Origin: Escherichia phage p000v
Direction: 5' to 3' (one strand)
Sequence record: NC_055781.1
Length of the DNA stretch: 64,000 nt
In this document: piece by piece, positions 1 to 64,000 of the stretch
How positions within the stretch are numbered: the stretch's first letter is position 1
Layout: the number at the start of each line of letters is the position of its first letter
Made by a program: the position numbers and the translations under genes
The notes under the pieces: model-generated
What the model saw: only the letters and a program-made list of their open reading frames with translations
Told to the model about the DNA's origin: nothing
Database searches by the model: none

Positions 1-1
1 T

Positions 2-412
2 AGTCTGTTAGACCGTAAATTCCAAGATACGTTAACTAACAAAGAGTTCAATGCCATCCTGGTTAAACTGGAAGAGAACTACGGTGAACGTGCTCGTAAG
101 GCGGAAGCCAACGAAGGTATTGACTGGAAAGCATTGAGTCATGCATGTCGTGGTGGACTTCAATTATTAGAAATTTACAAAACAGGCGACCTGGTTTACC
201 CACTTCAGGATGCTCCATTTATTCTCGATGTTAAGCTTGGTAAACATACGTTTAAAACTGTACAAGAATTCCTAGAAGATATCGTTGACCAAGTTGAACA
301 TGCGTCAGAACAAGCTGCCAAGAACGGTATGCAACAAAAAGTAGATATGAGTTTCTGGGATGACTTCCTTGAACAAGTCTATCTCGAAAATCATAATTCT
401 TACTATAAATAA
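2..412 (+). CDS. hypothetical protein, C-terminal part (5' end lies outside window)
   Basis: Frame 2 is open from window edge to stop at 410-412; ORF track only shows the part after an internal TTG. Confidence 0.45.
   Translation, partial: SLLDRKFQDTLTNKEFNAILVKLEENYGERARKAEANEGIDWKALSHACRGGLQLLEIYKTGDLVYPLQDAPFILDVKLGKHTFKTVQEFLEDIVDQVEHASEQAAKNGMQQKVDMSFWDDFLEQVYLENHNSYYK
404..411 (+). promoter_or_regulatory. candidate T4-type late promoter (TATAAATA)
   Basis: Exact TATAAATA about 30 nt upstream of the 444 ORF. Confidence 0.4.
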
Positions 413-443
413 GTAGATAAATAACCCTTAACTTGAGGTAAAT

Positions 444-710
444 ATGAAAAAATTAGTAATTGGTTTATTCGCAGTAATGATGACATTCTCTGTTGGTGCT
501 ACCACGGGTGCAGGAGCTGGTGGTGGCCAGTCTTCTGCGCCTTCTAACGGTTCGGTAAATGCATCACATTCTCAGGGTATTGAGAACATTAAATCAAGCT
601 ATATTAATAGCACGGCCGGACAAGCAACTGAAGCATGGTCAAAGGGTCGAGTAGTTACTCGCTCTGTATTCTGTGATATGCCTAATTATGTTGCTAAGTG
701 TGATAAGTAA
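444..710 (+). CDS. small secreted protein (N-terminal signal peptide, Gly/Ser-rich linker)
   Basis: ORF track; RBS GAGGT 7 nt upstream; hydrophobic N-terminus MKKLVIGLFAVMMTFSVGA. Confidence 0.5.
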   Translation: MKKLVIGLFAVMMTFSVGATTGAGAGGGQSSAPSNGSVNASHSQGIENIKSSYINSTAGQATEAWSKGRVVTRSVFCDMPNYVAKCDK

Positions 711-715
711 ATGTG

Positions 716-734
716 GGGACCTTCGGGTCCCTTT
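716..734 (+). terminator. hairpin GGGACC-UUCG-GGUCCC followed by short T run
   Basis: Perfect 6 bp stem with UUCG tetraloop directly after stop of 444-710 ORF. Confidence 0.5.
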
Positions 735-761
735 AGGGGGTTAAAATATTTTTAAAAAGTA

Positions 762-791
762 GTGTACATGCTTTTAGGATATGATACTATA
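762..791 (+). promoter_or_regulatory. candidate early promoter (GTGTAC -35 like, TACTAT -10) with conserved AGACCTATC downstream
   Basis: 17 nt spacer; downstream motif TATAGACCTATC recurs at several other promoters in window. Confidence 0.4.
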
Positions 792-807
792 GACCTATCG
801 AAACGAA

Positions 808-1809
808 ATGAGTAAATTGGAGAATAAAATGTTCAACGTTCAAATCAAAAAAGGTATCTATCGTAATAACGAAATCTCTGGTTCTTATGTTGCCACAAAG
901 ACCTGGTTCCCGGCAAAGCTTAATCCTGAATGTTCCCACTTAGGTGACGGTAAAATTTTCGTTATGATTGATGGTTCTGAACGTGGAGTATGGGTCTTCA
1001 AATCAGACATCGTAATGGAAGGAGTTGAGACATCACCAGTTGCAGTTGTTGAAAGCACTGAAGATATGAAAACTCGTATCAACAAACGCTTTAAAGTAAT
1101 GAACATGATGACGAATGGCATTATTGATGGCAAAATTCGTTCACTCATTATTTCAGGTGCAGCTGGTATTGGTAAGACGTATTCTCTGGATAAAGCACTT
1201 AATAATGCTAATGATAATGGTTTCATCAAATACAAAAGCATTAATGGTAAAATCTCCGGTATTGGCCTTTACGAACAACTTTGGCTCAACCGTGATGCAG
1301 ACAGCGTTCTCTTAATCGATGACGTTGACGTATTCTCAGATATGGACATCCTGAACCTTCTTAAAGCCGCATTAGATACCGGCGATAAACGCAAAGTTTG
1401 CTGGAGCACTGCATCATCTTATCTTGATGATAAGGGTATCGATAAAGAATTTGAGTTTGAAGGTACTATCGTTTTCATTACAAACGTTGATATTGATAAA
1501 GAGTTAGAACGCGGTTCGAAACTTGCTCCGCACCTTCAAGCTCTAGTATCTCGTTCAGTGTATCTCGACCTTGGAGTACACTCTAATGAAGAGATTATGG
1601 TTCGAGTTGAAGATGTAATATTATCTACTGACATGATGCAGAAACGTGGCTTGACTGATGCTGAAACGTACAAAGCATTGTCCTGGATGAAGGCTAACGT
1701 ATCTCGTCTTCGCAATGTATCATTACGTACGGCTCTTTATGTAGCAGATTTTATTTCAACTGATAAAGATGGTTGGGAAGAAATCTCGGAAGTTACTTTA
1801 CTGAAATAA
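808..1809 (+). CDS. P-loop NTPase of unknown function
   Basis: Walker A GAAGIGKT and Walker B-like LLIDDVD read in translation; 333 aa. Confidence 0.6.
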   Translation: MSKLENKMFNVQIKKGIYRNNEISGSYVATKTWFPAKLNPECSHLGDGKIFVMIDGSERGVWVFKSDIVMEGVETSPVAVVESTEDMKTRINKRFKVMNMMTNGIIDGKIRSLIISGAAGIGKTYSLDKALNNANDNGFIKYKSINGKISGIGLYEQLWLNRDADSVLLIDDVDVFSDMDILNLLKAALDTGDKRKVCWSTASSYLDDKGIDKEFEFEGTIVFITNVDIDKELERGSKLAPHLQALVSRSVYLDLGVHSNEEIMVRVEDVILSTDMMQKRGLTDAETYKALSWMKANVSRLRNVSLRTALYVADFISTDKDGWEEISEVTLLK

Positions 1810-1947
1810 GCTTATAGGAAGTTCTTAGGTAACAAAAGCCATAAAGATGAATAATCATATGGCTTACCTCAAAGAAGGACACCAGGAACCTACTGAGGGC
1901 ATAGAAATATTTAAAAATAATGATGTACAAATCAAAGAGGATATGTT

Positions 1948-2235
1948 ATGGATTTTATGCAAAAAATTAAAGCCGCAGTCGAACTCTATGCACATCGTAT
2001 GGTTAGTTCTACGATGCAATATAGCGAGGAAGTTCGCCAGGACTCTTCCTTGAAAGGAAAAACTAAAGCCTTAATTACCTTAGATCATTTGCAAAAGAAT
2101 GCCATAGAGATGCTCCAGTACGACAAGAGTGTATATAAGAAAGAACAGGAAGAGAAACTTAAATCTGAAAAATTACAAAAAATCCCGAAGTCTGTTTGGT
2201 TCAGTGGAAAAAATACCGAAAAAAGTTTCTTTTAG
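1948..2235 (+). CDS. hypothetical protein
   Basis: ORF track; RBS AGAGGA upstream; Lys/Glu-rich. Confidence 0.4.
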   Translation: MDFMQKIKAAVELYAHRMVSSTMQYSEEVRQDSSLKGKTKALITLDHLQKNAIEMLQYDKSVYKKEQEEKLKSEKLQKIPKSVWFSGKNTEKSFF

Positions 2236-2237
2236 TT

Positions 2238-2266
2238 GTTTACAAGGTCTATGGTTATGTTATTAT
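2238..2266 (+). promoter_or_regulatory. candidate early promoter GTTTAC-N17-TATTAT
   Basis: -35 GTTTAC at 2238-2243, -10 TATTAT at 2261-2266, followed by AGACCTATC. Confidence 0.45.
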
Positions 2267-2293
2267 AGACCTATCAACTACTGGAGGTAAAAC

Positions 2294-2821
2294 ATGAACG
2301 CTAAAGATATTTTCAACCTGGTAAATTATAACGACGGTAAATTTAAATCTGAAGCACAGAGCAAGTTCTTTAATGACGTTGCTTATGGTAACGAGATTAC
2401 CGTGGATGGAGGTCAGATTTTCAAATCTCGCTGGAATTGGATTGTTATCATCGATTCAGTTGGAATTGTGGAAGTCTACAAAAACACTAACAAAAAACGT
2501 ACATTATTCTGGTCTCGTGAAACTAACGAGCAGTACAAAAAGGATAAAGCATCTCGTTTATCCAAAGTAACCCAGGAAGATATCGAGTTCATTAAGAAAG
2601 ATATCGAGATGTATGAAAATTTAATCGCTGAAGACCAGGCAGTACTCGATAAGTTTGATGAAATTAAAGCTTCTCGTGAAATCCCTGACTTCATGAAAGA
2701 AACAGTAAACGAACGATACGCTCTCACTTCAGAACGTATTGCAAACTATACAAAACAGAAAGCAGAACGTATTAGTACTCTTCGGAAATTTGAAGAACGT
2801 TTAAAGACGGTTCACGCATAA
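2294..2821 (+). CDS. hypothetical protein
   Basis: ORF track 175 aa; RBS GGAGG upstream. Confidence 0.55.
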   Translation: MNAKDIFNLVNYNDGKFKSEAQSKFFNDVAYGNEITVDGGQIFKSRWNWIVIIDSVGIVEVYKNTNKKRTLFWSRETNEQYKKDKASRLSKVTQEDIEFIKKDIEMYENLIAEDQAVLDKFDEIKASREIPDFMKETVNERYALTSERIANYTKQKAERISTLRKFEERLKTVHA

Positions 2822-2883
2822 ACGCTTTACCCAAGGACGGGTTATAATGGTTTTGAGTTCCAATTCAATCTGAGGAAATAGTT

Positions 2884-3879
2884 ATGAGCATTACATCTGA
2901 TGCGGTAAAACATGAAATTAACGGTTTATGTGCTTCACAGATTAAAGTGTGGTTTAAAGACCATAACGATCGCAGAGCACTTAATTATGAGCAAATTGCT
3001 ATCCAAGTTCATCAATTACTGACTAGTAAATTTGATTTTCATATGCCGTCTGAAATCTATACTAATCTGCCGCGAGCACTTATTAAAGCGTGTAAAGGTT
3101 ATGGAAAATCAATGGCTGACGGAATCTTCAGCGCGCTGAATAAACTTAACGTTCTGTCGATGATTAACTCTAACAATATCCTGCGTAATCTAGGACGTAC
3201 TGATTTGTTCGGTCGTGAACAGTGTAAAATGCCTTTGAAATGGATTGTTGCTCATCTTAACGAGAACCAAACACGTTTTATGGCCGTAACAGCACGTTTA
3301 CAAATGGGCCTAGATCGTCAGATGAACTTTAAAACTCATCCACGTTATTCAGGTTCAACAGACTTTTATAAATGTGAGCTTCAAAAGGTTGGTGGTAAAA
3401 CTGTCTTAGTAGTTCGTGTAACGTTTGAAGGACGACGTCAAGGATATTTTGACATAATCGGCTCTGGTCTTAAACATTGTGGATTTATCGACGAAGTTGA
3501 TATCAAGCGAGACGGCATTGGATACCGTATTGGGTATGTTTGTACTCTTAAAGAAGAGATTTCAGGACCAGCTCCAGGACTAAAAGACGTTAGATATAAA
3601 GACGAGCTCGTTGAAGAAATAAAAGAAGTTGAATATGATATCAACCAAGAAGATGCTCTTAAAGACCTTATTGATGAACTGAACCAAGATGTTATTCCTG
3701 TTCAGAAATTTGAATCAAAACATGCTGAGCAAATCAAATACTTTGAAGCTTTGATTAACGAACTTAATGTAACTATTCAACAGACTGACGATGAAATCTC
3801 ACGATTAGCAGGCTTAAACGGTAAAAATAAAACAGAACGAGCTAATCTTATTCAAGTAGTAAAACTTCTTAAGGAATGA
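2884..3879 (+). CDS. hypothetical protein with C-terminal coiled-coil-like region
   Basis: ORF track 331 aa; RBS GAGGAAA. Confidence 0.55.
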   Translation: MSITSDAVKHEINGLCASQIKVWFKDHNDRRALNYEQIAIQVHQLLTSKFDFHMPSEIYTNLPRALIKACKGYGKSMADGIFSALNKLNVLSMINSNNILRNLGRTDLFGREQCKMPLKWIVAHLNENQTRFMAVTARLQMGLDRQMNFKTHPRYSGSTDFYKCELQKVGGKTVLVVRVTFEGRRQGYFDIIGSGLKHCGFIDEVDIKRDGIGYRIGYVCTLKEEISGPAPGLKDVRYKDELVEEIKEVEYDINQEDALKDLIDELNQDVIPVQKFESKHAEQIKYFEALINELNVTIQQTDDEISRLAGLNGKNKTERANLIQVVKLLKE

Positions 3880-3925
3880 TGTACAACCAAGGATGGTTGG
3901 AGTATAATGAATCTATCTTAACTAG
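3877..3925 (+). repeat. repeated early-promoter cassette (copy 1 of CAACCAAGGATGGTTGGAGTATAAT...CTATCTTAAC)
   Basis: Near-identical copy at 45146-45190 and a diverged copy at 45701-45730. Confidence 0.6.
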
Positions 3926-3936
3926 AGGAAAATATT

Positions 3937-4887
3937 ATGACACGTTCACATTACATTGAATACTTTGCCGGTCTTATCGCTAACGTTCATGCTCAGCGCG
4001 CTTCTGGTGCACTAGGATTTGATGTTCCACACCGAGATGTAGTAAGTGGTATTCTTCGCGATTTTGGTACATACACAGGCCAAGAAAATCATATCTGTAA
4101 AGATACTCAGAATGCATATTCTCATTCATTAGGGACACTGCTTCAATGGTTCAAACGTTCTCGTTTATTATCTTCTACTGTAGCTCGCGATAACATTAAA
4201 AACTTTATGAAACCGAGCTTTATTAAATCTGTGACATCTAAAACCGATTTGGTTGAATTCACTATTGTTAATGATGTTAAAAAGACTCATTTAGCTGATT
4301 GGTTATCTACCATTCCTGAAACTAAATTTGCTGATAAATTTGCTTGTGAATTCAATAACCAAGTGAATATGCTTTTTAAACATTCTCGTAAATTATTCAC
4401 AGGCGGCGATGATCGTACAAATAAAGTTCATGTTAAAGATTGGGTTACTGCAGTATTCAAACCAACAGGTAATGGTAACGCATCATTGTCAATTGATATT
4501 CAGGTTCCTTATTACTACTCACGTAATCTCGGCACCATGAAAGCCGAAGAAATTAATAAGCGCAACAAAACCATTCGTTCGCTGTCTTATAAACTTCGCA
4601 TGATGTTAAGAATCATGGACGTGGTAGAAATGTATGATGAAACCGAAGATAATGGTTCAATGTTATACAGTTCTCGCATTCAAATTAAGTTGAAGAACCC
4701 TAACGAGTATAAGCCTAAGCCTATTAAAGAGCCTAAAGCAGAAAAAGTTGATAACTTAAGAGAAGAACGCGAATATCTCAAATCTCGTCTGAAAGAAGTC
4801 GAAGCCCAGATTAAAGAACAGACTAAATCGTTAAAAGCTCTGAATGCGAAAGCGGATGGTTTACGAAATGCCATTGAGGTGTTATAA
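3937..4887 (+). CDS. hypothetical protein with C-terminal coiled-coil-like region
   Basis: ORF track 316 aa; RBS GAGGAAAA. Confidence 0.55.
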   Translation: MTRSHYIEYFAGLIANVHAQRASGALGFDVPHRDVVSGILRDFGTYTGQENHICKDTQNAYSHSLGTLLQWFKRSRLLSSTVARDNIKNFMKPSFIKSVTSKTDLVEFTIVNDVKKTHLADWLSTIPETKFADKFACEFNNQVNMLFKHSRKLFTGGDDRTNKVHVKDWVTAVFKPTGNGNASLSIDIQVPYYYSRNLGTMKAEEINKRNKTIRSLSYKLRMMLRIMDVVEMYDETEDNGSMLYSSRIQIKLKNPNEYKPKPIKEPKAEKVDNLREEREYLKSRLKEVEAQIKEQTKSLKALNAKADGLRNAIEVL

Positions 4888-5192
4888 TGAAACTACGTCT
4901 TTTAGAGGATATTGATATGAGCACTAATCATGGCTTGGTTAAGTTTATTGACGATAGTTCAAAGATTGAATTTGTTCAGCGAGATAAAATCCACGGTGAA
5001 GAAGAGTTCGTTCCTCCAGCATGGAACGAAATAATGAAAATGGTTGAACGACGTGAAAATGCCGCCAAATCGGCAGCAAAACATCCGTGTCCGGAATGTG
5101 GAACTATCCAAGTCCAACTGGTTAACTGGACCAGTGATAACTTGAAATTGAAATGCCGTAAATGCTTCCACAAATTTGAGAGAACATTATAA
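4887..5192 (+). CDS. small Cys4 zinc-ribbon protein
   Basis: CPECG ... CRKC pairs; start overlaps upstream stop (TAATG). Confidence 0.5.
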   Translation: MKLRLLEDIDMSTNHGLVKFIDDSSKIEFVQRDKIHGEEEFVPPAWNEIMKMVERRENAAKSAAKHPCPECGTIQVQLVNWTSDNLKLKCRKCFHKFERTL

Positions 5193-5605
5193 TGAGATAT
5201 AGCCTTCGTTGTTTTATCGCAGCTTTAGTTTTTGCCATTATTCCATTCATTTGGAACAGCCAGAATACTTACATGGAAACTAAAGTAATTCCTGTGGAGG
5301 TAGTGGAATTAATCTCAGGCCAATCTACAGGAAAATATTCTAAATTAGAATTTATTGCAGTCTATAAAGATGAGCAAGGACGAGTTTTTGACAGGCGTGT
5401 ATCACCTTCGTTTTATACGCTTCTGAATAAAGGTGATACGATAGCTATAGAAATTCGTGAGATGGATATCAAACAAACTACTAAAGATAACTTGATTTGG
5501 TTCTTTGGTACAGTGTTGTTGGTTTCTATCTGTATCACAGGTTTTATTACATGTATTGTATTTGGCATTGCATATTTAATCGATGAAAGGAAAAATAATG
5601 TTTAA
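5192..5605 (+). CDS. membrane protein (two predicted TM segments)
   Basis: Hydrophobic N- and C-terminal segments; ATGA-type start overlap. Confidence 0.5.
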   Translation: MRYSLRCFIAALVFAIIPFIWNSQNTYMETKVIPVEVVELISGQSTGKYSKLEFIAVYKDEQGRVFDRRVSPSFYTLLNKGDTIAIEIREMDIKQTTKDNLIWFFGTVLLVSICITGFITCIVFGIAYLIDERKNNV

Positions 5606-5861
5606 AGTGTACGGGTATGACTCTACTATTCATAAATGCATTTATTGTGATAATGCGAAACGATTGCTGACTGTTAAGAAACAGCCGTTCGAATTCATTA
5701 ATGTTATGCCAGAAAAAGGTGTTTTTGATGATGAGAAAATTGCTGAGCTTCTGGTTAAGCTTGGACGTGAATCACAAGTCGGATTGACTATGCCTCAAGT
5801 GTTTGCTCCTGACGGAAGTCACATTGGTGGATTTGACCAACTACGAGAATATTTTAAATGA
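5598..5861 (+). CDS. nrdC: glutaredoxin-like thioredoxin NrdC
   Basis: MFKVYGYDS..KCIYCDNAK..PQVFAPDGSHIGGFDQLREYFK matches recalled T4 NrdC almost residue for residue. Confidence 0.85.
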   Translation: MFKVYGYDSTIHKCIYCDNAKRLLTVKKQPFEFINVMPEKGVFDDEKIAELLVKLGRESQVGLTMPQVFAPDGSHIGGFDQLREYFK

Positions 5862-6154
5862 GTATTGATTTAACTTTCCCTGGCCCTTATGACCAGGGTG
5901 AATTAGAAGCTTTATTATATCAAGAAATGTGCTCTCGTGCCAAGAACGATATTCAGTATGCTATCGATAATCCATGGGGCGAATTTCGAGTAATGATGGG
6001 TAATCGAATCATCGGTGTCCAATGGCGATTCGTTGGCCTTGAGCCTGAGGACTATGAAGAAAACGAGCACGGTGACTGGATTCCTGTTGGTGAATATCAC
6101 TGGGAATACGGTGGTCCTGATTTTGAAGTCTCTTGTTCATGGGTAGAACAATAA
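5858..6154 (+). CDS. hypothetical protein
   Basis: ORF track 98 aa; coupled start. Confidence 0.5.
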   Translation: MSIDLTFPGPYDQGELEALLYQEMCSRAKNDIQYAIDNPWGEFRVMMGNRIIGVQWRFVGLEPEDYEENEHGDWIPVGEYHWEYGGPDFEVSCSWVEQ

Positions 6155-6172
6155 CCTGCGAGAAAATTTTAA

Positions 6173-6529
6173 ATGACATATTCATTAAATCTTAAAGATT
6201 TCCAGGATGTATACGAAGTTTGTGCCAACGAACTTGGTCCTGATGCTCCAACTATTATTGAAGTTTTAAATGTGCTCCCTTCATCATTAGCTTACGAAGC
6301 CAAATCATGGGGATGGAACGACACTGTCGTTCGTGATGACCTTTACGTCCTGATGAACGACATGATGGTTAAAAAGGCAGAACCGGTTGCACCAATGGTT
6401 ACCATTACCATTGAAGAATATAATCGCCTGCAAGCCATTGAAGAGCTTCTGTGGAACATTGAATGTGACCTGCCGTCAGGGCTAGAATCCTGGATTGATT
6501 ATGAAGAGCTCAATAAACTCCGGGGTTAA
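6173..6529 (+). CDS. hypothetical protein
   Basis: ORF track 118 aa. Confidence 0.5.
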   Translation: MTYSLNLKDFQDVYEVCANELGPDAPTIIEVLNVLPSSLAYEAKSWGWNDTVVRDDLYVLMNDMMVKKAEPVAPMVTITIEEYNRLQAIEELLWNIECDLPSGLESWIDYEELNKLRG

Positions 6530-6829
6530 ACCGTGGTATTCTGCTCGATGGGAGACTGTCGAGCCAGACGTCGAAACAGTTTACAACGACGAAGAAACGT
6601 GTTATGATGAACCTACAGTAAACGATATGATTGATTTGGAAATGGGAAGAGATTATTATGCAAGTTAAATTATTGTACCGTTTATTAAAAAGTGGCAAGC
6701 ATGATTGGTATTTGCTTATTAAAACCGATCCGAATTTTTTCTCTGGACAACCATTTACAGTTCGTCCTACTAAACGTCAGCTTCGCAAAGCTAAACGTTC
6801 TCATCGTAACTTTTATAGAGAATATTGAT

Positions 6830-7243
6830 ATGAATATTTCTGAAACTCGCGGTAAATGGTTCAAGATTGTTAAAGAAGACGAAGAACTACAAGTCAAGTT
6901 TCCTGAATTAAAGAAAGGAACAATCATCAAGGTAATTGGTACTACTACCGAAGATGGTTATGGCGACCATGGCATTATCGAAGTGATGTTGAACACAGGT
7001 GAGAAACTTTGCATCTATGACCGTGATACTTCTCTTTGGTGCTTCTGGGAATCCCATTCAATAGATGAACTCGAAGAAATTGACCAAGTAGTTTGTGATG
7101 GTGGACTTGGTGAATTCGAAGGTGAACGTATTTCTTATGCTTTAGCTAAATTAGCTGGTCAAGAAAATAATGACGGTTATGAAGGTAATCTGATGCAAGC
7201 CGCAGCGGAATACATTGAATATTTAGAAAGACGTTTAAGTTAA
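6830..7243 (+). CDS. hypothetical acidic protein
   Basis: Internal ATG at 6830 directly after upstream stop (TGATATG); 5' part of tracked ORF overlaps another ORF. Confidence 0.5.
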   Translation: MNISETRGKWFKIVKEDEELQVKFPELKKGTIIKVIGTTTEDGYGDHGIIEVMLNTGEKLCIYDRDTSLWCFWESHSIDELEEIDQVVCDGGLGEFEGERISYALAKLAGQENNDGYEGNLMQAAAEYIEYLERRLS

Positions 7244-7248
7244 TAAAT

Positions 7249-7273
7249 ACCCTTATCTATTTAAGGTAAGGGT
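7249..7273 (+). promoter_or_regulatory. hairpin ACCCTTA...TAAGGGT enclosing the Shine-Dalgarno of gene 49
   Basis: 7 bp inverted repeat; 3' arm contains AAGGG immediately 5' of ATG at 7279. Confidence 0.4.
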
Positions 7274-7278
7274 TTATT

Positions 7279-7752
7279 ATGTTATTATCTGGCAAATTAT
7301 ACAAAGAAGAAAAACAAAAATTTTATGATGCACAGAACGGTAAGTGTCCTATTTGCCACCGTGAATTAGACCCTGATGTTCAAGGTAACCATCTTGACCA
7401 CGACCACGAGTTAAACGGGCCAAAAGCCGGTAGAGTTCGTGGATTACTCTGTAATCTGTGCAACGCAGCAGAAGGCCAAATGAAGCATAAGTTCAACCGT
7501 TCTGGTCTTAAAGGTCAAAACGTTGATTACCTCGAATGGCTTGAAGCTCTTCTTGCTTATTTGAAACAAGATTATTCTGATAATAATATCCATCCTAATT
7601 TTGTTCCAGACAAAACTAAAGAGTTCTCAAGACTAGGTAAAGAGGAAATGATGGCTGAGATGCTTCAAAGAGGATTTGAATATAATGAATCTGATACTAA
7701 AACACAATTAATAGCTTCATTCAAAAAGCAGCTTAGAAAGAGTTTAAAATGA
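7279..7752 (+). CDS. 49: endonuclease VII (Holliday junction resolvase)
   Basis: 157 aa; near-identical to recalled T4 gp49 (MLL.GKLYKEEKQKFYDAQNGKC.IC..EL.PDVQ.NHLDHDHELNGPKAG). Confidence 0.9.
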   Translation: MLLSGKLYKEEKQKFYDAQNGKCPICHRELDPDVQGNHLDHDHELNGPKAGRVRGLLCNLCNAAEGQMKHKFNRSGLKGQNVDYLEWLEALLAYLKQDYSDNNIHPNFVPDKTKEFSRLGKEEMMAEMLQRGFEYNESDTKTQLIASFKKQLRKSLK

Positions 7753-9566
7753 AAATTGAAAAAGAAATTGAAGGATTAATTTATAAAACTAATAAAGATC
7801 TTTTGAACGAGAATGCTAATAAAGATTCTCGTGTTTTTCCAACTCAACGGGACCTTATGGCTGGTATTGTGTCTAAGCACATTGCCAAAAATATGGTCCC
7901 GTCTTTTATTATGAATGCGCATGAAAGTGGAATTATCCACATGCATGATATTGATTATTCTCCTGCTCTTCCGTTTACTAATTGTTGTTTAGTCGATTTA
8001 AAGGGGATGCTTGAGAACGGATTTAAATTAGGCAATGCTCAAATTGAAACGCCTAAATCGATTGGTGTTGCTACTGCAATTATGGCACAAATTACTGCAC
8101 AAGTTGCTTCACATCAGTATGGCGGAACTACATTTGCAAATGTCGATAAAGTTCTTTCTCCTTATGTTAAACGTACATACGCTAAACATGTTGAAGATGC
8201 AGAAAAATGGCAAATCGCTGATGCGTTGAATTATGCTCAATCTAAAACAGAAAAAGACGTATACGATGCATTCCAAGCTTATGAATATGAAGTAAATACT
8301 CTCTTTAGTTCAAACGGACAAACGCCTTTTGTAACAATTACATTTGGTACGGGAACCGATTGGACTGAACGAATGATTCAGAAGGCAATTCTGAAAAATC
8401 GGATTAAAGGTCTTGGTCGTGATGGGATAACTCCTATTTTTCCTAAACTTGTTATGTTTGTTGAAGAAGGTGTTAATCTTTATAAAGATGATCCAAACTA
8501 TGATATTAAACAACTTGCGTTAGAATGTGCAAGCAAAAGAATGTATCCTGACATTATTTCGGTTAAGAATAATAAAGCTATTACCGGTTCTTCAGTTCCT
8601 GTTTCTCCAATGGGTTGCCGTAGTTTCTTGAGCGTATGGAAAGATTCAACTGGAAATGAAATTCTTGACGGTCGTAATAATCTCGGTGTTGTAACACTGA
8701 ATCTTCCTCGCATCGCATTAGATTCTTATATTGGAACACAGTTCAATGAACAGAAATTTGTTGAATTATTCAATGAACGAATGGATTTATGTTTTGAAGC
8801 TTTGATGTGTAGAATTAGTTCCTTAAAAGGAGTTAAAGCGACTGTTGCTCCTATTCTTTACCAAGAAGGTGCATTCGGGGTTCGTCTTAAACCTGATGAC
8901 GATATAATTGAGTTATTTAAAAACGGTAGAAGTTCAGTGTCTTTAGGATACATCGGTATTCATGAATTGAATATTCTTGTTGGTCGTGATATTGGACAAG
9001 AAATTTTAACTAAAATGAATGCTCATCTTAAACAGTGGACTGAAAGAACTGGTTTTGCTTTTAGTTTGTATTCTACTCCTGCTGAAAACCTTTGTTATCG
9101 CTTCTGTAAACTCGATACAGAAAAATATGGAAGTGTAAAAGATGTTACCGATAAAGGCTGGTACACTAACAGTTTCCACGTTTCAGTAGAAGAAAATATT
9201 ACTCCGTTTGAAAAGATTTCTCGTGAAGCGCCATATCATTTCATTGCGACAGGTGGTCACATTTCTTATGTTGAACTTCCAGATATGAAAAACAATTTAA
9301 AGGGACTTGAGGCCGTCTGGGATTATGCTGCACAACATTTAGATTATTTTGGTGTTAATATGCCAGTGGATAAATGTTTTACATGTGGAAGTACCCATGA
9401 AATGACTCCTACTGAAAACGGATTTGTTTGTTCAGTTTGCGGAGAAACTGATCCTAAAAAGATGAACACCATAAGAAGAACATGCGGTTATTTGGGAAAT
9501 CCGAACGAACGCGGATTTAATCTCGGTAAAAATAAAGAAATCATGCATAGGGTTAAACACCAATGA
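7749..9566 (+). CDS. nrdD: anaerobic ribonucleoside-triphosphate reductase NrdD
   Basis: 605 aa; C-terminal glycyl-radical motif RRTCGYLG and Cys cluster; uninterrupted reading frame. Confidence 0.92.
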   Translation: MKIEKEIEGLIYKTNKDLLNENANKDSRVFPTQRDLMAGIVSKHIAKNMVPSFIMNAHESGIIHMHDIDYSPALPFTNCCLVDLKGMLENGFKLGNAQIETPKSIGVATAIMAQITAQVASHQYGGTTFANVDKVLSPYVKRTYAKHVEDAEKWQIADALNYAQSKTEKDVYDAFQAYEYEVNTLFSSNGQTPFVTITFGTGTDWTERMIQKAILKNRIKGLGRDGITPIFPKLVMFVEEGVNLYKDDPNYDIKQLALECASKRMYPDIISVKNNKAITGSSVPVSPMGCRSFLSVWKDSTGNEILDGRNNLGVVTLNLPRIALDSYIGTQFNEQKFVELFNERMDLCFEALMCRISSLKGVKATVAPILYQEGAFGVRLKPDDDIIELFKNGRSSVSLGYIGIHELNILVGRDIGQEILTKMNAHLKQWTERTGFAFSLYSTPAENLCYRFCKLDTEKYGSVKDVTDKGWYTNSFHVSVEENITPFEKISREAPYHFIATGGHISYVELPDMKNNLKGLEAVWDYAAQHLDYFGVNMPVDKCFTCGSTHEMTPTENGFVCSVCGETDPKKMNTIRRTCGYLGNPNERGFNLGKNKEIMHRVKHQ

Positions 9567-10033
9567 ATTATGATAGATTTTATCCTTGCGATTTTGTGAA
9601 TGGCCCGGGATGCAGGGTCGTTCTTTTCGTTACGGGTTGTTTGCATAAATGCGAAGGGTGTTATAATAAATCAACATGGAATGCTAGAAATGGTATTCCA
9701 TTCACTGGTGAAACACTAGAACAATTAATTGAATGTTTGAATAATGATTATATAGAAGGATTAACTATAACCGGAGGTGACCCTCTCTATCCTGATAACC
9801 GAGATGTTATTCATTGCATTGCTCAAACAGTAAAAAATCTTTATCCCAATAAAAGCATTTGGTTGTGGACAGGATATAAGTTTGAAGATATTAAACAACT
9901 AGAAATGCTTAAATATGTTGATGTTATTATTGATGGGAAGTATGAGAAAAATCTTCCGACTAAAAAGCTGTGGCGAGGATCAGATAATCAGCGACTTTGG
10001 TCAAATACCGATGGGGTGTGGAAACATGATTAA
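9563..10033 (+). CDS. nrdG: anaerobic RNR activating enzyme NrdG (radical SAM)
   Basis: 156 aa; CLHKCEGCYN radical-SAM-type Cys motif; coupled to nrdD (ATGA overlap). Confidence 0.9.
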   Translation: MNYDRFYPCDFVNGPGCRVVLFVTGCLHKCEGCYNKSTWNARNGIPFTGETLEQLIECLNNDYIEGLTITGGDPLYPDNRDVIHCIAQTVKNLYPNKSIWLWTGYKFEDIKQLEMLKYVDVIIDGKYEKNLPTKKLWRGSDNQRLWSNTDGVWKHD

Positions 10034-10143
10034 ATTGAATTACATTATGGATACTATAAATGATATGATTTTTCGTTTTGGTCCAGAATTTTATTCGCAA
10101 TATAGTTTAATGATTATCAATGCTTAGTTAATTAAGGGTAAAT

Positions 10144-10359
10144 ATGTACAAATTTCGTAAAGGTTTAGCTGATTTTCTTACAACTGTAACGTTCTTTTTG
10201 TTTATGGCAGTTGGAGCTATTTTTCTTATTCCTTTTACTGGTGTATTTTTCGTGATTAGTTTAATTTCTCCAGAAAAGGGTTTATCCTCCAGCGAATTCA
10301 ATGAACGTTTGGACAAAATTACTAATAAACTGAATTCTGTTCTTGATAAAAAGGCTTAA
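10144..10359 (+). CDS. small membrane protein
   Basis: ORF track; hydrophobic core. Confidence 0.45.
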   Translation: MYKFRKGLADFLTTVTFFLFMAVGAIFLIPFTGVFFVISLISPEKGLSSSEFNERLDKITNKLNSVLDKKA

Positions 10360-10361
10360 TT

Positions 10362-10679
10362 ATGATTAGTTTTGAGCGGTATGTAGTAGAGAGTTGGAAT
10401 GGTTTTGATATGTTCGGTAATGACTATTATTTCTATGAATGTAGTCTGAACCCAAGCTTCTGGGCTGGACGTGAACAAGACCTCGAAGAAATCAACGCTC
10501 GTGCCGATTTGTTAGGTGAACTGCCTACGGTTTATTTTACCTTTGATGAATCCGGCTTCGTTATCCAGGTTTATTTTCCTGAAGAAAACTCTGGTGAGGA
10601 TTCTGTTAATCCTCCTTATTGGGCTTACCAAGGAATTATTTCTCGTGGAACAAAACTCGAACTTAAAGAACAAGATTGA
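10362..10679 (+). CDS. hypothetical protein
   Basis: ORF track 105 aa. Confidence 0.5.
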   Translation: MISFERYVVESWNGFDMFGNDYYFYECSLNPSFWAGREQDLEEINARADLLGELPTVYFTFDESGFVIQVYFPEENSGEDSVNPPYWAYQGIISRGTKLELKEQD

Positions 10680-10968
10680 AATTTATGGCATCCCTGAAGA
10701 AGTTGGACGTTGTCCAGGATGTTATACTGTTACAAAACTTTTAAAGGAGCTCAATGCTCCTTATACATTTTATAAAGTCCTCACTAATAATGGTAAGATT
10801 GAATATGACCGTCCTTTAATCGTATCTCTTGCTAAACGTGCAGGATTCACTTCACTTAATATTCGTTATCCTGTCATATTTTTAAATGATAAGAAACAAA
10901 AGAATATTGCAGAGTTTAAAAAGTCCTTGATTTCATTAGGATATGACTCTGATATCATAGAAGATTGA
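10645..10968 (+). CDS. glutaredoxin/NrdH-like redoxin (CPGC motif); start uncertain, GTG at 10645 proposed
   Basis: IEIYGIPEEVGRCPGCY thioredoxin-fold motif; no in-frame ATG near the domain start; GTG preceded by AGGA. Confidence 0.5.
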   Translation: MEQNSNLKNKIEIYGIPEEVGRCPGCYTVTKLLKELNAPYTFYKVLTNNGKIEYDRPLIVSLAKRAGFTSLNIRYPVIFLNDKKQKNIAEFKKSLISLGYDSDIIED

Positions 10969-10992
10969 CCAGGTGCCGCCTGGTCTTCTTTA
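10967..10992 (+). terminator. hairpin GACCAGG-UGCCG-CCUGGUC followed by T-rich run
   Basis: 7 bp stem overlapping stop codon of redoxin gene. Confidence 0.4.
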
Positions 10993-11133
10993 TCCCATTT
11001 CCAATATAATCTATTGGAATCTTCACTTCACTATCTCCTTGTGCCCCTCTCAAACCAAAAATATTTTCATAAAACAGTTTACATCCTCAATAGTTGTGTT
11101 AAGATTAAACCATCTACTATAGAGGAAAATAAA

Positions 11134-11316
11134 ATGACAATTGAAGATAAAGAAATTAAGGTTGACCAGTACTATTCTGTCAACGGTAATGCAGTACAGA
11201 TAACCAGAGTTTCAAGCCTGGATGTTTGGTACCGTTCAATCAAATATCCAGAAATTGGTGAAATGCTTTGTGACCGTGGTATCTTCTGTTCAATTGCAAA
11301 GGAAATTAAGCCATGA
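11134..11316 (+). CDS. hypothetical small protein
   Basis: Internal ATG with RBS AGAGGAAAA; upstream part of tracked ORF lacks RBS. Confidence 0.4.
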   Translation: MTIEDKEIKVDQYYSVNGNAVQITRVSSLDVWYRSIKYPEIGEMLCDRGIFCSIAKEIKP

Positions 11317-11561
11317 TTAGTTTAGACTCAAAGAAAGTTGTTCTAACCCTTAAAGTTAATGACGAGCGACTGGTATTCATTACCATTTCCGATTTACATG
11401 TTGAAATTGCTAATGGCGTCCGTACTTATCAAGCAAATAAAACTCATTGGGATTATATCCCGATGTTGACGCTTACTCAGCGTTTAGAATCAATCGGTCT
11501 TAAAGACCTTTCAGTAAGTGAAGTGAATTTTATCAAACGTGTCGTATCAATCAACCTCTGA
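11313..11561 (+). CDS. hypothetical protein
   Basis: ORF track; coupled start. Confidence 0.45.
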   Translation: MISLDSKKVVLTLKVNDERLVFITISDLHVEIANGVRTYQANKTHWDYIPMLTLTQRLESIGLKDLSVSEVNFIKRVVSINL

Positions 11562-11568
11562 GGTACTT

Positions 11569-11862
11569 ATGGGTAAAACATATCGTCGTAAAGATTTGAA
11601 AGTTCGCGATTATGACTATTTTGGTAAGCGTAAAGCTCCTGACGGTGTTAGCCACAAGGACATGGTTGAAAACATTTTCCGCTCAGATAAATGGAAACGT
11701 ATGAAAGGAGTTGATTCTGAAGTCAAGAATGAAATGAATCGACAACTCCGCAAAGAAGTTCGTAAGTTGAAAAAAGATGTTTACAGTAAAGAAGAGTATG
11801 ATTATAATACTTCTCATACTGAAGCCAAACGTAAAGCTAACGAATGTTATCGTTACAGTTGA
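11569..11862 (+). CDS. hypothetical basic protein
   Basis: ATG with RBS GAGGT; Lys/Arg-rich. Confidence 0.5.
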   Translation: MGKTYRRKDLKVRDYDYFGKRKAPDGVSHKDMVENIFRSDKWKRMKGVDSEVKNEMNRQLRKEVRKLKKDVYSKEEYDYNTSHTEAKRKANECYRYS

Positions 11863-12000
11863 GGAAATTATGAATATCAAACGAATGCTTTTTAAGCAGG
11901 GATTATATACTTTAAATGTTAATCCAAAGGGTGATACAACTAAATGGTCTGTAAATGACTGGATTAAGTTCATCGATGAAAATGGGGCGTGGAACACAAA

Positions 12001-12201
12001 ATGAATCCTGAAAATATTGTGTCATGGCAACTTCGTGAAGAACGTGCCGAATTCTTTGCCAATATGAAACTCAACGGTGTTGAGGATGAAGACTTTTTAC
12101 GCTGGTTCTGGATTTACAAATACAAAGAATGCCAACATGCTGTGCTATTGACTTGCGCAATTATGTACGAAGGCTGGAAAGGCGCTAAAAAGTTCGGTTA
12201 A
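12001..12201 (+). CDS. hypothetical protein
   Basis: ATG at 12001 overlapping upstream stop. Confidence 0.45.
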   Translation: MNPENIVSWQLREERAEFFANMKLNGVEDEDFLRWFWIYKYKECQHAVLLTCAIMYEGWKGAKKFG

Positions 12202-12256
12202 TAGTTTATGATGGTAGGAAGAAGTGTTATCTTCCTACCAATTTGAGGAGAATATC

Positions 12257-12496
12257 ATGGAACAAGAATTAGACATTATTACATCGAAAAAACGTCTTGA
12301 AGTTGTAGTGAACGGCTCAACTATTAAGTTTGTATATGACACTTTAACTGATGCTATTACCGTTAGTTGTGGCGGAAAGGCTTTTAGTCTAGATTCTACT
12401 GAAAACAAATACCCGTTCTATAAAGGTATCTTTGATATGGGTGTTGATATCAGTGTTCGTCAAGCAAACTATTTACATTATCTTATCACGAAATAA
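12257..12496 (+). CDS. hypothetical protein
   Basis: ATG with RBS GAGGAGAA. Confidence 0.45.
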   Translation: MEQELDIITSKKRLEVVVNGSTIKFVYDTLTDAITVSCGGKAFSLDSTENKYPFYKGIFDMGVDISVRQANYLHYLITK

Positions 12497-12500
12497 CGCA

Positions 12501-12531
12501 CAAACTCTTGAGAGCAGAGTATAATGCTCTC
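12501..12531 (+). repeat. repeated early-promoter cassette CAAACTCTTGAGAGCAGAGTATAATGCTCTC (copy 1)
   Basis: Identical 31 bp at 57446-57476; -10 TATAAT flanked by inverted repeat GAGAGC/GCTCTC. Confidence 0.6.
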
Positions 12532-12562
12532 GTTGGATAATAAAATAACAGAGGAAAATAAT

Positions 12563-12895
12563 ATGTCTACTAAAATCAAAAACGTAGTGAACTCTTTCGC
12601 TTTCGATAAAGTTGTTAGTCTTCTAGAAAAAGGTGGTATTGTTACTCCTCAAGTTCTTGACGCGTGGGAATTCCGTCTTTATGAAATCATGCAAAAACAC
12701 GACCAGAAAATTGGACGTAATTCTATTCGTGAAATTCTAGTACAATATATTCTTTCTGAATTTGACGTTGCCGCATTTGGTGTTGAATCTAAAGCTTATC
12801 AGAAACATGAAATCTCTGAAAAAACTATCCGTCGTATGAAAAATCAACGTAAGAAAAAATTCGCTGACTTGAAAATTGTTAAGGCGGTAAAATGA
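12563..12895 (+). CDS. hypothetical protein
   Basis: ATG with RBS AGAGGAAAA. Confidence 0.5.
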   Translation: MSTKIKNVVNSFAFDKVVSLLEKGGIVTPQVLDAWEFRLYEIMQKHDQKIGRNSIREILVQYILSEFDVAAFGVESKAYQKHEISEKTIRRMKNQRKKKFADLKIVKAVK

Positions 12896-13119
12896 GCATA
12901 CTAACAGAAACTTTGATTAATGATCTGCGTCTAGCTGGTTACGAAGTTGGTACAAATAGTCTAGGTCTTCCTCAGATCGAAGGTCCTGGATTTATTCTAG
13001 AATACGAATTCAAACAATGGTGGTTATATGCTACGGTTGACGATGCGTTGAATATTGATTTCGTTGACCAATTTGATTCATTGGATGCTGCCTTATTTGC
13101 AGCAAAGGAACTAGAATGA
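12892..13119 (+). CDS. hypothetical protein
   Basis: ORF track; coupled start. Confidence 0.45.
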   Translation: MSILTETLINDLRLAGYEVGTNSLGLPQIEGPGFILEYEFKQWWLYATVDDALNIDFVDQFDSLDAALFAAKELE

Positions 13120-13385
13120 AATTAACTCGAATCAGTATAACTGAAGAAAAGCTGGGCGAATTTTACGTCGACAACTTTATGAAAGTTACGTATTTTCCAT
13201 TTGTTAAAGGTGTCGGTTTTTGGGAAACTCATGTATCTCAATTAAACGAAGGCGACTATAACGAAACACATGAGAACTTTTTAGATTTTCTTTATGGAGC
13301 TGGATTAACCGAGCTTTATATTGATATACATGAGTTCAAACGTTTAATGGAAAAAGTATTCCAGGCGTATTGTTTGCTCCGATAG
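13116..13385 (+). CDS. hypothetical protein
   Basis: ORF track; coupled start. Confidence 0.45.
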   Translation: MKLTRISITEEKLGEFYVDNFMKVTYFPFVKGVGFWETHVSQLNEGDYNETHENFLDFLYGAGLTELYIDIHEFKRLMEKVFQAYCLLR

Positions 13386-13457
13386 TATCTCGTGCTTTAA
13401 GATAGGTCTCTAAATATTATGATATAATAGACCTATGAATTGAGCCAAGAGGTACTT

Positions 13458-14015
13458 ATGACTGAACAAAAACCTAAAAATAACTATGTGAATAATAAAG
13501 AGCTTCTCGCCGCTATAATCGAGTGGAAAAAGGAGCTCTTAAATAATAAAGACCCAAACAAAATTATTCGTCAGAATGATACCATCGGTTTAGCAATTAT
13601 GCTTATCGCCGAAGGCCTGTCCAAACGTTTCAACTTTTCAGGATATACCCAGTCTTGGAAGCAGGAGATGATTGCAGATGGGATTGAAGCCTCTATTAAG
13701 GGACTTCATAATTTCGACGAAACTAAGTACAATAACCCACATGCATACATAACTCGAGCTTGTTTTAATGCTTTTGTCCAACGTATCAAAAAAGAACGTA
13801 AGGAAGTTGCAAAGAAATATAGTTACTTCGTTCATAATGTCTACGACAGTCATGACGATGATATGGTAGCGTTGGTAGATGAAACGTTTATTCAAGACAT
13901 CTACGATAAAATGACGCATTATGAAGAATCCGCTTATAAAGCTCCTGGGGCTGAAAAGAAGGAAGTTGTTAGCGATTCGCCTAGTTTGGATTTTTTATAT
14001 GAGGATGACAATTGA
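13458..14015 (+). CDS. 55: late-transcription sigma factor gp55
   Basis: [59 protein letters not shown] matches recalled T4 gp55; ATG 13458 with RBS GAGGT. Confidence 0.9.
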
Positions 14016-14215
14016 CATCTCTAACTACTTAGAAGAACCTTTTGACGAAGCAATCCCTTATTTGGTAAAACTGTTGGGTCGTGAATTTAAAATTAATTTT
14101 GACATCGACCCTTTGAACCCACATGACGTGTCATTTTCAATAAATGGGACTCCAGTTGAGTACGAGTTCTGTATTGAAGAGGATGGACGTTTTTATTTTA
14201 ATTTAATGAGATAAT

Positions 14216-14539
14216 ATGACTACCGAGATTATTGAAAATAAAGAAGCAGAAGATGCAGTAGCTAAAATGCTACAAGAAATCCAAAAGAAAAATGAAGCTG
14301 AAGCACGTAAAAAATCCGAAAAGATTCTTAAAAAGAATCGTTTTGAACTAAACCGTCTTTATGCACATGCTCAAGAAGCAGCAATTCAAAACAACTTCGA
14401 AGCTTACGAATATGCTATTAAGAAATCTCGGGATATTCTACGACAACCATATAATGACAAGTTAATTAAAATCCAGTGGATTACTACTCGTCAGGCTATT
14501 GAGGACATCATTAATGGCGCTAGTTCAAACAAAGTTTAA
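14216..14539 (+). CDS. hypothetical protein
   Basis: ORF track 107 aa. Confidence 0.45.
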   Translation: MTTEIIENKEAEDAVAKMLQEIQKKNEAEARKKSEKILKKNRFELNRLYAHAQEAAIQNNFEAYEYAIKKSRDILRQPYNDKLIKIQWITTRQAIEDIINGASSNKV

Positions 14540-14720
14540 ACGTCTGAAGCTGAACGCAGGGTTCTCTCTTAAATTGGGAGGTCCTCTTTGTGTTAAAATT
14601 TCTGAAAAGGAATATCACGACGGTTCTATTACAGAAATTTGTCCGCCTATTGTAAAGGCAGACCCAAAACAACTCGTATGGGTCGATTCATTTCAAGTTA
14701 AGAAATGGTGGAAACGATGA
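14514..14720 (+). CDS. hypothetical protein
   Basis: Internal ATG with GAGGA 9 nt upstream; overlaps previous ORF. Confidence 0.35.
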   Translation: MALVQTKFKRLKLNAGFSLKLGGPLCVKISEKEYHDGSITEICPPIVKADPKQLVWVDSFQVKKWWKR

Positions 14721-14933
14721 GAGAAATTGATTTAGGCATTTTCTGAGAGGTGCTTATGCATGACGAACATCCCGACTTCTGAAAATTTCGATAAAATCCG
14801 TAAAGGCAAAGCAGAAAGAATGAGACGTTTTAAAGAGTCTTATGATAAAGCTAAAGCCGAAGGAACTATTACGTACAAGCCCATTCGATTTAAAAGTTCA
14901 AATGAGCCTTTGTACGGTGTACTATGTGGATAG

Positions 14934-14957
14934 GAACTCTTCGGAGTTCCTTTTTTG
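14934..14957 (+). terminator. rho-independent terminator GGAACUC-UUCG-GAGUUCC + U6
   Basis: 7 bp stem, UUCG loop, TTTTTT tail. Confidence 0.6.
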
Positions 14958-15002
14958 CTTTATAAACGGATGATAGAATGAATTAACTAATGAGGAAATA
15001 AT

Positions 15003-16022
15003 ATGAAAATTTTGCACTTAGGCGACTTCCATATCGGAGTCAAACAAGACGACCCATGGGTCCAAGATATTCAACGTGATGGTATTCGTCAAGCAATTGA
15101 ATACTCTAAGAAACACGGGATTAAAACTTGGATTCAGTACGGTGATTGGTTTGACGTCCGTAAAGCAATAACACATCGTACAATGGAATTCAATCGTGAA
15201 ATCGTTGATATGATTTCTAAAGCAGGCATTCACGTTCATGTCACGATAGGAAACCATGACATGGCGTTTAAGAATACAATAACACCTAACACTGTTTCTG
15301 AATTGTTAACTCAATTTGAAAACTTTACTATTTACGAACATCCAACTACTGTAGATTTTGACGGATGTCTGATTGATATCGTTCCGTGGATGTGTGAAGA
15401 AAATACAGGTGAAATCTTAGAGCACATCAAGACTTCTTCTGCTGCGTATTGCGTTGGTCACTGGGAACTGAACGGCTTTTATTTCTATAAAGGAATGAAG
15501 TCTCATGGGCTTGAACCTGATTTCTTAAAGACCTATAAACAAGTCTGGTCTGGCCACTTCCACACAATCTCTGAAGCTGCTAACGTCAAATATATTGGGA
15601 CACCATGGACCCTTACTGCAGGTGACGAGAACGACCCACGTGGATTCTGGGTATTTGACACTGATGTTGAACGTATGGAATTTATTCCTAATGAAACAAC
15701 ATGGCATCGACGAATCACTTATCCATTTAAAGGCAAAATCAATTATTCTGATTATACTAATCTAGCCGTACGTGTTATAGTATCAGAAATTGATTCAGAG
15801 TTGACTAAATTTGAATCTGAACTTGAAAAAGTAGTTCACTCTCTTCGTATGGTTTCTAAAGTTGATAACAGTGTTGAATCTGATGACGACCAGGAAATCG
15901 AGATTAAATCACTTCAAGATATCATTAAAGAATATATTGACGCGATTCCAGATATCTCAGACGAAGACAGAGAAGCGCTGGTCAAATATTCCAACGAACT
16001 TTATATTGAGGCAACACAATGA
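15003..16022 (+). CDS. 47: recombination endonuclease subunit gp47 (Mre11/SbcD-like)
   Basis: 339 aa; phosphoesterase motifs LHLGDFHIG and GNHD. Confidence 0.9.
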   Translation: MKILHLGDFHIGVKQDDPWVQDIQRDGIRQAIEYSKKHGIKTWIQYGDWFDVRKAITHRTMEFNREIVDMISKAGIHVHVTIGNHDMAFKNTITPNTVSELLTQFENFTIYEHPTTVDFDGCLIDIVPWMCEENTGEILEHIKTSSAAYCVGHWELNGFYFYKGMKSHGLEPDFLKTYKQVWSGHFHTISEAANVKYIGTPWTLTAGDENDPRGFWVFDTDVERMEFIPNETTWHRRITYPFKGKINYSDYTNLAVRVIVSEIDSELTKFESELEKVVHSLRMVSKVDNSVESDDDQEIEIKSLQDIIKEYIDAIPDISDEDREALVKYSNELYIEATQ

Positions 16023-16276
16023 CTTTAGATGAATTTAACAATGCTGGGCTAGGGCTTGAAGTTGAAATAGACGTTAAAGATGATGATGGATTCGAGAACA
16101 CTATCAAGTATTGGATTGAGCCATTACGTGTTGAAGGCAATGAAGTTAAAGCAGTTCATGTCTACACCGACTGGGCTATTGAATTTAGCTTTAATATAAT
16201 GGACAACGATACTCCTGGCTCTATTCTTAAAATGGCTGAAGCATGTATCAAGGATGCGTATAATGACGAAGACTGA
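16019..16276 (+). CDS. hypothetical protein
   Basis: ORF track; coupled start. Confidence 0.45.
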   Translation: MTLDEFNNAGLGLEVEIDVKDDDGFENTIKYWIEPLRVEGNEVKAVHVYTDWAIEFSFNIMDNDTPGSILKMAEACIKDAYNDED

Positions 16277-16502
16277 CTATGAAATCCATCGTCACGAATT
16301 TAGTATTGGTGACGGTTATATTGGTATCGTTGAATGGACTGAGAATTACGAGGAATCAACTCCTCGTTTCTTTGGAACAATGTATGTTACCTGTGAGTAC
16401 GCACCAGGTGTTGTTATGTATGCAGAACTAGATGAATATTTTTCTGATAGGGATGACATGTTAAAATATGTAGAGGACTTCATTCGAAGAGAATACATAT
16501 GA
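16254..16502 (+). CDS. hypothetical protein
   Basis: ORF track. Confidence 0.45.
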   Translation: MRIMTKTDYEIHRHEFSIGDGYIGIVEWTENYEESTPRFFGTMYVTCEYAPGVVMYAELDEYFSDRDDMLKYVEDFIRREYI

Positions 16503-18187
16503 AATCATTTAAATTAAATCGTGTTCGTTATCAAAACATCATGTCGGTAGGTGGGAATCCTATTGATATCCAATTAGATAAAGTCCAAAAGACATTAATC
16601 ACTGGTAAAAATGGTGGTGGTAAATCTACGATGTTAGAAGCCATTACTTTCGGACTTTTCGGTAAACCATTTCGTGATGTTAAGAAAGGACAAATCATTA
16701 ATAGCACGAACAAGAAAGAGCTCTTAGTTGAGCTTTGGATGGAATTCGATGATAAAAAATACTTCATTAAACGTGGCCAAAAGCCCAATATTTTCGAAAT
16801 CTCCGTTGACGGTGTTCGTCTTGATGAATCTGCCAGCAGTCGTGACTTCCAAGAAGAATTTGAACGTAGCATCGGAATGTCATACGCGTCTTTTAAACAG
16901 ATCGTTGTGCTTGGGACGGCAGGGTATACCCCTTTCATGGCTCTTAGCACCCCTGCTCGTAGAAAACTTGTCGAAGACCTTTTAGAAGTCGGCACACTCG
17001 CTGAAATGGATAAAATCAATAAGTCTCAAGTTCGAGAACTTAATTCCCAGGGGCAAGTTCTCGATGCCAAGAAAGATGGTATTATCCAACAAATTAAGAT
17101 TTATAACGAGAATATCGAACGCCAAAAGAAATTATCTGGCGATAATGTAGCACGTCTACAGAATATGTATGACGACCTAGCCAAAGAAGCTCGTTCATTA
17201 AAAGCAGAAATTGAAGAAGCTAATGAGCGTCTACTTAATATCGTTCTTGACGAAGACCCTACTGAGGCATTCAACAAGATCGGACAAGAAGCATTCTTGA
17301 TTAAATCTAAAATCGACTCATATAACAAAGTTATTAAGATGTATCATGACGGTGGCACATGTCCTACTTGTGCATCACAGTTGCACCAGGGTGATCCTAT
17401 TGTCTCTAAGATTACCGATAAGCTTCATGAATGTAATCACTCATTCGAGCAACTTACCTGTCACAGAGATAATCTGAGTGTCCTAGTGGACGAATATAGA
17501 GCTAATGTTAAGACTAAACAGGACCTTGCATCTGATATTCGTACCAAGAAACAAGCAATGATTGCCACTATTGATAAAGCTAAGAAAGTTAAAGCTGCAA
17601 TAGAACAAGCCTCGGCGGAATTTATCGACCATGCCGATGAGATAGCTTTGCTTCAAAAAGAACTTGATAAAATCATTAAAACAAAATCGGATAACGTTCT
17701 TGAAAAATACCATCGTGGTATTATAACAGATATGTTAAAAGATTCTGGTATTAAAGGTGCTATCATTAAAAAATATGTGCCTCTGTTCAACAAGCAGATT
17801 AACCATTACCTTAAAATCATGGAAGCTGATTATGTGTTTTCTATTGACGAAGAATTCAATGAATCTATAAAATCACGTGGTCGTGAAGATTTTAGTTATG
17901 CTTCATTTAGTCAAGGTGAAAAGGCACGTATCGATATCGCATTGTTGTTTACATGGCGAGATATTGCTGAAAAAGTTTCTGGTGTTAAAATCAACACGTT
18001 GATTCTTGATGAGGTTTTTGACGGCGCTGTAGATTCTGAAGCTGTTAAGGCTATAGATACCATTCTTGGAAGTTTACAAAATACTAACGTGTTCATTATC
18101 TCTCATCGAGACCATGACCCTCAACGTTATGGACAACATCTTCAGATGAGTAAAGTTGGACGATTTACTGTAATGACTGTTTCATAA
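16499..18187 (+). CDS. 46: recombination endonuclease subunit gp46 (Rad50/SbcC-like ATPase)
   Basis: 562 aa; Walker A GKNGGGKST, long coiled-coil middle, D-loop LILDEVFDG. Confidence 0.9.
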   Translation: MKSFKLNRVRYQNIMSVGGNPIDIQLDKVQKTLITGKNGGGKSTMLEAITFGLFGKPFRDVKKGQIINSTNKKELLVELWMEFDDKKYFIKRGQKPNIFEISVDGVRLDESASSRDFQEEFERSIGMSYASFKQIVVLGTAGYTPFMALSTPARRKLVEDLLEVGTLAEMDKINKSQVRELNSQGQVLDAKKDGIIQQIKIYNENIERQKKLSGDNVARLQNMYDDLAKEARSLKAEIEEANERLLNIVLDEDPTEAFNKIGQEAFLIKSKIDSYNKVIKMYHDGGTCPTCASQLHQGDPIVSKITDKLHECNHSFEQLTCHRDNLSVLVDEYRANVKTKQDLASDIRTKKQAMIATIDKAKKVKAAIEQASAEFIDHADEIALLQKELDKIIKTKSDNVLEKYHRGIITDMLKDSGIKGAIIKKYVPLFNKQINHYLKIMEADYVFSIDEEFNESIKSRGREDFSYASFSQGEKARIDIALLFTWRDIAEKVSGVKINTLILDEVFDGAVDSEAVKAIDTILGSLQNTNVFIISHRDHDPQRYGQHLQMSKVGRFTVMTVS

Positions 18188-18213
18188 ACGCTTTAACACG
18201 ATGTGGTTATAAT
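18188..18213 (+). promoter_or_regulatory. candidate middle promoter (MotA box CGCTTTA, -10 TATAAT)
   Basis: GCTTTA then 11 nt then TATAAT. Confidence 0.4.
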
Positions 18214-18241
18214 GACCACATCAAATTAAATGGAGAACAAC

Positions 18242-18430
18242 ATGGAGTATTCAACCGGACAACATCTTCTTGTTGTCCCTGAAATTAAAAAATATGTTTT
18301 GACCAATACGTTTTCAGGTGAAGAACATATTGTTACTGAACAAATGCTCAAATCTGCTTTTAAAGATGAGTATAATAAAATAATGTCTAATCGCAATTCC
18401 GCATGGACAGTTACTGACTTCTACGAATAA
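18242..18430 (+). CDS. hypothetical protein
   Basis: ATG after GGAG. Confidence 0.4.
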   Translation: MEYSTGQHLLVVPEIKKYVLTNTFSGEEHIVTEQMLKSAFKDEYNKIMSNRNSAWTVTDFYE

Positions 18431-18442
18431 GAGAGAAATAAT

Positions 18443-18859
18443 ATGTTTACTACTGCTAAAGGTTTCACTGCTGCTGATCTGAAAGTTACTTCTATCCGTA
18501 CTGACGCTAACCCGCATAACCATAATCGTGTTCGTAAAGCATGGGTCCTGCATTGTGATGACGCAAGTGCTAAAAAGCTTCAATCTTTGCCACAAGAAAC
18601 TCGTTTTATGATTTATGGTTTTATTGATAACGATGTATCTGATATGTGGATTCATCTGATGCGTAAGCACTATAAAGATTCTATTGAAGCAGGTGGAAAA
18701 ATCGTTCTTGATAAAGATGGTTCTGAGCGCCTGGAAGATTTCTACTGTGTTGATGCTGACGAACAACTAATTGCAGCTGGCGAAATTGTTGCTTCTAAAA
18801 TTCCAGAATATATTGAATCACTGCCTGAAGCTATTAAAAAGCAGATGGTTGCTGCATAA
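18443..18859 (+). CDS. hypothetical protein at the position of T4 rpbA
   Basis: ORF track 138 aa; synteny only. Confidence 0.5.
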   Translation: MFTTAKGFTAADLKVTSIRTDANPHNHNRVRKAWVLHCDDASAKKLQSLPQETRFMIYGFIDNDVSDMWIHLMRKHYKDSIEAGGKIVLDKDGSERLEDFYCVDADEQLIAAGEIVASKIPEYIESLPEAIKKQMVAA

Positions 18860-18901
18860 TAAATTTGTTATAAACTTTGAATTGTCTTGAAAGGAAATAA
18901 A

Positions 18902-19588
18902 ATGAAACTGTCTAAAGATACTATCGCTATTCTGAAAAACTTTGCCTCTATTAACTCCGGTATTCTGCTGAGTCAAGGTAAATTTATTATGACCCGTGCA
19001 GTTAATGGCACCACTTATGCGGAAGCAAATATCTCTGATGAAATTGATTTTGACGTAGCACTTTATGATTTGAATAGCTTCTTAAGCATTTTGAGTCTAG
19101 TGTCTGATGATGCTGAAATTTCAATGCACACCGATGGCAATATTAAAATTGCAGATACACGTTCCACAGTTTATTGGCCTGCTGCCGACAAGAGCACCAT
19201 TGTTTTTCCTAATAAGCCAATTCAATTCCCGGTGGCTTCTGTGATTACTGAAATTAAAGCTGAAGACCTTCAACAATTGCTTCGAGTTTCACGTGGTCTT
19301 CAGATTGATACAATTGCTATTACAAATAAAGATGGTAAAATTGTTATCAACGGTTACAATAAAGTTGAAGATTCTGGCTTGACCCGTCCTAAGTATTCTT
19401 TGACTCTTACAGATTATGATGGTTCTAACAACTTTAACTTCGTAATCAATATGGCTAATATGAAAATCCAGCCAGGTAACTATAAAGTAATGTTGTGGGG
19501 AGCTGGTGATAAAGTTGCAGCCAAGTTTGAAAGCTCTCAAGTAAGTTATGTTATTGCAATGGAAGCCGATTCTACTCACGACTTCTAA
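18902..19588 (+). CDS. 45: sliding clamp gp45
   Basis: MKLSKDT.A.LKNFA.INSGI...FIMTRAVNGTTYAEANISD matches recalled T4 gp45; RBS AAAGGAAA. Confidence 0.93.
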   Translation: MKLSKDTIAILKNFASINSGILLSQGKFIMTRAVNGTTYAEANISDEIDFDVALYDLNSFLSILSLVSDDAEISMHTDGNIKIADTRSTVYWPAADKSTIVFPNKPIQFPVASVITEIKAEDLQQLLRVSRGLQIDTIAITNKDGKIVINGYNKVEDSGLTRPKYSLTLTDYDGSNNFNFVINMANMKIQPGNYKVMLWGAGDKVAAKFESSQVSYVIAMEADSTHDF

Positions 19589-19663
19589 GTCAAAGCTTTA
19601 CGTTTAATGTAGTACGATTATGGAGGAGAAATCCTCCAGTTTAATGATAATGAGGAAAATTAC

Positions 19664-20626
19664 ATGATTACTATCAATTCCAAAGAACACATTCTAGAAC
19701 AGAAATATCGTCCTTCTTCCATTGACGAATGTATTCTGCCTGCGTATGACCATGAAACATTCAAGTCTTTAGTATCTAAAGGAAAACTTCCTCATATTAT
19801 TTTGCACTCTCCTTCTCCTGGTACAGGTAAAACAACCGTAGCAAAAGCATTATGTAATGATATCAATGCCGAAATGATGTTCGTCAACGGTTCTGATTGT
19901 AAGATTGATTTTGTGCGTGGTCCGTTAACTGCATTCGCTCGTTCAGTCTCAATGGAAGGCAAGCCTAAAGTTATTGTTATTGATGAATTCGACCGTAGTG
20001 GCCTCGCCGAATCACAACGCCATCTTCGTACGTTTATGGAAGAATTCTCTAGTAACTGCTCTATTGTTATTACTGCTAACAACATCGATGGAATTATTGA
20101 ACCATTACGTAGCCGTTGTCGAGTTATCGAATTCGGTCGTCCAACCGAAGAAGATAAAATCTCGATGATGAAGAAAATGATTCATCGTATGGTTGAAATC
20201 TGTAAGAACGAAAATATCGAAATCGCTGATATGAAAGTTGTTGCAGCTCTTGTTAAAAAGAACTTCCCAGACTTTCGTCGTACAATTGGACAATTAGACC
20301 AGTACTCGTCTAAAGGTGTTCTTGATGCGGGTATTCTGTCTATCGTAACTAATGACCGTGGCACAGTCTCTGATGTTATCGAAGCAATGAAGAACAAAGA
20401 TATAAAACAGCTTCGTGCATTAGCTCCAAAATATGCTGCAGATTATTCATGGTTCATCGATAAATTAGTTTCAGAATGTTATGACCAAGTTGCACCTGGT
20501 AAAAGTATTATTTCGCTTTACGAAATTGCAGGCGAAAATAATAAGTTTCATGGATTAGCAAGTAATATTGAATTACATGTTATGTATATGCTTCTTCAAC
20601 TGACCTGCGAACTGACTTGGAAATAA
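19664..20626 (+). CDS. 44: clamp loader large subunit gp44
   Basis: 320 aa; Walker [11 protein letters not shown]; synteny. Confidence 0.92.
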
Positions 20627-20627
20627 T

Positions 20628-21191
20628 ATGAACTTATTCGATGATGACGTCCAGCTTAACGAGCACCAAATTGCATGGAAGTCTAATGACGCTGATGCGA
20701 TTCAAAAATGTGCTGATATGTTTAAAGAAAAACCTGAGAATGAATTCTTTAAAATCATTAATGCTATTAATGAAAAGAAATCTATGTCAATTGCTCAGGT
20801 CGACTACTCAAAATTTATGGTTGAGAACTCATTATCCCAGTTTCCAGAATGTATGCCAGCCGTTTACATGATGAACTTAGTCGGTTCTGAATTAAGTGAT
20901 GAAGCGCACTTCAACTATATGATGGCGGCAATTCCACGTGGTCGTCGATTCTCTAAATGGGCTAAACTAGTCGAAGACACTTCAGAGTTACTAGTTATCA
21001 AACTGTTGATGAAACATTACACAATCAACATGAATGATGCCACCGAGTATAAACGGCTCCTTGAAAAAAATAACAAGCTGCCAATAGTCCTTAAAGAACT
21101 GAAGGCCATGGTCACTGATGAATTTCTCAAAGAAGTTACTAAAAACGTAAAAGAACAAAAACAATTTAAAAAATTAGCATTGGAATGGTAA
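20628..21191 (+). CDS. 62: clamp loader small subunit gp62
   Basis: 187 aa; synteny between 44 and regA. Confidence 0.85.
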
Positions 21192-21193
21192 AA

Positions 21194-21562
21194 ATGATTG
21201 AAATTAAATTGAAGAACCCTGAAGATTTTCTGAAAGTCAAAGAGACTCTGACCCGTATGGGCATCGCTAATAACAAGGATAAAGTTCTTTATCAGTCCTG
21301 TCATATCCTCCAAAAGCAAGGTAAATACTACATCGTCCACTTTAAAGAAATGCTGCGTATGGACGGACGTCAGGTTGATATTGATGGTGAAGACTATCAG
21401 CGACGTGATTCGATTGCTCAGTTGCTTGAAGACTGGGGATTAATTGTTATTGAAGACTCTGCTCGTGAAGATCTATTTAGCCTGACTAATAACTTCCGAG
21501 TTATCTCTTTTAAACAGAAAGATGACTGGACTTTGAAAGCAAAATATACAATTGGTAATTAA
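21194..21562 (+). CDS. regA: translational repressor RegA
   Basis: MIEI.LK.PEDFLKVKETLTRMGIANNKDKVLYQSCHILQK matches recalled T4 RegA; 122 aa. Confidence 0.9.
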   Translation: MIEIKLKNPEDFLKVKETLTRMGIANNKDKVLYQSCHILQKQGKYYIVHFKEMLRMDGRQVDIDGEDYQRRDSIAQLLEDWGLIVIEDSAREDLFSLTNNFRVISFKQKDDWTLKAKYTIGN

Positions 21563-21567
21563 AGCAA

Positions 21568-21586
21568 TGGGACTTCGGTCCCATTT
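21568..21586 (+). promoter_or_regulatory. hairpin UGGGAC-UUCG-GUCCCA (terminator or RNA stability element)
   Basis: 6 bp stem with UUCG loop, only 3 T after. Confidence 0.4.
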
Positions 21587-21615
21587 GGAGTATAATAAGT
21601 TCATCAACAAACAAA

Positions 21616-21631
21616 AGACAATAACTCGTCT
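21616..21631 (+). promoter_or_regulatory. candidate gp43 translational operator hairpin (AGAC-AAUAACUC-GUCU)
   Basis: Short stem with 8-nt loop AAUAACUC 12 nt upstream of gene 43 ATG. Confidence 0.5.
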
Positions 21632-21643
21632 AAAGGAAATTAA

Positions 21644-24355
21644 ATGAAAGAATTTTACTTAACGGTTGAACAGATTGGTGATTCAATTTTTGAACGTTAC
21701 ATCGATTCTAATGGCCGTGAACGTACTCGTGAAGTAGAATATAAACCATCACTGTTTGCTCATTGTCCGGAAAGTCAGGCTACGAAATATTTTGATATCT
21801 ACGGTAAGCCGTGTACTCGTAAACTATTCGCTAACATGCGTGATGCGTCTCAATGGATTAAACGCATGGAAGATATCGGACTTGAAGCACTTGGCATGGA
21901 CGATTTCAAATTAGCGTATTTGTCTGACACTTATAACTATGAAATCAAATACGACCATACAAAAATTCGTGTGGCTAACTTCGACATCGAAGTAACATCT
22001 CCGGATGGGTTCCCTGAGCCGTCACAAGCAAAACATCCTATTGATGCTATCACCCATTATGACTCAATTGACGACAGGTTCTACGTATTTGATCTATTGA
22101 ATTCTCCATATGGTAATGTAGAAGAATGGTCTATTGAAATCGCTGCTAAGCTTCAAGAACAAGGTGGTGATGAAGTTCCATCTGAAATTATCGATAAAAT
22201 CATTTATATGCCGTTCGATAACGAAAAAGAATTGTTGATGGAATATCTCAACTTCTGGCAACAGAAAACTCCTGTCATTTTGACTGGATGGAACGTTGAG
22301 TCATTTGATATTCCATATGTGTATAACAGAATCAAGAATATTTTTGGCGAATCTACTGCGAAACGTTTATCACCACATCGTAAAACTCGTGTTAAAGTTA
22401 TCGAAAACATGTATGGTTCTCGTGAAATCATTACATTGTTCGGTATCTCTGTTCTTGATTACATTGACCTTTACAAAAAATTCTCTTTTACCAATCAACC
22501 GTCGTATTCTCTGGATTACATTTCAGAATTTGAATTGAACGTTGGTAAACTGAAATATGACGGCCCTATTTCTAAGCTTCGTGAAAGCAATCACCAACGA
22601 TATATTTCTTATAACATCATCGACGTGTATCGTGTATTGCAAATTGATGCTAAGCGCCAGTTCATCAACTTGAGTTTGGACATGGGTTATTATGCTAAGA
22701 TACAGATTCAATCTGTGTTCAGCCCAATTAAAACATGGGATGCTATTATTTTTAATAGCCTTAAAGAGCAGAACAAGGTGATTCCACAAGGTCGTTCTCA
22801 CCCGGTTCAACCTTATCCTGGCGCTTTTGTTAAGGAACCTATTCCAAATCGATACAAATATGTAATGAGTTTCGACCTTACATCTCTGTATCCAAGTATT
22901 ATTCGCCAAGTGAATATTAGCCCAGAAACAATAGCAGGAACGTTTAAAGTAGCTCCATTGCATGATTATATTAACGCAATCGCTGAACGTCCTTCAGATG
23001 TGTACAGCTGCTCTCCTAATGGCATGATGTATTATAAAGACCGTGATGGTGTAGTTCCAACTGAAATCACTAAGGTCTTTAATCAACGTAAAGAACATAA
23101 AGGTTACATGCTTGCAGCTCAACGTAATGGTGAAATAATTAAAGAGGCATTGCATAATCCTAATCTTTCTGTTGACGAACCATTAGATGTTGATTATCGT
23201 TTCGACTTCACTGATGAGATTAAAGAAAAGATTAAAAAGTTGTCTGCTAAATCTCTTAATGAAATGTTGTTCAGAGCTCAACGTACTGAAGTTGCAGGTA
23301 TGACTGCACAAATTAACCGTAAATTGCTTATCAACTCACTTTATGGTGCACTTGGAAACGTTTGGTTCCGTTATTACGATTTGCGTAATGCAACTGCAAT
23401 CACAACATTTGGTCAAATGGCTTTACAGTGGATTGAACGTAAAGTTAATGAATATCTGAATGAAGTTTGTGGTACAGAAGGTGAAGCTTTCGTTCTTTAT
23501 GGTGATACAGACTCTATTTACGTATCTGCAGATAAAATTATTGATAAGGTTGGTGAATCTAAATTCCGTGATACCAACCATTGGGTGGACTTTTTAGATA
23601 AGTTTGCACGTGAACGTATGGAACCGGCTATTGATAGAGGTTTCCGTGAAATGTGTGAATACATGAACAATAAACAACACTTAATGTTCATGGACCGAGA
23701 AGCTATCGCTGGTCCTCCGCTCGGTTCTAAAGGTATTGGTGGATTCTGGACTGGTAAGAAACGTTATGCATTAAACGTGTGGGATATGGAAGGTACTCGT
23801 TACGCTGAGCCTAAACTCAAAATCATGGGTCTAGAGACTCAGAAATCTTCGACCCCTAAAGCAGTACAGAAAGCTCTTAAAGAATGTATTCGTCGTATGC
23901 TTCAAGAAGGTGAAGAATCATTACAAGAATATTTTAAAGAGTTTGAAAAAGAATTCCGTCAATTGAATTATATTAGCATCGCGTCGGTATCTTCTGCGAA
24001 TAACATTGCTAAATATGACGTTGGTGGATTCCCTGGTCCTAAATGCCCGTTCCATATTCGTGGAATTCTGACATATAACAGAGCTATCAAAGGTAATATT
24101 GATGCTCCACAAGTTGTAGAAGGCGAAAAGGTATACGTTCTGCCTTTACGTGATGGAAACCCGTTCGGTGATAAATGTATCGCATGGCCTTCTGGTACTG
24201 AAATCACAGATTTAATTAAAGACGACGTACTTCATTGGATGGACTACACTGTTCTCCTTGAGAAGACATTTATTAAACCACTTGAAGGATTCACATCAGC
24301 AGCGAAACTCGATTACGAGAAGAAAGCATCTCTGTTCGATATGTTCGATTTTTGA
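21644..24355 (+). CDS. 43: DNA polymerase gp43 (family B)
   Basis: 903 aa; exo motifs FDIE, polymerase motifs DLTSLYPSII and YGDTDS; N-terminus MKEFYLTVEQIGDSIFERYIDSNGRERTRE matches my recollection of RB69 gp43. Confidence 0.97.
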   Translation: MKEFYLTVEQIGDSIFERYIDSNGRERTREVEYKPSLFAHCPESQATKYFDIYGKPCTRKLFANMRDASQWIKRMEDIGLEALGMDDFKLAYLSDTYNYEIKYDHTKIRVANFDIEVTSPDGFPEPSQAKHPIDAITHYDSIDDRFYVFDLLNSPYGNVEEWSIEIAAKLQEQGGDEVPSEIIDKIIYMPFDNEKELLMEYLNFWQQKTPVILTGWNVESFDIPYVYNRIKNIFGESTAKRLSPHRKTRVKVIENMYGSREIITLFGISVLDYIDLYKKFSFTNQPSYSLDYISEFELNVGKLKYDGPISKLRESNHQRYISYNIIDVYRVLQIDAKRQFINLSLDMGYYAKIQIQSVFSPIKTWDAIIFNSLKEQNKVIPQGRSHPVQPYPGAFVKEPIPNRYKYVMSFDLTSLYPSIIRQVNISPETIAGTFKVAPLHDYINAIAERPSDVYSCSPNGMMYYKDRDGVVPTEITKVFNQRKEHKGYMLAAQRNGEIIKEALHNPNLSVDEPLDVDYRFDFTDEIKEKIKKLSAKSLNEMLFRAQRTEVAGMTAQINRKLLINSLYGALGNVWFRYYDLRNATAITTFGQMALQWIERKVNEYLNEVCGTEGEAFVLYGDTDSIYVSADKIIDKVGESKFRDTNHWVDFLDKFARERMEPAIDRGFREMCEYMNNKQHLMFMDREAIAGPPLGSKGIGGFWTGKKRYALNVWDMEGTRYAEPKLKIMGLETQKSSTPKAVQKALKECIRRMLQEGEESLQEYFKEFEKEFRQLNYISIASVSSANNIAKYDVGGFPGPKCPFHIRGILTYNRAIKGNIDAPQVVEGEKVYVLPLRDGNPFGDKCIAWPSGTEITDLIKDDVLHWMDYTVLLEKTFIKPLEGFTSAAKLDYEKKASLFDMFDF

Positions 24356-24395
24356 TATAATGCCATGGACGGTAAACTAATTAAATGAGAGAAAT

Positions 24396-25031
24396 ATGAA
24401 AACTACACCAATCACTATCGCTATTGACGCAATCGTAAAACAAGCTTCATCTCTTGCCACTATGGCTAAAGTAATTAGTCAAAACTCTGCCCGATATAAT
24501 GCTATTCTTGAAACTCTTCGTCGCCCTGGACTGAGTAATTATGAAAGCCGAGTAATTATTACAGGTGTTGGTAAGAACGCTAATATCGCAACTAAAGCTT
24601 CCGAGACTTTTGCTTCACTAGGTATTCCTAGCATGTATTTGAACACCGGGCATTATTCTCATGGCGACGCAGGATTTATTGCACCTAATGATGTATTAGT
24701 TCACATCAGTCGTTCTGGTAAGACTGAAGAAATGATAGGTGTTGCTAAACATCTTCGTATGATTCGTCCTCAGGTTAAACAGATTCTGTTACATTGTAAC
24801 CCTGACATTCCGCAAGAATACGAAGCTCTTTTTGATTATACGTTCTGTACAGGCATCGCGGTAGAGGTTGATGAGAATTCTCTGGCTCCGACCATGTCCA
24901 CTACATTGTTGTTAGCGCTTATCGATACGTTTGCTATCAACCTTTCGTCTGAACGTGGATTTACCTCTAATGACTTCCTTAAGTTCCACCCTGGTGGTGC
25001 ACTAGGTGCCATGTTACGAGGCGAACAATGA
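24396..25031 (+). CDS. SIS-domain sugar-phosphate isomerase, KdsD/KpsF-like arabinose-5-phosphate isomerase without CBS domains
   Basis: ITGVGKNANIATKASETFASLGIPS, SHGDAGFIAPNDVLVHISRSGKTEE and HPGGALG resemble the API SIS domain. Confidence 0.8.
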   Translation: MKTTPITIAIDAIVKQASSLATMAKVISQNSARYNAILETLRRPGLSNYESRVIITGVGKNANIATKASETFASLGIPSMYLNTGHYSHGDAGFIAPNDVLVHISRSGKTEEMIGVAKHLRMIRPQVKQILLHCNPDIPQEYEALFDYTFCTGIAVEVDENSLAPTMSTTLLLALIDTFAINLSSERGFTSNDFLKFHPGGALGAMLRGEQ

Positions 25032-25171
25032 AAGCAATAACAATAGGACTTTTACTATTGATGCTTGTCATGACTATCTACTGGAGCTTAACGGCTCCAG
25101 TAATGATTCCGACTCTTATAATCGGATGGATTATGATTGGACTACAAGCAAAGTATGAATGCTTTAACTAG
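25028..25171 (+). CDS. small hydrophobic peptide (47 aa, two predicted TM helices)
   Basis: ATGA overlap with upstream stop; below ORF-track size cutoff. Confidence 0.35.
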   Translation: MKAITIGLLLLMLVMTIYWSLTAPVMIPTLIIGWIMIGLQAKYECFN

Positions 25172-25184
25172 AATAGTGTACAAT
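25158..25184 (+). promoter_or_regulatory. candidate middle promoter (MotA box TGCTTTA, -10 TACAAT)
   Basis: TGCTTTA at 25160-25166, 12 nt spacer, TACAAT at 25179-25184. Confidence 0.4.
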
Positions 25185-25212
25185 ACACCTACTTACCAAT
25201 GAGGACTTCAAC

Positions 25213-26898
25213 ATGAAAAAAGCTGTTATTCTTGGTGCTGGACTGGCAACTCGTTTGTATCCAATAACGCACCATATTCCTAAGGTGCTTGTTAACTATA
25301 AACAAGACACTATTCTGAGCAATTTGTATACAATTTATTCTGACCTTGGCGCAGATGAAATTATTGTAGTAGTTCATTCAAAATTTGCTGAAACTGTTCG
25401 AGCTTATTGCGAGCAAGAAGGGTTCAATGTGACTATTCGTACAGTTGATGAAGCGTATGGTTCTGCTTATGCTCTTGCTAAATTATACAAAGATTTAGAT
25501 GGCCATAACGTAATTGTTAACTGGTGTGATATTATTCCTGACTTTGGTTCATGGTCTTGGAATGTTAACGCAATCTATGTTAAGGGTGATGAATGTCGAT
25601 ATAATTTCGATGGTGAAAATATCACTAACGTAGGTTCAACAGGTGGTAATGTTGTAGGAATTTATCAGTTCAAAGACTGGGAATTCTACATGGGTTCTAC
25701 TGATGAGGAAATTCACGAATACTGCAAAGGTCGTGATTTCGTAGAATTCCTTTACGGCAGTGCATTCAATAAATCAGAGCTTATGAATCTAATTGATTTA
25801 GGTGATATGCCTAAACTTGAAAAGGCTCATGAAGTTCGTGAACTGAATCGTAGTTTTAATGCAGTTGAAATTGGCGAAGAAACTGTAACTAAATTCGCGT
25901 TAACCGAACAAGGTCGAGCTCTTCAAAAAGATGAGATTTCATGGTATTTGAAAGTGAAATCAGATTCAGTTCCTCAGTTAGTTTCGGTAAATGAAAATAA
26001 TTTTGAAATGGAACGTATTAAAGGTAAGCCGGCATTTGAATATATTAAATCCAAATCAAGTCTTGCTCGTCCACAAATTGTTGATGCAATTTTAGATGCA
26101 CTGAAATTCAGCACGGACACTTATTTTGTAAGTCCTGAAACTGTTCGCCGTGATTTCACTAAAGAGTTCTATACGAAAGTTATTGATCGTTGTGAAAGCA
26201 TTCAGCCATTGATTGATTCATTTGGTAAAATCACACGTGTGAACTACACTAAGATTGGACGTCTGAAGCCAATGTTGAAACAAGCTTTAGAACATCTTAT
26301 TCGTTATCATAACCGTTCTCAGGGACAGTACTCTGTTATTCATGGTGACCCGAACTTCAGTAATACTATGATTACCGATAACGGCGAAGTCAAGTTTATC
26401 GACCCTCGTGGATATTTTGGTGAAACCAAGATTTACGGGCCAAAATTGTATGATGAAGCTAAAGTGCTTTATGCTGTTTCAGGTTATGATGAATTCAATG
26501 CTAATCCGACCTGGGGTCAGTTTACTATTGATGAAACAACTTGTAATGTGACTATTAACATCAATCCATTAGTTTACAAATATGGAAAGATGAGTTCGTT
26601 TAACGAGTATCATCATTTGGCAGTAGCAATTATCTGGATTGCATTAGGTGGTTATTTCAAGAATAATCCACTTAAAGCGGTTGCCGCATATTATAAAGGT
26701 ATGGAACTTCTGACTAAGCAATTACGTAACATGGGCCGTGTACTTCAAGACGGCTCTATTAGTTATGACGTAGCAGAACCTGTAACGGCTACTCTGATTA
26801 CAAAAAATCCTGGTAAATGGGTACTAACTGATAAAGAAACTGGTGTTTCCTATCGTCCAATCGGCGGCGATATCACTCATCAATGGGAACGAATCTAA
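25213..26898 (+). CDS. bifunctional sugar-1-phosphate nucleotidyltransferase / APH-like sugar kinase
   Basis: N-terminus ILGAGLATRLYPITHHIPKVLV is an NTP-transferase signature; C-terminal HGDPNFSNTMITDNGEVKFIDPRGYFG is an APH/choline-kinase catalytic motif. Confidence 0.8.
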   Translation: MKKAVILGAGLATRLYPITHHIPKVLVNYKQDTILSNLYTIYSDLGADEIIVVVHSKFAETVRAYCEQEGFNVTIRTVDEAYGSAYALAKLYKDLDGHNVIVNWCDIIPDFGSWSWNVNAIYVKGDECRYNFDGENITNVGSTGGNVVGIYQFKDWEFYMGSTDEEIHEYCKGRDFVEFLYGSAFNKSELMNLIDLGDMPKLEKAHEVRELNRSFNAVEIGEETVTKFALTEQGRALQKDEISWYLKVKSDSVPQLVSVNENNFEMERIKGKPAFEYIKSKSSLARPQIVDAILDALKFSTDTYFVSPETVRRDFTKEFYTKVIDRCESIQPLIDSFGKITRVNYTKIGRLKPMLKQALEHLIRYHNRSQGQYSVIHGDPNFSNTMITDNGEVKFIDPRGYFGETKIYGPKLYDEAKVLYAVSGYDEFNANPTWGQFTIDETTCNVTININPLVYKYGKMSSFNEYHHLAVAIIWIALGGYFKNNPLKAVAAYYKGMELLTKQLRNMGRVLQDGSISYDVAEPVTATLITKNPGKWVLTDKETGVSYRPIGGDITHQWERI

Positions 26899-27284
26899 TG
26901 CACCGTGTAGAAAACATGCTTAATCTTTGTTTTGATGTCGATGATTGTATAACAGAGTGGAATAACAATCGTGATTACGTGAACTTCAAACCAGACGTCG
27001 AAATGGTGTCTGCCATTAATGCCCTGTATGATGCAGGGCATACCATAACGCTTTACACTGCCCGTGGTATGAAGTCGGTAGGTCCTGGTCGTATAGCAAT
27101 TGACATTCTCCCAAGTCTGATTCAGAACTTGGAAAACATTGGTTTGAAGTACCATAATTTGCTAACACATAAACCAGTATATGATTGGATTATCGACGAC
27201 AAAGCTATGCGTCCTGACGAATTCAAAGCTCTTATGAATAAAGGCGAATTCGAAACATTTAAATCATATAAACCAAATCTATAA
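26883..27284 (+). CDS. HAD-superfamily phosphatase (small, capless)
   Basis: Motif I FDVDDCIT, motif II TLYTAR, motif III/IV K..(n)..IIDDKA; alternative ATG at 26898. Confidence 0.7.
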   Translation: MGTNLMHRVENMLNLCFDVDDCITEWNNNRDYVNFKPDVEMVSAINALYDAGHTITLYTARGMKSVGPGRIAIDILPSLIQNLENIGLKYHNLLTHKPVYDWIIDDKAMRPDEFKALMNKGEFETFKSYKPNL

Positions 27285-27341
27285 TAATTTAAGTAAGACC
27301 TGCAAAAACCATCGCATCAATTAACGCGAGATGCAAAAAAA

Positions 27342-28502
27342 ATGAATACTTTTAAAATCGGAACGAATTTTGATTTAGCTCTTCTTGATAAAATCGTAGA
27401 GCTCAATAAAACCTATCCTAATAGCTTGATAAACGAAGTATATGGCTCTACAAGAGAAATGGCTTTTGTAGCAGCCAGACCTGATTTTAGGCTTCCTGAC
27501 GTTGACAAAAAGATGTTAGAAGACTACGTTAAACGTTGTAACGAATTAGGTATTTGCTTTAACTATACACTCAACACGATAAATCCTGGTTCAAAAAGAG
27601 AACTAGTTGAGTGGAAGAAGAAAGCTATTCAGGATTATGTTCAGTATCTTTGGTCAATAGGCGTATGGCGTATTACTATCGCTAACCCTGTTGTTATGGA
27701 AATTGTTCGTGAAGTCAATAAAGATATTGAGATTGAAGTTTCAACAATTCTACATGTCGATGCGGTAACTCAAATCAAATACTTACATGACCAATATAAC
27801 ATCAAAAAGGTCTGTTGCGGAATTCATAAGAACCGTTCAGTTTCTTTCCTGAAGCGTGCAGCAGAGTTTTGCAATAAGAACAATATAATATTTGAAGTTC
27901 TTGTAAATGAGTTCTGTTCTAATGCTGGTAAAGGGTATACAACACATTGTAGTTATCGTGACTCTTGCTATATTTTCCATAGTACTGATGTTACCGCTGA
28001 TGATGCTAAATCCTTAAATGGATATCCTATGCAGCACTGTATTAAAGCTCGTGATACAGACCCATTTAACTGGTTGAGAACTCGTTTTGTTCGTCCTCAA
28101 GATTTGAAACTTTATAATGATATTGGTATCACTCAATTCAAAGTTTCAGGACGTACAGGTAGCACAGACTACATTTTGAAAGTTCTTGAAGCATACGCTT
28201 CTGAAAAGTTTGAAGGTAATTTGTTAGAACTGTGGAAGCCTTTAGAGACTATTTTCACTCTTGAAAATGAGACTGAGTTTTCACATACAGTAAATATTGA
28301 AACCTCTTTGTTAGATGGCTTTTTAGAAAAAAGGTGGTTCAGACATCCAGATTTTGATTGTGCTAATGAAATCTGTGGGTCAACGTGTACATATTGTGAA
28401 AGGTATTATAAACGTCAATTATCTAAAAACGGGTTAGCAGAAAACTCCATATCTATTATTGATATAACTAACTCTGATGACGCTTTGAGGTACCCGGAAT
28501 GA
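27342..28502 (+). CDS. Cys-rich protein of unknown function (possible metal or Fe-S enzyme)
   Basis: 386 aa; Cys clusters CC, C-x10-C-x6-C and C-x4-C-x3-C-x2-C; no recognisable family by eye. Confidence 0.6.
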   Translation: MNTFKIGTNFDLALLDKIVELNKTYPNSLINEVYGSTREMAFVAARPDFRLPDVDKKMLEDYVKRCNELGICFNYTLNTINPGSKRELVEWKKKAIQDYVQYLWSIGVWRITIANPVVMEIVREVNKDIEIEVSTILHVDAVTQIKYLHDQYNIKKVCCGIHKNRSVSFLKRAAEFCNKNNIIFEVLVNEFCSNAGKGYTTHCSYRDSCYIFHSTDVTADDAKSLNGYPMQHCIKARDTDPFNWLRTRFVRPQDLKLYNDIGITQFKVSGRTGSTDYILKVLEAYASEKFEGNLLELWKPLETIFTLENETEFSHTVNIETSLLDGFLEKRWFRHPDFDCANEICGSTCTYCERYYKRQLSKNGLAENSISIIDITNSDDALRYPE

Positions 28503-28738
28503 TTTCTAGAAAAAGTTTTAATTATAAACTTAACGAAGAGATTTTGACTATGAAACTGAACACTAACGAACAAATTCTTAAAAAGGCCCTTATGGGCCTG
28601 TTTGAAACCAAAGCGGCTAAAGTGATTAAAGAACCTGTTCAATTGGAATACTACGCTGATGCATTTCTTCATAGTGTTCTTGGAAGTATCGATGCTGAAG
28701 CTTTACGTTATATCAACATTGTCAAGAAATTCAAATAA
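28499..28738 (+). CDS. hypothetical protein
   Basis: ATGA overlap with upstream stop. Confidence 0.4.
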   Translation: MISRKSFNYKLNEEILTMKLNTNEQILKKALMGLFETKAAKVIKEPVQLEYYADAFLHSVLGSIDAEALRYINIVKKFK

Positions 28739-28761
28739 GCTTTACGAATTGAGTATATAAT
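28738..28761 (+). promoter_or_regulatory. candidate middle promoter (MotA box AGCTTTAC, -10 TATAAT)
   Basis: GCTTTA, 10 nt spacer, TATAAT upstream of gene 42. Confidence 0.4.
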
Positions 28762-28780
28762 AAATTGTATTGAGGTAAAC

Positions 28781-29497
28781 ATGGGAAAACATAACACAAT
28801 GAAATATATCAAAGCCGCAGATTTTCAAACCGCATTTAAAGCAGTCAATCGTGAAATTTTAGAAAACCCGGAATTCGTAACTGATTCTCGTATTGGACGT
28901 TGTAATGAAATTGGGTCTATGACAGTAGTTGTTGACACTCCATCATCATTCAAAATGACCGACCCACGTATTAACCGCATCTCTTATGAATATGCCGAAG
29001 ACTTCTGGAAGTTTATGATTTCTGGTGGTACCAACGCAGAAGAAGCGTTTAAGGCATATCCTAATGTCGCTAAATTTATTTCTAAACCAAAATCAGATGT
29101 TTTGCCGGCGAACTTCAACACTTTCTATGGTCCTCGCATTGCGGCCCAATTACCAACTCTTCTAAAAGAACTTAAAGAGAAGCCTAACTCCCGAAGAGTT
29201 GTGTTCCAAATTCTAGAAAGTTCTGATCAGGCTTTGCTTGATTCGGACGAAACACTTGAATATCCATGTACTGACTCAGTAACTTATTATATTCGTGATG
29301 GTAAGCTTTATACCCACTGTCATATGCGTTCTCAGAACTGTGCTGTTGTTATGCAGTTGGATTTTTATCTCCAAGGAAAATTACTTCATTATATCGCTAA
29401 CGAATGCGGTGTAGAAGTTGGTGATTATACTCATACCATGGTAAGTGCCCATGTGTTTGAACGTGATTTTGATTATGTTAAAGGATTCCTTGACTAA
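28781..29497 (+). CDS. 42: thymidylate-synthase-fold pyrimidine hydroxymethylase (dCMP hydroxymethylase gp42)
   Basis: TS-like motifs NSRRVV, catalytic Cys in EYPCTDS, HMRSQN; synteny with T4 gene 42. Confidence 0.75.
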   Translation: MGKHNTMKYIKAADFQTAFKAVNREILENPEFVTDSRIGRCNEIGSMTVVVDTPSSFKMTDPRINRISYEYAEDFWKFMISGGTNAEEAFKAYPNVAKFISKPKSDVLPANFNTFYGPRIAAQLPTLLKELKEKPNSRRVVFQILESSDQALLDSDETLEYPCTDSVTYYIRDGKLYTHCHMRSQNCAVVMQLDFYLQGKLLHYIANECGVEVGDYTHTMVSAHVFERDFDYVKGFLD

Positions 29498-30396
29498 TGG
29501 CTATTTTCCGCGTACCAATCTTGAGTATGCGGTCTTATGAAACTGGACAGTATGCTATCCTTAAGGATGGCAACTTCCAACTTCATTTGCACCGTGCTAA
29601 TCCGGGTGATGTGATTACATATCCACGTAATGCATCTGATATTAAAGAATGCGAACGTCTTTTCCCAGAATTTAAGTTTGTTCCATTATGGTATAAAGAT
29701 AACGCGTATAACACTCGTAAATATTTCTGGACTGAAAATGAATTTGTGGTTGATTCATTAATTGATTATTATGATTGTGATTTTCTAATCACAGATATCA
29801 CTGGTTATGGTGGCGCTTTTGATGTGGAATTCAATTTCAATATCACTGCAGACCCTAATAAACCACGTTTTTATATTGATGAATTCTTAAAAACCGACAT
29901 GTTGTCTGTTAATCGTTCACTTCAAACTACTGTGTTGAATGAACGTCAAAAAGAAGTGCTGGTTAACGCAGGTGCAGATGGTAATAAGATTATCGTAACG
30001 CAGAAAGTTATACGTCCTTCCATCATGCAGCGTCTTGTAGGTGATTTGGCTCCTATTCATCTAGATGGTATTTTTCATCCATTTCGAATTAGTGACCCAT
30101 GTTATCGTTTTGAACAAGTGGTTGAATGTGCAATTCAATTAGGTCAACCGCTTTATATAACCGATCCAAATAATAGCTTCGACAGAAATAAGTATCCTGA
30201 AGAAGCGCTGATTCGAATTTTTAAACCAACTAAAACTGAGTACTATCAAATTCTTAAAGGACGTCCGAAAATTCAATATTTCGAAAATCCTGAAGAAGTA
30301 TTCCATCCAGGTCTTGGTGAGTTCATCTACTTTAATGCTTTAATTTCTTCGCCGTATAATATACCTAAATACGAAGATGTCGTAATCGAGGAATAA
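29497..30396 (+). CDS. hypothetical protein occupying the T4 b-gt position
   Basis: 299 aa; coupled start TAATG; no recognisable motif. Confidence 0.55.
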   Translation: MAIFRVPILSMRSYETGQYAILKDGNFQLHLHRANPGDVITYPRNASDIKECERLFPEFKFVPLWYKDNAYNTRKYFWTENEFVVDSLIDYYDCDFLITDITGYGGAFDVEFNFNITADPNKPRFYIDEFLKTDMLSVNRSLQTTVLNERQKEVLVNAGADGNKIIVTQKVIRPSIMQRLVGDLAPIHLDGIFHPFRISDPCYRFEQVVECAIQLGQPLYITDPNNSFDRNKYPEEALIRIFKPTKTEYYQILKGRPKIQYFENPEEVFHPGLGEFIYFNALISSPYNIPKYEDVVIEE

Positions 30397-30397
30397 A

Positions 30398-30946
30398 ATG
30401 GCTAAAATTATTTTAGTAGATGGCCCGGATAATGCCGGTAAAACAACTTTCATTAATGACATAATGGAAATTAGTGAAAGATATGTAAAGATTGATTTCC
30501 CTAAACGAACAGTTGATGGACGTTTCGATGTTAAGTCTCGAAATGAAGTTGGCTGTTTCGAAACGATGTTGAATTATTTAGACCCTACTAAGATTTATCT
30601 GTTAGACCGTGGATATATTAGTAACTGGGTTTATGGACGTATTCGACAAGATGCGGACTCGATTCTTGACGTTTATGAACAGGACTATGTTCGTCTTTGC
30701 CAAAACCATGATGTGTTCACAATTATTTTAACACGTAACGAAATGACTGAAAGTTTTGAAGACGACCTTATTACTTTGTCTTCATTCGGTTTTAATACAG
30801 TCATTTCACATTTTGAAGAGTTTGCAATTCATAACAAAATCCAAACATATCAATTACTTAATCATGATGGTGCTAACAAAGTTATAGGATTTAATGCAAG
30901 CGAACGTAATGGTTTGATTACAGAAATCATCAAATGGGCTCGTTAA
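30398..30946 (+). CDS. P-loop kinase-like protein
   Basis: Walker A GPDNAGKTT and LLDRGY motif reminiscent of nucleoside/nucleotide kinases. Confidence 0.55.
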   Translation: MAKIILVDGPDNAGKTTFINDIMEISERYVKIDFPKRTVDGRFDVKSRNEVGCFETMLNYLDPTKIYLLDRGYISNWVYGRIRQDADSILDVYEQDYVRLCQNHDVFTIILTRNEMTESFEDDLITLSSFGFNTVISHFEEFAIHNKIQTYQLLNHDGANKVIGFNASERNGLITEIIKWAR

Positions 30947-31045
30947 GAGCCTGTTTAAAGTTTTAAATGCTGTATAACCCTTAGTATATAATCGTTTTAT
31001 CTTTTAAACATGAGTAAAATATAATGATGCCTATGGAAAAATACA

Positions 31046-32218
31046 ATGTCTGATTTAAAATCTCGTCTGATTAAAGCTTCTACTTCTAAAATGACTGCAG
31101 ACTTGACTAAGTCTAAGCTGTTTAATAATCGTGATGAAGTCCCTACTCGTATTCCGATGTTGAATATTGCACTAGGTGGTGCTCTGAATGCAGGATTGCA
31201 ATCAGGCTTGACTATTTTTGCTGCACCTTCTAAACACTTTAAAACGCTGTTTGGACTAACTATGGTTGCAGCGTATATGAAGAAATATAAAGATGCAATC
31301 TGTTTGTTCTATGACTCAGAATTTGGTGCTTCAGAATCTTATTTTCGTTCAATGGGTGTTGATTTAGACCGTGTAGTTCATACACCAATTCAGTCCGTCG
31401 AACAACTTAAAGTTGATATGACTAATCAGCTTGACGCGATTGAACGCGGTGATAAAGTTATTATCTTTATCGATTCAATCGGTAATACTGCATCTAAGAA
31501 AGAAACCGAAGATGCATTGAATGAGAAAGTCGTAGGTGATATGTCTCGTGCTAAGGCACTTAAATCTCTGTTCCGTATTGTGACCCCGTATCTGACTATT
31601 AAAGATATTCCGTGTGTTGCAATCAACCATACAGCAATGGAAATCGGCGGACTATATCCTAAAGAGATTATGGGTGGTGGTACAGGTATTCTTTATTCTG
31701 CCAACACGGTATTTTTTATCTCTAAACGTCAGGTTAAAGAAGGTACAGAATTGACCGGTTATGACTTCACGTTGAAAGCAGAAAAATCTCGTACAGTTAA
31801 AGAGAAATCTACTTTCCCGATCACGGTTAATTTCGATGGTGGTATCGACCCATTCAGTGGCTTGCTAGAAATGGCAACTGAAATCGGTTTTGTGGTTAAG
31901 CCTAAAGCTGGTTGGTATGCTCGTGAATTCCTTGACGAAGAAACAGGTGAAATGATTCGTGAAGAAAAATCATGGCGTGCTAAAGCTACTGATTGTGTAG
32001 AATTCTGGGGACCTTTGTTTAAACACAAACCTTTCCGTGATGCGATTGAAATGAAATATAAGCTAGGCGCTATCTCGTCTATTAAAGAAGTTGATGACGC
32101 TGTTAACGACCTTATTAATTGCAAAGCAACAACTAAAGTTCCGGTTAAAGCTTCTGATGCTCCGTCTGCAGCAGATATAGAAAACGACCTTGACGAAATG
32201 GAAGATTTCGATGAATAA
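31046..32218 (+). CDS. uvsX: RecA-like recombinase UvsX
   Basis: MSDLKSRLIKASTSK...GPSKHFKT...KSWRAKATDCVEFWGPLFKH matches recalled T4 UvsX. Confidence 0.95.
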   Translation: MSDLKSRLIKASTSKMTADLTKSKLFNNRDEVPTRIPMLNIALGGALNAGLQSGLTIFAAPSKHFKTLFGLTMVAAYMKKYKDAICLFYDSEFGASESYFRSMGVDLDRVVHTPIQSVEQLKVDMTNQLDAIERGDKVIIFIDSIGNTASKKETEDALNEKVVGDMSRAKALKSLFRIVTPYLTIKDIPCVAINHTAMEIGGLYPKEIMGGGTGILYSANTVFFISKRQVKEGTELTGYDFTLKAEKSRTVKEKSTFPITVNFDGGIDPFSGLLEMATEIGFVVKPKAGWYAREFLDEETGEMIREEKSWRAKATDCVEFWGPLFKHKPFRDAIEMKYKLGAISSIKEVDDAVNDLINCKATTKVPVKASDAPSAADIENDLDEMEDFDE

Positions 32219-32552
32219 TCTCGATGATTTAAATCTAGAAATCGTTGATGAATCCCCTTCTTCGGAAGGGGAAGACATTCGCAAAGAACGAGTGTTTAAT
32301 GAATCTCTTAAAATTATCCGTTCAGCAATGGAAAATGTCATTCAAGAGATTCTGATTACACTTGAAGATGGTTCTCATCATATAGTCTATATTACAAAAC
32401 TAGACTGGGTTGATGGTAAAATCGTAATGGACTTTGCAGTTCTTGACCAGGACAGAAAAGCAGAACTTGCACCACATGTTGAAAAATGTGTTACAATGCA
32501 AGTACAACAAGCTTTTAATGAACGAACCAAGAAAAAATTTAAATTCTTTTAA
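32211..32552 (+). CDS. 40: gp40-like protein (position of T4 gene 40)
   Basis: Synteny between uvsX and 41; ATG overlaps uvsX 3' end. Confidence 0.6.
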   Translation: MNNLDDLNLEIVDESPSSEGEDIRKERVFNESLKIIRSAMENVIQEILITLEDGSHHIVYITKLDWVDGKIVMDFAVLDQDRKAELAPHVEKCVTMQVQQAFNERTKKKFKFF

Positions 32553-32561
32553 GGAGTTATC

Positions 32562-34004
32562 GTGGTAGAAATTATTTTGTCTCATCTAGTATACGACCAG
32601 GCTTATTTTTCTAAGGTCTGGCCTTATATGGATTCTGATTACTTTGAGCGTGGACCGGCAAAAAACGTCTTTAAAATTATAAAGAGCCACGTTAACGAAT
32701 ATAATGCAATGCCATCTATCAATGCATTAAAGGTGGCTTTAGATAACAGTTCTTTAACTGAAGCTGAATATAAAGGAACTTCAGACCTAATTGAAAAATT
32801 GGCTGATACTCCTGAAGACCATGAATGGCTGGTTAAAGAAACTGAGAAATATGTCCAGCAAAAAGCGATGTATAATGCTACATCCAAAATCATTGAGATT
32901 CAGTCTAATGCTGAACTACCTCCAGAACAACGTAACAAGAAAATGCCTGACGTAGGAGCTATTCCTGATATTATGCGTCAAGCGCTTTCAATTTCGTTCG
33001 ATAGTTATGTTGGACATGACTGGATGGAAGACTACGAAGCACGCTGGCTTTCTTATCTAAATAAAGCACGTAAGGTCCCGTTCAAATTAAACATTTTGAA
33101 TAAAATCACCAAAGGTGGTGCCGAAACCGGTACACTAAACGTTTTAATGGCGGGTGTTAACGTTGGTAAATCTTTAGGCCTTTGTTCACTTGCTGCAGAT
33201 TATCTTCAAACAGGTCATAATGTTCTTTATATTTCCATGGAAATGGCTGAAGAAGTTTGTGCTAAGCGTATAGATGCAAACATGCTTGACGTATCACTTG
33301 ATGATATCGATGATGGTAACGTATCTTATGCTGAATATAAAGCCAAGATGGAAAAATGGCGTTCAAAAACAACATTAGGACGTTTAGTAGTTAAACAGTA
33401 TCCTACCGGTGGAGCTAATGCTAATACATTCCGTGCATTGCTTAATGAGTTAAAACTCAAGAAGAACTTTGTGCCGTCTGTAATCATGGTTGATTACTTA
33501 GGTATTTGTGGGTCTTGTCGTATCAGAGTTTACACTGAAAATAGCTACACATTAGTTAAAGCTATCGCAGAAGAACTTCGTGCATTAGCAGTAGAATCTG
33601 AAACAGTTCTATGGACTGCTGCTCAGGTAGGACGTGCAGCATGGGATGCTTCAGACATGAACATGAGTGATATCGCAGAATCAGCAGGTTTACCAGCAAC
33701 GGCAGATTTCATGTTGGCTGTAATTGAAACCGAAGAACTTGCACAAGCTGAACAACAACTTATCAAACAAATCAAATCACGATATGGTGATAAGAATAAG
33801 TGGAATAAATTCCTGATGGGTGTACGTAAAGGCAATCAGAAATGGGTTGAGATTGAGCAAGAAGGCATGAACACACCTAACACAGTAAATGAAAACGCAG
33901 GTGCTCAGATGCGTCAAGCAGAGGTGAATCGTACGGAACGCGTAGGTAAAGCCAAAGCAACACGTGCTGACCTAGATAGCTTAGCCAACGAGTTAAAATT
34001 TTAA
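32562..34004 (+). CDS. 41: replicative helicase gp41 (DnaB family), GTG start
   Basis: MVEIILSHL...Walker A GVNVGKS; matches recalled T4 gp41; RBS AAGGAG 5 nt upstream of GTG. Confidence 0.93.
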   Translation: MVEIILSHLVYDQAYFSKVWPYMDSDYFERGPAKNVFKIIKSHVNEYNAMPSINALKVALDNSSLTEAEYKGTSDLIEKLADTPEDHEWLVKETEKYVQQKAMYNATSKIIEIQSNAELPPEQRNKKMPDVGAIPDIMRQALSISFDSYVGHDWMEDYEARWLSYLNKARKVPFKLNILNKITKGGAETGTLNVLMAGVNVGKSLGLCSLAADYLQTGHNVLYISMEMAEEVCAKRIDANMLDVSLDDIDDGNVSYAEYKAKMEKWRSKTTLGRLVVKQYPTGGANANTFRALLNELKLKKNFVPSVIMVDYLGICGSCRIRVYTENSYTLVKAIAEELRALAVESETVLWTAAQVGRAAWDASDMNMSDIAESAGLPATADFMLAVIETEELAQAEQQLIKQIKSRYGDKNKWNKFLMGVRKGNQKWVEIEQEGMNTPNTVNENAGAQMRQAEVNRTERVGKAKATRADLDSLANELKF

Positions 34005-34010
34005 TAAAAA

Positions 34011-34029
34011 GGAGACTTCGGTCTCCTTT
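34011..34029 (+). terminator. hairpin GGAGAC-UUCG-GUCUCC + UUU
   Basis: 6 bp stem with UUCG loop right after gene 41. Confidence 0.55.
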
Positions 34030-34033
34030 CGGG

Positions 34034-34063
34034 GTTTACATCTTCCTCTAGGCATGATATGAT
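34034..34063 (+). promoter_or_regulatory. candidate early promoter GTTTAC ... TATGAT
   Basis: GTTTAC at 34034-34039, -10-like TATGAT 18 nt downstream. Confidence 0.4.
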
Positions 34064-34092
34064 GTACTTACACTAACCAAGAGGAAAACATT

Positions 34093-34467
34093 ATGAATAT
34101 GTCTCAAGCAATTTTTACTGCAATCACCGAAAACACAACTGTTGAAGTAGTTTCTCCGCTGGCAACCTACGTTATTCTTGCTCCTAAATCTATTGTATCT
34201 CGTATGGAAAACATGGGCAAACGTATCGTACAAATCGTTGGAGCCGGAAATCAAAAACTTGATTATCTGCGAACCATCAAAGCTTATGAACATTTCCAAC
34301 TCGAAAAAGGTTCTCCCATCCAGGTAGAACTCGTAAATGGTGATATCGTTCGAGCAATGTTCCATCATTTCTATGCATTGAATGACCCATCTAAAGCGGT
34401 TCGTTTAATTGCATACGACGCAAACCAAAACGAAATCAACGCAGATATATCTAAATTACGTTTTTAA
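34093..34467 (+). CDS. hypothetical protein
   Basis: ORF track 124 aa; RBS GAGGAAAA. Confidence 0.5.
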   Translation: MNMSQAIFTAITENTTVEVVSPLATYVILAPKSIVSRMENMGKRIVQIVGAGNQKLDYLRTIKAYEHFQLEKGSPIQVELVNGDIVRAMFHHFYALNDPSKAVRLIAYDANQNEINADISKLRF

Positions 34468-34515
34468 GTTTACTTCTCCAGTAGTTATGTTATTATAGAT
34501 CTATCAACTACTGGA
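34456..34515 (+). promoter_or_regulatory. early promoter embedded in palindrome (TCTCCAGTAGTT ... AACTACTGGAGA)
   Basis: GTTTAC then ATGTTATTATAGATCTATC flanked by a 12 bp inverted repeat; related copy at 2255-2287. Confidence 0.45.
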
Positions 34516-34522
34516 GAACAAA

Positions 34523-34840
34523 ATGAAAACCATCGATTGTAAAGCAGAATTTAAGATTTTTTATCACGGTTCAAGTAGTTCAGCTAACATCGAAAACATG
34601 CTTTGTCCTCCTGAAGAAACAGGAGTTCTGTCTGAAACCGGACGTAAGAAAAACTTGAATCGTGTATTCTTTACTGAAGATATCGGTTTAGCAAAGATTT
34701 ACGCAGGACGAGCAGCACGCTCTTATGGAGGTGAACCACGTCTCTATCGAGTAATTTCTCCGGTAGATGTAGTTCAAATGAATGATACTAAAGGTGCTAC
34801 AGTTTATCATGCTGAATGGGCATTTTGCGAGGAAATATGA
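34523..34840 (+). CDS. hypothetical protein
   Basis: ORF track 105 aa. Confidence 0.5.
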   Translation: MKTIDCKAEFKIFYHGSSSSANIENMLCPPEETGVLSETGRKKNLNRVFFTEDIGLAKIYAGRAARSYGGEPRLYRVISPVDVVQMNDTKGATVYHAEWAFCEEI

Positions 34841-35025
34841 GCAAATTAACTAAAATTACTTTTATTGGCTGGTTTAAAAGCGGTGAGATGTTCACTAAAG
34901 ATATCATGTTATCAGGTGATCGTGAAGAAATCGAGTGGGTTGCGGTGCAACTCGCCGAAGTGAACAATGCATTAGTTAAAGCATTTATTAATGACGAGAA
35001 AGTTTTTGAAGCTGATTTTCGATAA
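34837..35025 (+). CDS. hypothetical protein
   Basis: ATGA overlap with upstream stop. Confidence 0.4.
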   Translation: MSKLTKITFIGWFKSGEMFTKDIMLSGDREEIEWVAVQLAEVNNALVKAFINDEKVFEADFR

Positions 35026-35096
35026 TTTTAAAATAACTGTTTACAAGCACCACATACTGTGTTACTATCTTTTTATCAACTACAGAGGAAATTGAA

Positions 35097-35465
35097 ATGA
35101 AAAAATTAATCGCTTTAGCAATGGTATTTGGATTAACAGGATGTGGTGCTCATGGCTTTATCCCTAATAACGTTGGCCAATTGATTTATAACCCGAATGT
35201 TAAACAGTACAACCAACCTAAAGTTGAAGTGGAAGACCCGGTTACTGTAGGTAATCGAATGATTCAAGCTGATGCCCATGCTCAACGTTATCGTGATTCT
35301 GATACTGTAGCATTGTCAAAAGAACAACGCGTTAAAGAACATTGCTTACAGGCTACTGAAATCGCATTCATTCGCTATGTTGAAACAACTGGCAAAGAGC
35401 CTTCCCAGAAACAAATCGCGAATAACTACGTCCAGTGTATTGAACGTTTAAACAAATTTAATTAA
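35097..35465 (+). CDS. putative lipoprotein
   Basis: Signal peptide with lipobox LTGC. Confidence 0.55.
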   Translation: MKKLIALAMVFGLTGCGAHGFIPNNVGQLIYNPNVKQYNQPKVEVEDPVTVGNRMIQADAHAQRYRDSDTVALSKEQRVKEHCLQATEIAFIRYVETTGKEPSQKQIANNYVQCIERLNKFN

Positions 35466-35526
35466 TTGGTTTACACCAAAGTTAAACCAAGATACTATAA
35501 ACATAACAAATCAAGAGGAAATTAAC

Positions 35527-35775
35527 ATGGAATTATTCGTGGCTAGTTCAGTAGCAGTTTTAATCGCAGGTATTGGTTCAATCATCATTTACATGTTGCC
35601 TTGGGTAATCGCACTTATTCGTGGCACAAAAAGCACAACAGCAATCTTCTTTGTATCTTTACTCTTTAACTGGACGATGATTGGTTGGATTGGAACTTTA
35701 ATTTGGTCTATCGTTGCCGAAAAGAAATCTGCTCAGCAGACTCAACAAGTAATTATTATTCGCGAAAAAGAATAA
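35527..35775 (+). CDS. membrane protein (two TM segments)
   Basis: Hydrophobic throughout. Confidence 0.5.
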   Translation: MELFVASSVAVLIAGIGSIIIYMLPWVIALIRGTKSTTAIFFVSLLFNWTMIGWIGTLIWSIVAEKKSAQQTQQVIIIREKE

Positions 35776-35838
35776 ACTTGTTTACATTATAGATGGACTA
35801 TAGTATAGTAGTCCTATCAAATCAACTAAGGAGTTAAA

Positions 35839-36132
35839 ATGAAAAAGTTATCATTGGCAGCAATCCTACTTGCAGTATCATGTGCACCGGCTCCAGTTAC
35901 GGCAGGTTATGATAAAGACCTCTGTGAGTGGTCAATGACTGCAAATCAAGAAGATGTTGAACAACAAATCTTCTCTGATATCATGAACATCACTAAACGA
36001 GACCGTCCTAATATGGTTAATAAAGTTGTTGAACAACTTAAGTCTGGCGGTATCATGCAGTACAACTATGTTTTGTATTGTGACCCTAATTTCGATAACA
36101 AAGATATCGTAACCGAAATCACAGGTGAATAA
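35839..36132 (+). CDS. secreted/periplasmic small protein
   Basis: Signal peptide MKKLSLAAILLAVSCAPAPVTAG. Confidence 0.5.
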   Translation: MKKLSLAAILLAVSCAPAPVTAGYDKDLCEWSMTANQEDVEQQIFSDIMNITKRDRPNMVNKVVEQLKSGGIMQYNYVLYCDPNFDNKDIVTEITGE

Positions 36133-36133
36133 T

Positions 36134-36784
36134 ATGATTTATTATATGCACAAAAACGCGCCATTTAAATATGGTAAATTTCCTAATGCACAATGTTATA
36201 ATATAACGCCGAATGAAAATAATAACGGATACCATATTGGTGTAATTTTTGTAATTGTTAAAGATAACGAAATCGTTGCCTGGGCAGATTTTAAAGGTAC
36301 AACATATGATGTTAATCCTGTGCCTTTCACATATTACAATATAATGGATTTGGCATATGATTATAATTGGTTTACTCATGACACGTTGGCTCATATTGAA
36401 GGTGTAGGATTTGACATCTCTTATTCTAGCTATTCGTTACGTCCTATGAGCCGAGCTCACGGTAAAGATGTATCATATCTTTCAATTCGGAAACGTGTAA
36501 ACTTCAAACGTAGTACAGAGTATGTTGGTGGACTCTTTGTTAAAGATAATAAAATAACCCGTATTAGTTATCCTTTAAGTGTAGATCAAAAAGATGTTGA
36601 TGTTGATTTAGTCTTAACTGAAAGTAACATTAATCGTATTGCTTCTGTATATTTTGATATCAATGAAAAAATTGTAGTGTGTGGATACGAATTACCACTT
36701 GAAGAAAAGGCTGAAGCAATTGAAGTCGAATTAGAAATTTCTGTTGATGACCAAATATTTAATGCATTTATGAATCGAGGTTAA
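36134..36784 (+). CDS. hypothetical protein
   Basis: ATG at 36134 just after upstream stop. Confidence 0.5.
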   Translation: MIYYMHKNAPFKYGKFPNAQCYNITPNENNNGYHIGVIFVIVKDNEIVAWADFKGTTYDVNPVPFTYYNIMDLAYDYNWFTHDTLAHIEGVGFDISYSSYSLRPMSRAHGKDVSYLSIRKRVNFKRSTEYVGGLFVKDNKITRISYPLSVDQKDVDVDLVLTESNINRIASVYFDINEKIVVCGYELPLEEKAEAIEVELEISVDDQIFNAFMNRG

Positions 36785-36785
36785 A

Positions 36786-36983
36786 ATGACTACTGCAATT
36801 TGCACTGGTTCTAAAATTAGTGTTTTTACAAGTTTTGAAGATTATGAAGTTGTTTCAAAACACCAATACAATATTAACGTAAAAGCTAATGATGGTGTAA
36901 TTTGGAATATTCCACACTATGAAGACACTACATATGAAGTCACAGATGCGAACGGTGATAAAGCGATCTTTGTGATTGATTAA
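36786..36983 (+). CDS. hypothetical protein
   Basis: ORF track. Confidence 0.4.
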   Translation: MTTAICTGSKISVFTSFEDYEVVSKHQYNINVKANDGVIWNIPHYEDTTYEVTDANGDKAIFVID

Positions 36984-37002
36984 ATATACTCAGGAGGTAC
37001 CT

Positions 37003-37470
37003 ATGGGTATTATTAACACTGCAATAGATTCTGTTTACGCATATAAGTTTATTCGACTAATGCAAAAACCTTTTACCGAATGGAAAGCGTACGAAGCCAA
37101 AATAATCGACGAACGTGGAAGTGTTCTTAAACGTCCTTCTACTCCCGAAGAGAAAGCGGCTTATACACCTTTTCATGCTTCAGTTCGTTCAATGAAGCGA
37201 ATGATGAGTACTGTTCCAGGTCTTAATGGAATGGCCTCAATGATGTCTGCCTGGAGTGCTGTAGCTTCACGCTATAACATTACTGAAGAACAACAGAAAG
37301 AAATATTTAAAGAACTCCCTTTATTTGAGGATATGGTTGCTGGTGATTCAGGTGGCAGTCCTCAAGCTATTGCATCAGGAACAACTACAGGTGCAGTCGT
37401 AAATAAAGGTCCAGAACAAATTCCTTCCAAGAAAAGAAAGCGAATTAAAGTAAATATTAATAAGTTGTGA
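37003..37470 (+). CDS. hypothetical protein
   Basis: ATG with RBS AGGAGG. Confidence 0.5.
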   Translation: MGIINTAIDSVYAYKFIRLMQKPFTEWKAYEAKIIDERGSVLKRPSTPEEKAAYTPFHASVRSMKRMMSTVPGLNGMASMMSAWSAVASRYNITEEQQKEIFKELPLFEDMVAGDSGGSPQAIASGTTTGAVVNKGPEQIPSKKRKRIKVNINKL

Positions 37471-37509
37471 TAAGATGGCCTTATTAATTTAAGGCCTCTG
37501 GAGAATACT

Positions 37510-38532
37510 ATGGCTGAATGGATAGATAATGAATTTGCTTATCGTGCGTTTTCTCACCTACCTCGTTTTAGACAAATCAATAATTCAAGCACATTTAAAT
37601 TAACATTTCGATGCCCAGTTTGTGGCGACTCTCAGACAGATGCAATGAAAGCCCGCGGATGGTATTATGGCGGTACTCCAGGTAATGTGCATTGCTATAA
37701 CTGCCAATATCATAATACAATTTCTGGATACTTAAAAGAGTACGATGAAGAGCTTTATCGCGAGTATCTAATGGAAGTTCGTAAAGAAAAAGCTAGAATG
37801 GAACCAAAGATTGAAAAGGTTCCTGAACATAAACCGGAACCGGAGAAAAAGACTATAAATTCTTTGCCGTCTTGTTCTCGTCTGGACAAGTTGCCTGAAG
37901 AGCATCCTATTGTGAAATATGTTAAGTCTCGGTGTATTCCTAAAGAATCATGGAACAGATTATGGTTCACATTAGAATGGCCCAAATTGGTCAACAAGAT
38001 TCAACCTGGTACGTATAAGAAAGAGATTCCCGAGCCACGTTTAGTGATTCCTATTTTTAATAAAGACGGGAAGGCCGAGTCATTCCAAGGACGTGCACTT
38101 CGTAAAGATGCTCCTCAAAAATATATCACTATTAAAGCTTTTGAATCCGCAACAAAAATTTATGGTGTTGAACGTGTTAAGGAAGGGGACGTCTGGGTAA
38201 TGGAAGGCCCTATTGATAGTTTATTCATACCCAATGCAATAGCTATTACAGGCGGCTCAATAGATTTAGATGTGGTGCCATTTAAAGAACGTCGGGTATG
38301 GGTAATGGATAATGAACCTAGGCATCCGGATACTATAGCTCGTATGAAGCGATTAGTTGATGCAGGCGAACGTGTCATGTTCTGGGACCGAGCTCCATGG
38401 AGATCAAAGGATGTGAATGATATGGTAATGAAAGAAAATGCAACACCACAAGAAATTTTAGAATATATGAAACAGAATATTTCAAGTGGGTTGCATGCTA
38501 AAATGAGATTATCTCGTTATTCGAAGATTTAA
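37510..38532 (+). CDS. 61: DNA primase gp61
   Basis: Zinc ribbon CPVCGDS..CYNC, TOPRIM-like MEGPIDSLF and VMDNE; 340 aa. Confidence 0.9.
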   Translation: MAEWIDNEFAYRAFSHLPRFRQINNSSTFKLTFRCPVCGDSQTDAMKARGWYYGGTPGNVHCYNCQYHNTISGYLKEYDEELYREYLMEVRKEKARMEPKIEKVPEHKPEPEKKTINSLPSCSRLDKLPEEHPIVKYVKSRCIPKESWNRLWFTLEWPKLVNKIQPGTYKKEIPEPRLVIPIFNKDGKAESFQGRALRKDAPQKYITIKAFESATKIYGVERVKEGDVWVMEGPIDSLFIPNAIAITGGSIDLDVVPFKERRVWVMDNEPRHPDTIARMKRLVDAGERVMFWDRAPWRSKDVNDMVMKENATPQEILEYMKQNISSGLHAKMRLSRYSKI

Positions 38533-38726
38533 ACAAGCCCTATAATAGCAAAGGCCAAATCAACTACAGTATCCAATGGAACAGAAGGAACTATAATACC
38601 ATGGGCAACTAACAATGGTGCAATCCCGAAGTTCCATGAAATAATGCCACCTACAACTATTGCAGCGATAGCAGTTTTCTTTTTATTGCCTTTAATAGCG
38701 TTGATTAACGATGGAAGTTTAAACAT
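38529..38726 (-). CDS. small membrane protein encoded on the opposite strand
   Basis: Strong RBS AAGGAG on minus strand 5 nt before ATG; hydrophobic 65 aa. Confidence 0.5.
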   Translation of the reverse strand: MFKLPSLINAIKGNKKKTAIAAIVVGGIISWNFGIAPLLVAHGIIVPSVPLDTVVDLAFAIIGLV

Positions 38727-38814
38727 AATATCTCCTTAGTTACCTATTATTTATTACGCTTTATAAAATTAATGTTAGAATTAACTCTCTTATACTGAAT
38801 TGAAAGGAAAAATA

Positions 38815-39336
38815 ATGGCACACTTTAACGAATGTTCACAACTTATTTCTGGTGTTGATAAAGCAGAAGAAGCTTATTTTAATGCTCTGATTCACGAAGA
38901 TAAAGACCCACTGCAGGTAATGCTTGATATGCAGAAATCTTTACAGGTTCGTCTGGCAAATGACAAGCCTGAACATAACAAACATCCTGATGAATTGGCC
39001 ACTGCTGGTGATGTTGTTGATTGGCTGCGTAATCAGAAAGATTATATTGATGATGAATTTCGTGAACTGCTGACTTCACTTGGTGGTATGAGCAACGGTG
39101 AAAAAGCCGCCAGCAGTGTATGGAAGCCGTGGAAGGCACAACACGCTGAATATCGAAATCGTCGTATCGATGAACTGTCTCCTGAAGACCAGCTCGAAAT
39201 TAAATTCGAAATGATTGATATTCTGCACTTCGTTCTGAACATGTTCCAAGGTCTGGGTCTTTCCGCTGAAGAAATCTTTAAACTTTACTACTTGAAAAAC
39301 CAACACAACTTTGAACGTCAGGATAATGGTTACTGA
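38815..39336 (+). CDS. 56: dCTPase/dUTPase gp56 (MazG-like)
   Basis: MAHFNEC...DPLQVMLDMQ...ETAGDVV.W...EDQLEIKFE..D..HFVLNMF matches recalled T4 gp56. Confidence 0.9.
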   Translation: MAHFNECSQLISGVDKAEEAYFNALIHEDKDPLQVMLDMQKSLQVRLANDKPEHNKHPDELATAGDVVDWLRNQKDYIDDEFRELLTSLGGMSNGEKAASSVWKPWKAQHAEYRNRRIDELSPEDQLEIKFEMIDILHFVLNMFQGLGLSAEEIFKLYYLKNQHNFERQDNGY

Positions 39337-39342
39337 TTAAGT

Positions 39343-39350
39343 TATAAATA
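39343..39350 (+). promoter_or_regulatory. late promoter TATAAATA upstream of soc
   Basis: Exact TATAAATA about 30 nt before soc ATG. Confidence 0.5.
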
Positions 39351-39381
39351 CACCTGTAATTAAACAACAAAGGAGTTAATT

Positions 39382-39618
39382 ATGGGTGGTTACGTTAATA
39401 TCAAAACCTTTACTCATCCAGCGGGTGAAGGCAAAGAAGTTAAAGGTATGGAAGTTTCTGTTCCGTTTGAAATCTATTCTAACGAGCATCGTATTGCAGA
39501 TTCTCATTACCAAATCTTTCCATCAGAAAAGGCAGCTTATTCTACTGTAGTTTCTGATGCAGCTGACTGGAAAACTAAGAACGCTGCAATGTTTACCCCT
39601 ACACCAGTAAGTGGTTAA
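39382..39618 (+). CDS. soc: small outer capsid protein Soc
   Basis: GYVNIKTF ... AHYQ.FPSEKAAYSTV matches recalled T4 Soc. Confidence 0.85.
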   Translation: MGGYVNIKTFTHPAGEGKEVKGMEVSVPFEIYSNEHRIADSHYQIFPSEKAAYSTVVSDAADWKTKNAAMFTPTPVSG

Positions 39619-39627
39619 ATAATTTAA

Positions 39628-39651
39628 GGAATCCTTCGGGATTCCTTTTTT
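39628..39651 (+). terminator. rho-independent terminator GGAAUCC-UUCG-GGAUUCC + U6
   Basis: 7 bp stem, UUCG loop, TTTTTT. Confidence 0.65.
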
Positions 39652-39719
39652 CGTTTCTAGAGTTTACATCTACTAAAAACTGTGTTAAGATATTCTTACT
39701 TACTCAAGAGGAGAACAAT

Positions 39720-39947
39720 ATGTTAAATCGTTGGATTAAACCTAATAACACATTAGGTGCTTTGATTGCTCAAGAAGTTTCGTTGAAATACGGTCTTGGA
39801 TATTACGATGATGTAGTCGTACACTCATTCATGATGGATGGTGAAGACGTCAAATTTAATGCCGAAATCCGTTGGGATGATGGTGGTGTTCGTTTTGTTC
39901 GAGGAACAATTAATGCTTACGATACTGAAGAAGTTATTTGCTGTTAA
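39720..39947 (+). CDS. hypothetical protein
   Basis: ORF track; RBS GAGGAGAA. Confidence 0.45.
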   Translation: MLNRWIKPNNTLGALIAQEVSLKYGLGYYDDVVVHSFMMDGEDVKFNAEIRWDDGGVRFVRGTINAYDTEEVICC

Positions 39948-39960
39948 ACCAGGCGAAGGT

Positions 39961-40149
39961 ATGATGCCTATTCCTGATACACACGAAAAAAGTTGGGAAT
40001 ACATTGGTGACGGCATGATGGAAGAAGTTATTCGTCCTAAGTCTGCTTCAAACTCTTCAAGTTATAATCATTCATACGTATCGTCTTGGCCTGGTGATTC
40101 CGGGTCAAGTTATTCTGATTGTGGTTCAAGCTCAGGGAGCTGCGAATGA
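39961..40149 (+). CDS. hypothetical Ser-rich small protein
   Basis: Internal ATG after upstream stop. Confidence 0.4.
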   Translation: MMPIPDTHEKSWEYIGDGMMEEVIRPKSASNSSSYNHSYVSSWPGDSGSSYSDCGSSSGSCE

Positions 40150-40325
40150 ACAAGATAGTTAAATGGTTTAAAAGCTGGGACGATGGTGTCGGTCCAGAAG
40201 ATTGGCTGGATGTTCTTGAAGAGAATATGGCTAAAGAATTCCAGAAACATGAAGAAAAGCTCGTCGAAGATGAAGGCGAACGTATTGTAAAACTTTATAT
40301 GGGTGAACCATCGAGGAAATTATAA
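40146..40325 (+). CDS. hypothetical protein
   Basis: ATGA overlap. Confidence 0.4.
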   Translation: MNKIVKWFKSWDDGVGPEDWLDVLEENMAKEFQKHEEKLVEDEGERIVKLYMGEPSRKL

Positions 40326-40789
40326 TGGATGCTATGTTATTTAAAATGTACTTGCTTGAAGCCAAGTCGTTTAAACATATACCAGTAGAAGATAAGACTC
40401 CACTAGAAATAGCTATTCTCATTAACAAAAGTCTAAATAATCCGCAATATATCGTAGAAGAATTCTGCAAATTGCAGATTCCTAAAGGTTACAAAATTCG
40501 TGTAGAGCGAGTTGGAGCTATTACTCGTTCTAAAAATTCTCCGTTTAGTCTTGAAGAAGGCATAAAGGACTTAGGTTATGAATCTACGGAAAATGCCGTT
40601 TATGTGAATCCTGAAAAGCGTTTAGACTTGTTTGAAAAGCGAGACCATAAGTATTTTGCCAAAAAATACTTTATTACATCATTAGCAGATTTAATCCATT
40701 TGCAACGAGCTATTTGGAAATTTTTTAAGACAAAAGGTGTAGCGCTAGAAACATTCTCCGAGCAGCCTAGTTTTTATTTAGGTGAATAA
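40325..40789 (+). CDS. hypothetical protein
   Basis: ORF track 154 aa. Confidence 0.5.
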   Translation: MDAMLFKMYLLEAKSFKHIPVEDKTPLEIAILINKSLNNPQYIVEEFCKLQIPKGYKIRVERVGAITRSKNSPFSLEEGIKDLGYESTENAVYVNPEKRLDLFEKRDHKYFAKKYFITSLADLIHLQRAIWKFFKTKGVALETFSEQPSFYLGE

Positions 40790-40790
40790 T

Positions 40791-40970
40791 ATGGACCTTA
40801 TGAGTATGTTTGACGAGCCTGAAGTTGAGGCTCCTAAAGTGCATCGTAGTGAACTTGTTGATGAACTAGATAGTATTATACAACGACACGGCTTTAGTTT
40901 ACCTGTTGAAGCCCTGAAAGACCTTGCCTCTTATTATGACGACCCTCCACCATGGAGTCCTTGGAAATGA
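40791..40970 (+). CDS. hypothetical acidic protein
   Basis: ATG right after upstream stop. Confidence 0.4.
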   Translation: MDLMSMFDEPEVEAPKVHRSELVDELDSIIQRHGFSLPVEALKDLASYYDDPPPWSPWK

Positions 40971-41317
40971 AAGAGAAATTTAAAGAGAAATTCTTACTAG
41001 AAATCAAGGAAAAAGACTTTGAGACATGGTATCGAATGGTGAAAGGGTTGACATTGCTTTTTAAAGCATCCTTATTCATGTTAGAACAACCTGGTCCTGA
41101 TGGACCTTTAGTAGGAAAGCTTAAAAAGTAGTTTACATTCCCTCCTCTCGTGTTATGATAGGCTTATCTTTAAATGGAGGTCTATCATGACATGTCAATC
41201 TGAACTTCAAGAACGCGAATACCTAACAAAATCATTCATTTGAAAATGTTGAATTTTTAGTGTACAAACTCTACTGACGATGATACTATACTTTTATCAA
41301 CCACAGGAGAAACCTAA

Positions 41318-41926
41318 ATGTTTATGCCGTATAATGAATGTGAAATTGAAGAAATGGTTCGTCGTGCTCAAAACCCCGAATATCAAGATGTATTGCAGTA
41401 CGAAATTGATAGTCAATTCAGCGACATTGAACAAAGTGTACTGTGGCAGTGTATGGAAAACAAGCCTGATAGCATCCAACAGGAGTTAAGTTCAATCGTT
41501 CGTAGAAATTGGACGTCTTCTGTTCCTGAGACAATGTATCGTGGAATCTCTAAGAAAACTATGGCCACACTCGATGATAAAGGCGTTGGTAGTATTATTA
41601 AATTTGACAGAGTAATGAGCTTTAGCCCGGTGTTTGGTGTAGCACGTAACTTTGCTTCGTATAATTTTTACGGAACATTTAATATGTTCTGCATCAAAGA
41701 TGCACCATTTGCTTTCAACTTCCGTGAACATATGCTTAACATGATTCTGGCTGCGCCATCTTGTGAGTTCAATGGAGCTTTCCCTGAAGCGACAAGACGG
41801 TCTAATGCTAGACTTATATCTGACGAATGTGAATTTATGCTCCCTATAGGGACTACACTGCGTGTAGATTCTATTATTCAAGATGGAAGTTATACAATCT
41901 GGAATCTGTCTATTGTCGGTTACTGA
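41318..41926 (+). CDS. ADP-ribosyltransferase (ModA/ModB family)
   Basis: ART triad-like elements: R in MYRG, SFSPV, DECEF; 202 aa; synteny near srd/dda. Confidence 0.75.
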   Translation: MFMPYNECEIEEMVRRAQNPEYQDVLQYEIDSQFSDIEQSVLWQCMENKPDSIQQELSSIVRRNWTSSVPETMYRGISKKTMATLDDKGVGSIIKFDRVMSFSPVFGVARNFASYNFYGTFNMFCIKDAPFAFNFREHMLNMILAAPSCEFNGAFPEATRRSNARLISDECEFMLPIGTTLRVDSIIQDGSYTIWNLSIVGY

Positions 41927-42079
41927 CTGGATTGGAATAACCGGATGGAACTCAGAACCATTATAACACATAAAAAATTAAAGCATTTTATGAAAAAAGA
42001 GTGTACACTACCTGAGGGCATGATATTATAGACCTATCAGCTAAATGACCTTAACGTCCGTAAGACAGAGGAAAATATT

Positions 42080-42826
42080 ATGTTATCAAATAATAAAATT
42101 AACAAAATCAATCGTCGTCTTGACCACACCAGAGCTTCTGCGAAGAGACGCTCTAAGGATTTTAACTTAGACTTTAATTACCTTAAAAACATTCTTGATC
42201 AAAAGGTCTGCGCTTACTCAGGTGAATCTTTCAATAACGCTGTTGAAGGTGAGAAATTATCCTTAGAACGTTTTAATAACGATATCGGCTACATTAAAGG
42301 TAATGTTATCCCAGTTAAGAAAAAATATAACACGGCTCGTTCTGATTTAACATTAGAAGAACTTATTGAGAAACGTGATGCCATTGCAAGACGTATCGCT
42401 AATCCTTCTGTCCGTAAAGTAGAGAAACTTAATCTCGACGAGAAGAAATGGGCCCAAATCAAAAAGGTTTATGATACCATTTTAAAAATCCGAGCAAAAC
42501 GTGAAAATCGTGTTAAGCATATGGCGAACATGATGAAAAATCAACCTTTATCTAACGAATCTAAACTTAGAATTGTTGCTTTGAAAGCACGCATTAACGG
42601 CTCACATCAAGCGGAAGGACATGAACTTACTAAACTCAACGTTCTTCTTAAAGGCTCTGACTGGAAAACTAAAACTAAATTAACTGACGCTGAATCGCTT
42701 TTCGATACATATGATAAAGTTATCCAAGGTCTGCAACGTTTTGAAAAGATTGGTTTCATTGGTAAATTAAAATTGAAACGTGGCCTACCACTTAGCGCAT
42801 CATTATTCCAACTGATTAAAGGTTAA
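42080..42826 (+). CDS. hypothetical basic protein at the position of T4 srd
   Basis: Synteny and size only. Confidence 0.5.
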   Translation: MLSNNKINKINRRLDHTRASAKRRSKDFNLDFNYLKNILDQKVCAYSGESFNNAVEGEKLSLERFNNDIGYIKGNVIPVKKKYNTARSDLTLEELIEKRDAIARRIANPSVRKVEKLNLDEKKWAQIKKVYDTILKIRAKRENRVKHMANMMKNQPLSNESKLRIVALKARINGSHQAEGHELTKLNVLLKGSDWKTKTKLTDAESLFDTYDKVIQGLQRFEKIGFIGKLKLKRGLPLSASLFQLIKG

Positions 42827-42828
42827 TT

Positions 42829-43140
42829 ATGGTTTATGTATATGCAATAGTTTATCGAGATATGGAAGGATTTACTGTCCCGGTTCCACTTGATGAGCAT
42901 CGTCCTGCAGTATTTTTTAGAAAGGATATTGCAGATAAAGTTTTCGATACTTTGAAAACACAGTATAAAACAGATTTAAAAATGGGAGTTCTAAGAATGG
43001 TCGAAACTCCGCGTAAGTTCTGGTTTAATAAGCTTGAAATGAAACACATTAAACTAGATGCGGAGACGCAAAGATTGTATCAACGAATTCTAGATACTGG
43101 CCGTATTGTTAGTATTCCAATTGCAGGGACTTTACGATGA
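42829..43140 (+). CDS. hypothetical protein
   Basis: ORF track 103 aa. Confidence 0.45.
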   Translation: MVYVYAIVYRDMEGFTVPVPLDEHRPAVFFRKDIADKVFDTLKTQYKTDLKMGVLRMVETPRKFWFNKLEMKHIKLDAETQRLYQRILDTGRIVSIPIAGTLR

Positions 43141-44450
43141 CATTTGATGATTTGACTGAAGGCCAGAAAAACGCCTTCAACGTTGTTATGAAAGCTATTA
43201 AAGAAAAGAAACATCACGTAACTATTAATGGGCCTGCTGGTACAGGTAAAACAACCCTTACTAGATTCATCGTTGAAGCCCTTATTTCTTCTGGAGAATC
43301 AGGTATTATTTTAGCAGCCCCTACACATGCTGCTAAAAAGGTTCTAAGCAAACTTGCAGGTCAAGAAGCATCGACTATTCATAGCATTCTTAAAATCAAC
43401 CCAACTACATACGAAGAAAACGTATTGTTTGAACAGAAAAAGGTTCCCGACTTAGCCTTGTGTCGTGTACTGTTATTTGATGAAGCATCAATGTGCGACC
43501 GTTCTCTGTTTAAAATAATGTTAGCTAGTATCCCTAAATGGTGTACAGTAATTGGAATCGGCGACAGATGCCAGATTCGTCCAGTGGACCCCGGCGAATC
43601 AACTGCGTATCTAAGTCCTTTCTTCACTCACAAAGACTTCGTGCAATGCAACCTTACAGAAGTTAAACGTAGCAATGCACCAATTATTGATGTTGCGACT
43701 GATATTCGTAATGGCAAATGGATTTACGATAAAGTAGTTGATGGACACGGTGTTCATGGATATACAGACCTTAAATCGTATATGATGAACTATTTTAATG
43801 TCGTTAAAACTCCTGAAGACCTTTTCGAAAATCGAATGATGGCATTCACAAATAAGTCGGTTGACAAGTTGAATTCAATTATTCGCCGAAAACTTCTTGA
43901 AACAGAAAAGCCATTTATTAAAGACGAAGTCATTGTTCTACAAGAGCCGTTTACCAAGACGTATAAGCTAGATGGCAAAAATATGACTGAAATGCTTTTC
44001 AATAACGGGCAATTCGTTCGTATTCGAGATGCCGTAGAAACGTCTACATTCGTTAAAGCACGCGGTGTTTCAGGCGAATATATGATACGATACTGGAATC
44101 TTACAGTAGAAACATATGGGGATGATGAAGAATACGTCCGCGAGGATATAAAGGTTATTTCTTCCGAAGAAGAGCTTTATAAATTCAATTTGTTTTTGGC
44201 TAAGACCGCAGAAACATACAAATTCTGGAATAAAGGTGGTAAAGCTCCATGGAGTGAATTCTGGGATGCTAAACGTATGTTCACTAAGGTGAAGGCACTA
44301 CCAGTATCAACCTTCCATAAGGCCCAGGGTATGTCTGTTGACACGGCCTTTGTTTATACACCGTGTATCCATTATGCTGATTCAGAATTAGCTAAACAGT
44401 TATTGTATGTCGGCACAACTCGTGGTCGTTTTGACGTCCATTTTATTTGA
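43137..44450 (+). CDS. dda: DNA helicase Dda (SF1B)
   Basis: MTFDDLTEGQKNAFN.VMKAIKEKKHHVTINGPAGTGKTT matches recalled T4 Dda. Confidence 0.95.
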   Translation: MTFDDLTEGQKNAFNVVMKAIKEKKHHVTINGPAGTGKTTLTRFIVEALISSGESGIILAAPTHAAKKVLSKLAGQEASTIHSILKINPTTYEENVLFEQKKVPDLALCRVLLFDEASMCDRSLFKIMLASIPKWCTVIGIGDRCQIRPVDPGESTAYLSPFFTHKDFVQCNLTEVKRSNAPIIDVATDIRNGKWIYDKVVDGHGVHGYTDLKSYMMNYFNVVKTPEDLFENRMMAFTNKSVDKLNSIIRRKLLETEKPFIKDEVIVLQEPFTKTYKLDGKNMTEMLFNNGQFVRIRDAVETSTFVKARGVSGEYMIRYWNLTVETYGDDEEYVREDIKVISSEEELYKFNLFLAKTAETYKFWNKGGKAPWSEFWDAKRMFTKVKALPVSTFHKAQGMSVDTAFVYTPCIHYADSELAKQLLYVGTTRGRFDVHFI

Positions 44451-44459
44451 GAGAAAATT

Positions 44460-45137
44460 ATGAGCACTGATGTTATTATAGATTTTGAAACATTCGGCAA
44501 TACGTCAAAAGCTGCTGTTATTGACCTTGCGGTTATTGCATATAATTCAGACCCTGAAGTTGTTGAAACATTTGAAGAACTTGTTCAACGAGGTAAGCGA
44601 ATTAAATTTAATTTAGCTTCTCAAAAAGGGAAGCGAGTTTTCGCTAAATCCACTATGAAATGGTGGAAAGAACAATCGGCTGAAGCACGTAAAAACCTGG
44701 CTCCGTCTGAAGACGATGTCACTACGCTTGAAGGCATTAAAATCTTTTTAGATTATTGTCGAGCTAATAAAGTTGACCAATGGAAATCACAGATGTGGTG
44801 CCGTGGTATGAGCTTTGACTTCCCGATCTTGGTCGATTTGATTCGTGACCTCTATCGTGATGAAGGTGTTCTTGAACCAGATATTGATACCGATAAATTA
44901 GAACCTGTTAAATTCTGGGCTCAACGCGATATTCGTACGGCAATCGAAGCTTACTCGTTGACACGAGGATTAAGTATGTGTCCATTACCGATGGGTACGC
45001 TAAAAGGATTCGTTGCCCATGATAGTATTCATGATTGTGCTAAAGATATTTTGATGTTAAAATATGCTCAGCGTTATGCGCTTGGCCTTGAAGATGTCCC
45101 TGAGAATCCTGACCCGTTAAGTGTAAAACAGCGATAA
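44460..45137 (+). CDS. dexA: exonuclease A (DexA)
   Basis: 225 aa; synteny downstream of dda. Confidence 0.8.
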   Translation: MSTDVIIDFETFGNTSKAAVIDLAVIAYNSDPEVVETFEELVQRGKRIKFNLASQKGKRVFAKSTMKWWKEQSAEARKNLAPSEDDVTTLEGIKIFLDYCRANKVDQWKSQMWCRGMSFDFPILVDLIRDLYRDEGVLEPDIDTDKLEPVKFWAQRDIRTAIEAYSLTRGLSMCPLPMGTLKGFVAHDSIHDCAKDILMLKYAQRYALGLEDVPENPDPLSVKQR

Positions 45138-45145
45138 AACCAGTT

Positions 45146-45190
45146 TACAACCAAGGATGGTTGGAGTATAATCTTTCTATCTTAACCAAA
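45146..45190 (+). repeat. repeated early-promoter cassette (copy 2 of the 3877-3925 element)
   Basis: TACAACCAAGGATGGTTGGAGTATAAT...CTATCTTAACC shared with 3877-3925. Confidence 0.6.
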
Positions 45191-45203
45191 CAGGAAAAAC
45201 ATT

Positions 45204-45698
45204 ATGAATATCAATACTATGGCTACTTACATCCTGAAAGACGAAAAACAAATCAACTGGTACGGTGCTTCAGTGCGAGCTTATGAAAAGTTTTGTGAAA
45301 TTTTAGGTGCCACTCAAGGTAATAGTTTCACTATTGTTAACTTCATCAAACAAGTTGAAGGCCCTTGGTTATTCTTAGAAATTAAAAATTCATATGGTAC
45401 AATTTCTACTACCGCCCTTCCAAGCACCGACTTTGAACTGTTGATTGAAGAAGCACCTGTTAAAGATGGTCTCCACTTTGATATGGATATCGCTTGTATG
45501 TACGGTACTCTGATTAAGCCTATTGAGCCTACTGATTTGTTGTGTAAATATGTTTCAATTCGACGCCCATTCGTTGGTCCAGTAAATGGATGGGTAACTG
45601 ACCAATGGATTGAAGACGGTGTTGAACTTCTGAACGTTGTTCATGCAGGTGATTTTAGTGTAGTTCCACGTAGTGCTGTGGTTAATATCCTTAATTAA
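45204..45698 (+). CDS. hypothetical protein, paralog family member 1
   Basis: C-terminal motif GWVTDQWIEDGVELLNVVHAGDFSVVP shared with next two genes. Confidence 0.55.
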   Translation: MNINTMATYILKDEKQINWYGASVRAYEKFCEILGATQGNSFTIVNFIKQVEGPWLFLEIKNSYGTISTTALPSTDFELLIEEAPVKDGLHFDMDIACMYGTLIKPIEPTDLLCKYVSIRRPFVGPVNGWVTDQWIEDGVELLNVVHAGDFSVVPRSAVVNILN

Positions 45699-45760
45699 TG
45701 TTGTACATCCAAGGATGGATGGAGTATAGCGAATTCAATTTAAACAAAGAGAGAGAAATT

Positions 45761-46216
45761 ATGATTACTATTGGTGAAATTAAGCGTGTATCGTCTGCAT
45801 CTCGTTCTAAAGCTGCAGGTCGTCTAGTTGAAGTTGTCGGACTTCGTACTAATGGTACTGGTCGTGTTAAAGAAGTTAAAGTTCGAATCATTCCTAGTTC
45901 TGGAAAAAGTGAAACTCAGTACGCTTACGTAAGTCCTAAATTCTTGGAAACTCATGTGAGCGCTCATTTTGCTTCTACTGAACCTAATGTACAGTTCAAA
46001 TGGGCCCTTTGCAAAGGCGTTGAATTCCAGACTGATAAAGAATTTGATTTCATCGACGAATATGGTTATCCAAGCAAAACTGATATCATGTGTGGCTTCA
46101 TTAGTGACCAATGGGTTGAAGATGGTGAAAAGTTATACAATATCGTATTCTTAGGTGACTTCCGAGTTGTTAAAGAATCTGAAATCACTCGCTATGTATC
46201 TCCTCGTAAAGCTTAA
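45761..46216 (+). CDS. hypothetical protein, paralog family member 2
   Basis: GFISDQWVEDGEKLYNIVFLGDFRVV; RBS AGAGAGAGA. Confidence 0.55.
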   Translation: MITIGEIKRVSSASRSKAAGRLVEVVGLRTNGTGRVKEVKVRIIPSSGKSETQYAYVSPKFLETHVSAHFASTEPNVQFKWALCKGVEFQTDKEFDFIDEYGYPSKTDIMCGFISDQWVEDGEKLYNIVFLGDFRVVKESEITRYVSPRKA

Positions 46217-46225
46217 GGAATTATT

Positions 46226-46645
46226 ATGAATATTGCAAATCTCTCTATTGGTGATTATGTACACGTATCAGATGCTTCTCGCTCTAAAGTTGCTGGGAAG
46301 TTGGTTGAAGTTCTTTATGTAAGTGATCCGGTTTTTGGACGTAACGAAGTTAAAGTTCGTGACGCCGATGGCAACATTGGTTACGTTAAAAGCCAATTCA
46401 TTGAACCAGAAGAAAAAGCGTTCAAATGGGGACTATGCAGATCAGTTTCTGTTGAAAAAGACCATGAATTCACTATTGCTGCGGCAACTGATGGGACACC
46501 GTGGAAAACTAAGCAAATCGCTGGATTTATTAGCGACCGTTGGGTAGAAGATGGTGTTAAGCTTTATAACATCGTTTTCGCTGGACAGTTCATGGTAGTT
46601 CCTGAATTCCAAATTAAAAAATATAGCCCAGCTGCTTTCGCATAA
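46226..46645 (+). CDS. hypothetical protein, paralog family member 3
   Basis: GFISDRWVEDGVKLYNIVFAGQFMVVP. Confidence 0.55.
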   Translation: MNIANLSIGDYVHVSDASRSKVAGKLVEVLYVSDPVFGRNEVKVRDADGNIGYVKSQFIEPEEKAFKWGLCRSVSVEKDHEFTIAAATDGTPWKTKQIAGFISDRWVEDGVKLYNIVFAGQFMVVPEFQIKKYSPAAFA

Positions 46646-46704
46646 AGTTGTTTACTTCTCCTCTGGTTTTGATATTATAACCATATCAACCAGAGGAGAA
46701 TAAT

Positions 46705-47229
46705 ATGTTAGTTTACCGCGTAGAACGTAGTTTTTGTACTCAACGTGAATCATTACCAGGAGTTGCTATCGAAGACGGTAAAGCCGTCAGAATTTGGGAA
46801 ACCTCCTGGAATAAAGAACCTCGTTCGCCATACGGTTGGTCGGGCACCGACAACTCTGAAGAAACATGGGAGTTCCTTGATAAGCATGGAATACTCTCAG
46901 GTAACTTCTACCATCACGGCGACAACTATAATGTACCTAATCGTCCTACAGTAAATGAAGACAAACTCCTTGAACAAAATATCTTAAGATACTATAGAAT
47001 TGAGCACACATTTGAATTGAACGAAGATTGGGCTCAAGGGTTCTATTTTGGATTTGAAAGCGTTGACGCGGTTTATGCATGGTTTGATGACCAGGTGGAT
47101 GTTGAACTCTTGAAAGCTAAAGGATACTACATCGCGGTCTATGAAGCACCTGATTTCATCCTCGGAAGTTGTCAATTAATGTTTAGACGTTCATTGGCAG
47201 AACAAGTTGATTTTATTTTGCTAAAATGA
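46705..47229 (+). CDS. hypothetical protein
   Basis: ORF track 174 aa; RBS GAGGAGAA. Confidence 0.5.
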   Translation: MLVYRVERSFCTQRESLPGVAIEDGKAVRIWETSWNKEPRSPYGWSGTDNSEETWEFLDKHGILSGNFYHHGDNYNVPNRPTVNEDKLLEQNILRYYRIEHTFELNEDWAQGFYFGFESVDAVYAWFDDQVDVELLKAKGYYIAVYEAPDFILGSCQLMFRRSLAEQVDFILLK

Positions 47230-47286
47230 TGTACAACAACTATGGTCTATGATACTATAGACCTATCAAAACAAGAGGAGAATATT

Positions 47287-47514
47287 ATGAAACGACAAAT
47301 CATTAAAAACGTAACTACTGATTCAAACATCGATGAGTTTGAAGATGTTCTGTTTAATCCTGATTTAGTTGTTGTACAGAAAAACTGGACCGGATTTTTA
47401 TGCTACACCGAAGTGGTTTACGTTTACGAAAAACTCGGTGATGAAATGCCTATCTACGGTATCTTCCGTGAAATCACTGAAAACGGTACAACTTATTGGA
47501 AGGAAACTTACTAA
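47287..47514 (+). CDS. hypothetical protein
   Basis: ATG with RBS AAGAGGAG. Confidence 0.45.
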
Positions 47515-47924
47515 TGGCTAATAAATTCCGCGTTAACTCATGGTACCAATTTAAAGATAAACGTGCCCAAGAAGAGTTTATTAAAGACCATACTGATAAC
47601 GGGATTTATGCACGACGTCTTGGCATGGAACCATTTAAAGTATTAGATGTTGACCATCTTGGTCGTCCTACTAAAATTGTGACATCTACTGGCATGGTTG
47701 GATACGCGACAGGTGGTGATATCCTTGATGAAAACTTTATCTGGCTCTCCACGAATGAAGCAGAGTTCTTTGACGAAGTTGGAAATCCATATCAAGCGTC
47801 TGAAGAGCAAGACTCTGGAGAACTTGATGAATTGTCTGAATTTCCGGTGATGACGATTACTATCAAAAATAACGACCAGGCATGGTCTTTGTATCAAATG
47901 TTGAAAGCACATTTTAAGGAATAA
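47514..47924 (+). CDS. hypothetical protein
   Basis: TAATG overlap. Confidence 0.5.
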
Positions 47925-47926
47925 TA

Positions 47927-48106
47927 ATGCCGTTATACGACTATAAATGCCAATCTGAAGATTGTGGTCATGAATATGAAAAAATTAAAAGGATTTCTGA
48001 ACGAGAAAACGATGTTTGCCCTGAATGTCATCGTCTGTCTACTCGTCGGGTTTCTGCTCCTAAACATGTGAACGGTGGTTTTTACGACTTACTTAAAAAG
48101 GGTTAA
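47927..48106 (+). CDS. small zinc-ribbon protein (CxxC...CPxC)
   Basis: MPLYDYKCQSEDCGHEY...CPECHR; 59 aa, below ORF-track cutoff. Confidence 0.45.
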   Translation: MPLYDYKCQSEDCGHEYEKIKRISERENDVCPECHRLSTRRVSAPKHVNGGFYDLLKKG

Positions 48107-48108
48107 TT

Positions 48109-48531
48109 ATGGCTTTTAAAGGTTTTGAAGTTGGTAAGAAATATCGTATTATCAAAGGTCAAGAAGATAATTTCTTGAGAATTCTTAATACGACTGGTAA
48201 ACGTCTTAACACTACTCTGCATACAGTTTTATTATCAAGAGATTTTATTGTAGAAGAGATGATTGGCTACGGTGTTTCAATGATTGCCGCTGAAACCGAT
48301 GGACCTGGACGTACAATCATTAGTATGCAAGGTGATATTCTAATTTACGGTGCAGAATTTAAATTCTTTGAAGAAGTTCAGGAACCAGATACAGCTGTCG
48401 ATTTCAAAAAAGGCTCTATAGAATTTGTTGATGGTTCGGTGATCGTATCAGGCGATGTGGTCATTACAGTTAAAAGTGAACAAGGGCGTTTGGCTGCAAT
48501 TGATGCACTTCAGAAAATTAAATTTAAATAA
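48109..48531 (+). CDS. hypothetical protein
   Basis: ORF track 140 aa. Confidence 0.5.
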   Translation: MAFKGFEVGKKYRIIKGQEDNFLRILNTTGKRLNTTLHTVLLSRDFIVEEMIGYGVSMIAAETDGPGRTIISMQGDILIYGAEFKFFEEVQEPDTAVDFKKGSIEFVDGSVIVSGDVVITVKSEQGRLAAIDALQKIKFK

Positions 48532-48548
48532 GGGCTTCGGCCCTTTTT
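48531..48548 (+). terminator. hairpin AGGGC-UUCG-GCCCU + U5
   Basis: 5 bp stem, UUCG loop, TTTTT. Confidence 0.55.
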
Positions 48549-48594
48549 GCTTTAGATTTCGGATGATAGAATACCTTCATAACGAGGAGACAAC

Positions 48595-50415
48595 ATGATT
48601 AAAAATGAAATTAAGGTATTGTCGGATGTAGAACATATTAAGAAACGTAGTGGCATGTATATTGGTTCTTCTGCTAAAGAAGCCCACGAGCGTTTTTTGT
48701 TTGGTAAATATCAACAAGTTGAATATGTTCCTGGTCTGGTTAAATTAATCGATGAGATTATTGACAACTCGGTTGATGAAGCTATTCGTACATCATTTAA
48801 GTTTGCAAATAAAATTGATGTGCAAATTAAAAATAATCAAGTTTCGGTGGAAGATAACGGACGTGGTATTCCTCAAGGTTTAGTTACCGACCAAACAGGT
48901 GAACAAATTCCTGGGCCTGTAGCAGCCTGGACTATTCCAAAGGCCGGTGGTAACTTTGGTGATGACTCTGAACGTAAGACTGGTGGTATGAACGGCGTCG
49001 GGAGTAGTTTAACTAATATCTTCTCTACGTTGTTTACAGGCATCACGTCAGATGGCGAAAATGAAATCACTGTTAACTGTTCAAACGGAATGGAAAACAA
49101 ATCATGGTCTTCTAAGAAATCTAAAGGTAAAGGCACTAAAGTAATCTTCACTCCTGATTTCACTTCATTTGAAGAGCATAATTTATCTCAAATTTATTTA
49201 GATATTACTTTAGACCGACTTCAAACATTGGCAGTCGTTTATCCTGATATCAAGTTCACATTTAATGGTAAAAAGGTCGATGGTAATTTTAAACGATTTG
49301 CTAAACAATTTGGTGAAGATAACATCATTCAAGAAAATGATAAAGTCTCTATAGCATTCACAACATCACCAGATGGCTTCCGTCATTTAACTTATGTGAA
49401 TAACATCCATACTAAAAATGGTGGACATCATGTTGAATGTGTAATGGACGATATCTGCGAACATCTTTTGCCGGGTATTAAAAAGAAATATAAGGGTATT
49501 GAAGTCACTAAAGCTCGTGTTAAAGAATGTCTCACAATGTTGATGTTTATTAGAGACATGAGCAACATGCGTTTTGATTCTCAGACTAAAGAACGTTTAA
49601 CGTCAACGTACGGTGATATTCGTAATCATATCCAATTAGATGCTAAGAAAATTGCTCAGGCACTTCTTAAAAATGAAGCCTTGATTATGCCTATTGTTGA
49701 AGCAGCATTAGCTCGTAAATTGGCGGCAGAAAAGGCTGCAGAAACTAAAGCAGCTAAAAAGGCAACTAAAGCTAAGGTTCATAAGCATATTAAAGCTAAC
49801 CAATGTGGTAAAGATGCAGATACGACATTGTTTTTAACAGAAGGTGATTCGGCAATTGGATATCTCATTGATGTTCGTGACCGTGAACTACATGGTGGAT
49901 TCCCATTACGTGGTAAGGTGATGAATAGCTGGGGTATGTCATATGCTGATATGATGAAGAACAAAGAGCTCTTTGATATCTGTGCTATCACGGGTCTTAT
50001 TCTTGGTGAAAAAGCAGAGAATACGAACTATCGTAATATTGCAATTATGACCGATGCCGATCATGACGGCCTTGGAAGTATTTATCCTGCTTTGCTTGCT
50101 TTCTTTAGTAATTGGCCTGAATTGTTTGAACAAGGACGTATTCGCTTTGTTAAAACACCTGTAATTATTGCACAAATTGGCAAAACTCAAAAATGGTTTT
50201 ATACTGTAGCTGAGTATGAAGAAGTTAAAGATACACTGCCTAAGCATAGTATTCGATACATCAAGGGATTGGGCTCACTTCAGCGGGATGAATATAAAGA
50301 AATGATTCAAAACCCTGTGTACGACGTAGTTAAACTTCCTGAAAATTGGAAAGAACTATTTGAAATGCTCATGGGTAACGACCCTGAACTCCGTAAAGAT
50401 TGGATGCTAGGATAA
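48595..50415 (+). CDS. 39: topoisomerase II large subunit (GyrB-like ATPase plus TOPRIM), single uninterrupted ORF
   Basis: GHKL motifs IDEIIDNSVDEA and DNGRGIP; TOPRIM LFLTEGDSA and DADHDG; 606 aa. Confidence 0.92.
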   Translation: MIKNEIKVLSDVEHIKKRSGMYIGSSAKEAHERFLFGKYQQVEYVPGLVKLIDEIIDNSVDEAIRTSFKFANKIDVQIKNNQVSVEDNGRGIPQGLVTDQTGEQIPGPVAAWTIPKAGGNFGDDSERKTGGMNGVGSSLTNIFSTLFTGITSDGENEITVNCSNGMENKSWSSKKSKGKGTKVIFTPDFTSFEEHNLSQIYLDITLDRLQTLAVVYPDIKFTFNGKKVDGNFKRFAKQFGEDNIIQENDKVSIAFTTSPDGFRHLTYVNNIHTKNGGHHVECVMDDICEHLLPGIKKKYKGIEVTKARVKECLTMLMFIRDMSNMRFDSQTKERLTSTYGDIRNHIQLDAKKIAQALLKNEALIMPIVEAALARKLAAEKAAETKAAKKATKAKVHKHIKANQCGKDADTTLFLTEGDSAIGYLIDVRDRELHGGFPLRGKVMNSWGMSYADMMKNKELFDICAITGLILGEKAENTNYRNIAIMTDADHDGLGSIYPALLAFFSNWPELFEQGRIRFVKTPVIIAQIGKTQKWFYTVAEYEEVKDTLPKHSIRYIKGLGSLQRDEYKEMIQNPVYDVVKLPENWKELFEMLMGNDPELRKDWMLG

Positions 50416-51212
50416 TGAATTATCGTAAAATTTATGATAAACTTATCGCTGCGGCTAAAAACCGCAGCACTATTCCTAATTATACTGAAACTCACCATAT
50501 TTTGCCTAAATCTATGGGTGGGAGTAATGCTAAATCAAATCTAGTTAAAATGACCCCTAGAGAGCATTTTATCGCCCATTTATTGCTTTATAAAATTCAT
50601 AAGAACCGTTCTATGCTTATGGCTATTAGAGCTTTTTACATGGGAGCTAGAAATTCTAGAGATTATGATTGGCTTAAACAAGAATTCTCTAAAGAGCACT
50701 CTAGATTTATGAAAGAATGGATTGCTAAAAATGGCAACCCATTTAAAGGTAAAAAACATACTAAAGCAACAAGAGAATTAATGTCACATATTGCTTCACA
50801 ACGTATAGGCGAATTAAATCCGTTTTATGGTAAAACTCATACGCAAGAAGCAATAGATAAAATAATACAGGCCAACAAGTTATCTTGGGAGAATGGGCGA
50901 AAAGCACCTGTAAAAACAAAAGAACACCAGGATAAAATAACTAAATCAAGAATGGAAACATTTAAAACAAAAGGATTTAAACCATACACTCCTAGGTCGG
51001 AAGAAACTAAAGCTAAGACTAGAGAGTTGTATAAATCTAAATATGAAAGAAGGCCTATAAGAATCACAAGTGTAAAAACAGGTGAAACTATTGATTTTAA
51101 CTATCTTTATGAATTAAGGGAGTATTTAGGTATAGGGTCTTCTAATATATTGAAAGCATTAAATAATCCTAACAGAACCTGCAAAGGTTATAAAATGTGT
51201 TGGATGTCCTAA
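50415..51212 (+). CDS. HNH homing endonuclease with NUMOD3-like repeats
   Basis: ETHHILPKSMGG...N...REH HNH motif; repeated NPF(K/Y)GK.HT motifs; start overlaps gene 39 stop (TAATG). Confidence 0.8.
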   Translation: MNYRKIYDKLIAAAKNRSTIPNYTETHHILPKSMGGSNAKSNLVKMTPREHFIAHLLLYKIHKNRSMLMAIRAFYMGARNSRDYDWLKQEFSKEHSRFMKEWIAKNGNPFKGKKHTKATRELMSHIASQRIGELNPFYGKTHTQEAIDKIIQANKLSWENGRKAPVKTKEHQDKITKSRMETFKTKGFKPYTPRSEETKAKTRELYKSKYERRPIRITSVKTGETIDFNYLYELREYLGIGSSNILKALNNPNRTCKGYKMCWMS

Positions 51213-51235
51213 GCTCCTTCGGGAGCTTCATTTTA
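51211..51235 (+). terminator. hairpin AAGCUCC-UUCG-GGAGCUU followed by T-rich run
   Basis: 7 bp stem with UUCG loop. Confidence 0.5.
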
Positions 51236-51254
51236 ATTTTAATAAGGCTTAATT

Positions 51255-52355
51255 ATGAAAGTTATGTTTATCCCATCTCGCGCAGTCCCATTTAACCCAG
51301 AACGTGTACAAGGTGGTCTTGAAGCAGTACATTTAAATGTATTGAAATATCTTGTGTCCATCGGTGCTGATATTGATTATATCGGCTTTGATAATGACAC
51401 GTTTGGTGACTGGAAGGTTAATCATCATCCTGTTGGTCATCTGACTAAATTCAGTCTAGGTATGAGTTATACTATGGCTCGTAAGATTGTTGAACTAGCC
51501 GGCATCCATGAATACGATTTTGTTGTTACTATGGAACCGACTAAACTAACCGTTCAGGCAATTAAAGACGCAGGTCTCTCTAAAGTTCATAAGAATTTTA
51601 TGGCAACACCATTTGAACCGGTATCTCGTGGCATTGTTCAAATTTGGGACCAGACTATTCAAATTCATAAGAATGGTGGTAAGAGTTATGCTCCTACTAA
51701 AGCCTTCCGTGAATTTGAACGCAAATATTGTTATATGACTTCAGGTCTGACTGACAAAATTGATTATGATTATTGGCGAGCAAATCCGTTGTTTGAAGCC
51801 GAAGATTATCCGGTTATTTGTTTGACTGAAAAGCCAGAAGTTCTTCCGGCGACGGATCTGATTATTAGTGCACAACGTTATGACACTAAAATGCGTCGTA
51901 CTGATGTTGCTCTTGAAGCGATTAAAGCACTAGGCGAAAATGGTGCAGGATACTGTCCTAGTAAATGGGCACCACCAGCTAAATATCCTGTTATTATTGA
52001 TGCTCCACACAGCGAAATCATGGAACGTCTTAAAACAGCTAAAGCACTTATCAATACGTGTCCTGACACGGGTACGGTAGAGAATAGTTCTATTGAAGCC
52101 ATCTCTAAAGGTGTCCCTGTGATTCAGTTAGTTTTTAAGGATTATCCGCACGCGACATTCGAATATGACCCAGATACTGTGCGTGTAGAAATTGATTCCT
52201 CTACTCCTAAGAAAGAAGTAGTTGCGCTTTACACAAAAGCTGTATTAGAATTCACTGACACATACGAAGCTCGAGTTAAACGTGCTGAAGCAGTATGGAA
52301 GAAGTATAACCGAGATGCAGTTGTTGCGATGTGGGATAAAATCTTCACAGCGTAA
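51255..52355 (+). CDS. GT-B fold glycosyltransferase (candidate DNA hmC pentosyl/arabinosyl transferase)
   Basis: N-terminus MKVMFIPSRAV...GGLE and C-terminal ...GTVENSSIEAISKGVPVIQ resemble GT4-type GT-B motifs; 366 aa; lies between gene 39 and rIIA. Confidence 0.75.
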   Translation: MKVMFIPSRAVPFNPERVQGGLEAVHLNVLKYLVSIGADIDYIGFDNDTFGDWKVNHHPVGHLTKFSLGMSYTMARKIVELAGIHEYDFVVTMEPTKLTVQAIKDAGLSKVHKNFMATPFEPVSRGIVQIWDQTIQIHKNGGKSYAPTKAFREFERKYCYMTSGLTDKIDYDYWRANPLFEAEDYPVICLTEKPEVLPATDLIISAQRYDTKMRRTDVALEAIKALGENGAGYCPSKWAPPAKYPVIIDAPHSEIMERLKTAKALINTCPDTGTVENSSIEAISKGVPVIQLVFKDYPHATFEYDPDTVRVEIDSSTPKKEVVALYTKAVLEFTDTYEARVKRAEAVWKKYNRDAVVAMWDKIFTA

Positions 52356-52447
52356 ATCCTGAATCGCCTGAGGCACTATTACACATAAGATGATAGATTA
52401 TATGGTCTTTAGTAATAGTGCCCTAGGAATCTACTGAAGAGAATATT

Positions 52448-52648
52448 ATGAGAACATATAACGTGGACTTGGAACTTTTTGATAAAGCAGTGCTCCGGGA
52501 ATTCCGGCTTATCCAAAGATTTTTTGATATCGAATCAGCAGAGTCCTTTAAAGAACGCTTTAAAGAAATTCGATATAAAATACAAACCGATACAGCTACT
52601 AAAGAAGAACTTCTTGAAGTAGCAGAAATTTTTAAACGTAACTTGTGA
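52448..52648 (+). CDS. small protein upstream of rIIA (rIIA.1 position)
   Basis: Synteny. Confidence 0.5.
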   Translation: MRTYNVDLELFDKAVLREFRLIQRFFDIESAESFKERFKEIRYKIQTDTATKEELLEVAEIFKRNL

Positions 52649-52660
52649 TGAGAGAAAAAT

Positions 52661-54874
52661 ATGATTATTGAAACGGCTAAAGAAACGATTATTGGTTCAG
52701 GCGGTAAGAGCACAGCATTCACTATTCAAGGCAATAGCAAAGTTTATAAGATTTTGTCTAATGACCTTTATACAAACAAAGAATTGGCTTGTGTACGTGA
52801 ATTAATTACAAACTGTATCGATGGACAAATTCTTAACGGTTGCACTGATAAGTTTATTGTTCAGGCTCCAGGTCGTTTAGACCCACGCTTTGTAGTTCGA
52901 GACTTTGGTCCTGGTATGAGCGATTTCACCATTAGAGGTAATGACGAAGAGCCAGGAATCTATAACTCATATTTTGCTTCAACTAAAACATCGAGTAACG
53001 ATTTCATCGGTGGATTCGGACTCGGTTCTAAAGCTCCGCTAGCATATACCGATACGTTTAACCTTACGTCTTATCACAACGGTGAAGTTCGTGGTTACGT
53101 AATCTACCAAGATGACACAGGTCCACAAATTAAGCCGACCTTCGTAGATAAGATGGGTCCTGATGACCGTACGGGTGTAGAAGTAGTTGTACCGGTTAAC
53201 CCGGAAGATTTTGAAAAGTTCGCATCCGAAATTGCATATGTTATGCGTCCTCTAGGTGATATTGCAGAAGTTCGTGGTGTTAAAGATATTAAATACTTCC
53301 CGGAATTTGACGATGTATATTTGGCCAAGGAAGCTCCATGGGGTGAACGTGGTAATATCATGGCTGTTTATGGCGGTATTGTATATCCAATCGGAAGCGT
53401 TATTAAAGAACAAACATGGATGATGACACGATGCACTACAGCTTATATTAAATTCCCTATGGGTGAACTAGATGTAGCTCCGTCTCGTGAAGCATTGTCA
53501 TTTGATAAACGTACGGTAGCAAATATCCATAAACGCGTTGCAGAAATCGATGCTAAATTGTTCGCTGAAGATTCTAAGAAATGGATTGATTGTAAATACC
53601 CACGTCATGTGTTCCGTGAAATTGATTCTCTTGGCTATACCGCTCGTAAATACATGGAAAAGGCTGGGTCTAATATTGAATCACTGAAATACTCTAAAGA
53701 ACAACTAACTTATTCTGAGTTGTACAAACGTTTTAAAATGGGGCCTGAGTGGTGTAATCTTGGTGTCGTATACGATATCGTTGAATCCCCTCGTCTTCGT
53801 CGTATTCGTGAAAGTGGTAGCTCAACGGCAACCATTTCAATTAACAGTCTGATTGGCATTAACATTAAAAACGTTGAAATTGTTATTGACGACGTTAAGG
53901 GACGCGTTCCATTAATGCGAGCTCTTAATTCAATTGAAATGTCTAAAGACGAGGTTAAATTAACTGGTAAAGTTCCACGCGGTTTTGGTAAAAGCGTACT
54001 ATTCGTTGACCCTACAGACGAAGATGCAATGAAACTTCTGGAACGCCTTAAAGTTATCTTTGATGGCGACAACATTAACATGTACAAGACTTCAGAGCTT
54101 TTACAAATCGTTAAGCCATGGATTGAAGTCAGGAAACGGACTAATGAGCCTCGTCCTAAATCGCCAAGTGCTCATCGATTCTTTAAGAATGAAAACGATG
54201 TTTGGGTATCAGAAGACCTCTTTATTCCGGCAAGTGAAGCAGATGAAATCCAAGGTTATGCTATAGTTCGTAATCGTTCTAATGCTGAATGTCTTGACGC
54301 AGATAAAGGTTGGTTGAACTATGACTCCAATTTCTTGACCCGTATTGCTGATTTGTCAGGTATTAAAGAGTTCACTGTAGTTCGTCCACAGATTGCTAAG
54401 AAAGTTCGTAAACTTGGTGAAGTAGAATGTTTGTTCGAAAAATCAATTAATGACTATATTACGCTAATCGATAAAGTGGATTATGATGAGTATGTATCAC
54501 CAAGTCGTAGAGCACAGCCTTATTTGAATCATATTACTCGTAATGAAGAGCTTAACTTCCTTAGTAAGTATTTTAGCTCTAAGAACAAAGAAATCAGTAA
54601 AGACTTTGCAAAACTCTCAACAGTAAATAATCGTTGGGGATGGAATCGATTCGCAGGTGCTACTAATACAGACATGAATAAGAAGTTAGAACTGTGTGCT
54701 AAAATTTTCGATAAGCTTAAAGATAATGCTTACGATAATGATGATAAAATGGTTATTGAATTCGAAACCAATTATCATATTGTGTCAGAATACATGGGAC
54801 GACGTGGTACTCTTTCCAAAGAACAGGTCGCTCAAATCGTTAAATTCATGAAGGCCGTGGAAGCGGCCAAATAA
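52661..54874 (+). CDS. rIIA: rIIA protein
   Basis: 737 aa; N-terminal GHKL-like motif RELITNCIDG; synteny with rIIB. Confidence 0.85.
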   Translation: MIIETAKETIIGSGGKSTAFTIQGNSKVYKILSNDLYTNKELACVRELITNCIDGQILNGCTDKFIVQAPGRLDPRFVVRDFGPGMSDFTIRGNDEEPGIYNSYFASTKTSSNDFIGGFGLGSKAPLAYTDTFNLTSYHNGEVRGYVIYQDDTGPQIKPTFVDKMGPDDRTGVEVVVPVNPEDFEKFASEIAYVMRPLGDIAEVRGVKDIKYFPEFDDVYLAKEAPWGERGNIMAVYGGIVYPIGSVIKEQTWMMTRCTTAYIKFPMGELDVAPSREALSFDKRTVANIHKRVAEIDAKLFAEDSKKWIDCKYPRHVFREIDSLGYTARKYMEKAGSNIESLKYSKEQLTYSELYKRFKMGPEWCNLGVVYDIVESPRLRRIRESGSSTATISINSLIGINIKNVEIVIDDVKGRVPLMRALNSIEMSKDEVKLTGKVPRGFGKSVLFVDPTDEDAMKLLERLKVIFDGDNINMYKTSELLQIVKPWIEVRKRTNEPRPKSPSAHRFFKNENDVWVSEDLFIPASEADEIQGYAIVRNRSNAECLDADKGWLNYDSNFLTRIADLSGIKEFTVVRPQIAKKVRKLGEVECLFEKSINDYITLIDKVDYDEYVSPSRRAQPYLNHITRNEELNFLSKYFSSKNKEISKDFAKLSTVNNRWGWNRFAGATNTDMNKKLELCAKIFDKLKDNAYDNDDKMVIEFETNYHIVSEYMGRRGTLSKEQVAQIVKFMKAVEAAK

Positions 54875-54883
54875 GGAAACATT

Positions 54884-55831
54884 ATGTACAATATCAAATG
54901 CTTGTCCCAAGAAGAACAGTTAGAAGCTTACGGCCTGGTTGAATCAGGCAAATGGACTCGTAAAGAAATTGCCGATTACTTCGACATTTCAACAGATACT
55001 CTTCGTAAGATTGTTAAGAATTTTAAAGCAGAAGGCGTTGTCCCTGAAGCAAACGATGCCTCTTATGTAATCGAAGAAGTTCCAGAAAATGATGAACCTA
55101 TTATCGGCGGACATCGTCCTGAAATCGTATGGAACGCGTCATCTAAATTTATTTCAATTATTGAAGGACGCGTAGCATACAATGCGACCCCATCAAGTCA
55201 TGCAAATTTTGAAGAAATTAAAGCTAATCTGGTCGCAGGAAACCTTAGTAAAGCTGTCGAACTTATTAACATCAAGAAAGCTATTAGTAAGTTTGTTGAC
55301 GGTAATGTTGTTATTGAAGGTGGTAGTTTATTTTATCAAGGTATAGAGATTCGTTCTGGCCTGGTTAATCGTATTATTGATTCCATGGAAAAAGGCGAAG
55401 ACTTTAAATTCTATCTGCCGTTCCTTGAAAACCTGTTAGAAAACCCAAGCGAAAAAGCTGTACAACGTTTATTCGACTTCTTGGTTGCAAACGATATTGA
55501 AATCACTGAAGATGGGTATTTCTATGCGTGGAAAGTAGTTCGTAAGGACTATTTAGACTGCTATAGTGGTACATTTGATAACTCCCCAGGTAAAGTTGTT
55601 TCAATGCCTCGTACTCGAGTTAACGACGATGATACTCAAACCTGTTCTCGCGGTCTCCACGTTTGTGCTAAATCTTATATTCGCCACTTTGGTTCAAGCT
55701 CAGATAAAGTTGTGAAAGTTAAAGTTCATCCACGTGATGTTGTATCCATCCCGGTTGACTACGGTGATGCTAAGATGCGTACTTGTCGTTATGAAGTAAT
55801 TTCAGACGTTACTGAATTATTTGCAGAATAA
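54884..55831 (+). CDS. rIIB: rIIB protein
   Basis: MYNIKCL ... IEGGSLFYQ.IE.RSGLV.RI.DSMEKGE.F.FY.PFLENLLENPS.KAV.RLFDFLVANDIEITEDGYFYAWKVV matches recalled T4 rIIB. Confidence 0.9.
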   Translation: MYNIKCLSQEEQLEAYGLVESGKWTRKEIADYFDISTDTLRKIVKNFKAEGVVPEANDASYVIEEVPENDEPIIGGHRPEIVWNASSKFISIIEGRVAYNATPSSHANFEEIKANLVAGNLSKAVELINIKKAISKFVDGNVVIEGGSLFYQGIEIRSGLVNRIIDSMEKGEDFKFYLPFLENLLENPSEKAVQRLFDFLVANDIEITEDGYFYAWKVVRKDYLDCYSGTFDNSPGKVVSMPRTRVNDDDTQTCSRGLHVCAKSYIRHFGSSSDKVVKVKVHPRDVVSIPVDYGDAKMRTCRYEVISDVTELFAE

Positions 55832-55836
55832 TAATT

Positions 55837-55859
55837 GGGGACTTCGGTCCCCTTTTTTT
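55837..55859 (+). terminator. rho-independent terminator GGGGAC-UUCG-GUCCCC + U7
   Basis: 6 bp GC-rich stem, UUCG loop, TTTTTTT. Confidence 0.65.
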
Positions 55860-55873
55860 CTTTAGGGGTAATT

Positions 55874-56161
55874 ATGATTCATCCATTTGACGTATCAGAA
55901 TCCAAAATTGCTAATCTTCGTGGTCATCATAAGTGTAAATCAGTTTATTGTGCTAAATTGGTAAAACATCCTGGTGATGCACACTACGGCTGGTTAGAAT
56001 GCGACGAAGTTGTTATTGAAATCCCGCCTGTAGATGCAGAATATCTTGAAGAAGGAGACCGCATTTATTTTGGCGAACTACACATCAGAGGTATCTATGG
56101 TAAAGACGAACTTGGGACTGTTGAGGCTGAAGAATCTTCCGACATTTATCCTGTCGAATGA
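55874..56161 (+). CDS. hypothetical protein
   Basis: Internal ATG downstream of terminator hairpin. Confidence 0.45.
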   Translation: MIHPFDVSESKIANLRGHHKCKSVYCAKLVKHPGDAHYGWLECDEVVIEIPPVDAEYLEEGDRIYFGELHIRGIYGKDELGTVEAEESSDIYPVE

Positions 56162-56177
56162 GTTTTTGACTAGCGAA

Positions 56178-56654
56178 ATGAAGGTTAAGATCGCTGATAC
56201 TGCTCGGTACTCGTTGAAACAAGATCCAGGTCAAATAAAAGAAGACGTTGTTCGACGTTGTAAGGTTGCAGTCTTTGCAGAGTATGTAGTAGCAAATTGG
56301 CTAGACGGATATGTTAATAAAGGTAATGAAGACGTAGAAGACCCGTACACGTATGCATGGGACGTTTTAGCTCATCCTAAGTACTGTGGTCTACGCATAG
56401 AAGTAAAGACCCATCAGATGGATTCGAAATGGATTTCGGTTACCACAGGATACAGTGGTGATTATCCGGGTGGTAACGGAATCAACATAGGGCCCTTCTT
56501 GAACCATCGAGTCGCTGACTGTATTATTATATTGAATGTCAAAGAAACCTCACCTGACGTCTTCTCTTATTCTATAAAGTTCGTGGGAGACCATGAAGAC
56601 CTAAAGAAAATCGTCCGCAAGAGCAACTACAACGGATGGTATCTTCATCTTTAA
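56178..56654 (+). CDS. hypothetical protein
   Basis: First ATG after upstream stop; tracked ORF extends 5' into previous gene. Confidence 0.45.
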   Translation: MKVKIADTARYSLKQDPGQIKEDVVRRCKVAVFAEYVVANWLDGYVNKGNEDVEDPYTYAWDVLAHPKYCGLRIEVKTHQMDSKWISVTTGYSGDYPGGNGINIGPFLNHRVADCIIILNVKETSPDVFSYSIKFVGDHEDLKKIVRKSNYNGWYLHL

Positions 56655-56722
56655 TTTCATAAAAGTGTTTACAACTAAGTAGGACTATGATATAGTAGTC
56701 CTATCTAAAAGAGGATAACATC

Positions 56723-56986
56723 ATGAAATTTAAATTTTTCTACGCAAAACATAAAGTAACAGGCGAATTTGTTTCAATGTACAACACTGCAGATGACGAA
56801 GGGATGATTTATACCCATTTGGGTCTATCTCATTGGGACTCGGACGTGCCTTATATGTCATCTGAAGCCGAAATAACTCGTTTAGTTAACGGACATATGA
56901 ACGACCATTTTGGTGTTATTCTTTCTAAAGACCTTAAAGAGGTTATCAACAAAGGATATATGGAACTCGCGGAAGTTGAGATATGA
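56723..56986 (+). CDS. hypothetical protein
   Basis: ORF track; RBS AGAGGATAA. Confidence 0.45.
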   Translation: MKFKFFYAKHKVTGEFVSMYNTADDEGMIYTHLGLSHWDSDVPYMSSEAEITRLVNGHMNDHFGVILSKDLKEVINKGYMELAEVEI

Positions 56987-57237
56987 GCTCTAAAATGTGG
57001 ATCGGAATATGGTTGCTTAGTATCCCAATGATTTGTATAATATTTTCAATTGTGTTGAGGTACTTATGAAAAATGCACTTCTTATTGTACTAAGAACAAT
57101 TTGTGATACGGGTTTTTACATTGCATGTTCGTTCACTGGAACATGGTTGGCTTTAACATATTTTAATGTAATTTAATTGTTTACAACACAGTAGGATTAT
57201 GGTATAGTAGTCCTACTGAAACATGAGGAATACAAAA

Positions 57238-57438
57238 ATGGCTAAGCTTTTTAAAGATGTTGAAATTGGTGAAAAATTCGTCCTGAATAATGGACAGCAG
57301 CTTATTCGTGTAGCTTCTATAGCCGGACAAACTCATAACTGTATCGCCCCAACGTGTTGGACTCGATTCTTTATTGAAGATGACACTGAATGTTTAACTG
57401 TTGAAGAGCTTTTTGAACGTTCTGATATAGCCGAATAA
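57238..57438 (+). CDS. hypothetical protein
   Basis: ATG with RBS GAGGAA. Confidence 0.45.
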   Translation: MAKLFKDVEIGEKFVLNNGQQLIRVASIAGQTHNCIAPTCWTRFFIEDDTECLTVEELFERSDIAE

Positions 57439-57445
57439 AATTGTA

Positions 57446-57476
57446 CAAACTCTTGAGAGCAGAGTATAATGCTCTC
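57446..57476 (+). repeat. repeated early-promoter cassette (copy 2 of the 12501-12531 element)
   Basis: 31 bp identical to 12501-12531. Confidence 0.6.
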
Positions 57477-57514
57477 ATGGATTACAAAAACATTAATCAA
57501 TTGAGGAAATTAGC

Positions 57515-57961
57515 ATGTCCAAATATTTAACTCGTAAAGACCTTCTGGCAGTTGGTGGTGAAGTTGTTGCAGTAGTTCGTAATGGCGAATACGGTTCTGA
57601 AGTTTCTAAAGAGTTTCGTTCTCGTGAAGGTTTTTACTTCTTCGTTAAAGGTTCATCTGACTGGCGACAAGTAGCAGCACGATTCTTTGTAGGACGTCAA
57701 CGTTCTAAACAAGGGTTAGATGCAATTCTTTCTCACATTCGTCAAGGCCGTTCACAACTCGCCCGTACTATGGGCACTAACAATATTGAATATGATGTAA
57801 TCTTTGTTTCAGCTAAGAACATGAAACCTCTGACTACTGGTTACGGTAAAGGACAATTGGCTCTAGCGTTCACTCGCAACCATACATCAGAATATCAAAC
57901 ACTCACTGAAATGAACCGTCTTCTGGCCGATAATTTCAAATTCATTCTGCAGAGTTACTAA
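57515..57961 (+). CDS. hypothetical protein (approximate position and size of T4 ndd; unverified)
   Basis: ORF track 148 aa; RBS GAGGAAA. Confidence 0.5.
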
Positions 57962-58013
57962 TTTATACAGGCCTATTAAGTTAGGCCTTTAATTTATTTT
58001 TGAGGTAATTAAA

Positions 58014-58160
58014 ATGGTAGCATGGATTATTGCATTGCTGTGTTGGTCGTTTTTATTCGTTAACACTTTAGTTACAGGCGAAACAACAGTACTTCAACAG
58101 GCCGTATCACAAGGTACCTTAGCGGTCTTAGCTCTTCTTAACGTATTAAAAGGCGAGTAA
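58014..58160 (+). CDS. small membrane peptide
   Basis: 48 aa hydrophobic; RBS GAGGT; below ORF-track cutoff. Confidence 0.4.
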   Translation: MVAWIIALLCWSFLFVNTLVTGETTVLQQAVSQGTLAVLALLNVLKGE

Positions 58161-58300
58161 TGATTAAGAAAATCTTAGCAGGAGCCTTAGGGCTCTTGTT
58201 GTTGCTTACGGTTCTGTACTACGGTGTGATGTTTGGACTAATCCAAGTAGTGCTTTTCATTTCAGATGTTATAATGGATATTCGTTCATTAATATGGTGA
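58160..58300 (+). CDS. small membrane peptide
   Basis: 46 aa hydrophobic; TAATG overlap. Confidence 0.4.
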   Translation: MIKKILAGALGLLLLLTVLYYGVMFGLIQVVLFISDVIMDIRSLIW

Positions 58301-58304
58301 AAAT

Positions 58305-59630
58305 ATGCAATTGAATTCTCGTAATCTAAAAAGTATTATTGATAACGAAGCCTTAGCATATGCGATGTACACCGTTGAAAACCGTGCAATCCCAAACATG
58401 ATTGATGGATTTAAGCCGGTTCAACGTTTTGTGGTTCATCGTGCATTAGATTTGGCTCGTGGTAATAAAGAAAAATTTCATAAACTTGCGTCAATTGCAG
58501 GCGGTGTCGCAGATTTAGGTTATCACCATGGTGAATCTTCTGCACAAGATGCAGGTGCATTAATGGCTAACACATGGAACAACAACTATCCACTGTTAGA
58601 TGGTCAAGGCAACTTTGGTTCTCGAACAGTCCAAAAAGCTGCAGCATCTCGTTATATTTTTGCTCGTGTAAGTAAAAATTTCTATAACGTATATAAAGAT
58701 ACTGAATATGCTCCAGCTCATGAAGATAAAGAACACGTTCCACCAAAATTCTATCTTCCTATTATTCCGACAGTTCTTTTGAATGGCGTCTCTGGTATTG
58801 CAACCGGTTACGCAACAAATATTCTGCCTCATAGTTTTAAATCGGTAAAAAAGGCTGTATTACAAGCTCTTCAAGGTAAAAATGTCACTAAGCCAAAAGT
58901 TGAATTCCCGGAATTCCGTGGTGAAGTGCATGAAGTTGATGGGCGTTATGAGATTCACGGAACATATAAGTTCACATCTCGTACTCAAATGCAGATAACT
59001 GAAATCCCATATAAATTCGACCGTGAAACGTATGTGAGTAAGGTTCTCGACCCGTTGGAAGACAAAGGTCTAATCTCATGGGAAGATGATTGTGGTGAAC
59101 ACGGCTTTGGGTTTAAGGTGAAGTTCCGTAAAGAGTACTCGCTTCCTGATGATGAAGAGCTACGTCATGAAAAAATCATGAAAGATTTTAGTCTCATCGA
59201 ACGTCGTTCACAAAACATCACAGTGATTAATGAAAAGGGTAAATTAGCTGTCTATGATAACGTAGTGGACTTAATCAAAGATTTTGTTGAAGTCCGTAAG
59301 ACTTACGTTCAGAAACGTATTGACAACAAAATCCTTGAATCTGAAAAAGCATTTAAACTGGCTTTTGCTAAGGCACACTTCATCAAAAAAGTTATCAACG
59401 GTGAAATTGTGATTCAGGGCAAGACTCGTAAAGCTTTGACTGAAGAGCTAGCACAAATCGAAATGTATAAAGAACATGTCGATAAACTGGTAGGTCTTAA
59501 CATCTTCCATATCACTTCCGATGAAGCACGTAAACTAGCAGAAGAAGCTAAAGCTAAGAAAGAAGAAAATGAGTATTGGAAGTCTACTGATGTTGTGACA
59601 GAGTACACTAAAGACTTGGAGGCACTTTGA
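58305..59630 (+). CDS. 52: topoisomerase II medium subunit gp52 (GyrA-like)
   Basis: 441 aa; winged-helix active-site region AASRYIFARV with catalytic Tyr. Confidence 0.92.
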   Translation: MQLNSRNLKSIIDNEALAYAMYTVENRAIPNMIDGFKPVQRFVVHRALDLARGNKEKFHKLASIAGGVADLGYHHGESSAQDAGALMANTWNNNYPLLDGQGNFGSRTVQKAAASRYIFARVSKNFYNVYKDTEYAPAHEDKEHVPPKFYLPIIPTVLLNGVSGIATGYATNILPHSFKSVKKAVLQALQGKNVTKPKVEFPEFRGEVHEVDGRYEIHGTYKFTSRTQMQITEIPYKFDRETYVSKVLDPLEDKGLISWEDDCGEHGFGFKVKFRKEYSLPDDEELRHEKIMKDFSLIERRSQNITVINEKGKLAVYDNVVDLIKDFVEVRKTYVQKRIDNKILESEKAFKLAFAKAHFIKKVINGEIVIQGKTRKALTEELAQIEMYKEHVDKLVGLNIFHITSDEARKLAEEAKAKKEENEYWKSTDVVTEYTKDLEAL

Positions 59631-59707
59631 GTGCCCTAGCCTTAGGATTTCTCGGTGCAATAGCTGCACTAGTGATTTGGCTGTATTGGTTGGACAAACA
59701 TGATTAG

Positions 59708-59726
59708 GGAGCTTCGGCTCCTTTTT
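59708..59726 (+). terminator. hairpin GGAGC-UUCG-GCUCC + U5
   Basis: 5 bp stem, UUCG loop, TTTTT. Confidence 0.55.
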
Positions 59727-59741
59727 GTGCATTTTTCTCAC

Positions 59742-59775
59742 AAAACAGTTTACACGTGCTTCAAACATGATATTA
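59742..59775 (+). promoter_or_regulatory. candidate early promoter GTTTAC-N17-TATTAT
   Basis: AGTTTACA ... GATATTATAAACCTATC upstream of motA. Confidence 0.45.
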
Positions 59776-59820
59776 TAAACCTATCAAAACAAAACAAAAC
59801 AACCGAATTGGAGAAATAAA

Positions 59821-60453
59821 ATGTCTAAAGTTACTTACATCATCAAAGCTTCTGAAAACGCTCTGAATGAAAAAACTGCTGCAATAATGGTTTATATCAT
59901 TAAGAACAACTTCACCACTGCTGCCAATGTCCGTGAAGCTCTGGAAGCAGAATACAATGCATCAGTTGTTAACTCTAACATCGGTGTATTGATTAAGAAA
60001 GGTTTAGTCGAAAAATCAGGTGATGGACTTGTAGCAACAGGCGAAGCAATGGATATTATCCAAAAAGCCGCAGATCTATTTGCTCAAGAAAATGCTCCAG
60101 AACTTCTTCAGAAACGTAACACTAGAAAAGCACGTGGAGTTACTCCTGAAATGCATGAATTAGCAAACTTTGTTTTTGAAAATATTAAAGATAAAGTTGA
60201 AGTTAAAGAAATTGGTGAAAACCGTAGTAACTTAGAAGTTCGATTTGCAAAACGAGTTCTAGGTATTCGTCAGATCGAAATTCGTCGAGATGGCGCTCTT
60301 AGAATCTTTGCATACAACATGTCAGAAACTGAATCAAAGCTGTTTACTTCTCTTGAAAATGATGTTAAGATTAAGATCGGTGGTAAATATACTTACATTG
60401 ACTTCCCTAATGTGTCCAAAGAAATCATTACCCTTGTAACTAACGTACTGTGA
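59821..60453 (+). CDS. motA: middle-transcription activator MotA
   Basis: MSKVTYIIKAS...VVNSNIGVLIKKGLVEKSGDGL..TGEA.DII..AA.L.AQENAPELL.KR.TRKAR matches recalled T4 MotA. Confidence 0.9.
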   Translation: MSKVTYIIKASENALNEKTAAIMVYIIKNNFTTAANVREALEAEYNASVVNSNIGVLIKKGLVEKSGDGLVATGEAMDIIQKAADLFAQENAPELLQKRNTRKARGVTPEMHELANFVFENIKDKVEVKEIGENRSNLEVRFAKRVLGIRQIEIRRDGALRIFAYNMSETESKLFTSLENDVKIKIGGKYTYIDFPNVSKEIITLVTNVL

Positions 60454-60463
60454 GGAATACATA

Positions 60464-60793
60464 ATGAATAAGCTGAATATTATTAACGAACTTCGTAAAT
60501 GTGCAGAACCTACTCAGGAAGGATGGGATATTTGGTACCACGGGGCTTATTTAGGGACAATTGTAAAGATTAAAGCAGGTCAATATACGGTTATTCGTGA
60601 AAATAATGACGCGCCATTTGGCCTTCGTAAAAACTACATGGCAGCGATCAGTTCATTTGTTGATGCAGCTTACGAAATCTATAAAGAAGATTATAAAGAA
60701 TATCAGCAGTCACAACCGGTTATTCGTTCGATTGGTGTAAATAAACAATCACAAAAATCTATTTGGCAACGTATTAAAGGATGGTTTAAATGA
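60464..60793 (+). CDS. hypothetical protein
   Basis: ORF track 109 aa. Confidence 0.5.
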
Positions 60794-61251
60794 AAACTTT
60801 TAAAGAACGTTTAGCTCTGTTAGATAAAGCTTTGTCGCGTGAGACTCCGGAAAGTCTGGCTGCTAAATTAGCTTCTTACGGTGGTGAATATACAGAACAA
60901 AATGTTTTAGACGAAGTTCCTGAAATCTGTTGGCAGACTCTGTATTGGGATGAAAACCAAAAGTATCAACGACGAATTGTCTGCGCAGCCAACCGTTTTA
61001 AATTAAAAGATGGACGAACTCTTATTATTCCAGGTGCTCGTCATTATTCTAAAGATATGGCAGAAGTTTTAGATGTAGTTAAACCTCAATTAGTTACTCA
61101 ACAAGTTTGTGATGATGACCAAGGGTTTATTGACCAATATAGTAATTATTGGACACGTGAAGAAGCAATGATTATTGCAACTTACGCTGGACAAGTACGT
61201 ATTGAACGTGGTGGTAATGAAAAAGAACTTTACTCTGAGGACCTTTACTAA
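60790..61251 (+). CDS. hypothetical protein
   Basis: ORF track 153 aa; coupled start. Confidence 0.5.
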
Positions 61252-61532
61252 TGAATCTTAAACAACTCCAGATTGATGCTATTGAAGCCCACATTAATCA
61301 TATCAAACGCCTGAATGCTATGATGGAAGAAAATTATGGTATGTATGCTAATCAGCCTGGTTGGGATGCTTTAGATCATCCTTATTTGGTTAATTTATGT
61401 AAAGGTGATACGTTAGCAATTATTCGTGATGGGTTAAAACCTTTCTTGCGCGACATGTATATTAAAATGAACGAAGAAATTATTAGCTCGTTGCAATATC
61501 AATTAAGGAAATTAGATGATGAGAATAATTGA
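61251..61532 (+). CDS. hypothetical protein
   Basis: ORF track 93 aa. Confidence 0.45.
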   Translation: MNLKQLQIDAIEAHINHIKRLNAMMEENYGMYANQPGWDALDHPYLVNLCKGDTLAIIRDGLKPFLRDMYIKMNEEIISSLQYQLRKLDDENN

Positions 61533-61743
61533 TTCTAAAGCAGATTATTTTAATTCTGTTAATGATAAGAATAAAGCTTTAATTCGCCACTTTATTACTG
61601 AGATGGGTTATACTGACTCTAAAGATTTGAAAGAGCACATTATCGAATGTTCTGTGGCTAAAAAGTTTTCTTTCACAGACAAATGTTTAAATGAGGTTAT
61701 AAATCATTATGAACAATCTTGTAGCAAAACACGATTTCAATAA
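61516..61743 (+). CDS. hypothetical protein
   Basis: ORF track 75 aa. Confidence 0.4.
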   Translation: MMRIIDSKADYFNSVNDKNKALIRHFITEMGYTDSKDLKEHIIECSVAKKFSFTDKCLNEVINHYEQSCSKTRFQ

Positions 61744-61817
61744 GGCTTCCGTCCATAAGGACAAGAAGAAATCAGAACTTCAATCTAAACGCAAACAAAA
61801 ACATAAGGGTAAAGACT

Positions 61818-62105
61818 ATGCTTACTAAAATCAAAGAAAATCCTGCCACTGAACTTGTTATTCGTTGTGAAGAACTTGCAGAGCTTTATCAGGTTAACCG
61901 AGAAGTGTGTCGTAGTGTTATCGTAGATATGGCAGACGAAGTATGTTCTCGTATTCCTTTTAGTGTCGATTTCAACCATATGAAGCCTGGTGAAATCACT
62001 ATCGTCTTTGGTTCTGACTATACTGAAGAACGGGCTCTTAATGTCCTAGAATATGAAATGTCATTCTTTGACATACAGGATTACATTGATAGTTATAAGG
62101 AATGA
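61818..62105 (+). CDS. hypothetical protein
   Basis: ORF track 95 aa. Confidence 0.45.
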   Translation: MLTKIKENPATELVIRCEELAELYQVNREVCRSVIVDMADEVCSRIPFSVDFNHMKPGEITIVFGSDYTEERALNVLEYEMSFFDIQDYIDSYKE

Positions 62106-62106
62106 T

Positions 62107-62268
62107 ATGAGTCATAATCTTCAGAACGTAGTAGAGGCCGAACGTGAGCGTGAGGCTTTAATCTATAATGAACTATTAGTTCCATTCTTGGCCTTACACT
62201 CGTATGAACAGGAAGACTACATTGATTACGTTAAAAGCGTAGAAAAAGCCGTTTACAATCAACACTGA
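62107..62268 (+). CDS. hypothetical small protein
   Basis: ATG right after upstream stop. Confidence 0.35.
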   Translation: MSHNLQNVVEAEREREALIYNELLVPFLALHSYEQEDYIDYVKSVEKAVYNQH

Positions 62269-62314
62269 TAATGGTACTATATCCATATCAACTAAGTGGA
62301 ATGAATAAAACGTT

Positions 62315-62587
62315 ATGAATAAAGACATTGAAATCGTACGCGAAATTATTACTATTGCTTCTATTTTGATTAAATTCTCTAGGGAAGATATTGTTGAAGA
62401 CCGAGCAAGTTTCATCGGATTCTTGAATGAGATTGGAATTAAAAAAGATGGTCGGCAGCTAAATCAGAATTCGTTCAGAAAACTAATTACAAATTTAACT
62501 GCCGAAGAAAAGAAAACACTGATTAGTGAATTCAATGAAGGTTTTGAAAATATTTATCGTCATTTAGCGATGTATTCTAACAACTAA
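62315..62587 (+). CDS. asiA: anti-sigma-70 factor AsiA
   Basis: MNK.I..VREIIT.ASILIKFSREDIVE.RA.FI.FLNEIG....GR.LNQNSFRK matches recalled T4 AsiA; 90 aa. Confidence 0.9.
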   Translation: MNKDIEIVREIITIASILIKFSREDIVEDRASFIGFLNEIGIKKDGRQLNQNSFRKLITNLTAEEKKTLISEFNEGFENIYRHLAMYSNN

Positions 62588-63247
62588 TTATTTAGCCCTT
62601 CCTAGTATTCGGACCGCTTGGTTGCATATAGCTGCTAAGCGATCTTCCTCAAGTATATTACTCCCCTTATACCAATACATCGTCACAGTTCCAGCGTAGA
62701 TGTTATCCAAATTAAAGTATGGACAACTATACATATAAGAAAGTTCGGCAGTCTTAGATTTTGTAGGCAAAAATGCAAATTCTGATTTAGACGAGAAATG
62801 ACGGCCACTTAAATGAATTATATATTCATTGGCCGTTTTATCCACCGGGAATCCCCCAAGGGACTTTTCAGAAATTGTGCTAGGTAGTTTGCCTTCATAA
62901 GCTATAAGGTCGACGAAATAATTTAAGTTTTTAGGTCTGAAAGAATACACAGCACTAAAATCTGCACCAGATGAGATATGAACTATTTGCAGTTGTTCTA
63001 GAGCCGCAGATTCAAAACGTAAAGCTCGTTCTTTTTGGATTATTTCAGTATAAGTATCATACTTAGATCTTACATAATAATCCAGCAAAATACTTCCTTT
63101 GTACCATATTAGTGCCATTAGGAACAAAAGAATAATTACCGCTACTCGGGACATTAAAACCTTTCCAGTAGCGTTATCTTTGAAAATACGATCTAGCAAC
63201 CCAAATAGAATATCACTAGGCGAAAATGACACTTTTGGTGTTGCCAT
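62588..63247 (-). CDS. t: holin T
   Basis: Minus strand; MA.P..SFSPSDILFG.LDR.FKDNATGKVL.SRVAV.ILLF ... matches recalled T4 holin t; 219 aa. Confidence 0.9.
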   Translation of the reverse strand: MATPKVSFSPSDILFGLLDRIFKDNATGKVLMSRVAVIILLFLMALIWYKGSILLDYYVRSKYDTYTEIIQKERALRFESAALEQLQIVHISSGADFSAVYSFRPKNLNYFVDLIAYEGKLPSTISEKSLGGFPVDKTANEYIIHLSGRHFSSKSEFAFLPTKSKTAELSYMYSCPYFNLDNIYAGTVTMYWYKGSNILEEDRLAAICNQAVRILGRAK

Positions 63248-63256
63248 AATACCTCC

Positions 63257-63808
63257 TTACTTAAAGATATTTATAATCGCTTTGATAATAGATTTGTTTT
63301 CAAGGTCAGGGAATTTAGGGAATTCGCCGCCAAGATGTTCATGTTTTTCTAAAAGGGCAAAGAATTTTTTGAGCTCTTTAAATTTTCGTTTTTCTTCTCT
63401 ATTAGCAACCTCTGCGTCAATAAGAGAACTTAAAACACTGAATAATTTATAGAGTTCATGAATTTTCTTATCACGTTGAACTACACGTTTATATGCTTCA
63501 TCTTCCTTCCACCCGTCGTCGGTCCAAAGGTCAAATTCACCAGGTTCTTCTGTAGTAACATTTTGAAGAGCACCTGGAGTGTCAATAACAATTTTTTGCT
63601 TATCATATGTCCATACTGTTTTTCCTCGATGGTCTTCAACATATACCCATTCTTGCTCGCGTTCGTCAAATATAACAGCATAGCCTTCTTTAGGGTCTAA
63701 AGGTTTTTTTGGTGTCGAATGAGCCGGAAATCCTACGCCTTTTAATGGTTTATAATTTTCTTCTTTGTAAAATTCTTTAGTGTCAAAATAATAGTGATAG
63801 AGTTTCAT
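63257..63808 (-). CDS. 38: long tail fiber assembly/adhesin protein gp38
   Basis: Minus strand; MK.YHYYFDTKEFYKEENYKP.KG.G.PAHST.KKPL.PKEGYAV.FDER matches recalled T4 gp38; 183 aa. Confidence 0.85.
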   Translation of the reverse strand: MKLYHYYFDTKEFYKEENYKPLKGVGFPAHSTPKKPLDPKEGYAVIFDEREQEWVYVEDHRGKTVWTYDKQKIVIDTPGALQNVTTEEPGEFDLWTDDGWKEDEAYKRVVQRDKKIHELYKLFSVLSSLIDAEVANREEKRKFKELKKFFALLEKHEHLGGEFPKFPDLENKSIIKAIINIFK

Positions 63809-63839
63809 ATTATAAAAAGGGACCGAAGTCCCTTCTCCT
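63809..63839 (-). promoter_or_regulatory. split ribosome-binding site of gene 38: GGAG, hairpin GGGAC-UUCG-GUCCC, then AUG
   Basis: On minus strand GGAG lies about 25 nt 5' of ATG; the intervening 14 nt form a perfect tetraloop hairpin. Confidence 0.5.
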
Positions 63840-64000
63840 TATGCTAAACGAACGATATAGTTAAAAGCAACGTTTTTAACTGTGTTTTCTGTATTTCCTG
63901 TGGCATTTACAGTTATTGTATGTCCATGGGAACCAATTGCAACAGTATGAGAATGAGCACCAATACCTACCGAATGGGTATGAGCACCAATACCCACAGT
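63840..64000 (-). CDS. 37: long tail fiber distal subunit gp37, C-terminal end (5' part outside window)
   Basis: Minus-strand translation ...[49 protein letters not shown] with His-x-His repeats typical of T4 gp37 C-terminus. Confidence 0.8.

Follow-up and report, generated by a model that had tools for sequence, protein, structure and literature searches.

Is the hairpin that encloses the ribosome-binding site of gene 49 (recombination endonuclease VII) in Escherichia phage p000v a device by which long transcripts are silenced and late ones translated, and is it the device already known from phage T4? We addressed this question in a stretch of 64,000 nucleotides (record NC_055781.1; hereafter 'the window', whose positions are used throughout), and we consider it very probable that the element is the translational control hairpin of T4 gene 49, carried here by a Mosigvirus. 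The element as such is already known, since it was described for T4 in 1988 and is cited in reviews. In T4 an inhibitory RNA helix lies over the Shine-Dalgarno (SD) sequence and/or the AUG of genes e, soc, 49 and I-TevI (PMC3014915), and PMC2988022 likewise reports the sequestration of gene 49, with reference to Barth et al. 1988 (the gene appears there as 39, evidently for 49). The T4 case being a textbook example of translational control by choice of the transcript 5' end, the discovery value is small; the breadth and the covariation found across T4-like phages, together with the non-conservation of the nested start, are modest additions made here.

Locus, hairpin and late-promoter box of gene 49

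Gene 49 (7279..7752, + strand, 157 aa; open reading frame list and Pfam) encodes a protein with the domains PF02945 (Endonuclease_7) and PF09124 (T4 endonuclease VII dimerisation domain), which shares 91% amino-acid identity with T4 gp49, and it belongs to a region (4887-10033, + strand) in which the longest open reading frames are tightly packed and co-directional. Upstream lies pin (PinA peptidase inhibitor; 6830..7243, + strand; open reading frame list, Pfam PF10465, E = 8e-49), whose start at 6830 was placed from the span of the Pfam match and the 137-aa pin annotation in phage G2285, and whose stop codon is TAA (7241-7243, + strand); long early/middle transcripts reading into gene 49 would traverse it. 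Downstream follow nrdD (7749-9566, + strand) and nrdG (9563-10033, + strand), each joined to the preceding gene by an ATGA overlap, and this arrangement (pin upstream of gene 49, nrdD and nrdG downstream) is common to T4 and p000v. Over the kilobase around gene 49 the window is 99.8% identical to Escherichia phage TH12 (Mosigvirus, Tevenvirinae). The window also encodes the late sigma factor gp55 (13458..14015, + strand), the factor that would read the box AATAAATA in front of gene 49; its open reading frame received no recognition from Pfam and was recognised by PHROGs (PHROG 234, 'late sigma transcription factor', E = 4e-68).

The leader of gene 49 (7242-7281, AATAAATACCCTTATCTATTTAAGGTAAGGGTTTATTATG) is predicted to fold into a stem of 10 bp (four G-C pairs, one G-U), in which the 5' arm ACCCUUAUCU (7249..7258, + strand), delimited by fold and covariation, pairs across the loop AUUUA (7259..7263, + strand) with the 3' arm AGGUAAGGGU (7264..7273, + strand). 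The preliminary description had drawn a 7-bp stem from ACCCTTA (7249-7255) and TAAGGGT (7267-7273); that complementarity stands, and the length does not, as three inner pairs (U7256-G7266, C7257-G7265 and U7258-A7264) are added to it. Its further claim, that the ribosome-binding site of gene 49 sits inside the 3' arm ahead of an ATG at 7279, holds in full: the best complement of the 16S rRNA 3' end, judged by duplex formation, is UAAGGG (7267-7272, + strand), which lies wholly within the 3' arm and 6 nt before the AUG, preceded by a near-repeat (UAAGG, 7262-7266, + strand) that is itself partly in that arm, and a U-rich spacer (UUAUU, 7274..7278, + strand) fills the distance between the stem and the ATG. 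Nine of the 12 nucleotides of the SD region are paired, and in a longer RNA an A-U extension (7241-7246 with 7274-7279) draws the A of the AUG into pairing too. The minimum free energy (MFE) of the hairpin is -12.4 kcal/mol, as compared to -5.2 +/- 1.7 kcal/mol in dinucleotide shuffles (z = -4.1; equalled in 1 of 200), and folding is weaker on the antisense strand (-8.7 kcal/mol). A cmscan of 6500-8000 against Rfam returned no match at the gathering score (best 26.9 bits, cutoff 140).

The late-promoter-like sequence that had been noticed at the 5' arm is the gp55-type box AATAAATA (7242..7249, + strand, -13 to -6; the same in T4), and it does overlap the hairpin, for its last A (A7249) is also the first nucleotide of the stem. 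The doubt raised earlier over its imperfect agreement with TATAAATA is unfounded, because AATAAATA is T4's own sequence at this place. A T4 late promoter is a TATA box of 8 bp, set about one turn of the helix ahead of the start, and among the 50 listed 32 are perfect and nine have A(-13) in place of T (Geiduschek & Kassavetis, PMC2988020); AATAAATA is the commonest natural variant (A at -13, 9/50 sites). With the box at -13 to -6 (PMC2988020), the late +1 is predicted near A7255 (+ strand, plus or minus 1-2 nt), hence inside the 5' arm (the T4 counterpart of this predicted start is at about 46879, minus strand), and the predicted late RNA is devoid of ACCCUU, that is, of six of the ten nucleotides of the arm. 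Within the 64-kb window the core ATAAATA occurs at 8 sites (both strands), as compared to 28.9 +/- 4.8 expected (3.6-fold depleted; every shuffle had at least 8 sites), a scarcity consistent with selection against misplaced late promoters. Only at one of these eight sites (7242) does a strong hairpin set in on the box's final A; the seven others of the window lack one, and they are located at 405 and 417 (+ strand, before the open reading frame starting at 444), 39344 (+ strand, before that at 39382), 63274 (- strand, before that at 63247), 38754 (- strand, before that at 38726), and 62557 and 50085 (both - strand).

The proposed switch by transcript 5' end

The computed cost of opening the ribosome-binding site depends on where the RNA begins. 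For AAGGG (7268-7272) it amounts to 9.1-9.8 kcal/mol in long RNA (three starts, 7100-7241) versus 1.2-1.7 kcal/mol in RNA starting at 7254-7257, and for the whole region from SD to AUG (7264-7281) to 11.7-16.2 versus 3.2-3.9 kcal/mol for the same two sets of starts. The gap at the SD between long and late RNA is thus about 8 kcal/mol by thermodynamic prediction, and the late leader is predicted to be only partly open (residual 4-bp AUCU/AGGU pairing; mean P(unpaired) 0.54 over -14 to -4). For an analogous structure in T4 gene e a 100-fold translational effect has been reported (PMC3014915).

We envisage that early and middle transcripts from upstream (nrdC-pin region), on reading into gene 49, would fold the 10-bp hairpin (7249-7273) and thereby bury UAAGGG and, through the A-U extension, the A of the AUG, so that 30S binding would be weak and little endonuclease VII would be made. 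After the onset of replication, gp55-RNA polymerase would start at the AATAAATA box, and the late RNA, beginning near A7255 and missing ACCCUU, would form no stem and would be translated. Repression on long transcripts with relief on late ones, as in T4, was what the preliminary description had suggested, and at the level of sequence and modelling it finds support in the leader (38 of 38 bases shared with T4), the position of the box, the opening costs and the covariation (the first and last of these are presented below); we infer the late +1, the occurrence of read-through transcripts in p000v and the size of the translational effect. We also considered that ribosomes finishing pin at its stop codon (7241-7243) might unwind the structure, and set this aside as a major effect: with the ribosomal helicase at about +11 from the P site, they would reach no further than the A-U extension and the first pair of the stem.

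The same logic is shared by T4 e, soc and I-TevI, in which long early/middle transcripts fold over the SD/AUG (PMC3014915, PMC2988022), and late transcripts from a TATAAATA-type box, being without the 5' strand, are translated. These are different genes with unrelated sequences, and the box of gene 49 is distinguished from theirs as the A(-13) variant, the last base of which is the first base of the stem. Two features of the class were found in p000v, namely a helix that sequesters the ribosome-binding site (10-bp stem, SD in the 3' arm, A7279 paired by the extension) and a gp55-type box with a late +1 (a predicted one) within or after the 5' strand. As regards timing, an omics study of T4 classed the transcript of gene 49 (T4p078) as early, and recorded for its product (END7_BPT4) an LFQ of 0 from t0 through t8, a first signal at 12 min (seen in two of the three replicates) and strong values at 20 and 30 min, a course resembling that of the late baseplate proteins gp48 and gp54 (PMC9697503). 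Since many other early-transcribed T4 genes likewise score as late proteins in those data (PMC9697503), the timing of END7 is not specific evidence.

Identity with T4 and conservation among relatives

The T4 leader (Barth, Powell, Trupin & Mosig 1988, Genetics 120:329) and positions 7241-7278 of p000v are identical at 38 of 38 bases, a match that takes in the AATAAATA box, all 10 bp of the stem, the SD and the spacer, and the coding sequence of gene 49 is 82.5% identical to that of T4 (NC_000866, 46382-46855, minus strand), with 62.7% at third codon positions. Because the first 60 nt of the coding sequence are also nearly invariant (56/60 identical), a recombination patch may, as far as the sequences tell, partly explain why the leader shows no change at all. 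The sequence preceding the pin stop codon in p000v is unrelated to T4 (21/60 ungapped matches), and the distance from this codon to the stem is 5 nt in p000v and 11 nt in T4. Megablast homology to T2/RB3-type phages begins exactly at 7241 (query position 442), and with none upstream of this point the box, the hairpin and the gene appear to travel as one unit. The window has a mosaic junction at 7241: similarity of the T4/T2/RB3 type starts at the pin stop, and the pin region belongs to another type. In the close Mosigvirus relatives G2285, O157 typing phage 3 and SQ17 an extra open reading frame of about 190 bp (59 aa) is inserted between pin and the box (the region used for comparing the junction is 1925-2104 of locus L002), and G2285 has a perfect TATAAATA box.

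We assembled a first set of 44 IMG/VR loci with relatives of gp49 (53-98% amino-acid identity), all of which have an (N)ATAAATA box immediately ahead of a hairpin with the SD in its 3' arm, with two variants: ATTAAATA at one locus, and CTAAATA in one group (including a contig of 233,234 bp), the latter matching the published late consensus of Aeh1, (a/g)CTAAATA (PMC2988020). The box was found at the same place in 28/28 distinct leaders. When the distinct leaders were folded singly (n=35), the hairpin began on the final A of the box (three nucleotides further on in L041), ended 0-8 nt before the start codon in 35/35, and had an MFE of -8.5 to -13.9 kcal/mol. The arms are rewritten between clades by compensatory changes, as typified by CCCUUAUCU/AGGUAAGGG, GGUUCA/UGAACC, CUCUUA/UAAGAG, CCUCUAUA/UAUAGGGG, GAGUCAU/AUGACUC and GUCCUAU/AUAGGGC. 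On a structure-blind MAFFT alignment of 28 distinct leaders a 9-pair helix was named and its pairs were counted: 89.6% were paired, double-sided changes affected 6 of the 9 pairs (in 55 cells), and the covariation score of 0.55 (0.19 in shuffles) was reached by 0/500 of the shuffles. As a control, sliding the 3' partner by 1-3 columns lowered the pairing to 39-52%. RNAalifold returned no structure for the MAFFT alignment, probably on account of loop-length gaps. The covariation supports a structure at the RNA level, as judged from these alignments, and the compensatory changes in relatives are a mark of selection on that structure. A hairpin arisen by chance was ruled out by the z-score, the covariation and the uniqueness among the box sites.

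These comparisons bear on two other readings of the inverted repeat. The first would have it act as DNA, with a protein binding it as an operator across the late promoter, in the manner of I-TevI autorepression; the palindrome does overlap the promoter box, and operator sites overlapping late promoters are known for intron endonucleases (PMC2988022). An operator would keep its sequence, whereas here the arms differ wholly between clades and it is the pairing that is kept. Furthermore, one helix position is U-G in 22/28 leaders, a pair which the sense strand tolerates and whose counterpart on the other strand would be A-C, a mismatch. The energies given above favour folding of the sense RNA over the antisense, and the 3' arm invariably falls on the SD or the AUG; we therefore regard an operator as extremely unlikely. 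The second reading, to which we assign an equally slim chance, is an element of RNA processing or stability (a nuclease site or a protective hairpin) in place of a translational switch. T4 mRNAs are indeed widely processed, for instance by RegB at GGAG in SD regions (PMC3014915). The leader in the window contains no GGAG, by which a RegB target is ruled out, and most clades have GAGGUG or AAGGG. A stem of 10 bp is, moreover, short for RNase III, and it would be no 5' protective hairpin for late transcripts because these would start inside it.

A profile-based scan widened the comparison to relatives at 42-58% identity, among them RB43-like, Acinetobacter-phage-like and 44RR/25-like contigs. 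In the 44RR/25-like loci (L106, L107, L111 and L112) AAGAGCAU, located right after the box, pairs with AUGCUCUU, so that the 3' arm takes in the AUG and the first codons and the SD falls in the loop (-15.5 to -19.2 kcal/mol, z = -4.0 to -5.3). In L105 the box is in the loop, being preceded by the 5' arm, a fold that is less clear in L093 (z = -1.7; 12/200 shuffles as good). Three architectures are hence seen (SD in the 3' arm, AUG in the 3' arm, box in the loop), and all the T4-like gene 49 loci retrieved but one, which is doubtful, have a late box that stands either at the foot of a hairpin or in its loop, the hairpin occluding the SD or the AUG. In the remote Endonuclease VII homologues that came from the same scan (L119 and L121-L127), the 60 nt preceding the start inferred for each showed no such box.

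As for the interior of the gene, Barth and co-workers reportedly described in 1988 two nested products of T4 gene 49, of 18 and 12 kDa, and are said to have placed a late promoter within its hairpin-forming sequence. The nested 105-aa product of T4 is annotated from an internal GTG (codon 53) after AGGAAAG. In p000v this codon (7435-7437) is GTT, as opposed to the GTG of T4, and the purine run upstream of it is altered; among the 44 IMG/VR homologues codon 53 is GTG in 4, GTT in 28, GTC in 6, GTA in 4 and ATT in 2, with GTA even in some 91%-identical relatives. Going by these codons, the nested product does not look conserved. We give roughly even weight to a broader proposition, according to which the gene 49 switch would be an old module, kept in nearly all gp49-bearing T4-like phages from the T-even group to the Aeh1-, RB43-, 44RR- and Acinetobacter-phage-like contigs, with its logic alone conserved, the nested GUG lineage-specific, and the hairpin of the T4/Mosigvirus type perhaps also a leaky terminator.

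Terminator-like features, meaning and neighbouring elements

The hairpin and its U-rich tail could instead serve chiefly to end pin transcripts, as an intrinsic terminator or attenuator, the occlusion of the SD being incidental, or, in a weaker form, act as a coupled terminator-promoter that does both. Intrinsic terminators are likewise a stem-loop followed by a U-rich stretch, a consensus scan flags 7249-7273 as terminator-like (10 pairs, 4 G-C, tail TTATTATGTT), and the homologous hairpin is recorded in G2285 and Kha5h as a putative terminator, assigned by prediction software; the spacer UUAUU supplies the U-rich tail to which such programs respond. Moreover, the separate middle promoter of nrdD within gene 49 (in T4 and in the window) would be sensible if some upstream transcripts stopped at the hairpin. 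On the other hand, such terminators have a G+C-rich stem and an uninterrupted, conserved U-run, and what was found here is an A-U-rich stem (4/10 G-C, just 40%) with an interrupted tail (UUUAUUAU). Across 28 leaders the 8 nt after the stem contain 1-6 U (mostly 2-3), so that a U-run is missing from most of them, while the leaders keep the hairpin, its SD content with the resulting occlusion, and its placement close against the start codon. The T4 gene 49 transcript is classed as early, which calls for read-through: with no promoter between the hairpin and the ATG, early transcripts must pass the hairpin. A role in termination only would, furthermore, leave unexplained the geometry in which the box stands at the base of the stem. 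We consider this explanation quite unlikely, and grant that within the T4/Mosigvirus clade the hairpin may have a leaky or partial terminator role alongside the translational one that we favour.

The 'putative terminator' labels that several GenBank records attach to the homologous hairpin are probably misleading, and annotation pipelines could treat the combination of a late box and an SD hairpin as one regulatory unit. As a cis-regulatory RNA the element is very small, and the loci supply clean covariation data for it: stems are fully rewritten and the logic is kept in nearly all cases. This suggests that the delay of endonuclease VII synthesis is under strong selection, and a plausible reason would be that a junction-cleaving nuclease is harmful while recombination-dependent replication builds branched DNA.

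Some minor observations concern the genes downstream. The middle promoter of nrdD (7661-7694, + strand), located in the 3' end of gene 49, is conserved; it comprises a MotA-box-like TGCTTCA (7661-7667) and the -10 element TATAAT (7681-7686), which are identical to the T4 sequence, and the start listed for T4 (PnrdD+, P49.1, at 46440) corresponds to A7694 of the window. T4 carries an I-TevII intron in nrdD and the homing endonuclease gene mobC between nrdD and nrdG, both of which are missing from p000v, where nrdD is one uninterrupted open reading frame of 605 aa and nrdG comes directly after it. Just within the 5' end of nrdG we observed another terminator-like hairpin (9598-9623, + strand), with 9 pairs (5 of them G-C) and the tail TTTTCGTT.

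Follow-up and report, generated by a model that had tools for sequence, protein, structure and literature searches.

Phage T4 carries an nrdH gene (T4p072, NP_049686.1, P07077; 102 aa), whose product was formerly described as 'uncharacterized 11.8 kDa protein in Gp55-nrdG intergenic region', and the GenBank record of T4 notes that nrdH 'has glutaredoxin activity'. The gene starts with GTG in the context aaggaatagttGTGaaacaaaat, the only GTG start among the 14 complete CDS of the T4 neighbourhood. In a proteome and transcriptome time course of T4, NrdH (P07077) was placed in the early RNA class and in the late protein class (PMC9697503, supplementary files 4 and 6). Because NrdH has a protein-level temporal class in that study, the GTG-initiated T4 gene is translated in vivo. 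A survey of phage RNRs and a review of post-transcriptional control in T4 are silent on the nrdH start, and no N-terminal protein data for NrdH of T4 or of the phage analysed here were found in the literature.

A second arrangement of the gene is known from RB51 and RB69. In RB51 (nrdH, YP_002854031.1, with RB51ncORF079c) and in RB69 (RB69ORF082c), an ORF of 103 to 105 aa overlaps a GTG-started nrdH of 107 aa. Two other redoxins are relevant for comparison. The glutaredoxin/'thioredoxin' NrdC of T4 (1ABA, 1AAZ) is the closest solved structure by sequence, and the name NrdH is shared with the class Ib protein of E. coli. Bacterial NrdH-redoxins are characterized by the motifs C(V/M)QC and WSGFRP.

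The nrdH locus and its product

The window is the whole stretch of DNA analysed here, 64,000 nucleotides of Escherichia phage p000v (NC_055781.1). As judged from its closest matches with a taxonomy line, it belongs to Mosigvirus, in the T4-like Straboviridae. The features of the region are as follows.

7749-9566, + strand: nrdD, a single uninterrupted ORF of 605 aa
9563-10033, + strand: nrdG, with a 4-nt overlap with the nrdD stop (ATGA, 9563-9566)
10144-10359, + strand: 55.8, small membrane protein
10362-10679, + strand: 105-aa ORF (ORF105), RB69ORF082c-like, phrog_2749; stop TGA at 10677
10516-10644, + strand: upstream extension of the nrdH frame, holding ATG 10546; open, but non-coding in the nrdH frame
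10629-10670, + strand: 42-nt block with Shine-Dalgarno (SD) sequence, GTG and first 8 nrdH codons, invariant in 11 aligned sequences
10630-10634, + strand: putative SD sequence AAGGA of nrdH, with a 10-nt spacer to the GTG
10645-10968, + strand: nrdH, predicted T4-type glutaredoxin-like redoxin of 107 aa; GTG at 10645, CPGC at 10711-10722, stop TGA at 10966-10968
10967-10994, + strand: intrinsic terminator-like hairpin with T-rich tail (consensus scan)

The order nrdD, nrdG, 55.8, ORF105, nrdH, 55.6 on the + strand agrees with the annotated relatives PhAPEC2, LF82-41, T4 and RB51. In the consensus scan, the terminator-like hairpin lies directly 3' of the nrdH stop and consists of an 8-pair stem (10967-10985) followed by TTCTTTAT; a terminator is annotated at the equivalent site just after nrdH in the PhAPEC2 record, and the genes named 55.6-like come after the hairpin. 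The homing endonuclease gene mobC, which separates nrdG from nrdD in T4 (locus L004, 3947-5001), is missing from the window. A 33-aa ORF at 10026-10127 (+) overlaps the end of nrdG; the records of PhAPEC2, NicPhage and RB51 (RB32ORF074c-like) include it, and that of LF82-41 does not.

The redoxin domain lies in a + strand ORF spanning 10516-10968, with CPGC at 10711-10722 inside ...KIEIYGIPEEVGRCPGC... The product is 86% identical to the NrdH proteins of T4 and T2 over residues 8-107 (tblastn; matches in 1350 phage records), and annotated relatives name the ORF nrdH or glutaredoxin, with ORF105 labelled 'similar to RB69ORF082c'. It matched the 'thioredoxin domain' family PHROG 22 with E=1e-15, while the score against Pfam Glutaredoxin (PF00462) was 21.0 bits, just below the gathering cut-off of 22.9 (E=4e-4). 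The CxxC redox motif after the first beta-strand (KIEIYGIP...CPGC) is kept in all 30 sequences examined, with the variants CPAC, CYGC and CAGC in distant phages. The match to the T4 glutaredoxin 1ABA, a distant paralog of the window NrdH, was weak (E=0.01); the alignment spans most of the fold, from beta-1 through the CxxC, and pairs chain residue 3 with query residue 12, which fits an N-terminus close to beta-1. AlphaFold2 run from the single 107-aa sequence gave a poor model (mean pLDDT 47). By orthology, motif, synteny and start-site architecture, the redoxin ORF is assigned as the ortholog of T4 nrdH and as a member of the T4-type NrdH group, and a redox function (thiol-disulfide oxidoreductase) is predicted for its product.

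The protein shares with E. coli class Ib NrdH (TIGR02194) its gene name, the small size of a CxxC redoxin and the linkage to ribonucleotide reductase genes. However, the window nrdH adjoins the class III genes nrdDG, unlike the class Ib setting of bacterial NrdH, and the protein has CPGC and no WSGF. In NCBIfam it gave no match to the bacterial NrdH-redoxin model TIGR02194, and only a sub-threshold match to the YruB family was obtained (13.6 bits against a cut-off of 88.6). Judging from these sequence comparisons, the name nrdH is not to be taken as membership of the class Ib NrdH-redoxins.

Coding signal across the ORF105-nrdH junction

The nrdH frame is +1 relative to ORF105. It opens after a TAG at 10513 and contains five candidate starts: GTG 10516, TTG 10543, ATG 10546, GTG 10594 and GTG 10645. 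The last of these overlaps the final 35 nt of ORF105. The CPGC domain, its +1 frame, the GTG at 10645 after AGGA (10631-10634) and the 35-nt overlap had all been described in an earlier note on this DNA, and every coordinate was confirmed. The same note had held that the frame contains no ATG between the upstream stop and the domain; this was incorrect, since ATG 10546 is present, and some GenBank records annotate the gene from there.

Eleven distinct Mosigvirus and Tequatrovirus sequences, all with ORF105, were aligned across the junction, and no indels were seen among them. The 22 variable sites in 10362-10515 include 19 at codon position 3 of ORF105. In the putative extension (10516-10644), 15 of 19 variable sites are at ORF105 position 3; these sites correspond to position 2 in the nrdH frame, where a change always alters the amino acid. 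Over the whole of 10362-10644, ORF105 codon position 3 accounts for 34 of the 41 variable sites. The overlap (10645-10679) has a single variable site, 10671, and the remainder of nrdH (10680-10965) has 65, with 45 at position 3 of its own frame. The window differs from locus L009 by 12 nucleotides over 10545-10644; read in the nrdH frame, these differences change 12 of 33 residues, and read in the ORF105 frame, only 2 of 33. Since 15 of the 19 variable sites in 10516-10644 fall at nrdH position 2, only the 105-aa ORF is coding there, and by the same comparison the open frame in this interval is interpreted as a by-product of the overlapping ORF.

The block at 10629-10670, which straddles the extension and the overlap, contains no variable site. 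No other stretch free of variable sites is as long as these 42 nt (simulation P ~0.01-0.02), and the invariance is consistent with a combined constraint of dual coding and a ribosome binding site. From the periodicity on either side, the coding signal therefore passes from the frame of ORF105 to that of nrdH inside 10629-10670, and the one canonical start in this block is GTG 10645. The change at 10671, just outside the block, leaves the nrdH residue unaltered (AAC/AAT), but in ORF105 it replaces CAA with the stop TAA.

These data bear directly on a start at ATG 10546 (or GTG 10516), which would give an NrdH of 140 to 150 aa whose N-terminus is extended by a hydrophobic segment. In favour of it, ATG 10546 is present, and every Mosigvirus or Tequatrovirus sequence with ORF105, including the 11 of the alignment, has the frame open for 53 codons; PhAPEC2 and NicPhage are annotated in this way. 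However, an extension that evolves as non-coding sequence in its own frame, behind an ATG that has no SD sequence, makes this start very unlikely. The alignment also bears on a programmed +1 ribosomal frameshift, by which the 105-aa ORF would be fused to the redoxin domain. The two ORFs do overlap in the +1 frame with no stop between them in the nrdH frame, but the nrdH-frame coding signal is absent before 10629, and a prfB-like combination of a shifty codon and a stop with an SD 3 nt upstream was not seen by eye in the sequence of the region. Nor does an SD lie beside the ORF105 stop.

Two minus-strand ORFs of this region, 10356-10478 (annotated in NicPhage) and 10512-10673, were ruled out as genes, because the substitution periodicity follows the frame of the + strand ORF105. 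In the NicPhage record, a minus-strand ORF is called in place of the 105-aa gene.

The nrdH start in other phages

The start was compared in 30 sequences, comprising the window, 20 GenBank loci and 9 IMG/VR loci. The scan of IMG/VR gave only these 9 loci, and the diversity was taken from GenBank phage records. For each sequence, we recorded the open length of the nrdH frame 5' of the IEIYG strand and the canonical start codons within it.

T4 resembles the window in CPGC, in AAGGAAT before the GTG, in nrdD-nrdG-55.8 upstream and 55.6 downstream, and in the C-terminus. The start context of the window is aaggaattatttctcGTGgaacaaaac, and the longer junction sequences read ...agtaaggaatagttGTGaaacaaaataagattgaagtctatgga... 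in T4 and ...ccaaggaattatttctcGTGgaacaaaactcgaacttaaagaacaagattgaaatttatggc... in the window; on this comparison the two genes look homologous in their SD, GTG and first codons. Unlike the window, T4 has no 105-aa ORF, and its nrdH therefore begins 2 nt past the 55.8 stop with no gene overlap. The N-terminus is VKQNK in T4 and VEQNSNLKNK in the window, which has five extra codons. RB51 and RB69 have an SD-GTG block identical to that of the window. RB51 differs in the body of nrdH, which is of the Tequatrovirus type and 87% identical, and in its 29-nt overlap, which is shorter than the 35 nt of the window because the ORF105 stop (TAA) comes two codons earlier.

The GTG lies 5-10 codons before IEIYG in Tequatrovirus, Mosigvirus, Gaprivervirus, Dhakavirus and Kanagawavirus. 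It is preceded by CAAGGA(A/G) in the first four genera and by GAAGGTGG in Kanagawavirus, where an in-frame ATG 6 codons 5' of the GTG provides an alternative start. In T4, three T4-like IMG/VR contigs, GADS24, RZ, VR26 and SHP1, the open frame 5' of the domain offers no ATG, GTG or TTG other than this GTG. RZ and VR26 have an in-frame stop two codons 5' of the GTG, and in SHP1 the nrdH frame is open for 17 codons only. The putative extension from ATG 10546 is thus closed or shortened in these three phages; it is absent in T4 and GADS24 and is found in no ortholog outside the group that carries ORF105.

All more distant phages, namely Jiaodavirus, Slopekvirus, Pseudotevenvirus RB16, Citrobacter phage Ursula, a Proteus phage and an Acinetobacter phage, have an ATG 1-4 codons before the strand. 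With a GTG 5-10 codons or an ATG 1-4 codons before IEIYG, the N-terminus is therefore within about 10 residues of beta-1 in every lineage. The note had proposed that orthologs with a conventional ATG would indicate a local sequence error. Such orthologs do exist among the distant phages, but the reading as an error did not hold, and lineage-specific start usage accounts for the difference instead.

The frameshift fares poorly in the same comparison. T4, T2-type phages and the Mosigvirus GADS24 have no ORF105 and keep a GTG-started nrdH right after the 55.8 stop, and for this reason an obligatory fusion is excluded; the distant orthologs have an ATG of their own, and the ORF105 stop moves, so that the overlap varies from 20 to 35 nt. 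Together with the lack of a shift-prone motif, this leaves the frameshift suggested in the note only the slightest chance.

A sequencing or assembly error, by which an indel or a miscall would have destroyed a conventional ATG, had also been suggested, and the unusual start codon is all that speaks for it. The 1-kb region around the junction matched 655 phage records, the best being Escherichia phage LF82-41 (99.9%). The 71-nt ORF105-type junction is carried at >=90% identity (90-100%) by 411 independent phage records, and about 213 records carry the T4-type junction. Neither a local oddity nor an error of this genome agrees with these numbers, and the latter is excluded because about 411 phage records share the same junction. 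With the same GTG in five genera and no junction indels in the 11 aligned sequences, its probability is practically nil.

A near-cognate start closer to the domain, at ATT 10675 or 10681, was also considered, since these codons encode the Ile residues of KIEIYG in the nrdH frame. Neither is preceded by an SD (pairing -0.9 kcal/mol), and the Lys before IEIYG and the codons preceding it are conserved as coding sequence, with the change at 10671 silent in nrdH. In addition, the orthologs initiate upstream of this Ile, and in Ursula and RB16 the ATT position is Val (GTA or GTC), with an ATG two codons upstream. Initiation at either ATT is accordingly extremely unlikely.

The presence of ORF105 varies within a genus: Tequatrovirus RB51 has it and T4 does not, and among Mosigvirus the window has it and GADS24 does not. 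In the forms without ORF105 (T4, locus L004, 3614-3620; GADS24, locus L015, about 680-700), the C-terminus of 55.8 leads into the AAGGAAT-GTG block; the indel is thus bounded in such a way that the ribosome binding site of nrdH stays intact. GADS24 has this short, T4-like arrangement (caaggaataattGTGgaacacaacaag). The NrdH N-terminus of the forms without ORF105 is 5 residues shorter and lacks SNLKN.

One IMG/VR locus combines two types. In the metagenomic contig L007 (IMGVR_UViG_3300029310_000132; observation at 1-40), the NrdH body is 97% identical to that of the window, but the start context is Gaprivervirus-like (..ttcctGTGggccaaaac.., with VGQNL followed by IEIYG). Such a combination points to possible mosaic recombination at the junction; a short distance 5' of it the contig comes to its end.

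Ribosome binding site, upstream gene and annotation

SD pairing to the 3' end of 16S rRNA was computed on the 20 nt 5' of each candidate. GTG 10645 gave -5.4 kcal/mol, the best value among the in-frame candidates; the others ranged from -2.4 to +0.3 kcal/mol, and neighbouring genuine genes from -2.4 to -5.0 kcal/mol. The 10-nt spacer in the window is near the upper limit of usual spacer lengths; the T4 spacer is 6 nt.

The RNA at 10600-10700 was less structured than 197 of 200 shuffles (z = +1.97), as expected of an accessible initiation region. Folding of this segment gave only a weak hairpin, in which CCUCC (10612-10616) pairs with the nrdH SD. A structure that sequesters the SD was ruled out, as the region is less structured than shuffles and the variable sites 10610, 10613 and 10616 lie in or beside CCUCC. 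Because of these variable sites the pairing seems unconserved, and the anti-SD-like CCUCC is probably incidental. An Rfam scan of 9900-11400 at E<=1 gave no match, so the junction is without a known RNA element.

ORF105 itself is recognized as a real protein-coding gene by its conservation. It matched phrog_2749 with E=1e-49 and was found in 525 phage records (tblastn), with identity falling to 37-48% in Dhaka-, Gapriver- and Kanagawavirus. Invariant residues occur along its length, and its C-terminus carries the motif W-x-Y-(Q/E)-G-x-(I/V)-(S/T)-(R/C)-G. The nrdH SD is formed by the Tyr-Gln-Gly codons of this motif (TAC CAA GGA), and the GTG is contained in the (Arg/Cys)-Gly codons (CGT GGA or TGT GGG). 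The SD and the GTG are thus built into conserved ORF105 codons, and therefore the genes overlap. The length of the overlap is 35 nt in the window, 29 nt in RB51 and W143, 26 nt in CIP9, and 20 nt in Gaprivervirus and Dhakavirus; the ORF105 stop is TGA at 10677 in the window, whereas RB51 and W143 have TAA at the position corresponding to 10671.

Taken together, the redoxin ORF is very probably the T4 nrdH ortholog, translated independently from GTG 10645 as a 107-aa protein by means of the AAGGA SD within the upstream gene. The ribosome would bind this SD inside the 3' end of the 105-aa gene and would translate nrdH on its own from the GTG, and the longer frame back to 10516, including ATG 10546, would be an accidental out-of-frame reading of the upstream gene. 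The comparative data thus strongly support the GTG that the note had named as the nearest plausible initiator. We infer the actual N-terminus of NrdH from these alignments. Translation of nrdH may be coupled to that of ORF105, and minor initiation upstream of GTG 10645 is possible, given the open frame of 53 codons.

A further proposal is that the conserved GTG and SD are a selected device that sets expression. In this case nrdH would be produced at a low level, with its translation coupled to that of phrog_2749, whose protein would act as a functional partner within the anaerobic ribonucleotide reductase or redox module. The weak GTG start and its SD do lie in conserved codons of the upstream gene across five genera, and the GTG persists even where that gene has been lost, as in T4. 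We regard the proposal as unlikely.

GTG 10645 is the normal start of a T4-type nrdH, already annotated in T4 and RB51, and is not new. Biologically, the locus is an ordinary case of the compact, overlapping gene layout in T4-like phages, and no open question hangs on its GTG start. The practical value of the analysis is in correcting inconsistent nrdH annotations, for which the comparison across phages supports the GTG. At least four starts, giving products of 88 to 140 aa, are in use in the GenBank records of near-identical phages (inconsistent records: KF562341, OY726582, NC_010105 and NC_070778; loci L001, L003, L026 and L019), as listed below.

PhAPEC2 and NicPhage: ATG 10546, 43 codons before the domain; 140 aa
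Q7622: ATG 13 codons before the domain and 6 codons before the conserved GTG; 113 aa
LF82-41 and RB51: the conserved GTG, which is also annotated in CIP9; 107 aa
JS98: internal ATG (MRCPGC...); 88 aa, without strand beta-1

Follow-up and report, generated by a model that had tools for sequence, protein, structure and literature searches.

Two copies of one short element in the genome of Escherichia phage p000v are very probably the cores of PeSL-type cassettes, each of which combines an early promoter for the gene that follows (a gene 55.2 homologue or ndd) with a hairpin that would form in read-through RNA and with a RegB motif; as a whole, this is the best explanation that we found for the repeat. 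The element is the RB69-like-phage member of the published PeSL / T4 early-promoter class, and its orthologues and a T4 homologue are already in the literature. Its anatomy, its homology, the covariation of its stem and the strand bias of its folding are direct observations of this analysis, and the precise role of the hairpin is our reading of those sequences. Coordinates refer to the window, by which we mean the whole stretch of 64,000 nucleotides from sequence record NC_055781.1 that was analysed.

Genomic context of the repeat

An original prediction, made from the letters of the window, had described an identical 31-bp promoter element at 12501 and 57446. The 31-mer CAAACTCTTGAGAGCAGAGTATAATGCTCTC is indeed found exactly at 12501-12531 and 57446-57476, on the + strand in both places, and the identity extends to a 32-mer (ACAAACTCTTGAGAGCAGAGTATAATGCTCTC; Table 1), beyond which the copies are 87% alike over 46 nt. 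No match occurred in 100 dinucleotide-preserving shuffles of the window, even with three mismatches allowed, and a chance origin of the repeat was rejected. An assembly artefact, which the prediction had named as its own refutation, is ruled out as well: 160 phage records match the 32-mer at 99% or more, the same copies are found in more than 150 independent genomes, and CEV1 and four listed LF82-series phages, all independent isolates, share the 76-nt context of copy 1 with 100% identity. Phage 55, the closest relative, carries three exact copies of the 32-mer, the third of them upstream of an e.x-type gene and outside the range of the window. The prediction had also called for a search for further copies, and these turned up in relatives (three in phage 55, four family members in ATK47), the window itself holding none beyond the two.

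Each region has matches of at least 98% to RB69-like T-even phages (genus Mosigvirus). Copy 1 lies between homologues of RB69ORF075c and gene 55.2, some 0.9 kb upstream of gene 55, which encodes the late sigma factor, and copy 2 lies between an ndd.1 homologue and ndd; both loci are within early-gene clusters (55.x and ndd.x). The downstream reading frames are unrelated, as had been claimed (BLASTP E = 3.4), with their ATGs 32 and 39 nt past the element. The gene before each copy has its stop codon just upstream of the -35 box, directly against it in copy 1, and the 30 nt upstream are 80% (copy 1) and 70% (copy 2) A+T, compared with 63% for the window.

The upstream genes of both copies carry early promoter/hairpin cassettes of their own. 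The one in front of the RB69ORF075c homologue is at 12205-12250 (GTTTAT...GTAGGAAGA-AGTGTTA-TCTTCCTAC), and the stretch from 11.0 to 12.6 kb has cassettes at nearly every gene.

Table 1. Features of the two cassettes and of the genes that flank them
Feature	Position	Strand	Remarks
Upstream ORF, RB69ORF075c homologue	12257-12496	+	TAA stop 12494-12496
Copy 1, predicted -35 CGCACA	12497-12502	+	Degenerate, 3/6 to TTGACA or to T4-type TTTACA
Copy 1 of the exact 32-mer	12500-12531	+	End of -35, 17-bp spacer, -10, discriminator (-33 to -1)
Copy 1, hairpin 5' arm TGAGAGCA	12509-12516	+	Within promoter spacer, upstream of predicted +1
Copy 1, predicted -10 TATAAT	12520-12525	+	In hairpin loop, last T paired
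Copy 1, hairpin 3' arm TGCTCTCG	12525-12532	+	Ends at predicted +1
Candidate RegB/S1 site GGATAATAAAA after copy 1	12535-12545	+	Exact strong RegB/S1 consensus with U at position 4 (GGAU + canonical AAUAAAA)
Gene 55.2 homologue, 110 aa	12551-12895	+	Shine-Dalgarno GAGG 12551-12554, ATG 12563
Predicted early promoter/hairpin of the ndd.1 homologue	57180-57208	+	Putative source of read-through transcripts
Upstream ORF, ndd.1 homologue	57238-57438	+	TAA stop 57436-57438
Copy 2, predicted -35 TGTACA	57442-57447	+	T4-type variant, also in other early promoters of the window
Copy 2 of the exact 32-mer	57445-57476	+	Sequence identity with copy 1
Copy 2, hairpin	57454-57477	+	5' arm 57454-57461, loop 57462-57469 (most of -10), 3' arm 57470-57477
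RegB/S1-like site GGATTACAAAA after copy 2	57479-57489	+	Weaker; U at positions 4 and 5, C at position 7
ndd, nucleoid disruption protein, 148 aa	57503-57961	+	Shine-Dalgarno GAGG 57503-57506, ATG 57515

Promoter features

The cassette spans about 60 bp and runs from the stop codon through a T4-type -35 box, a 17-bp spacer, TATAAT, the inverted repeat and GGAU with an A-rich block to the Shine-Dalgarno sequence and ATG, the GAGG and ATG being 20-40 nt downstream in both copies. The start point and the numbering were set by the geometry of T4 early promoters, with GTTTAC at -36 to -31 and the -10 box at -12 to -7 (PMC1524935). The predicted +1 is G12532 in copy 1 and A57477 in copy 2, in each case the last base of the 3' arm of the hairpin.

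The original designation as a promoter element stood up for copy 2 and in part for copy 1. Copy 2 (TGTACA-N17-TATAAT, -10 at 57465-57470) scores 10/12 in a promoter consensus scan, and its orthologue in RB69 is the predicted early promoter Pe:165022 of ndd. Copy 1 has its own RB69 orthologue, Pe:42515 of gene 55.2 (both in Nolan et al. 2006, PMC1524935, Additional file 3), but its -35 is poor and the promoter scan did not flag it. It is the only one of 24 distinct family sequences to lack a T[T/G/A]TACA -35, whereas the RB69 and ATK47 orthologues have TATACA; its -10 box and spacer are perfect and the TGn extension is absent. The promoter of copy 1 may therefore be weak or decaying. The spacing of the RB69 sites to adjacent promoters agrees with that in the window within a few bases, and the sequences were checked. 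As given in that promoter list, the RB69 sites are promoter consensus matches, with no mention of a hairpin or repeat family (PMC1524935). T4 GenBank records yielded no annotated promoter features; promoter-dependent primer-extension stops have been reported for the T4 motB promoter (Durand et al. 2006, PMC1702504), and the T4 homologue of the element is therefore an active early promoter. From these parallels we infer promoter activity for both window copies.

A MotA-dependent middle promoter was rejected, since the -30 region (ACAAACTCTTG) has no TGCTT at the required distance, a MotA box being defined as (a/t)(a/t)(a/t)TGCTTtA centred at -30, 11-13 bp from the -10 box.

The hairpin and read-through RNA

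The original prediction placed TATAAT inside a GAGAGC/GCTCTC palindrome, and in copy 1 GAGAGC is at 12510-12515, TATAAT at 12520-12525 and GCTCTC at 12526-12531. In RNA the predicted helix has 8 bp (UGAGAGCA with UGCUCUC(G/A)), an 8-nt loop (GAGUAUAA) and three outer pairs UCU/GGA; in DNA letters it reads TGAGAGCA/TGCTCTC(G/A) with outer TCT/GGA, the TCT of copy 1 being 12506-12508. The predicted RNA free energy is -12.6 kcal/mol for copy 1 (z -2.9) and -13.9 kcal/mol for copy 2 (z -4.05), hairpin z-scores range from -2.2 to -4.7, and the hairpin is kept in longer read-through folds of 121-128 nt. An Rfam search gave no match at or above the gathering score anywhere in the window.

The prediction further held that the nascent transcript would begin with this hairpin, and that part was not supported. 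Because the predicted +1 is the last base of the 3' arm, after the hairpin core, the 5' arm is absent from the cassette's own transcript, and the leaders that start there fold to -1.0 and -3.3 kcal/mol, essentially unstructured and no better than shuffles. This geometry and the near-zero leader folds led us to reject a 5'-terminal hairpin on the transcript that the cassette itself starts. By the same numbering, the full hairpin is predicted to be present only in RNA reading through from upstream.

Like an intrinsic terminator, this is a G-C-containing hairpin directly after a stop codon; it differs in its 8-nt loop, its modest stem and the lack of a U-tract (4 and 3 T in the 10 nt past the stem). 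A canonical intrinsic terminator was rejected, and since there is no U-tract and the hairpin is absent from the terminator scan, efficient intrinsic termination is doubtful. T4 has something different at the positions that full cassettes occupy in Mosigviruses. Upstream of its 55.2 (40785-40840, minus strand) a canonical UUCG/T5 terminator stands at the position of the hairpin and is followed by GGATAATAAAA, and upstream of its ndd (166040-166100, minus strand) there is a promoter-less remnant with the hairpin GGCCG...CGGCC and then TTGGAGTAGAAAA. Both the terminator and the promoter-less hairpin fit a role at the RNA 3' end.

Masking of the Shine-Dalgarno sequence by the hairpin was also rejected, as the 121-128-nt read-through folds show no such pairing for either gene, unlike the cassettes at 34475-34517 and 46656-46698. 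An alternative pairing of ACTCT with AGAGT, pseudoknot-like with respect to the main stem, was set aside because both segments are fixed by the search pattern used to gather the family; RNAfold pairs ACUCU/UCU with the downstream GGAGU/GGA instead.

The two cassettes of the other kind (34469-34525 and 46650-46707) are early promoter cassettes with 12-bp hairpins, TCTCCAGTAGTT/AACTACTGGAGA and TCTCCTCTGGTT/AACCAGAGGAGA, of -16.8 and -23.2 kcal/mol. In both, the 3' arm includes the GGAG Shine-Dalgarno/RegB motif belonging to the gene that follows (ATG 34523 and 46705). There the ribosome-binding site would, in the folding model, be hidden in read-through RNA and exposed in locally started RNA.

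In the reading that we prefer, E. coli sigma70 RNA polymerase would use the -35 box T[T/G]TACA, the 17-bp spacer and TATAAT, with an early start near 12532 and 57477, and early transcription from the cassettes would serve the 55.2 homologue and ndd. The inverted repeat would have no effect on the local transcript and would be fully transcribed only by polymerases from the promoter of the preceding gene. The resulting sense RNA would fold the 8-bp (+3) hairpin between the upstream stop codon and the RegB/S1 motif. Its most likely function there is to mark or shield the 3' terminus of the upstream message, whether by attenuation or, after a cut just downstream, by blocking 3' exonucleases; neighbouring gene cassettes would thereby be insulated. 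Early mRNA started locally would be kept short-lived by a RegB cut within the first few nucleotides of its leader.

Candidate RegB sites

A RegB/S1 site is an unpaired 11-nt GG*A(G/U)RAYARAA in the intergenic leader of an early transcript, and the sequence part of this definition was assessed here. The window contains five exact matches to GGAKRAYARAA, against 0.8 expected, all on the + strand; one is the site after copy 1 and the others are at 819, 14968, 34513 and 48561. The candidate after copy 2 has one mismatch (U for purine at position 5) besides the tolerated U at position 4. In the predicted transcripts the GGAU and A-rich site lies at +3/+4, and GGA(G/U) with an A-rich heptamer behind it is the conserved block right after the hairpin.

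The T4 motB leader (GGAGUAUAAAA) is a model RegB substrate that is cleaved in vivo, the T4 55.2 leader has one of only two GGAU sites cut in T4 infection, and GGAU cleavage requires a strict A-rich consensus after it (PMC1702504). The T4 55.2 leader contains the same 11-mer as copy 1. RegB of the RB69 group has been reported to be divergent, and by analogy with T4 both window sites may be cleaved by the diverged RegB of this phage.

Secondary structure blocks RegB, and the majority of middle transcripts resist it. A bolder proposal is that hairpin, start and RegB site form one designed unit, in which a promoter placed inside the hairpin gives two classes of RNA different fates; we think this possible, if unlikely. 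Local transcripts would expose GGA(G/U) near their triphosphate 5' end to RegB and then to PNK and RNase G/E, and read-through RNA (delayed-early or middle) would fold the hairpin, with the site occluded or the upstream 3' end protected. Such a unit would offer a general structural reason why RegB destroys early but not most middle transcripts, and would explain the conserved family spacer ACTCT, which is complementary to GGAGU.

A related but quite unlikely alternative is that the main function of the hairpin is to hide the RegB site (together with the ribosome-binding site where other cassettes are concerned), so that read-through RNA is resistant and only local early RNA is cut. The logic would be that of T4 e, soc, 49 and I-TevI, which provide a precedent for sequestration of ribosome-binding sites (PMC3014915), and some of the predicted accessibilities agree with it. 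For T4 motB the probability that GGA is unpaired is 0.63 in the transcript's own leader and 0.04 in read-through RNA, and for the window promoters at 34491 and 46673 it is 0.93 and 0.42 compared with 0.00 in read-through RNA. For the two window copies the corresponding values are 0.24 vs 0.25 and 0.38 vs 0.24, which is no predicted difference. Here the outer helix, which in copy 1 pairs the GGA of the RegB motif with TCT 12506-12508, is only 3 bp long. General occlusion of RegB sites by the hairpin was thus supported for T4 motB and some other cassettes, and not for the window copies.

Family members and covariation of the stem

The family was gathered from T4, Mosigvirus ATK47 and an IMG/VR scan with the pattern ACAAACTCT-N8-GAGTATAAT, which gave 39 matches at 38 loci, 33 of them true family members; spacer and -10 are fixed by this pattern, and their conservation is partly built in. 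T4 has a single homologue, upstream of motB (TTTACAAACTCTTGGGACCAGAGTATAATGGTCCCGTGGAGTATAAAA; stem GGGACC/GGTCCC). ATK47 has four members, upstream of ndd, 55.2, an e.x gene and an ORF after pseT.1, with three different stems whose arms are GAGAGC, AGGAGC and GAGAGA in one genome. The RB69 arms are CGAGAGA/TCTCTCG, and the arms GGGACC, GGGAGC, GGGGTC and GGGGCC occur across genera. The arm pairs observed are GAGAGC/GCTCTC, GAGAGA/TCTCTC, AGGAGC/GCTCCT, GGGACC/GGTCC(C/T), GGGAGC/GCTCC(C/T), GGGGTC/GACCCC, GGGGCC/GGTCCC, GGGAGC/GTTCCC and GGGATC/GGTCCT. A covariance-model search of the window returned the two copies and one weak, hairpin-less relative (41258-41293, model E about 0.04), an early promoter that has the family's GTGTACAAACTCT and the -10 box TACTAT.

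Among 20 distinct family sequences the stem is paired in 98.1% of cells, compared with 34-53% in a control in which the partner was slid. Double-sided changes affect five of the eight stem pairs, in 21 cells of the 20 distinct sequences, counts that include many close relatives, so that the cells are not independent events. The non-Watson-Crick cells, read on the sense strand, are 16 G·U and 1 A·C, and sense-strand folds are more stable than antisense folds in all 20 variants (mean -14.3 vs -10.9 kcal/mol). These patterns indicate that the hairpin is selected as a structure in sense RNA. They argue for a single-stranded structure, most simply in RNA made by polymerases that read through the upstream gene.

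The strand bias taken alone fits the non-template DNA strand as well as sense RNA, and a hairpin at the DNA level, whether a cruciform or a fold of the non-template strand, could present TATAAT unpaired and alter promoter opening or strength. The -10 box does lie in the loop, and the single-stranded DNA folds to -6.3 and -7.2 kcal/mol (z -2.4 and -3.3). Cruciform extrusion is energetically poor for a stem of 6-8 bp with a loop of 8-10 nt, each G·T pair corresponds to an A·C mismatch on the opposite strand, the 5' arm stays duplex in the open complex, and other cassettes of the window have the -10 partly in the stem and not in the loop. We consider this explanation very unlikely.

The original prediction had also noted a potential protein-binding palindrome. 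Spelled out, this would be a DNA operator at which a dimeric phage or host protein bound to GAGAGC/GCTCTC across the -10 box would jointly repress or activate both promoters. In the window the arms are perfectly symmetrical about the -10 box, and the shut-off of T4 early promoters is incompletely understood (PMC3014915). The family counts against such a site: the arms differ among ATK47 paralogues and across genera and yet retain their complementarity, the 16 G·U cells (against the single A·C) break the symmetry of the duplex, the sense strand is the better folder in 20 of 20, and the invariant bases are those of loop and spacer, not of the arms. Since differing arms coexist in one genome and folding is strand-biased, a sequence-specific dimeric DNA site is disfavoured, and we rate the operator as highly improbable.

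Proposed exchange between paralogous cassettes

At the 55.2 locus the GAGAGA/TCTCTC allele is present in RB69, ATK47 and phiE142, and the GAGAGC/GCTCTC form, the same as in the paralogues, in the window, phage 55, CEV1 and the LF82 phages. The latter form is identical over at least 45 nt to the e.x copy of many Mosigviruses, and the ATK47 and RB69 allele has 3-4 substitutions, some of them compensatory. Cassette type is uncoupled from the gene that follows, T4 having the family type at motB and the window phage at ndd, 55.2 and e.x; among relatives, different ORFs come after the same cassette. The 32-nt identity of the window copies is most simply read as common descent with paralogous cassettes recombining or undergoing gene conversion. 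A reciprocal exchange involving both window copies would not be viable, because 45 kb of essential genes would be deleted.

That exact identity also suggests recent exchange, and T4-type phages recombine via short patches of homology (PMC2839356); the repeat might then be a recently duplicated or converted promoter with an incidental palindrome and no function of its own. This is the least probable of the readings, given that the hairpin is significantly more stable than shuffles, that hairpins recur in unrelated promoter families of the window and that complementarity is kept through five or more independent double substitutions across genera.

Two further loci illustrate the variety of cassettes and neighbours. 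In six IMG/VR relatives the cassette at the pseT locus comes after Rz1/pseT.1 and is followed by a 160-aa ORF, an unrelated ORF of about 150 aa or, directly, the 99-aa pseT-proximal ORF, with an ORF replaced or lost precisely at the cassette. In the window, the motB orthologue (about 45764; MITIGEIKRVSSASRSKAAG...) is preceded at 45704-45770 by another cassette type, TTGTACA-TCCAaggaTGGA-TGGAG-TATAGC, in which the spacer contains the hairpin and the -10 is degenerate; its sister copies at 3882-3922 and 45146-45186 have TATAAT.

Relationship to known systems

PeSL cassettes have been described in RB49/phi1, T4/PST and KVP40/nt-1, with sub-classes that include a stem-loop over the -10 box (Arbiol et al. 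2010, PMC2839356; Comeau et al. 2014, PMC4122927). Such cassettes recur in hyperplastic regions and have been linked to modular gene shuffling; according to these accounts promoter and terminator activity was shown experimentally for the RB49/phi1 cassettes only (PMC2839356, PMC4122927). The window copies share the composition described there, with an upstream stop codon in an AT-rich stretch and a Shine-Dalgarno sequence and ATG at the 3' end in both copies, a stable stem-loop over the -10 box (8+3 bp, covariation at 5/8 pairs) with G-T stem pairs, and an N17 early promoter; the sigma70-like consensus of the T4/PST group, TTTACW-N17-TAYWAT, is matched by copy 2 and in part by copy 1, with its -35 CGCACA. 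As in the described cassettes, the motif is repeated between small early genes (two copies in the window, three in phage 55, four in ATK47), neighbouring genes vary among relatives, and the cassette type has been swapped between motB and ndd in T4 relative to Mosigvirus.

The likeness has its limits. The groups described in those papers do not include RB69-like phages, the passages on PeSL composition name no adjoining RegB site (PMC2839356, PMC4122927), and compared with the stems described there the window stem is short and not G4/C4-rich, its terminator role being putative. With 45 kb of essential genes between the window copies, excision of a mini-circle cannot yield a viable phage.

The T4 motB leader is a direct homologue (TTTACAAACTCTTGGGACCAGAGTATAATGGTCCCGTGGAGTATAAAA beside ..ACAAACTCTTGAGAGCAGAGTATAATGCTCTCGTTGGATAATAAAA in the window), with the same -35, spacer, -10, hairpin position and GGA(G/U) plus A-rich block. 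It serves another gene, differs by compensatory changes in two stem pairs, has GGAG where the window copies have GGAU, and is present once in T4 compared with 3-4 times in Mosigviruses. At the orthologous RB69 sites, Pe:165022 for ndd and Pe:42515 for 55.2, the -35 of the latter (TATACA) contrasts with the poorer CGCACA of copy 1. The hairpins of T4 e, soc, 49 and I-TevI are likewise expected only in read-through RNA, with a local start inside or after them, but there the internal promoters are of the late class and the stem itself contains the Shine-Dalgarno sequence or AUG (PMC3014915); the window cassettes have an early promoter and a Shine-Dalgarno sequence 15-25 nt past the hairpin.

The element is thus a well-supported example of known biology and does not overturn current understanding. 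It makes a clean statistical case that selection on the stem-loops over T4-type early promoters acts on sense-strand RNA structures, not on DNA operators, adds RB69-like phages to those with PeSL cassettes, and ties a PeSL family to the RegB/S1 site that experiments have defined in the T4 motB and 55.2 leaders; covariation combined with strand bias, and the connection of the hairpin with the RegB site, are useful refinements and no surprise. For annotation, both sites merit the label of early promoter/stem-loop cassette, and for phage engineering such cassettes would be compact, portable promoter-insulator modules and likely recombination junctions.

Other hairpins in the window

A significant hairpin lies across the -10 box in about 10 of 29 early-type promoters on the + strand of the window. 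One repeat family of this kind, GGTCTAT...ATAGACCTATC, is found at 743-799, 2219-2275, 41982-42038, 47212-47265 and 59729-59785, and a second, TAGGACTAT...TAGTCCTA, at 35763-35816, 56650-56703 and 57162-57215; in both, early promoters have the hairpin over the -10. At 21569-21586, 34012-34029 and 55838-55855 there are three near-identical UUCG-tetraloop hairpins, G(G/A)GACTTCGGTC(C/T)C, with TTT 1-2 bases past the stem, which look like intrinsic terminators.

Follow-up and report, generated by a model that had tools for sequence, protein, structure and literature searches.

Arabinose was found in the DNA of the RB69 phage (PMC6024577), in which arabinosyl-5-hydroxycytosine and the activity of gp48 were subsequently reported (PMC13326640). 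In this pathway, gp48 makes 5-hydroxy-dCMP (Lee et al., PMC13326640), and the arabinosyl-5-hydroxycytosine chemistry was published in 2018 and 2025-2026 (Thomas 2018, PMC6024577; Lee 2026, PMC13326640). RB69 was also reported to have no homologs of the T4 and T2 glucosyltransferases (Thomas et al. 2018, PMC6024577; Lee et al. 2026, PMC13326640). In T4, the alpha-glucosyltransferase gene a-gt lies between genes 47 and 55, as originally stated and as the T4 record confirms: the region (NC_000866, 35428-40157) reads 55, a-gt.5, a-gt.4, a-gt.3, a-gt.2, mobB, a-gt, 47.1 and 47. In RB69 (NC_004928), genes RB69p066-p071 are annotated by RefSeq as 55, a-gt.5, a-gt.4, a-gt.3, a-gt.2 and 47, without a-gt. 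Since the RefSeq record carries this order, the arrangement has long been public.

We analysed a 64,000-nucleotide stretch of DNA from Escherichia phage p000v (NC_055781.1), hereafter called the window. Judged by its sequence, the source phage is a Mosigvirus, an RB69-like T-even coliphage. The 55-47 region shares 98.7-99.4% identity with Mosigvirus genomes, and FP43 aligns collinearly with the whole 64-kb window, at 97-98% identity and with a few indels. Positions 13440-16022 align with RB69 at 98.3% identity and zero gaps; the gene order is identical to that of RB69, and within the 55-47 interval the two show point differences only, with proteins that are 95-100% identical. FP43, a close relative with a complete 169-kb genome, was used as the stand-in for tblastn searches of a complete genome. 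It carries an extra ~1 kb (37656-38644) relative to window position ~3912 and an extra ~0.5 kb (76015-76513) relative to position ~41230, and these size differences are mosaic indel variation among Mosigviruses.

It is very probable that this phage is a Mosigvirus without a-gt at the 55-47 locus, whose cytosines are arabinosylated and not glucosylated. Gene content, orthology, the absence of glucosyltransferase homologs and the GT-B fold were determined in this analysis; the chemistry is that published for near-identical proteins. The gene content between genes 55 and 47, with the flanking genes, was as follows.

13458-14015, plus strand: gene 55, late-transcription sigma factor, 185 aa (tblastn, 91% to T4 gp55; 99.5% to RB69 gp55)
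13999-14214, plus strand: a-gt.5 ortholog, 71 aa (47% to T4 a-gt.5, E 1e-14; Pfam DUF5491, E 6e-13; phrog_1169)
14216-14539, plus strand: a-gt.4 ortholog, 107 aa (58% to T4 a-gt.4, E 4e-32; Pfam DUF2654, E 2e-27; 99% to RB69p069)
14514-14720, plus strand: a-gt.3 ortholog, 68 aa (69% to T4 a-gt.3, E 6e-29; phrog_1648, E 1e-33)
14760-14933, plus strand: a-gt.2 ortholog, 57 aa (76% to T4 a-gt.2, E 3e-24; Pfam DUF5486, E 5e-28)
14932-14957, plus strand: intrinsic terminator-like hairpin followed by T6 (8-bp stem, UUCG loop, fold energy)
14953-14979, plus strand: candidate MotA-dependent middle promoter, TTTTGCTTTA-N11-TAGAAT (motif, 5' of gene 47)
15003-16022, plus strand: gene 47, SbcD/Mre11-like nuclease subunit (76% to T4 gp47; 100% to RB69 gp47)

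The matches to DUF5486, DUF2654 and DUF5491 exceeded the Pfam cut-offs, and the order 3' of gene 55 was that of T4; by homology, the four small ORFs are conserved genes and not chance ORFs. The original prediction had described the interval 14016-15002 as empty, containing only small ORFs of about 70 to 110 aa and a terminator. The absence of a-gt and the presence of small ORFs only were borne out, but the ORFs range from 57 to 107 aa and the locus is not empty, given that ~878 of its 987 bases (~89%) are coding and belong to four conserved T4-type genes. It had also been right that no ORF of glycosyltransferase size is present: the longest ORF on either strand of the interval is 107 aa, and no a-gt-like ORF of ~400 aa lies between a-gt.2 and gene 47.

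Gene 55 and a-gt.5 share 17 nt, as in T4, and the first 26 nt of a-gt.3 lie within a-gt.4; GAGGA is located 9 nt 5' of the a-gt.3 ATG. The program-made ORF list starts gene 55 at TTG 13440, and the alignment with T4 and RB69 gp55 supports ATG 13458. The RB69 annotation of a-gt.5 gives 69 aa with a start at 14005; the start is probably ATG 13999, as in T4, rather than the annotated 14005. For a-gt.2 to a-gt.5, the literature search brought up nothing beyond a mention in comparative genomics work of 2006.

It is hardly conceivable that one of these small ORFs, a minus-strand feature or an RNA feature of the interval replaces the function of a-gt. Position is the one point in favour of such a replacement, which is effectively refuted by the orthology of the four ORFs to T4 genes that coexist with a-gt. 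Proteins of 57-107 aa are, moreover, too small for a GT-B fold, the interval yielded no match in Rfam and nothing notable in a repeat search, and a PDB search with the four small proteins returned no relatives.

The locus was then compared with that of T4. The flanking genes, the four small genes and the hairpin with its MotA-box promoter were alike, and past the stop codon of a-gt.2 the two sequences remained homologous across the hairpin and into GCTTTATAAA. The alignment that had been suggested as a check showed that exactly mobB, a-gt and 47.1 are missing. In T4, these three genes (264, 400 and 46 aa, respectively) occupy ~2.2 kb between the promoter and gene 47, whereas the corresponding gap in the window is ~23 bp, the ribosome-binding site of gene 47 included. 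In the window, gene 47 is preceded by a ribosome-binding site of its own (GAGGAAATAAT-ATG), whereas T4 gene 47 is coupled to 47.1. The window presents the order 55, a-gt.5, a-gt.4, a-gt.3, a-gt.2, probable terminator and candidate middle promoter, and 47; T4 has, in addition, the homing endonuclease gene mobB, a-gt and 47.1 inserted 3' of the promoter and 5' of gene 47.

The stem of the hairpin occupies 14932-14951 and the T6 run 14952-14957, so that the hairpin begins inside the a-gt.2 stop codon (14931-14933). A strong terminator had been proposed at 14934-14957; the hairpin with T6 is there, and its coordinates are 14932-14957. Its fold energy was -13.9 kcal/mol (z = -3.0); among 200 shuffled sequences, 2 folded equally well. 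A GC-rich hairpin followed by a U-run, as expected of an intrinsic terminator, is present, and the element probably acts as one.

A MotA promoter was defined as (a/t)(a/t)(a/t)TGCTTtA located ~12 bp 5' of a TAnnnT -10 element in a phage that encodes MotA. The motif at 14953-14979 has this structure and the window contains a MotA gene at 59821-60453; the motif is thus predicted to work as a MotA promoter. Matches to the MotA motif numbered 21 in the window against 4.7 expected. A sigma-70 promoter scan of the region gave 16 sites against 12.6 expected, with no excess over chance. A second MotA-box motif was noted at 48548-48572, just 5' of gene 39, and it shares the downstream string with the gene 47 promoter (TGCTTTA...CGGATGATAGAAT).

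The hairpin after a-gt.2 is common to T4, RB27, RB69 and Klebsiella phage Roth78, and in these phages, as in the window, it is directly followed by a MotA-box motif. The RB69 module equals that of the window except for a single base of the -10 element. In the window the promoter lies in front of gene 47, but its counterparts in T4, RB27 and Roth78 stand before mobB or a-gt. The module is present once in the window (14932-14979) and twice in T4 and Roth78, where the two copies bracket a-gt (T4 segment L003, 2560-2633 and 4675-4740; Roth78 segment L011, 3157-3239 and 4423-4506).

These paired modules bear on whether an ancestor that glucosylated its DNA recently lost a-gt as a cassette, through recombination of the similar terminator-promoter modules on either side, with the interval left as a deletion scar. 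In T4 and Roth78, a-gt is indeed bracketed by a GC hairpin, a TGCTTTA-like box and a -10 element; moreover, the left side of the window module resembles T4 module 1 (GCTTTATAAA) and its right side (CGGATGATAGAATGA) resembles T4 module 2 (CGGAGTTTGATATAATGA). Since the modules are short and alike everywhere, this hybrid look is weak evidence for a deletion, and tblastn found no a-gt remnant in the window. The distribution of a-gt in the 55-47 interval of other lineages was as follows.

Tequatrovirus (T4, RB27): a-gt present
Klebsiella phage Roth78: a-gt present
Dhakavirus (JS98): a-gt absent
Karamvirus (Pet-CM3-4): a-gt absent
Winklervirus (CHI14): a-gt absent
Krischvirus (GoldenSnicker): a-gt absent
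Acinetobacter phage Konradin: a-gt absent

All Mosigvirus records inspected likewise have the 55-47 order without a-gt. Because the a-gt-free order is spread across Mosigvirus, Dhakavirus, Karamvirus, Winklervirus, Krischvirus and an Acinetobacter phage, it is old, and a recent deletion is unlikely. The a-gt-free state reflects either ancestral absence or ancient loss, neither of which is favoured.

"Promoter-early stem-loop" cassettes have been proposed to shuffle genes in the hyperplastic regions of T4-type genomes. Given that two copies of the module bracket a-gt in T4 and Roth78, the cassette could be gained or lost by recombination at them. The hairpin and MotA-box module may be a portable junction whose copies, by recombining, could move an a-gt cassette into or out of T4-like genomes. 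As a corollary, a-gt.2 to a-gt.5 would have nothing to do with glucosylation despite their names, since phages without glucosylation conserve them too. We offer the portable junction and its corollary, taken together, as a tentative possibility.

Karamvirus and Winklervirus phages have no a-gt between genes 55 and 47, yet members of these genera carry b-gt and ba-gt, so the absence of a-gt at this locus alone is not diagnostic of DNA modification. What is decisive is the joint absence of a-gt, b-gt and ba-gt together with the altered homolog of gene 42 and the arabinose genes.

The presence of glucosyltransferase genes was assessed by tblastn, the check that had been suggested for a-gt and b-gt, to which the T2-type ba-gt was added. 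For T4 a-gt, the best E-value was 2.4 in the window; in the complete FP43 genome it was 0.042. For T4 b-gt, the best values were 1.9 and 3.7, respectively, which agrees with the earlier statement that b-gt is missing, and for ba-gt (280 aa, RB27 query) they were 0.32 and 0.83. Nothing significant was thus obtained in either sequence. The best a-gt match in FP43 (18164-18343; residues 18-86, 27.5% identity) lies within a hypothetical protein of 200 aa and most likely arose by chance. Among 50,697 phage records, homologs of a-gt were found in 657 and homologs of b-gt in 126; among the matches listed, the former were of T4/T2 type (Tequatrovirus type) or from Klebsiella phages, and the latter were T4-type, Karamvirus-like, Moon-like and others.

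The window covers 64 kb of a genome of ~168 kb, and Mosigvirus genomes are mosaic, with several indels relative to FP43, which would leave room for a glucosyltransferase encoded elsewhere and for DNA that is still glucosylated. We consider this very unlikely. The complete FP43 genome has no significant match to a-gt, b-gt or ba-gt, no such enzyme is reported in the RB69 literature, and, given a gene 42 homolog of the 5-hydroxy-dCMP synthase type, hydroxymethylcytosine is not expected as a substrate (PMC13326640). For the part of the genome outside the window, the absence of glucosyltransferases rests on relatives of 97-99% identity. The original view that the phage does not use the T4 glucosylation system is upheld by these searches and agrees with the RB69 literature.

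The replacement system lies in the same window and had been overlooked, including a GT-B glycosyltransferase in the b-gt slot. The complete RB69 arabinosylation gene set is present, with 96-100% protein identity to RB69 (gp45-gp55). Its genes are listed below.

24396-25031, plus strand: arabinose-5-P isomerase (RB69 gp55, 96-100%; Pfam SIS)
25213-26898, plus strand: bifunctional nucleotidyltransferase/kinase (RB69 gp53:52, 96-100%; Pfam NTP_transferase)
26898-27284, plus strand: phosphatase (RB69 gp51, 96-100%)
27342-28502: U32-family protein
28781-29497, plus strand: thymidylate-synthase homolog at the gene 42 position (98.7% to RB69 gp48; PDB 9iqc/9ir2, E 3e-160)
29497-30396, plus strand: 299-aa GT-B fold glycosyltransferase in the T4 b-gt slot (RB69 gp46:47)
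30398-30946: nucleotide kinase
51255-52355, plus strand: 366-aa GT4-like glycosyltransferase, RB69 ORF003c type (~98% to PDB 9iqz)

An isomerase, a kinase/nucleotidyltransferase and a phosphatase, the enzymes looked for as a UDP-arabinose supply, are encoded at 24396-27284, where a phrog_5670 match was also found. The RB69 phosphatase gp51 has been described as HAD-like (PMC13326640). The nucleotidyltransferase/kinase is a single 561-aa ORF; in RB69 RefSeq it is divided into p053 and p052, both of which map to one frame here.

The product of 28781-29497 shares only 25% identity with T4 gp42 and is thus no close homolog of the T4 dCMP hydroxymethylase; its near identity to RB69 gp48 identifies it as a thymidylate-synthase homolog of the 5-hydroxy-dCMP synthase type. 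Directly after it, the 299-aa GT-B protein is unrelated in sequence to T4 b-gt. It matched no Pfam family, and a profile search of its family against PDB sequences was empty; its homologs form more than 130 clusters in phages and metagenomes, all unannotated. The gene is a single intact ORF here and is split into p046/p047 in RB69 RefSeq, in agreement with the published view that a sequencing error produced the split.

A second GT-B transferase is provided by the ORF003c-type gene. RB69 ORF003c was proposed as an arabinosyltransferase candidate in 2018 (PMC6024577), and in the literature the gp46:47 type is the proposed first and the ORF003c type the proposed second arabinosyltransferase; both types are encoded in the window. 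The structure matched by the 366-aa protein, PDB 9iqz, is labelled "phage HY126 glycosyltransferase". An AlphaFold2 model of this ORF, built from 6 sequences only, was poor (pLDDT 61) and was not used, as the ~98% match to 9iqz suffices.

An HNH/NUMOD3 homing endonuclease gene was observed at 50400-51212, between gene 39 and the ORF003c-type transferase gene. The N-terminal 116 residues of its product are 45% identical to mobB, the a-gt neighbour in T4. FP43 lacks the gene, which phi25-307, phiC120 and other Mosigviruses carry, and this patchy occurrence indicates a variable mobile insertion.

The window encodes every component reported for RB69, and near-identical proteins have solved structures (9iqc, 9iqz). 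Compared with the arabinosyl-5-hydroxycytosine systems of Straboviridae (RB69, HY126, DLP3 and Bas46/47), no difference was detected in the window genes. In the pathway expected from the RB69 literature, the thymidylate-synthase homolog at the gene 42 position would produce 5-hydroxy-dCMP, phage enzymes would supply UDP-arabinose, and one or two arabinoses would be attached by the GT-B transferases encoded in the b-gt slot and beside rIIA. The alpha- and beta-glucosyltransferases would be unneeded because the cytosine modification pathway differs, and the DNA of this isolate would be expected to carry the arabinosyl modification.

The absence of a-gt in RB69-type phages has been documented since 2003-2018, and the finding is correct but ordinary. 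Its sole addition is another isolate with unsplit, intact versions of two RB69 pathway genes (p046/p047 and p052/p053). The phage is one of the T-even relatives in which hydroxymethylcytosine is not glucosylated, and this has a practical bearing on the choice of restriction enzymes, on sensitivity to CRISPR and other defence systems, and on sequencing chemistry.

Follow-up and report, generated by a model that had tools for sequence, protein, structure and literature searches.

The leader of DNA polymerase gene 43 in Escherichia phage p000v very probably carries the RB69-form autogenous translational operator

The region at positions 21616-21643 of the window (the whole 64,000-nucleotide stretch of Escherichia phage p000v, NC_055781.1, that was analysed) is very probably the autogenous translational operator of the gene 43 mRNA in the form described for phage RB69. 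The operator is assigned to the present isolate because it matches the RB69 operator base for base. The element as such is already known, being the described RB69 gene 43 operator, and is not a discovery. Gene 43 is the regulated gene and the repressor gene at once. The parts of the operator and the two adjoining genes are the following:

21616-21619, plus strand: 5' arm AGAC, evident from the sequence, paired with 21628-21631 in all folds and covarying with its partner across relatives
21620-21627, plus strand: 8-nt loop AAUAACUC (DNA AATAACTC), the sequence-specific recognition element with a central UAAC
21628-21631, plus strand: 3' arm GUCU (DNA GTCT), assigned from sequence, folds and covariation
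21632-21643, plus strand: single-stranded 3' segment AAAGGAAAUUAA (DNA AAAGGAAATTAA), which carries the Shine-Dalgarno sequence AGGA
21644-24355, plus strand: gene 43, whose open reading frame encodes a family B DNA polymerase (903 aa; 900/903 identical to RB69 gp43)
21185-21562, plus strand: regA, the 5' neighbour of gene 43, coding for the translational repressor RegA of 125 aa, 124/125 identical to RB69 RegA

Reading along the plus strand, acaaa, AGAC, AATAACTC, GTCT and aaaggaaattaa follow each other up to the ATG at 21644. The hairpin comprises 16 nt, namely the 4-bp stem AGAC/GUCU and the 8-nt loop, and its 3' end is 2 nt from the Shine-Dalgarno sequence AGGA (21634-21637) and 12 nt from the start codon; AGGA itself lies 6 nt 5' of the AUG. 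The hairpin is thus found in the sense-strand 5' leader of a family B polymerase gene and adjoins the ribosome binding site. A preliminary description of this DNA had placed an AGAC/GUCU hairpin 12 nt upstream of the gene 43 start, and its coordinates and wording are exact in the sequence. It had also likened the loop to that of the T4 gp43 operator, and the octamer AAUAACUC is indeed identical in the gene 43 leaders of T4 and T2. When the element was compared with the T4 and RB69 operators, the whole leader proved to be that of RB69 and the loop octamer that of T4. The reading as a gp43 autoregulatory operator is supported by the identity to RB69, the 99.7% identical gp43, the covariation of the stem and the published work on these operators (Uzan and Miller 2010, PMC3014915).

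The window is part of an RB69-like Mosigvirus. With RB69 and other Mosigvirus phages the region shares 98% identity, and the gene order 44-62-regA-43 agrees with the RB69 annotation. Over 141 nt, from the last part of regA through the intergenic region into gene 43, the window shows 100% identity to RB69 (NC_004928), so that the leader equals that of the experimentally characterised RB69 operator. A 58-nt segment (21598-21655) is present at an identity of at least 99% in 143 phage records. The encoded gp43 gives full-length matches to RB69 polymerase entries of the PDB, e.g. 1clq, 1ig9 and 1waj. It differs from RB69 gp43, whose RNA binding is published, at 3 of 903 positions, and all three exchanges are conservative (V446I, S523T and E837D, given as RB69 to window).

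According to the review of Uzan and Miller (2010), gp43 is an autogenous translational repressor, and its operator consists of a hairpin and a sequence overlapping the ribosome binding site. The hairpin-loop is given there as 16 bases in RB69 and 18 in T4, both with UAAC in the loop, and these sizes agree with the window and T4 sequences. The review further states that RB69 gp43 binds the RB69 operator (citing Wang et al. 1997 and Petrov and Karam 2002), that the palm domain of gp43 crosslinks to RB69 operator RNA, and that UAAC were the predominant loop bases selected in the first SELEX. As of 2010 no structure of a gp43-RNA complex had been solved (Uzan and Miller 2010). A hairpin with an 8-nt loop within an operator overlapping with the ribosome binding site is also described by Gold (2015, PMC4661202). 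The polymerases of T4 and RB69 are both RNA-binding autogenous repressors with differing specificities, and their binding of RNA and of DNA is mutually exclusive (Borjac-Natour 2004, PMC535899). One discrepancy was noted: the 'top 10 bases' of the hairpin are said to be identical in T4 and RB69 (Uzan and Miller 2010), whereas our alignment gives nine, i.e. the loop and the 3' closing G. On the 5' side the loop is closed by C in RB69 and by U in T4. As a control on our reading of the leaders we looked at RB49, where CUUUC-GUAAAU-GAAGG was found with UAAA in the loop, as stated in the same review. A full-text literature search for the octamers AAUAACUC and AGCAACCU returned unrelated siRNA/miRNA papers only.

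Folding with ViennaRNA kept the hairpin of 4 bp and 8 nt as the minimum-free-energy structure in contexts of 34, 61, 73 and 121 nt. Its energy is -3.2 kcal/mol, with z = -2.45 in the 34-nt context and z = -0.49 in the 61-nt context, the latter not being significant versus shuffles. The plus strand of the window contains 362 Watson-Crick hairpins with a 4-bp stem and an 8-nt loop, and the octamer AATAACTC occurs three times in the window, where 3.8 copies are expected. Taken alone, the operator hairpin is weak, common and not beyond chance, and therefore the case rests on homology and comparative evidence. The T4 loop octamer enclosed by a stem of at least 4 bp was found once in the 64 kb, at the homologous position 5' of gene 43. 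This combination of T4 octamer, stem and position exceeds chance. Neither of the other two copies of AATAACTC (8910, minus strand; 56872, plus strand) has a stem. The sole other operator-like loop motif in a stem of at least 4 bp within the window is AATTACTT at 35754 on the minus strand. It has a 4-bp stem, lies antisense to an 82-aa plus-strand open reading frame (35527-35775) and was taken as a chance occurrence.

The minimum-free-energy folds also pair UUCAU (21600-21604) with AUGAA (21644-21648), so that the operator is enclosed and the start codon sequestered. The long-range pairing is not significant versus shuffles, and as RNAalifold did not recover it in 15 relatives it was rejected as a conserved feature. 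A scan of positions 20500-22500 against Rfam with E values up to 10 gave chance-level snoRNA and CRISPR matches only, none of which overlapped 21600-21650, and the gp43 operator apparently lacks a model in Rfam 15.

For the comparison across T4-like phages the gene 43 leaders of T4, T2, RB51, VR20, Kpn BM7, JD18, PspYZU05, Merlin and Acj61 were used, to which 64 IMG/VR loci were added. T4, T2 and RB51 have AGCCU-AAUAACUC-GGGCU with a 5-bp stem, situated 18 nt 5' of the AUG and carrying the same loop octamer as the window. In the window and in these phages alike, the stem is short (4-5 bp) and the 8-nt loop is AAUAACUC with the UAAC core. The loop consensus AAU[A/C/U]ACU[C/U/G] is kept in 18 distinct leader types, while the stems change in a compensatory manner: AGAC/GUCU, AGCCU/GGGCU, AGUC/GACU, GUCC/GGAC, AGGC/GUCU, AGACU/GGUCU, AGACC/GGUCU, UUCU/GGAA, GGUCU/GGACC and GACC/GGUC were found among them. 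Covariation was counted on 19 distinct loop-anchored sequences, consisting of the 18 leader types and the variant of Serratia phage PS2. The four inner stem pairs are formed in 76/76 cells with none broken, and three of these pairs change on both sides; since the 4-bp and 5-bp stem classes differ slightly in register relative to the loop, some of the double changes are not independent substitutions. The covariation score was 0.92 versus 0.28 for shuffles, and none of 500 shuffles reached 0.92. With five modelled pairs 91.6% of the cells were paired, and this value dropped to 23-45% once the 3' partners were slid by 1-3 columns. When 15 diverse leaders were aligned with MAFFT without constraints, RNAalifold predicted a single helix, which was the operator stem, with no broken pair and with three of the four pairs compensatory. 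The other conserved blocks in these 15 aligned leaders are AAGGAA (15/15) and the ATG. As the comparison across T4-like phages shows at the level of sequence, the operator hairpin is real.

No AAUNACUN hairpin was found within the 70 nt 5' of gene 43 in L011/L054 (Acj61), L057 (Acj9), L053, L058, L059 and L062, a set that includes the Acinetobacter phages Acj61 and Acj9. The absence of the motif in these phages fits a remark by Uzan and Miller (2010) that gp43 autoregulation is missing from some relatives of T4.

Two further features are located between regA and the operator:

21566-21585, plus strand: 8-bp hairpin with a UUCG tetraloop (AAUGGGAC-UUCG-GUCCCAUU), stable, 4 nt after the regA stop codon and outside the operator
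21587-21596, plus strand: GGAGTATAAT, made up of GGAG (21587-21590) and, at 21591-21596, TATAAT as a perfect -10 hexamer, conserved in most relatives and across genera

GC-rich hairpins of a similar kind are present at this location in T4, VR20, Kpn BM7, JD18 and many IMG/VR loci. In the window the stem of the UUCG hairpin is followed by just three U, and it is not a canonical plus-strand terminator. Possible roles are in RNA stability or processing; alternatively, the hairpin may overlap the upstream region of a promoter. The TATAAT in GGAGTATAAT is a probable gene 43 promoter, from which transcripts would start about 12 nt 5' of the operator hairpin. GGAG followed by UAUAAUA is a partial fit to the consensus of strong RegB sites, GGAGRAYARAA, with 5/7 flanking positions matching. 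Because the UUCG hairpin, GGAG and TATAAT are conserved in relatives, this arrangement suggests that gene 43 may be served both by read-through polycistronic RNA and by a promoter of its own.

We considered three other explanations for the hairpin. It could have arisen by chance or drifted neutrally in an AT-rich leader and have no regulatory role, translation being set by the Shine-Dalgarno sequence alone. The weak stem (-3.2 kcal/mol), the z value of -0.49 in the 61-nt context, the 362 equivalent hairpins on the plus strand and the chance frequency of the octamer are what a fortuitous structure would look like. However, the loop octamer of T4 is identical though the surrounding leader differs, specific binding to the same sequence has been reported (Uzan and Miller 2010), and not a single pair is broken in the 19 distinct leader types. 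Because the stem covaries, a chance hairpin is effectively refuted, and we regard it as extremely improbable. Nor does the hairpin look like a rho-independent terminator, a candidate that was rejected: the stem has only 4 bp with two G-C pairs, it is followed by AAAGGAAA and not by a U tract, and it is absent from the terminator scan. In the promoter scan, promoter-like matches on the minus strand were at chance level.

The two remaining explanations assign the hairpin another function. It could be an element of mRNA metabolism, either a 5'-proximal stabiliser of transcripts from the TATAAT promoter or a determinant for processing of the 45-44-62-regA-43 message by RegB or RNase E. The conserved GGAG and TATAAT 20-29 nt upstream of the hairpin, its distance of about 12 nt from the inferred transcript 5' end and the stimulation of T4 gp43 synthesis by RegB processing (Uzan and Miller 2010) are in line with such a role, yet a 4-bp hairpin is a poor 5' stabiliser, and a fixed loop sequence on a varying stem points to sequence-specific recognition by a protein and not to a generic structure. 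As the explanation of the hairpin this is very unlikely; it is compatible with operator function, however, and possible as a secondary role. The general repressor RegA, finally, is encoded directly upstream, its sites overlap or adjoin AUG codons (Uzan and Miller 2010), and the gene 43 ribosome binding site region is rich in A and U, so the hairpin could be seen as part of a RegA operator. The SELEX consensus of RB69 RegA, AAUAAUAAUAAnA, nevertheless has at least four mismatches at every position across 21610-21675 and five over the ribosome binding site, whereas the starts of genes 44 and 62 fit it better, with three mismatches. RegA sites are moreover unstructured (Uzan and Miller 2010), while the conserved feature here is a covarying hairpin. 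We consider a RegA operator to be highly improbable.

For the gp43 operator the following mechanism is proposed. The 16-nt hairpin and the adjacent single-stranded AAAGGAAAUUAA with the Shine-Dalgarno sequence would together form the binding site for free gp43. Polymerase in excess over that engaged at primer-templates would bind the leader RNA and block access of the 30S subunit, by which its own translation would be repressed. Occlusion of the 30S subunit is proposed because the hairpin ends 2 nt from AGGA and 12 nt from the AUG, and for this compact RB69-type arrangement we infer a steric effect, with the polymerase on the loop and the 3' flank covering the 30S site. Binding to DNA would free the RNA, so that polymerase synthesis would be coupled to the demand of replication. 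That gp43 binds, that it represses and that RNA competes with DNA for it is taken from the literature on the identical RB69 RNA and would apply here by virtue of that identity.

Compared with known systems, the element is closest to the gene 43 operator of RB69: the RNA is identical across the entire regA-43 intergenic region into gene 43, and the repressor is 99.7% identical. The T4 gene 43 operator (Andrake et al. 1988; the SELEX target of Tuerk and Gold 1990) shares the location, the AAUAACUC loop and the 3' closing G, and in addition the AAGGAA Shine-Dalgarno region and the autogenous logic. It differs in its 5-bp stem AGCCU/GGGCU with a U-G closing pair and a size of 18 bases, in contrast to the 4-bp AGAC/GUCU of the window, and in a distance of 18 nt between hairpin and AUG, which includes an AUAAACU spacer, versus 12 nt in the window. 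Reportedly, RB69 gp43 binds both operators, and T4 gp43 discriminates against the RB69 operator. The RB49 gene 43 operator is likewise a leader hairpin beside the ribosome binding site and is bound by its own gp43 (Uzan and Miller 2010), but its stem is CUUUC/GAAGG, its 6-nt loop GUAAAU has a UAAA core, and its 3' arm overlaps the Shine-Dalgarno sequence GAAGGAG. The gene 32 operator of T4 and RB69 follows the same principle, since a replication protein that is off the DNA represses its own mRNA through a 5' leader site near the ribosome binding site. That site consists of a pseudoknot and an unstructured A/U-rich tract to which the protein binds cooperatively, whereas for the gene 43 operator no pseudoknot has been reported (Uzan and Miller 2010).

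The operator loop varies among the phages in which it was found (loop variation was followed in L005, L007, L009, L013-L024, L034-L039, L043-L052, L055, L056, L061 and L063). At position 4 of the loop, Mosigvirus, Tequatrovirus, Jiaodavirus and Moonvirus have A; Dhakavirus, Gaprivervirus and Karamvirus CC31 have C; Marfavirus and Edwardsiella phage PEi20 have U. The loop ends with G in PspYZU05 and with U in L050, and the distance between hairpin and AUG ranges from 9 to 23 nt among the loci. At the operator position of an IMG/VR genome of 175.8 kb (UViG 2974736276; L026:540-600) there is a hairpin AGCC-ACAC-GGCU with a 4-nt loop, followed by AAUGGAAUAAACUAAGGAA; this may represent either a further variant of the operator or its loss. 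In Escherichia phage 04086 (OR842557; L004:705) the coding sequence annotated as '43 gene product' begins at a far-upstream GTG, and its N-terminus VGLKFLLLVG is unrelated to gp43; the gene 43 start is probably mis-annotated there and swallows the leader.

A different loop was seen in Serratia phage PS2 (L040:540-597), where GUCC-AGCAACCU-GGAC is situated 5' of gene 43. The PS2 leader reads GUCCAGCAACCUGGAC, and the PS2 element folds into a stem of 6 bp capped by a CAAC tetraloop, at -8.7 kcal/mol. The PS2 gene 43 is annotated as split (43B/43A). The Serratia phages Muldoon (L041) and SP1 (L078) and Cronobacter phage vB_Cdu_VP8 (L077) have the PS2 sequence with one extra G, and the phages with the AGCAACCU loop are Muldoonvirus. 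The loop AGCAACCU of Muldoonvirus appears to be the 'major variant' of the SELEX carried out by Tuerk and Gold in 1990 on T4 gp43, a variant whose octamer we take to be this sequence. This assignment fits the published properties of the major variant, which has four changes among the eight loop nucleotides (Gold 2015), a CAAC core (Uzan and Miller 2010) and a loop of four instead of eight nucleotides. Uzan and Miller (2010) raised the question whether the major variant occurs in any natural phage, and a limited literature search found no paper reporting such a phage.

For the window the gain is one of annotation: the 28 nt before gene 43 are very probably a functional cis-regulatory RNA, which is omitted in the phage records examined and for which Rfam apparently has no model. 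The operator is of historical weight because the first SELEX was directed at its T4 version, and RB69 gp43 is the structural model for family B polymerases. The comparative table brings together the conserved loop, the covarying stems and the natural variants; it could serve as the seed of an Rfam family and help to select RNA-protein pairs for structural studies. It is possible, if somewhat short of probable, that the gp43 operator is more widespread and more plastic than the published T4, RB69 and RB49 examples indicate, and that the AGCAACCU loop of Muldoonvirus is the alternative solution obtained by SELEX. If this is true, nature and in-vitro selection would have arrived at an identical pair of RNA solutions for a single protein surface.
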